From positions 10,540,001 to 10,604,000 of the forward strand of contig OZ024746.1 of assembly GCA_964016885.1 (NCBI GenBank): DNA of 64,000 bases, given 5' to 3'. The notes under the pieces were generated by a model. It made no database searches and was not told where the DNA came from. It saw nothing but the letters and a program-made list of their open reading frames with translations. A program made the position numbers and the translations under genes. Source of the stretch: Eledone cirrhosa. Lineage: Eukaryota. Position 1 is the stretch's first letter; each line of letters starts with the position of its first letter. This document shows, piece by piece, positions 1 through 64,000 of this stretch.

Positions 1-14111: not shown

Positions 14112-14693
14112 ACCACCACCACACCACACCACCACCGCCACCACACCACACCACACCACACCACACCACACCACCACCACCAGCACCACCACACCACCAC
14201 CACCACCACACCACCACCACCAGCACCACCACACCACCACCACCACCACACCACCACCATAACCACCACCACCACTACACCACCACCACCACCACCACCA
14301 CACCACCACCATAACCACCACCACCACTACACCACCACCACCACCACCACCACCACCACCACACCACCACACCACCACCACCACCAGCACCACCACACCA
14401 CCACCACCACCACCACCACTTCACCACCACACCACCACACCACCACCACTCCACCACCATAACCACCACCACTACCACCACCACACCACCACACCACATA
14501 TCCCCCCCACACCACCACCACCATCACACCACACCACACCAAACCACCACCACCACCACCACCAGCACCACCACACCACCACCACCACACCACCACCACA
14601 CCAAACCACCACCACCACCACCACCACCACCACACCACGACCACCACACCACCACACCACCACCACCACCACCACCACCACCACACCACCACA
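14112..14693. repeat. (ACC)n/(ACCAC)n simple repeat
   Basis: Direct inspection. Confidence 0.9.
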
Positions 14694-15097
14694 CCTTTCT
14701 CTCCGGTCAACAACTGATTCTTTTTTTCAAATACCACTTTGGAAGAAGAATCAGAATGGAGAGAGAGGTGCTGTACCCCAGCAAGTTTTATGAAAGGTGG
14801 GTGAATGTGGCGAGAATGGCCCGAGTGAATGGGCCTTCTCTCTATATCAGCCTGTAGGTTGAGGAAAAGGAGGAGGAGAGGAGGGGAGTACAAACTCTTC
14901 GTACTCCTGGAGATGAGGGTTGCACATTTTTTTCGGGGGTATGTGTTACCCATATAAACTGTCTCCCCCTATTGGGAAAAATCGACTAACTTTTTAAATT
15001 GCATTTGTGATAACATTTTACACGTTTTTATTGTATGTAAACTTCCCCCTTTGTATTTGTCCCCTTCTTTTGTGCCCCTGTGGCTAATAAAGAAACA
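14694..15097 (+). mobile_element. L1/Tx1-like LINE 3' end
   Basis: Open frame ...LILFFKYHFGRRIRMEREVLYPSKFYERWVNVARMARV...*, then a 3' UTR, AATAAA near 15087 and a (TCTA)n tail. Confidence 0.45.
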
Positions 15098-15339
15098 TAT
15101 CTATCTATCTATCTATCTATCTATATGTATATTATCATTATCATCATTTCTACCCCTACTTGACTTTTACTCCCTTCTTCTGATTTTCTCGAAAAACTTT
15201 CTCTATGGAAATGAAAATACATAAAATAATTAAATAGAAAAAAAAAAAAAACGGAAAAGAAAAAAAAAATTAAATAGTAATGGAGGTGGGGGAGATAGCA
15301 GCAAACTCTACATCTTAGTCTATGTGGTATGTCTCAGTT

Positions 15340-15565
15340 GCATCCACGGAGAAAATGGTGAAACCATTTCTGAGGAGAACAGCCAGTGACACTCGCTGCA
15401 CCAGCCACACTACCTCACGGGTTTCATTCTGCAGACGCGGGATGCACTCATCATGAATTTGCAGAGGAAAACAGCACTTCAGGTAGACCGAGGACACACG
15501 AGGCCTCAATGGCGACCGACATGAAAAGTAAGTGGTTAGTCAGATCCCGGTATTTACTACAATTA
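15340..15565 (-). mobile_element. CRE-like LINE 3' fragment, copy 2
   Basis: SKYRDLTNHLLFMSVAIEASCVLG / REVVWLVQRVSLAVLLRNGFTIFS. Confidence 0.6.
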
Positions 15566-16027
15566 TCTCCCCTGTGTTATGTTATGGATGGGAGAACAGT
15601 ATAAGAGAAGTATTTTTGTCATTCTTTGCTCTAAATTATTTCAGTTGTGTGCGTACAGTTGTATATTAAGAAATGATAAAGTTGTTTTTTATATCTAGTT
15701 GTTTGTGTTGTTGGTTCCTGTTAGGGGGATGGGTGCTCAAATAGGGATTAGATGGTTGTATTTTCAGGGTGTTTGTAAAATTATAAGTAATAGATATTAT
15801 TGGGAAAGGTGCGGTCAAAGGAAATTTGCTTGTCTATTGATCGGCCAAGCGGGAATGTTTCGGCTGTGGAGAATTATAAGATATTTTTGGTTTACCTAAG
15901 TTACAGGATTTATGAGTTCGTCTGTGTGATACATACATATATGTACTTTCATTCAATTATACACACATAGCATAACACACATAGCATAACACACATAGCA
16001 TAACACACATAGCATAACACACATAGC

Positions 16028-16145
<118 letters not shown>

Positions 16146-16349
16146 CAGTTTCTAACAGATAATAATTCCATTATAATTTAGACATCAACTAGTTAAATAT
16201 GTACGTATGAGTGTGTGTGTGTATTTGTGTGTATGTATGTGTGTGCAGGTATAGGTGTATATGTATGTGTGGATTTGTATGTTTTGAGTTATATGTGTTC
16301 ATGTCCATATGTTTCTATATCTATACATGTATATATACAGTTATTACAA

Positions 16350-17060
16350 ACTTAATTTCTGAAATGTTTTACATATTTCTACAGTTTCATTAATTGTCTG
16401 TACTTGCAACTTCGTAACTAGCCGTGTCCTTTCTTATTCTCAAGATTTATTCTGAGGCAGTTACTAACATATCCCAGTGCCTCAATAATCACAGGTACAA
16501 ATCTAAAAGTATAGTCACAGTGGAGTATCTGCAGATTCCTCTTAGTTCAGCATAAATGTTCTCTTTTTTTGCTAATCTTTAGCATTGTATTGACATCTGC
16601 TGGGCAGCTAACTTCTTCCACTACTATGCATGCTTTCTTTTACCTGCCCCATATTATTATATCTGGTCTAATATACTTGTTTTTTATTAGAGTTTTTACT
16701 GGAACATTTCACCAGTACCCTTTCATATTATGTATGTGTGTCGTCCACATTGCTGTAACTTTTATACGTTTAAACTCATGGCTATCCTTTCTACGGATTT
16801 CATTATATAGTTTTTGGCCACTACATCATACCTCATAGGTAGATAGTACCGTAATGATATCTTTGGACAGCTGGTTATGACATTGGTGACATCTTCGATG
16901 TTAATTCCACAGAATCTTCATCTGTTGTCACATCTAAATATTTTGCCTGCATCTCTATCTCTTTTGTGAATGAGATATTTTGTAGATATTTCCTGTTCTT
17001 GGATTGCAAAAAAATATCCTTCAAAGTGAGAGTTAATATATCTAAGTCGGTGTTTTGGCT
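16350..17060 (-). mobile_element. Decayed copy of the same R4/Dong-like LINE
   Basis: Minus-strand EGYFFAIQEQEISTKYLIHKR matches EGYLYAIQEQELPTKYLLHKR of the 63 kb copy; the rest has many stops and frameshifts. Confidence 0.7.
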
Positions 17061-17094
17061 GTGCCCAGGGGACAAAACTGTAAAGGCATTTCAA

Positions 17095-17240
17095 CGGACA
17101 ATGGCCAGCAACATCTGTTGCAATAGCCACCCCAACTCACGGAGCTCCTTCCTCAGATGGCCTGCTGACATTACAATTTTACGGAAGAGCTCGGTTGTAG
17201 GGGATCCGGGGACGCCTGAGGTCTCGACAACGACCGAAAA
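17095..17240 (-). mobile_element. CRE-like LINE fragment, copy 3
   Basis: VVVETSGVPG...KELRELGWLLQQMLLA aligns to the other two fragments. Confidence 0.55.
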
Positions 17241-17529
17241 TATAGTTGACATAAAATAAAAAAAAATATTCTTATGATATTTTTATTTGAAAATTCTCTT
17301 TTCAGGACAATTTCAGCAGAGTTGGGTTTTTCATAGTAGTAAAACTCCTTTAATGAAAATTATAATTTTCTTCTACGACAAAAAAAAACCAATAGAGGCA
17401 GTGCAATTTTTTGCTGTAATGATTTTCTATAATTAATTCAAGACTTTAATCAGCTACTTTGATGCCAACAACTGCCACAAGGGAGCCAGCTATTTTCAGA
17501 AGTCAACTACTCCATTGAAGCGCGAAATA

Positions 17530-18117
17530 GCAGCAGCATCAGCAGTAGAAACAGCTACAGCAGCAGCAGCAGCAGCAGTAGAATTGCAGCAACAGTAGTT
17601 GTAGTAGTCGTAGTAGTAGTCGCAGCAGTTGCAGCAGCAGTAGCAATAATAGTAGCAGCAGCAGCAGCAGCAGCACCAACAGCGCGGTAGTAGCAGCACT
17701 AGTTGTAGTAGTAGTAGCAGCAGTAGTAGTAGTAGTAGTAGCAGCAGCAGTAGTAGTAGTAGCAGCAGCAGCAGCAGCAGCAGTAGTAGCAGCAGCAGCA
17801 GAAGTAGTAGCAGCAGCAGTAGTAGTAGTAGTAGTAGCAGCAGCAGTAGTAGTAGTAGTAGCAGCAGCAGCAGCAGCAGTAGTAGCAGCAGCAGAAGTAG
17901 TAGCAGCAGCAGTAGTAGTAGTAATAGTAGTAGCAGCAGTAGTAGTAGTAGTAGTAGCAGTAGTAGTAGCAGCAGCAGTAGTAGTAGTAGTAGCAGTAGT
18001 AGTAGTAGTAGCAGCAGCAGTAGTAGTAGTAGTAGCAGTAGTAGTAGCAGCAGCAGCAATAGTAGTAGTAGCAGCAGCACCAGCAGCAGCAGTAGCAGCA
18101 GCAGTAGTAGTAGTAGT

Positions 18118-18158
<41 letters not shown>

Positions 18159-18195
18159 TAGCAGCAACAGCAGTAATAGTAGCAGCAGCATTAGA

Positions 18196-18247
<52 letters not shown>

Positions 18248-18272
18248 ACAGCAGCAGCAGTAGTAGCAGTAG
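17530..18272. repeat. (CAG)n/(TAG)n compound microsatellite
   Basis: Direct inspection. Confidence 0.9.
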
Positions 18273-18475
18273 TGTGAAAAAGCACAACATGCAAAGTGAA
18301 GAGAACGCTGTTCCGGTGTAACGCCAGTCATTGATATCTGTCCGCCATTTAACTTCACAAATGGAAGAAGAAAAAAACTGATCGACTGGAGTCTGAAGGA
18401 AATATTGGGATATTTGATGCATGCTTGCTCGTATTGTTGGTCGTGATAGCATGTTGTCTCACTGCCCTCACCCAC

Positions 18476-18530
<55 letters not shown>

Positions 18531-18675
18531 ATAAAGAAGAAGCACGCAAACATACGCTCCCACACACATATACATGCACACAAGCTCACATATGTGTCCA
18601 TGTATATGTGTGAATATGCCTCCTTCTCTCTTTATATCCCTCTTCTTTCTCTCACACACACACTCTCTCTCTCTC

Positions 18676-18766
<91 letters not shown>

Positions 18767-18805
18767 GCGTTATGGTCCATCTGGTTCCTTACCACAACTC
18801 CTCCG

Positions 18806-18863
<58 letters not shown>

Positions 18864-19625
18864 GTATATATATATATATGTATATATATAGGAACCAGAT
18901 GAACCATAACGCACCAGAGTACTCAATACTTAGGGTAGTAGAGTGGGTAATAGGTGAAAGTATGACCCCGACGGCAGAGCTCAAACCGTTTCGATGGCTA
19001 TTACTAAAACAAAACAAAAAAACAAAAAAAAAGTACCATGAAAAAAAGTGCCCCCAAATGGGGAGAAATGAGGAAAATTGGGGAGATTTTACATTATGAA
19101 AGCTATACCCATTTTCACAAGAGAATACATCTCTGATCCACCCCAAAGTTGGTGGGAGATCTCCCTGTCCGACGGGGTGAGTTGACAGGTCTGTAGTTGA
19201 TATACATGCATAAATTCTAGAATTATTCTTGTTAATGTTGAACTTGCTTACTCTATCAGCCACAGATTTACAAACTTACCAGTAAGTCCACCAACTATTA
19301 ACTTAAAAATCAATATATTATTATTATTTTTTGTCAATTATTTTGTGTTAAATTTCTGTTTCGATGTAGTGGATGTGGCTTATCTTCCTTCCAAACTTGA
19401 TCTCAAGAGAGTTAGAAATGTTTGTGACAAGACGAGATTAAAACGACACTCGTGCTGTTATCTGCTAATATTGTGTTTTGAAGTTTATTCCAGTACGGCA
19501 ATCTGAAAATCTGTGTGGCTTCTACGCGAGGAAACTATTAGAATTTACCAGATTGGTTCTGGCCTATCAAATTAAAGTAATAAATTACTGCATCGTATTC
19601 TTTCCTATGCCTCTACTGCTAGCGT

Positions 19626-19666
<41 letters not shown>

Positions 19667-19816
19667 CATACATATATACAAACATACAAGCATACATACA
19701 TGCATATATTCATACATACATATATGCAAAAATACATACATGCATGTATATATTTATATGAACACACTTAAACATACATACATGTATGTATGTATGTATG
19801 TATGTATGTATACATG

Positions 19817-19856
<40 letters not shown>

Positions 19857-20479
19857 CTGGCGGCATACGTCTCTTGTGATTTGAACGCATATATGTATAT
19901 ATCTGTGTTTTTCTCTCTTTATTATATTATATTATACGGCTCGGAAAACTCTTTCCGGGAGGTATTTTAATTACAGGGGACTATTGTGAGTTTTTAAGTC
20001 AATATATACTCTTGATACACACACACACACGCGCATATATATATTTATATATTATGGTTATATATATATATATATATATATATAAATATTAATTGGTGGA
20101 TTTATCTGTATATATATATATATATATGTGGAAAATGTATATATATATATGTGTGGAAAATGTTCGGTTTGTTTACAAACAAACCGAACATTATAATAAA
20201 TGTTCGGTAAACCCATACGTTACACATATATATATATGTGTGCATGTATGTATATATATATACACACTACTGTACGTCTGTATATATATATATATATATA
20301 CGTATACATACTTATATTTAGGTATCAGCCGTACTAAGAGTGAGAAATGAAATTTCGTTTCATTCTTTTCCATTTATCGTTTTCGGTTGCCCAGCCGACT
20401 AACTCACTCGATATGTAAATTAGGCTGCTCAGCCGTTAATATGCATAAGGAAAGTATATACTTTCAAACGTTGAATCAT

Positions 20480-20548
20480 CTGACAGAAAGGTATACGATG
20501 CTGACGATAGCTAATAAGCTTGAAACTAGTACATCGTTCCTGTGTCAG
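20480..20548 (+). ncRNA. Type-I hammerhead ribozyme, canonical core
   Basis: ACGATG-CTGACGA-tAGCT(aata)AGCTt-GAAAC-TA-GTA-CATCGT. Stem I is extended by CTGACA/TGTCAG, stem III is the palindrome ACTAGT, predicted cut after 20531. Confidence 0.85.
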
Positions 20549-21673
20549 TGTTGAACAAAAGGGCGACGATGGTTGCCAAGCATTGTACGGCGTAATTCGG
20601 GCTGTTTGTTTACAAACAAACCGAACATTATAATAAATGTTCGGTAAACCCCTACGTACATATATATATATATGTGTGCATGTATGTATATATATATATA
20701 CATACTACTGTACGTCTGTACACATATATGTATGTACGTATACATACTTATATATATATATATATATGTATATATAGATAAATCTACCAAAATATACGGT
20801 AGTGTTCAATCCGTATGAAGAACTCAATGTAATCCAAATATCATGAACAGAGAAGATGTATTCAACATTTTTTCGATGAGAAACACAGGAAAACAGAGTC
20901 AAGATAAATAATAAAAATAATGAATAAAAACAAAGAAACAGTTCCTTATATTAAAAAATTCATCATTTTACGATCGTTTCTAGGATATATATGTGTGTGT
21001 TGGTATGTATATCATATAGATCTATGTAAACATTTTACAAACTATCAGAGGGAATATACATACCTACACATATATATGCTGTCTTCAGAAATAAATTTCT
21101 GAAGACAGCATATATATGTGTAGGTATGTATATTCCCTCTGATAGTTTGCTAATTTCGTGTAAATCAATCCGATATTAGCTTTTCGGTTAGCCGATATTG
21201 ATCAATAACGATCGGTGTAATCAGGATCACTTGAAATAGTATAGCTTGTCCAATATGATATTACCAGGTAGGTGTGTGACGGCGTGTTGGTACAGGTAGG
21301 AATTAGAAGGCAGTAGGTTAGAATTCCACCACATTCTGTAGAGTAACCTTACCCAAAGACCCGTCGGCGACATGAATTCTTGATTGTATTCTTTCAGTCA
21401 TTCCCCAAGATCCATGACCATAGGTGAGGGTTAGCACCAATACCGAATTTAAGATAGTAAATTTGACTTTTACACACGCCTCCCTTCTGATGACTGACGC
21501 TGAAGATGGCGCTTTACTGTACTAACTCCTGCAATTCTGACACATAATTCAGCCGCCTTTGTGTGTGTGTGTATGTGTGTGTGTGTGTGTGCGTACGTGC
21601 GCGTGTGTGTATGTCTGTGCGTATGTTTTACGAACGTATGTAAACGTATGTAAACAACCATGAAGGTATGCAC

Positions 21674-21739
<66 letters not shown>

Positions 21740-21966
21740 ATGTATGTGTGTGGTGTGTGTGTAACAGTATATATATATATATATATATATATATTCTTTT
21801 ACCTATTCCAGCTATCCGGCTGAGGCCAAGCTGGGGCTTCACACACACACACATATATATATATATATAAAATTACAAAATATGAGGAAATAATAGACAA
21901 AAATATACCTATTTTTTCTTCAAAGTCCCGATTGTAGTTTCGCCGATCCGTGTGCAACGATTTTTG

Positions 21967-22049
<83 letters not shown>

Positions 22050-22364
22050 GGAGGTGAGTTTTATTGTAGTACAATAAAGCAATGCAGATATCGGATAAGA
22101 AGCACTCTACAATTTGTAGGACTGGAGTATACATAATATATAAGAACAAAAGATGGTTAAAAGAGTTCCATGTATTTTATTATGCGCATTTCAAAAACAA
22201 ATATCATCATGCAATAATATTTGTGTTTTCATCAGATAAAACAGGAAGACATGATATGAAGGTTAAAAAACACTTGTGGATAGTGCAGTTTTAAATCAAC
22301 ATATAATGTTGATTTAAAACTGCACTATCCACAAGTGTTTTTTAACCTTCATATCATGTCTTCC

Positions 22365-22435
22365 TGTTTTATCTGATGAAAACACAAATATTATTGCATG
22401 ATGATATTTGTTTTTGAAATGCGCATAATAAAATA
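22365..22435 (+). ncRNA. Type-I hammerhead motif (mirrored on the minus strand in the same palindrome)
   Basis: TGTTTTAT-CTGATGA-long stem II (ACAAATAT...ATATTTGT)-GAAA-TGCGCA-TA-ATAAAATA; palindromic stem III. Confidence 0.75.
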
Positions 22436-22463
22436 CATGGAACTCTTTTAACCATCTTTTGTT

Positions 22464-22505
<42 letters not shown>

Positions 22506-22572
22506 TATATATATACTGTTACGCATACATACGTATATATATATATACATATATATATACATATATATATAT

Positions 22573-22610
<38 letters not shown>

Positions 22611-22650
22611 GTAAAAGAAACCAAAGAACGCTTACATACTCAAACAGTTT

Positions 22651-22708
22651 TTATTTGCTTACAATGTTTCATCCATACCATTGGGTAGGATTCATCAGAG
22701 CTTAATAA
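22651..22708 (-). ncRNA. Type-I hammerhead ribozyme
   Basis: Minus strand: GCT-CTGATGA-ATCCTACC(caat)GGTAtGGAT-GAAAC-ATT-GTA-AGC, inside a 370-bp insert between (TA)n tracts. Confidence 0.8.
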
Positions 22709-22974
22709 ACACATTGCTGAGTATAAGCTCTACCAAGCTTAGTCACACGAACAATCGGAATACAATAGAGGGCAAAGATAGGGAGAACGGAGATGGCGAA
22801 TAAGGAGATAGTACATGCTGGGGTTGTTAAGCACCACAGCTAAATGTTAGGGCACAACCATATTTTACAAGATACAGATACAATTGATGGCACACAAAAT
22901 AAAAAAATACAAACAATGGTTAAAAGATAATAAAAAAGTAATATAAAGAGATAAAAAGTGAATAAAAAGGTAGA

Positions 22975-23032
<58 letters not shown>

Positions 23033-23797
23033 CTAGGAATTGATCAACATATATATAAATAAATATAAACATGAAAAATCACAGGAGATAATACTGCTCC
23101 TTAATTGTAGAGCTAACTCTGTTGAAGGGAATTGACTGCTATTTCTAGTTGACGAATACCTATTCACGCCACTGAAACGAAGCCCCTGTGATGTGTAATA
23201 TCAACACGTGGTAGCGGCCAGTTTAAGATTTTGACTCGAAGTGTAAACATGGATCGCTTGATATTGTTCTTCCTTGTTGATAATCCAATAATATCCACTT
23301 TCCGTGACTTACCATCTGATTAATTGGTGAAATATATTTCTTTAAGGAAATATATACAGGGAAGATTAATCATTAAAAGGTATCTATTTTTGAAGTTCTA
23401 GTTAACTTTATTTATTTGTTACCTACTAGCCATGCGTGGTTACACGCTTGTAAAAATTATCTCCTGTGATTTTTCATGTTTATAATTATTTATATATATG
23501 TTGATCAATTCCTAGTTATTAAAATGCTCGTATTTACAAAGTCCTAGAGCTTATTTTCCGGGCGATATGGCGCATTCCGTTAAGGAATGACACCCATAAT
23601 TTCGATTCTGATTGAATTCTTTTAATCTATCTTAATTTTGGATATATATATATATATATATATACGTTATTCCGGGTTGAATCGGAGGTAACCACAGTAA
23701 GTAAGGTACTCAATACATTGCAGAGTATAAAAGTTTTAATATAGATGAGATTCTACAGGACTAGAACTGTTTCATTCTTTAGAAATCATCAGGAATC

Positions 23798-23834
23798 CTG
23801 ATGATTTCTAAAGAATGAAACAGTTCTAGTCCTG
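23798..23834 (+). ncRNA. Hammerhead core in a palindrome, with the 5' strand of stem I disrupted
   Basis: CTGATGA-tTTC(taaa)GAAt-GAAAC-AGTTC; mirrored on the minus strand from 23792. Confidence 0.5.
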
Positions 23835-23860
23835 TAGAATCTCATCTATATCTATATCTA

Positions 23861-23909
<49 letters not shown>

Positions 23910-23985
23910 GCGCATTCGTTCATGCTTGTTTACATACGTACGTTCGCAATACATACGCATCGACATACATGCGCGCGCACACACA

Positions 23986-24080
<95 letters not shown>

Positions 24081-24090
24081 GCACGCACAC

Positions 24091-24133
<43 letters not shown>

Positions 24134-24245
24134 CACACACACACACGTATATTTTTTTCGTTTGATTAATTCCCCGAAAAAGTCATAAGACTGTCTGTTG
24201 AATCGTTGAAGTTTCATCTCATCGGTAAAATATCTCACTCAGTTG

Positions 24246-24279
<34 letters not shown>

Positions 24280-24284
24280 CACAC

Positions 24285-24369
<85 letters not shown>

Positions 24370-24419
24370 TATATATATATATAGCAATAATTTCTATACT
24401 TTTCATCTATATATATATA

Positions 24420-24456
<37 letters not shown>

Positions 24457-24514
24457 GTGTATGTGTGTATATATATATATATGTGTGTGTATATATATAT
24501 ATATATGTGTGTTA

Positions 24515-24558
<44 letters not shown>

Positions 24559-24782
24559 AGATCAAAAGATGGTTAAAGGAGTTCCATATATTTTATTATG
24601 CGCATTTCAAAAACAAACATCATCAAGCAATAATATTTGTGTTTTCATCAGATAAAACAGGAGAACATGATATGAAGGCTAAAAAACACTTGTGGATAGT
24701 GCAGTTTTAAATCAACATATGATATGTTGATTTAAAACTGCACTATCAACAAGTGTTTTTTAGCCTTCATATCATGTTCTCC

Positions 24783-24853
24783 TGTTTTATCTGATGAAAA
24801 CACAAATATTATTGCTTGATGATGTTTGTTTTTGAAATGCGCATAATAAAATA
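24783..24853 (+). ncRNA. Type-I hammerhead motif, second copy of the 22.4 kb family (also mirrored)
   Basis: Same architecture as 22365-22435 with a few substitutions. Confidence 0.72.
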
Positions 24854-24974
24854 TATGGAACTCCTTTAACCATCTTTTGATCTTATATTATGCATACTCC
24901 AGTCCCACAAACTGTAGAGTGCTTCTTATCCGATATCTGCATTGCTTTATTGTACTACAATAAAACTCACCTCC

Positions 24975-25067
<93 letters not shown>

Positions 25068-25069
25068 TA

Positions 25070-25169
<100 letters not shown>

Positions 25170-25439
25170 ATAAATCTGAATTAGTGAAAAGGAAAGAAAG
25201 ATGGAGACAACAAATAAATAAGAACAGAGTAATAAAGAACAACAGAAAATAAAAAGTATTTTGTTGTTATAGCAACGCTGTGCTAGCCATTGCCGCAGTG
25301 TCATTATGACACAACTCTGCAACCAGCGGCTATTTTCTTTCCATTTATATACAATGTGTTATGTAACACCTCTCTTGTATTTAGTCCTTGTTTTACATTT
25401 CAACTAGATTTGGTCACTGTATATTTTACTGGTTACATT

Positions 25440-26250
25440 ATAATTGTTTCTACTTTAGGCACAAGGCCAGTAATTACCCAGTACATTACTGGTACTTTAT
25501 TTTATTGACCTCGTAAGGATGAAAGGCAAAGTTAACCTCGGCGGGATTTGAACTCAGACCGTAAAGGGACGTAACTATGCTAGAAAGCATGGCGTCCAGC
25601 CCTCTACCCATACTGCAATTCACCACCCTACATTATAATGGCGGCGTTACATACATGTCATTCAAATCACAGAATAGTTTGTATTTTATCTGCAGGTCGC
25701 AGCTGAGATATACCACCCAGACCGGGGTGTACAATCTGCCACATTTCCCTCCCTATTTTTTTTAAAATTTTACTTTCATTATTTAATATCTTTGGAGGGC
25801 GTTGGATTGGCAGAACCGGTAGAGCGTCTGACAACATGCCTTGTGGCATAGTGTTACGGCCCTTTACGATCTGAGTTCAAATCCCGCCGAGGTTAACTTT
25901 GCCTTTCATCCTGACGAGGTCGATAAAATAAAGTATCAGTCACGCGCTGGGGGGTCGATTTAATCGACTTTCCCCTCCCCCAAAATTGCTGGCCTTGTGC
26001 CTATATAAGAAGCCATTATTTAATATCTTTGGAGGGCGTTGGATTGGCAGAATCGGTAGAGCGTCTGCGAATATGCCTTGCGACATAGAGTTACGGCCTT
26101 TTACGTTCTGAGTTCAAATCCCGCCGAGGTTACCTTTGTCTTTCATCCTTACAGGATCTATAAAATAAAGTACCAGTAGCGCAGTGGGGTCGATTTAATC
26201 GAATTTCCCCTTCCCTTCAAATTGCTGTGCCTAAAGTAGAAATAATTATC
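25440..26250. mobile_element. Cluster of three family A SINEs (25440-25628 minus; 25795-26020 and 26033-26250 plus)
   Basis: A-box TGGCAGAAyCGG, B-box GAGTTCAAATCC and the shared body. Confidence 0.8.
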
Positions 26251-26435
26251 TAATATCTTTCTATTTTTGTTTATTGCAAACATTAAGTAATTTAATCGAA
26301 TTTGTTCAATAAAAACTTATATAAATAAGTTTACTTGCTACCTATATGTTTAACGTCCATGTGGCCGAAAACAGCTCCACGAAAGTGTTCAAATTTAAAA
26401 CAAAATCCTGGACTGAAATCTTGTTATTACATCGT

Positions 26436-26750
26436 GAAGGTACGTGGTTTAGTGATTAGGGTGTTCGGCTAAGATCGTAAATCTGTGAATTTAATTCCCG
26501 GTGTTGCGTTATGTCCTTGAGCAAGACACTTTATTTCACGTTGTTCCAGGCCGCTCAGTAGAAAAAAAAAGGTGTTGTAGAGGTTATTCGAAGGACCAGT
26601 CTTGCCACACACTGTGTTGCACTGAATCTCCCTGAGAACTGCGTTAAGGGTGAACATATCTGTGGAATGTTTAGCCAATTGCACGTTAATTCACAAGCAG
26701 GCTGTTTTGTTGTTCGAACAACTGGAACACTCATCGCTTGAACTGACGTT
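26436..26750 (+). mobile_element. SINE family B
   Basis: Same head and CORE-like segment, plus 3' body (ctgaatctccctgagaact...caactggaacactc). Confidence 0.75.
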
Positions 26751-26937
26751 CACGGTGACTATACTAAGCCTGACTTTAATTACCTCTCATATTTCTCCAG
26801 CTCTACCTGCACCATAAACAATAAAACATAAAACATAAATCGTTTTTTAAACAAGTTTTAGCTCATTTATTGTATTTTATTATAGTCTAGCTTCTCTCAG
26901 CTCCCTATCGTTTACTCTTCTTACCTGGCTCTAACTG

Positions 26938-55620: not shown

Positions 55621-56917
55621 TCGTGTTAAAAAAAAACGAGCCAAGGTAATATTATAAGAAAAATAGATATGACGTGTTTTTGGATGTAATAAGTAAATAT
55701 TAATGGATAGTTTTTATTTTTCAGATTAATAACATTACATCATATAATAGTTTGACTCCCCGGAGAAAAGGAAAATTTCTTGATGAGAAAACAAAAAACA
55801 GAATTGCAGGATTAAGGCAGGCAAACTTGACTTACAAGGACATTTTTGATCTTCTAAAGAAAGAAAATCTTGAAACATCTCTGTCAACTGTGAAGCGAAT
55901 AGGTCTAAGATACGAAACAAAAGCTTCTGTATCAAGGAAATCGGGGTCTGGTCGCCCTAGAGATTCCACAGTGAAGAATGACCACAGGCTGAAAATGACT
56001 GGAAGAAAACCTTTGCTGATCACTCTAAACAATTTAAAACCGCAAATGGGAACTCACTTTCTAGAATTACAATATCTAGAGGAATGAAAGAAATGGGATT
56101 CACTTCAAAAAGATGTGCAAACAAACCCTTGCTAACCAAGAAGAACATCAATGATAGAAAGACATTTGCTTCCTATTATGACAAGAAAGATGCAGAGTGG
56201 TTTAGTAACGTTATCTGGTCTGATGAATCGCGATTTTGCCTTTCTAGTGATGCCCCCGAACACTGCATTAGAGGATCAGATGAAAGATTTCTGCCAAGTT
56301 GTATCAAAAGAATCGTGAAGCATGGGGACGGAGGAATAATGGTGTGGGGAGCCTTTACTGCTGCAGGTGTTGGCAAACTGATACGGTGTGATAAGTCAAT
56401 TAATGCAAAAGAGTACATTAAAATACTAGAAAAAGGGCTTCTGTCAAGTATTCAGCAGCTGGGAATATTACAAAACATATTTCAACAGGACAATGCTCCT
56501 GCACACACGGCTAAGATAACTAAAAAATGGTTGGTTGAATTGATGTAATGTTTTGGCCTTGCCAAAGCCCTGATTTAAATCCAATTGAGAATATTTGGGC
56601 TAGCATTATTTCTCGTTCATTATCAGGGAAAACTTTTCCGAATCAAGAAAAGCTATGGGAAGCAGTTCAGAATGAGTGGAATAACATCTCCTCATCACAG
56701 TGTTTGAAGTTGGTTGAGAGCATGCCTAAAAGAATTTCTTGTTTGAAAAAATTCAAAGGAAATTCTATTCCATACTAATGATGTGATGAAGTAAATGTCT
56801 TGTTCTAGTTATATTGTATCAGTTGATATGTTCCCAGTTCATTTATAACGCATATAATGTACCATTTCGTTCAATAAATGATGAAAGGTAGCTTGGCCCA
56901 TTTTTTTTTAACACGAT

Positions 56918-56919
<2 letters not shown>
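55618..56919 (+). mobile_element. Tc1-family DNA transposon, full length but defective
   Basis: About 28-bp imperfect TIRs (CATTCGTGTTAAAAAAAAACGAGCCAAG at 55618 / CTTGGCCCATTTTTTTTTAACACGATTG ending 56919). TA on the left; inserted in a TA/TG tract. Confidence 0.9.
55752..56778 (+). pseudogene. Frameshifted Tc1 DDE transposase
   Basis: Three overlapping frames carry the HTH region with GRPR, VIWSDESRF, IMVWGAF, FQQDNAPAH, SPDLNPIENIW and C-terminal SMPKRI. Two frame breaks. Confidence 0.92.
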
Positions 56920-56988
<69 letters not shown>

Positions 56989-57062
56989 GGAGGGTCATAT
57001 TGTAATAATATTGCCAGAATTAATAACAGAACACACTCACTGTTTGGTTGGAAACATAATGG

Positions 57063-57108
<46 letters not shown>

Positions 57109-57405
57109 GTATGTATATGCATATATATATATATACATAAACACAATTACTAGTTTTCTAAAAACTTATTTTTACTCTCATAAGTAATTAGCTTTCCATT
57201 ACTAATATCACATCTAATCACTTCAAAAATACAATCCCCACCCACCAAAACTGTTTTTAAACATATCTCATCTTTTCATATTTTCTTCTCGATTAACGCT
57301 CATTGGTCTAATGAGACCCCGAAGAAGAAAACAGCGGCAAAAACACTAATAATAGTTAAACTCTACTAATACTAATAAGTTCCATTTTATTAACAGACTA
57401 TTTGA

Positions 57406-57419
57406 GTTGCTATGGTAAC
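57406..57419. promoter_or_regulatory. RFX X-box motif GTTGCTATGGTAAC
   Basis: Matches the near-palindromic X-box consensus GTNRCY-AT-RGYAAC in non-repetitive sequence; function unverified. Confidence 0.35.
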
Positions 57420-57567
57420 TGTCTGTGTGTCGTCTAATCTTCCAGCTATTGATTGTTTTTATTTATTATTCTTTGGCTTAAATTATTTCCTATCTCCCAG
57501 CCTCTTTCTGTTTTCTTAGTCTATGAGATTTTAGTGCTCCATAACTATACATAGGTTTGTTGCTCTG

Positions 57568-57633
<66 letters not shown>

Positions 57634-57659
57634 GCTGCTGCTACTACTACTACTACTAC

Positions 57660-57781
<122 letters not shown>

Positions 57782-60547
57782 ATGCATGTGACCCAAACAC
57801 CATAACCAGTAAGTCATGTGCGTTCACAATATCCATATACATATTTATAAATATATGTATACACATACAGACAAAGACTCACACACGCACACACATACAT
57901 AAAGAAACACACACATACATAAAGAAACTCACACACATACATAAAGAAACACACACACACATATATATATATGATATACACATATGTTTAGATTAAGTAG
58001 GATGAAAAGAAGGAATTATTGTAAGAAATAATCTGCAAATTGAAAATGTCACATTAGATATGGGAAAATCGTTTGAAAGGTCATTCGGAAATTCGGATAA
58101 AAACCCTCCGTGTAGTCACTATAGAAACTACGTTAATTTTACAATTTTCCAAGAGTAAAAACAAAAACAAAACAAAAATAAAACAAAACAAAACAAAACA
58201 AAACAAAACAAAACAAAACAAAAAAAAAATTAGCTGAAACAAGCTTGAAATTTTTATAGATTAAAGAAAATAAAATTATAATTTGAATAAAATAAATAGA
58301 AAAAAAAAGCTTTCACGAGTTTATGAATATTATATAATCATCATATTGGATAGAAATAATTTGAAATTATTTGAAATATTCCAAATATATTAAAGAATTG
58401 ATGGTCAGATACAGGAGATAAATGTTGGATGTGTTGATAATGTGTTTGCTATTTATAAGCCTTGTATCATTATCTGTAAGGAACAGTGCTAACAAACTGT
58501 AAACAGATGCTGAGGGGACAGGCGTGGAAGAATCAAATGAAAAATAGAGAAAAAGTAAGTATCAATGGTTTTAAATAGGAAGCTTTTTACGTCCATACAA
58601 AAATAGACATCTGACAGCGATGTTGTTGAATCGTTAGAGTTGAACAGAATGTCTTGCGATATTTGATACGACTTTCTGTTCAACTCTACAATATTGAAAT
58701 AAAGTTCAAAACAGCTTTTACATATACGATTTCAGCCAATATTCATATAAATTCGTAATTTATTCATAATATAGAGCCTAACTTCCATCATCTAGCTAGG
58801 TACAAGTACAAAACTCAAAATGCGACAAAATCAAACCAAACCAAACAAAACCAAACAAAACATACATAGATGATAAAAACTAAAACATTGGTTAAGTAAA
58901 AGGTTCATATGATATATGCTTTATACTCTCATCCTTAGTCCATGTAGGTATTAGACATGGTTTGGTTTGTAATGATAGATGAACGCGTAATGAATGAGCC
59001 GTTGCAACCCAGCATATGGTTATAGTCATCATTTGTGGAGGTACAAAGACAATGTTGTAGGATACATAAGATCCCATTCAGCTGAACTTTAAAGGATAGG
59101 TGTCATGATGATTTTGAAACCAAGTTAGGCTAATAAATAAGTCCTCAGTCTATTAACCAAAGAAATGTTTATAATTACGATAGAAGTCCCTAAAGCAGAT
59201 TGAAAAGTCCAATTAAATTTCAAGTAGATGTAGTTCAGCTTTGTTCATGTTCTATTTATCAGCTGCAAGAGTTTTAACATATAATATTTACATCAGTCCA
59301 TGAGTGTACATAGTTCAGCTTGTGATGACACCTTAGAGTGCGTCAGAATAAAATTTCAATTAGAAAAACCACTTCTACATAAACTAAACCGTCATCTATA
59401 AACGGAAGAAAGAAAATTGATGGGGTGTGAGAAGAAATAATCAGAAACGAGAAGGAGGTGGAAGAGAAAGATATAATGAAAGGAAAGAAAAGTGGAAGAG
59501 AGGAAAGAAGAAAGGAAAGAAAGGAACGAAGAGAAGAAAAGGAAAAGAAAGCAGGAAGAGTGAGGAGCAGGTTGTCGTAAGATGTGAAGGACTTAGGGGA
59601 ATATAGAGAAGCGGAAAGAATATGTTATGAATGGTCGGACAGGTTTGGGTATTTAACAGGTTTGGAAGGGAATATATCTGTGGACAAAAATATGCTGAAA
59701 AACTTGTAACTTTCCTACTATGCAAACAAGAGAAGTTTTTCTATTTTCCATTTAAATATTGCTAAGCTAGGTAGAGTCAAAATTATGGACTTTACAACCA
59801 CTAAAATGTTGTTTGCTGCTACACCCTTGTATGTATTTTTGGCTATATTCTACTTGGTTGGAGGGACTTTAATCCCTTGATCATCTCAACTGTACGATAT
59901 ATATTTGACAATGAGGTTGAATTTTGGTGATTGTTGTCCTTGAACGACTACATATGCTGTTTAAACCTGGTAAGTTTAATGCGAATTATTTCCCATTCAT
60001 TCGCGCCTGAAACATCTGTCTTGTACTCAGCTCGTTCTTGAGGCATATATTATTGAGAAGACAACTGCCTGTGTTCGTATAGTTGCATTGTCGTAGGGGT
60101 AACAGCGTGACTTTTCTATTTTATTGTGGCTAAATATCTGGGGCACTATTTTACTTAGATAGCTATAGTTTACATTGATTGAAGTCACAATACAGATTTA
60201 GTGATATCTATGAGTTGCATAGGGACTATTTTTTTTATTATCAGAGTTAAGAAGCATCTTGCTGCATTTCTAGTCAGAAACATAAAATTTCTCTTCTGGC
60301 ATTTGATGAGTCTACTTTGGGAAGGTTTAATGTAATTTATCTTATTGCTAAAGCTAGATATTCTCATTGCGCTATAAAAGTATGAGACAGTCATAGAATA
60401 CGTTCTTATCTTAAGGTAAGTTAAAGATGTACAAACTTATATTGCCGGCGATATTTCAGAGATCACCGGTATACGATTTGAGTCTATATTTATATAAATT
60501 GCATCTTCATTTAGTGTATGATATATACAGAAATAAATAGAAATAGA

Positions 60548-60902
60548 TTTCCGCCTGTTACGACGATGGGTATTCCAGTTGGTCGATCAATAAAATTGCC
60601 GGTTTCTGAAATTAACGTGTAAATGGCTTCGCATTCCACAGACACGCGTACCTTTAACATGATTTTCCAAGGAGATTCAGTGTAACACAGTGTTTGACAA
60701 GGATTGCCCATCAAATTATAGGTACAGGATGACCCATCGAATTACAGGTACTGTCCATGTGACAGGTTTTCAAGTAGTTTCTGCCTACTCAATTTTACTC
60801 GCAAGTCTCGCGTCGACCTGAGGCTTCCCAAAGTACCACGTAGTGTGATCGAATGCGAGACCTAATGATTGAGAAGCAAACTCCTTAACCATTAGGCCAT
60901 GC
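60548..60902 (-). mobile_element. 3' part of a family B SINE (60548-60725) and a third tRNA-derived SINE (about 60755-60902)
   Basis: Similarity to 37620-37770; minus-strand head GCATGGCCTAATGGTTAAGG...GCATTCGATCAC. Confidence 0.55.
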
Positions 60903-61410
60903 TTTACTCAATATTATATAGAAAGTATTTATGTGTACATCTAGGTAATGTATTATTTCTCAAGTTCATATTTACTAAGGTTGAACGGTGTAAATATGTT
61001 AATTAACGTTTTCCTAATTTTCACCATATAATTGTTGTTGTTCTTCTTGTGGTAGTACGTCCAGCAAGATAGGAACAACTTGCTGTTAAATACAGAAACA
61101 GTTCACTAAATTTCAAGTGTTTCACGTTAGCTTGAGTGTATCCCTTTCACAACTATGAGCAAGCCAGGGAGCCTCTATACTGATACAAACAACAACAACA
61201 GCAGCCAAATATTCACCGAAATCTTAATAAATGAAAGAATGTAGACCCAGCTATACTATATCTGATAATGATGGGAAGGTCATGACTGAAACACCTGTGA
61301 TCCTAGATCTACTCGATCAAGGCCTCTGGGGGTTAAACAGCTTCAATAACAACAATTAAACATAGAGAAGTATTTAGAATTCAATCGAATCAATCAGTTA
61401 TTGAACTTAC

Positions 61411-61606
61411 TACCAACAATACGTGAAATAGATAAATAAATAAATATTTTATCTCCAGCATGAGTTCTCTAGAAACCAAAGAAATATTTCCATTCATGAT
61501 ATTTTCTACGATTTTTTACGTGATTTCAAATTTAATTGAATAAAATATTTTAAGATTAAAAAAAACTTCAATCAGATTTGAATATTTTGCATAAAATATA
61601 TTGCAT
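61411..61606 (-). CDS. Candidate first coding exon encoding a signal-peptide-like N-terminus (MLEIKYLFIYLFHVLLV)
   Basis: Polypyrimidine tract with ttgcAG acceptor before 61606, in-frame ATGs at 61497 and 61461, hydrophobic stretch, consensus GTAAGT donor after 61411 (phase 0, matching the 50620 acceptor). Confidence 0.4.
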
Positions 61607-62819
61607 CTGCAATGCAGAAAAACTTTGCTGATTTATTGGAAAAAAAGAAAAGAAAGGAAAAGACCCCCCCCCCCCCCGCCCCAGCCAAAACAAAAATGCA
61701 AAGGATTAATATTAGCTGAAAATTAACTCTGATGCTAAATTGTGTGTTCAGCGCTAAAGTTTTCAATAGTTATTTAAGATGAGCCCTGAGATGGCCTAGT
61801 AACTCAAATAATTAGTCAAAATAGAACTTCATCATCAGCCAACAGATGTCTTTAAATACTTTATAATTTCTTTCCGTTCCTTTTCAATCAAAAACACATA
61901 ATGCCTGTCAGTCGTAAAAATTAATATCAGATTTTAATAAGCCTACAAACAAAGGATTTATAGAAATATCGGAACACTAACATTGGATATCTCTTTTATA
62001 AATCTAACTCCTCCTTCCGGCCAATAAAATGTTTTCAAATATTTAATTTCTGCCGTCATTTAAAATTGTTGCCTTTTTTTTTTATCTGTCTGTCATCTCT
62101 TATCCTTAAGATATGGTCAAATCGATAGTGTACCATCAGAGAGAGAGAGCAATGGTTCGTTTCCCATTCTGCCACATAAGCACCGCAACCTAGTCATCAA
62201 GATCACTGCATCCACCAATGTAGACACATAATTCATGTTTTTTAATTCGCGCTCTCTGTTGTTAATTCACCCACAGAAAACAACAGGGAACCATAACATA
62301 TCACATAAATGCTGTCATTAAAGGAGCTGATTCGTTTCAACTATCTTTTTTATCTTTATCACAGTATACCCTACTTTTTAGTATAAGGACCAACGAGAGA
62401 AACTCTAGCTAATCACTAAACCAGTTAGATGTGGCAGCCAAATCTACTTTTAATAATACTGTACAGATTCAAGAGAGATGAATTGAATAATATTGCATGT
62501 TGTACATATGCATAAAAGAAAAAAATATGAGATGGCCACGGATGGATTGCTTTGATAATCGATTTGCTTTAATTAAGGTTAACTTTAGGTTAAACAACAA
62601 CAACAATAACCCAGAAAATGGCTGACATAACATTATAGATGATTTTTGAGCTAGATATAAGATTAAAACTAATGTTTTGGGATGAGTATTGCTACAAGGA
62701 GATTTGTATTTGATTAAATCTATTATCTTTTTGGTTGAAAAATTTCACTTGTAATTGTATGTATGTATGTATGTATGTATGTATGTATGTATGTATGTAT
62801 GTATGTATGTATGTATGTT

Positions 62820-63720
62820 ATCTCTTTCTCTTAATTTCGAGTATATTTTTTTGACCGGCCACCTTCCTGGTGGCAAGGTTGTAAAAGAAAAGAAATTGTC
62901 ATCCCTTGAATCGCAAGAATGTTTTGCAAATTTTGAAGGTGCCAGCTATCGCAGCCATTTGTAGACTATGAATTAGGGAGCTGCGCTCTTTGTCCGCAAA
63001 TCCAAGTTCAGTCATACTTTGGTCCAAGCGGGTTGGTATATAACCCGTAGCTCCAATAATGATGGGTATGAAGCTAAAGGTGTATCTTGGATACTGGATT
63101 TGTAAACTCCTCATCAATGGTCCGCAGATGTCCTCCTTCTCCTGTATTTTTCTGACAACGTTTACATAAAGTGGGCAGCTGATCTCCACAACAGAACACG
63201 TTTTCAATGTGTTGTCCCAAACAACAATATCACGCTGGTTGTGCTTTAATTTGGTGGCAGTTTTTATTTTCAGGTTCCGCCAGTATTCCTTAGTGCCATC
63301 TGTCTCAATATATTCTTCCTCGTTTGTTGTTAATTTTGTTTTCCGAAGTGCGTTCCAGATGGTTCTAGCTATCCCATTGTGTCTCATGGGGAGGTAGTAG
63401 CGAGATGACATTCTTTCGCAGCTGGCAACTATGTGGCTTACATCCTCGATCTTTGTTTTACATAGCCTACATTTATTGTCAGCTGATGGCCCTCCCCTTT
63501 TGTGCAGCAGATATTTGGTAGGGAGTTCTTGTTCCTGTATTGCATAGAGATATCCCTCAAGGTGTGATGTCATAAACTTGTCGGAACTCCATGCCAGGCT
63601 TTTTGAGTGGTTTATCCCCTCTATGGTCTGTGTTTTACGTCTCAAGTATCCATGCACACCTTTTTCCACAGTCATGTTTCTGCGATTCTTTGTTGTTTTT
63701 TCTTGAATCATTTTATTAGT
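62820..63720 (-). mobile_element. 5'-truncated R4/Dong-like non-LTR retrotransposon (zinc knuckle and restriction-like endonuclease)
   Basis: ORF 62899-63711 has AIQEQE, C-x2-C-x8-H-x4-C (CRLC...SHIVASC), RHN, a degenerate PD motif (HNQRDIVVWD), VVEISCP and IPIIIGATG. The 3' UTR runs into (CATA)n. Confidence 0.8.
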
Positions 63721-63951
63721 TAGTAGGTGATCTATGCAACCCTACACCTCCCTCTTTCCACCAGCTTGCTCAGGTGTTATGATGTTGTTGGTAGCACAGT
63801 GATACTGTAAGAACAGGTTAAGGCACCCAGTATATAATTTATACATTTACTAAGAAAACAGTATATAATTTATACATGTATGTATGTATGTATGTATGTA
63901 TGTATGTATGTATGTATGTATGTATGTATGTATGTATGTATGTATGTATGT

Positions 63952-64000
63952 ATAATTGTCCCAAGTGTAGTGTTTGTACCAGAGTTTTCAAGTCGCTGGC
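63952..64000 (+). mobile_element. Second, 5'-truncated copy of the RTE-like 3' end, cut by the window edge
   Basis: ataattgtcccaagtgtagtgtttgtaccagagttttcaagtcgctggc nearly matches 12385-12433, again directly after (TATG)n. Confidence 0.7.

What the first reader, a model, noticed from the sequence alone, without database searches (positions are those of the whole stretch)
20480..20548. Textbook hammerhead with extended stem I, the best candidate for activity
Intact core (CUGACGA, GAAAC, GUA), 6-bp stem I continuing past an internal loop into CUGACA/UGUCAG, a 4-nt stem II loop that could make the tertiary contact, and a self-complementary stem III (ACUAGU) that suggests dimer-dependent cleavage.
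Basis: partly seen in the sequence, partly recalled or inferred. Interest (0 to 1): 0.7.

Follow-up and report, generated by a model that had tools for sequence, protein, structure and literature searches.

The report
Weakened hammerhead in abundant retrozyme family
This is a real self-cutting-type RNA motif (hammerhead ribozyme), but it is one of over twelve thousand near-identical copies in a small non-coding jumping element of a known kind, and it is predicted to cut well only when paired with a second copy, which this locus lacks.

Summary
The type I hammerhead at 20480-20548 is real. Its helices covary across three repeat families of this genome, and the predicted cut after 20531 is right. 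It is not textbook. The first pair of stem II is U·U, not G-C. Comparison favours a 6-nt loop over a 4-nt one. Stem III forms only between two ribozymes, and in a monomer the core is predicted to mispair with it. The motif sits in a ~430-bp non-coding unit, here 1.35 copies with one ribozyme. The genome holds 12,460 exact matches to its core pattern. This is a new family of the known animal non-LTR retrozymes; axolotl Amex2 is a tested U·U precedent. Copies end at two fixed points about 50 nt apart in (TA)n, and back-to-back arms use one of each (27 of 29 classifiable pairs), as do Penelope-like elements with reverse-transcriptase ORFs here. That supports Penelope mobilisation, already argued in a 2026 preprint. 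The scan noted the same layout earlier on sister families in this genome. Cleavage and expression are untested. Ordinary class, modest interest.

The parts
20480..20548 (+). Type I hammerhead ribozyme motif with extended stem I
   Evidence: Sequence; fold; covariation; 13 of 40 family 69-mers from L002-L030 (L028 dropped as an overlap) are identical to it
20501..20507 (+). Core C3-A9 (N7 = C)
   Evidence: Sequence; invariant except N7 in alignment A1
20508..20521 (+). Stem II: U10.1·U11.1 mismatch, 3 Watson-Crick pairs, 6-nt loop 20512-20517 (its ends could form a further U-A pair)
   Evidence: inner three pairs covary; 10.1/11.1 not a standard pair in 7 of 9 rows; purine at 10.1 in 83 of 12,460 genome matches, none of them G-C
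20522..20531 (+). G12-A13-A14, stem III palindrome (20525-20530) and A17; predicted scissile bond 20531/20532
   Evidence: Sequence; palindrome centre covaries
20489..20500 (+). Stem I 5' strand: 3-bp distal helix, 3-nt bulge (20492-20494), 6-bp proximal helix
   Evidence: 5 of 6 proximal pairs change on both sides
20532..20541 (+). Stem I 3' strand with unpaired U1.7 at 20538, the likely partner of the last A of loop II
   Evidence: U1.7 and the last loop A are invariant in 9 of 9 rows; contact described in PMC11875169 passages; the contact itself was not tested
20167..20603 (+). One full repeat unit (437 bp here, 429 bp in tandem loci L002 and L027), non-coding, 35% G+C
   Evidence: Direct repeat spacing 437 (D14); no ORF of 120 aa or more over it; the 4 shorter frames over it that were scanned have no Pfam hit
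20604..20756 (+). Partial second unit ending at the family's 3' end A, followed by a (TA)n run to about 20776
   Evidence: 92% identical to 20167-20320; end class A
20317..20372 (+). Internal copy of the ~55-nt 'tail' that is kept at end B in other insertions
20159..20167 (.). About 9-nt inverted piece at the 5' junction (fold-back onto 20184-20192)
   Evidence: Read by eye; not tested further

Best explanation
The motif is a type I hammerhead carried by a young, dispersed copy of a ~430-bp non-coding repeat of the animal non-LTR retrozyme kind; it is predicted to cut efficiently only as a two-ribozyme dimer, and the family is likely copied into the genome by a Penelope-like reverse transcriptase. 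Shown: the motif, its covariation, the unit, at least 12,460 copies, tandem and back-to-back arrangements, and two fixed 3' ends in (TA)n. Inferred steps: (1) tandem loci are transcribed. (2) Two ribozymes in one transcript pair through the 6-nt palindromes, which frees the core, and cut out a unit-length RNA. (3) A host ligase closes it into a circle, in which the lone ribozyme is likely held off by the U·U base of stem II and by core mispairing. (4) A GIY-YIG/RT protein nicks (TA)n and primes cDNA at two sites about 50 nt apart, giving 5'-truncated, more-than-unit and inverted copies. This locus has one ribozyme and is most likely a passive offspring copy that would cut poorly, if at all, unless it met another transcript.
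For: Copy number and youth: the 40 best hits are 96-100% identical, of 3,175 candidates; 12,460 pattern matches, control 0. Covariation: 95% of cells paired, 10 of 16 pairs change on both sides, slid controls 33-50% paired. Dimer: the palindrome centre covaries, and a third palindrome occurs in the 3' UTR ribozyme of a Penelope-like family. Monomer ensemble: core C3/U4/G5 paired to 20529/20528/20527 with P 0.88/0.88/0.70; family B behaves alike, family C much less. Unit folded as a circle: z -6.8 and -9.2 against 40 shuffles each. Ends: 136 of 189 3' ends in 85 loci fall in two classes; 72 of 78 A ends and 52 of 58 B ends meet a TA run; 27 of 29 classifiable back-to-back pairs are A+B (binomial p 5e-7). 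Families B and C, and two Penelope-like families with RT and GIY-YIG ORFs, show the same two-end pattern. Precedent: axolotl Amex2 (U·U) and Amex1 (1-bp helix III, palindromic loop) cleave 22% and 6% in 1 h as monomers and much better as dimers (PMC7229834).
Against: No cleavage or expression data. Only 1 of 9 predicted Xenopus retrozyme dimers cleaved in vitro (bioRxiv 10.64898/2026.07.22.740005). The double-hammerhead fold (-37.6 kcal/mol) is only level with two misfolded monomers (2 x -18.6) and above the best inactive duplex (-40.6) (the model has no tertiary contacts or Mg2+). 5' junctions do not pile up at the cut site (55 matches against 48 at a control position), so the DNA holds no clear footprint of cleavage. 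Core positions of inserted copies change as often as the rest (11 of 560 against 1.7%). No partner was found: no convincing homology to the 3' UTRs of 7 Penelope-like loci, and no consistent Penelope ORF beside copies (hits in 7 of 90 loci, from three families and at varied places). The 9 aligned rows come from only 3 families. The low circle energy owes much to the TA-rich hairpin. 20 of 49 back-to-back pairs had an unclassified end.
Confidence: 0.8

Rival explanations
1. The family's ribozyme has lost activity. The U·U (or C·A) base of stem II is decay in a master copy, and the element spreads as uncleaved multimeric RNA that Penelope machinery copies regardless.
For: No pile-up of 5' ends at the cut. 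Subfamily A2 has C·A and a GUU triplet (895 matches). Canonical sister family B shows the likely ancestral G-C. 8 of 9 Xenopus dimers were inactive. Craig et al. note that ribozyme-less Naiads proliferate well.
Against: U·U recurs in family C, in the 23792 family and in a Penelope-like 3' UTR ribozyme while the inner pairs covary. The core is invariant across families that are about 61% identical or unalignable. Amex2 with U·U is active.
Confidence: 0.12
2. The ribozyme is an efficient monomer: tertiary contacts rescue the weak stems, and this locus cuts any transcript that passes through it.
For: U1.7, the 3-nt bulge and the loop II sequence are conserved. Coral and mussel retrozymes cleave as monomers (0.8 and 0.1 per min).
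Against: Those are described as having a more stable helix III. Here there is at most one pair plus a palindromic loop, a U·U mismatch and predicted core mispairing.
Confidence: 0.06
3. The unit is the pseudo-LTR left behind by 5'-truncated insertions of an autonomous Penelope-like element, not a self-contained retrozyme.
For: Penelope-type ends and inversions. Xenopus retrozymes are homologous to pLTRs.
Against: Copies run on into the next unit as a closed 429-bp permutation, up to five in tandem among the first 100 listed. No ORF is consistently upstream. The ribozyme has the full architecture, not the minimal form typical of Penelope elements (PMC4209133). Only 45 GIY-YIG loci of 10,596 candidates were looked at, so an ancestral link is not excluded.
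Confidence: 0.07

Closest known systems
Animal non-LTR retrozymes (coral, mussel, axolotl; Cervera and de la Pena 2020, PMC7229834; parts 2-4 of 6 read, supplement not readable)
   Same: 150-450-bp non-coding tandem unit, G+C under 50%, one type I hammerhead per unit, thousands of copies, co-existing Penelope-like elements
   Different: Mostly dispersed 1-2-unit, 5'-truncated and inverted copies (22 of the first 100 listed ribozymes have a same-strand neighbour). Fixed paired 3' ends in (TA)n. Circular RNA not shown here.
Axolotl HHR_Amex2 and HHR_Amex1 (same paper)
   Same: U·U at the base of helix II (Amex2); single-pair helix III with a palindromic tetraloop (Amex1); dimer dependence
   Different: This ribozyme combines both weakening features in one motif; it has not been assayed
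Penelope-like element insertions (Craig et al. 2021, PMC8557442; section 6 and passages read)
   Same: 5' truncation, partial tandems, inverted 5'-truncated copy, tail at one end only, (TA)n targets
   Different: No ORF; tail about 48-55 nt rather than 30-40; full rather than minimal hammerhead; no partner element identified
Li, Clavereau and Pollet 2026, bioRxiv 10.64898/2026.07.22.740005 (parts 1-3 of 5 read; supplements closed)
   Same: Argues that animal retrozymes are non-autonomous Penelope derivatives and treats monomers as offspring that cannot transpose
   Different: Its evidence is co-occurrence and pLTR homology, mainly in vertebrates. A term search of the text found no 'tail', no mollusc, and 'inverted' only in a reference title, so insertion ends appear not to have been analysed; supplements could bear on this.

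Membership tests
Type I hammerhead ribozyme | Conserved core C3 U4 G5 A6 N7 G8 A9, G12 A13 A14, A15.1-U16.1, H17 | tested here: met
   H17 = A
Type I hammerhead ribozyme | 6-bp helix I open to both ends, with a bulge and a distal helix | tested here: met
   5 of 6 pairs change on both sides, 100% of cells paired
Canonical ('textbook') type I hammerhead | G10.1-C11.1 closing a 4-bp helix II (PMC4209133) | tested here: not met
   U·U; 96 of the first 100 listed matches are U·U; none of the 83 purine-10.1 matches is G-C. An active U·U variant is known (Amex2), so this lowers 'canonical', not 'hammerhead'.
Type I hammerhead ribozyme | Helix III that can form in a monomer | tested here: not met
   2-nt loop; P(A15.1-U16.1) = 0.0. 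The dimer form is supported by palindrome covariation.
Type I hammerhead ribozyme | Loop II - stem I tertiary contact (U1.7 with the last A of loop II) | tested here: inconclusive
   Both bases invariant in 9 of 9 rows from 3 families; the contact itself cannot be observed
Rfam hammerhead families | Match at the gathering score | tested here: not met
Type I hammerhead ribozyme | Mg2+-dependent site-specific self-cleavage | not testable with these tools
   Needs a bench assay
Animal non-LTR retrozyme | 150-450-bp tandem unit, G+C under 50%, one type I hammerhead per unit, no ORF | tested here: met
   429-437 bp, 35-37% G+C; tandems; no ORF
Animal non-LTR retrozyme | 'Active' locus = at least two consecutive ribozyme units (Li et al.) | tested here: not met
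   One ribozyme at this locus; the family meets it at other loci (22 of 100 listed)
Animal non-LTR retrozyme | Expressed as linear and circular unit RNA | not testable with these tools
   Only contigs of runs not on record as RNA were available
Animal non-LTR retrozyme | No LTR, primer-binding site or polypurine tract; long target-site duplication when present | not tested
   Primer-binding site and polypurine tract were not searched; both flanks are TA-rich, so a duplication could not be read
Penelope-mobilised element | 5' truncation, inverted arm, tail at one end only, (TA)n target | tested here: met
Penelope-mobilised element | Sequence shared with the pLTR or 3' end of an autonomous partner | tested here: inconclusive
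   None found in 45 GIY-YIG loci, out of 10,596 candidates

The most novel reading that the evidence does not exclude
The U·U base of stem II and a stem III palindrome that sequesters the core form a selected 'dimer-only' switch, reused across retrozyme families and a Penelope-like element in this genome, that keeps the RNA circle intact. A Neptune-type RT/GIY-YIG protein then copies that circle from both nicked strands of a (TA)n target at two fixed sites about 50 nt apart. The insertion ends would be direct mechanistic evidence that Penelope enzymes mobilise animal retrozymes in trans without shared sequence.
Probability: 0.35. Interest if true: 0.55.

Novelty: new member of a known kind. 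Interest (0 to 1): 0.33.

Why it matters
The single motif matters little: it is one neutral-looking copy among more than 12,000. The family is useful as a test bed. Natural G-C (family B), U·U (families A1 and C) and C·A (A2) versions of one scaffold allow a direct test of whether weak hammerheads are tuned or decayed. The paired insertion ends give a mechanistic handle on which enzyme copies animal retrozymes, a link the papers read here support only by co-occurrence and homology.

Tried and rejected
Rfam scans found no hammerhead model; the weak miRNA-like hits lie on TA-rich hairpins, far below their gathering scores. No RNA holder was listed for 20320-20650. Laying two of the four listed runs gave contigs only, which show variants but no ends or expression. 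Pile-up of 5' junctions at the cut site: 55 matches against 48 at a control 6 nt upstream; 21 of the 30 fetched were true junctions and 9 were internal changes. The two patterns differ in capture (the control admits one more subfamily), so a small excess is possible but there is no peak. Selection for a repaired 10.1-11.1 pair: rejected (83 of 12,460). A-to-G editing scars, a lead from earlier scan notes: no significant strand bias (17 against 12, p 0.46; 36 against 22, p 0.15). Partner search: blastn and local alignment against Penelope-like UTRs, and tblastn of 7 ORFs against 90 family loci plus window 15001-26000, gave nothing consistent. Host-gene context: 1 of 69 short frames between 5,500 and 36,400 had a Pfam hit, below cut-off (C2H2 finger, 12297-12467), so gene context is unresolved. 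The first end count (15 A+B, 4 B+B) misclassified three internal continuations and was replaced; there, 16 'other' ends at one offset are probably self-matches of the TA-rich palindrome. Lunse et al. (dimeric Penelope hammerheads) was not held; I saw only its citation and a summary in the review PMC6765202 (passages). Paper searches: 'hammerhead ribozyme' + octopus and retrozyme + cephalopod listed no description of this family; hammerhead + G10.1 + C11.1 + mismatch gave 0 papers.

Full report
1. Observation. The sequence at 20480-20548 holds a type I hammerhead: core at 20501-20507 and 20522-20525, triplet GUA at 20529-20531, 6-bp stem I, a 3-by-1 internal loop and two distal helices. The core pattern occurs 5 times in the window against 0.21 expected. 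The first pair of stem II (10.1/11.1; 20508/20521) is U·U. The loop is better read as six bases. Stem III cannot close in a monomer. Rfam gives no hammerhead match.

2. Surroundings. The motif lies in a 437-bp unit (20167-20603) followed by a 153-bp partial repeat that ends in a TA run: 1.35 units and one ribozyme. There is no ORF of 120 aa over it. The genome is a 3.0-Gb assembly with an animal-like repeat landscape; that it is an octopod is my recalled impression and comes from no call. A DNA search gave 3,175 candidates, the best 40 at 96-100% identity. A 30-nt core pattern with three free positions matches 12,460 times, control 0; this is a lower bound. Of the first 100 listed, 96 have U·U, 22 have a same-strand neighbour within 520 bp and 14 stand in an inverted pair. 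A second subfamily, mostly 80-90% identical to the window unit, has mainly C·A at 10.1/11.1 and a GUU triplet (895 matches). Only 83 of the 12,460 have a purine at 10.1 and none of these is G-C, so the family amplified with the mismatch.

3. Comparative structure. Two more tandem families turned up. Family B has a ~463-bp unit about 61% identical to ours along its length, with canonical G10.1-C11.1 and GUC. Family C has a 310-bp unit, also with U·U (4,823 pattern matches, 89 of the first 100 listed being C by my reading). On 9 rows from these three families, 95% of cells pair, 10 of 16 pairs change on both sides, and slid controls pair at 33-50%; rows are related, so this amounts to about three independent events. 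The 10.1/11.1 position is not a standard pair in 7 of 9 rows. The loop-closing U-A never varies. U1.7 and the last loop A, the contact described for natural hammerheads (PMC11875169, passages), are invariant. The centre of the stem III palindrome changes on both sides (U-A in 6 rows, G-C in 3), as expected only for pairing between two ribozymes.

4. Predicted activity. In the monomer ensemble the core C3-U4-G5 pairs with the palindrome (P 0.88, 0.88, 0.70), and A15.1-U16.1 has P 0.0. The double hammerhead scores -37.6 kcal/mol against -37.2 for two monomers and -40.6 for the best inactive duplex (no tertiary or Mg2+ terms). Family B shows the same mispairing, family C much less. The nearest tested cases are axolotl Amex1 (1-bp helix III with palindromic loop, 6% in 1 h) and Amex2 (U·U, 22%), both efficient as dimers (PMC7229834). 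This motif has both weaknesses and no partner in cis. In a 2026 preprint only 1 of 9 Xenopus dimers cleaved. Among the 15 core-like motifs of the window, 23792(-) has a stem III that can close in a monomer, so 'best candidate' is not established.

5. How copies were made. In 85 loci (90 fetched, 5 overlaps dropped; chosen by similarity or pattern, not at random), 136 of 189 3' ends fall at two points: about 217 nt past the cut (A, 78 ends) and about 50 nt further (B, 58 ends). 72 of 78 A ends and 52 of 58 B ends meet a TA run, against 12 of 53 others. Of 49 back-to-back pairs, 29 had both ends classed, and 27 of these were A+B (p 5e-7). Families B and C have their own two ends, about 69 and 25 nt apart. 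[quoted passage not shown] Two such families show the same short and long ends in (TA)n, one of each in inverted pairs L091 and L101 (read by eye). One of them carries a 3' UTR hammerhead with U·U at the base of stem II and a palindromic stem III. The label Neptune-type rests on the finger motif and the target (PMC8557442), not on a tree; Nematis has the same motif. Copies end far from the cut and read through it, and 5' junctions do not pile up there. The template was therefore a ligated circle or an uncut multimer; these data cannot tell which. No partner sharing sequence with this family was found.

6. Comparison and novelty. The element meets the sequence-level definition of animal non-LTR retrozymes (PMC7229834, parts 2-4 of 6; review PMC7761336, passages; PMC4209133, parts 1-2 of 4). 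It fails the canonical G10.1-C11.1 test and, at this locus, the two-ribozyme criterion of Li et al. The Penelope link was proposed in 2020 and argued from co-occurrence and homology in 2026. I found no paper on this family; supplements of the 2020 paper and of the preprint could not be seen and may list it. After forming this reading I looked up earlier scan notes. Several describe the same two-armed, two-ended layout for 310-, 466- and 478-bp families of this genome; these are unchecked notes and not independent support. Their RNA-editing lead was tested on this family and not found. Inserted copies change at core positions as often as elsewhere (11 of 560 against 1.7%; rows selected for closeness to the window copy), as expected for passive copies.

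7. Verdict. A real but non-canonical, likely dimer-dependent hammerhead in a solo copy of a large new family of a known element class. Interest 0.33.

Noticed in passing
window 2231(+), 5765(-)/6673(+), 22235(-)/22373(+), 22698(-), 23792(-)/23798(+), 24651(-)/24791(+), 31477(-)/31621(+), 47640(-): Further hammerhead-like cores, five of them as back-to-back inverted pairs, several with palindromic stem III; probably ends of other Penelope-type elements. 2231 is a minimal type with an extra base after A9.
   Followed up: partly
window 23792(-); also L104, L034: A family with U·U at the base of stem II but a 4-bp stem III and 8-nt loop that can close in a monomer; a better monomer candidate than 20480.
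   Followed up: partly
window 22136-22472: Perfect 167-bp inverted repeat with a 3-nt spacer, one hammerhead-like core per arm, flanked by TA runs.
   Followed up: no
L106-L125, L139-L140 (e.g. G000:C3:267526319-267532522): Very young ~463-bp retrozyme family with a fully canonical hammerhead, in two-armed tandem arrays.
   Followed up: partly
L126-L137, L143-L145 (e.g. G000:C1:36482102-36490613): 310-bp retrozyme family in long arrays (27 units on one arm in the listing) with U·U at the base of stem II.
   Followed up: partly
L086:3009-5822(-), L087:2488-5019(+), L088:1775-5062(+): Long open Penelope-like RT/GIY-YIG frames; no standard hammerhead was found by my scan in the 3' UTRs of these loci.
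   Followed up: partly
window 7272-8336, 26938-29641, 39034-40442: Homogeneous minisatellites of 32, 50 and 52 bp at 96-97% identity.
   Followed up: no
window 55982-56545(+), 62902-63741(-), 12297-12467(+): Tc1-type transposase fragment, zf-RVT (LINE-like) fragment and a below-cut-off C2H2 finger match.
   Followed up: no
window 21043-21144: Long inverted repeat centred near 21093 just downstream of the element, seen by eye.
   Followed up: no
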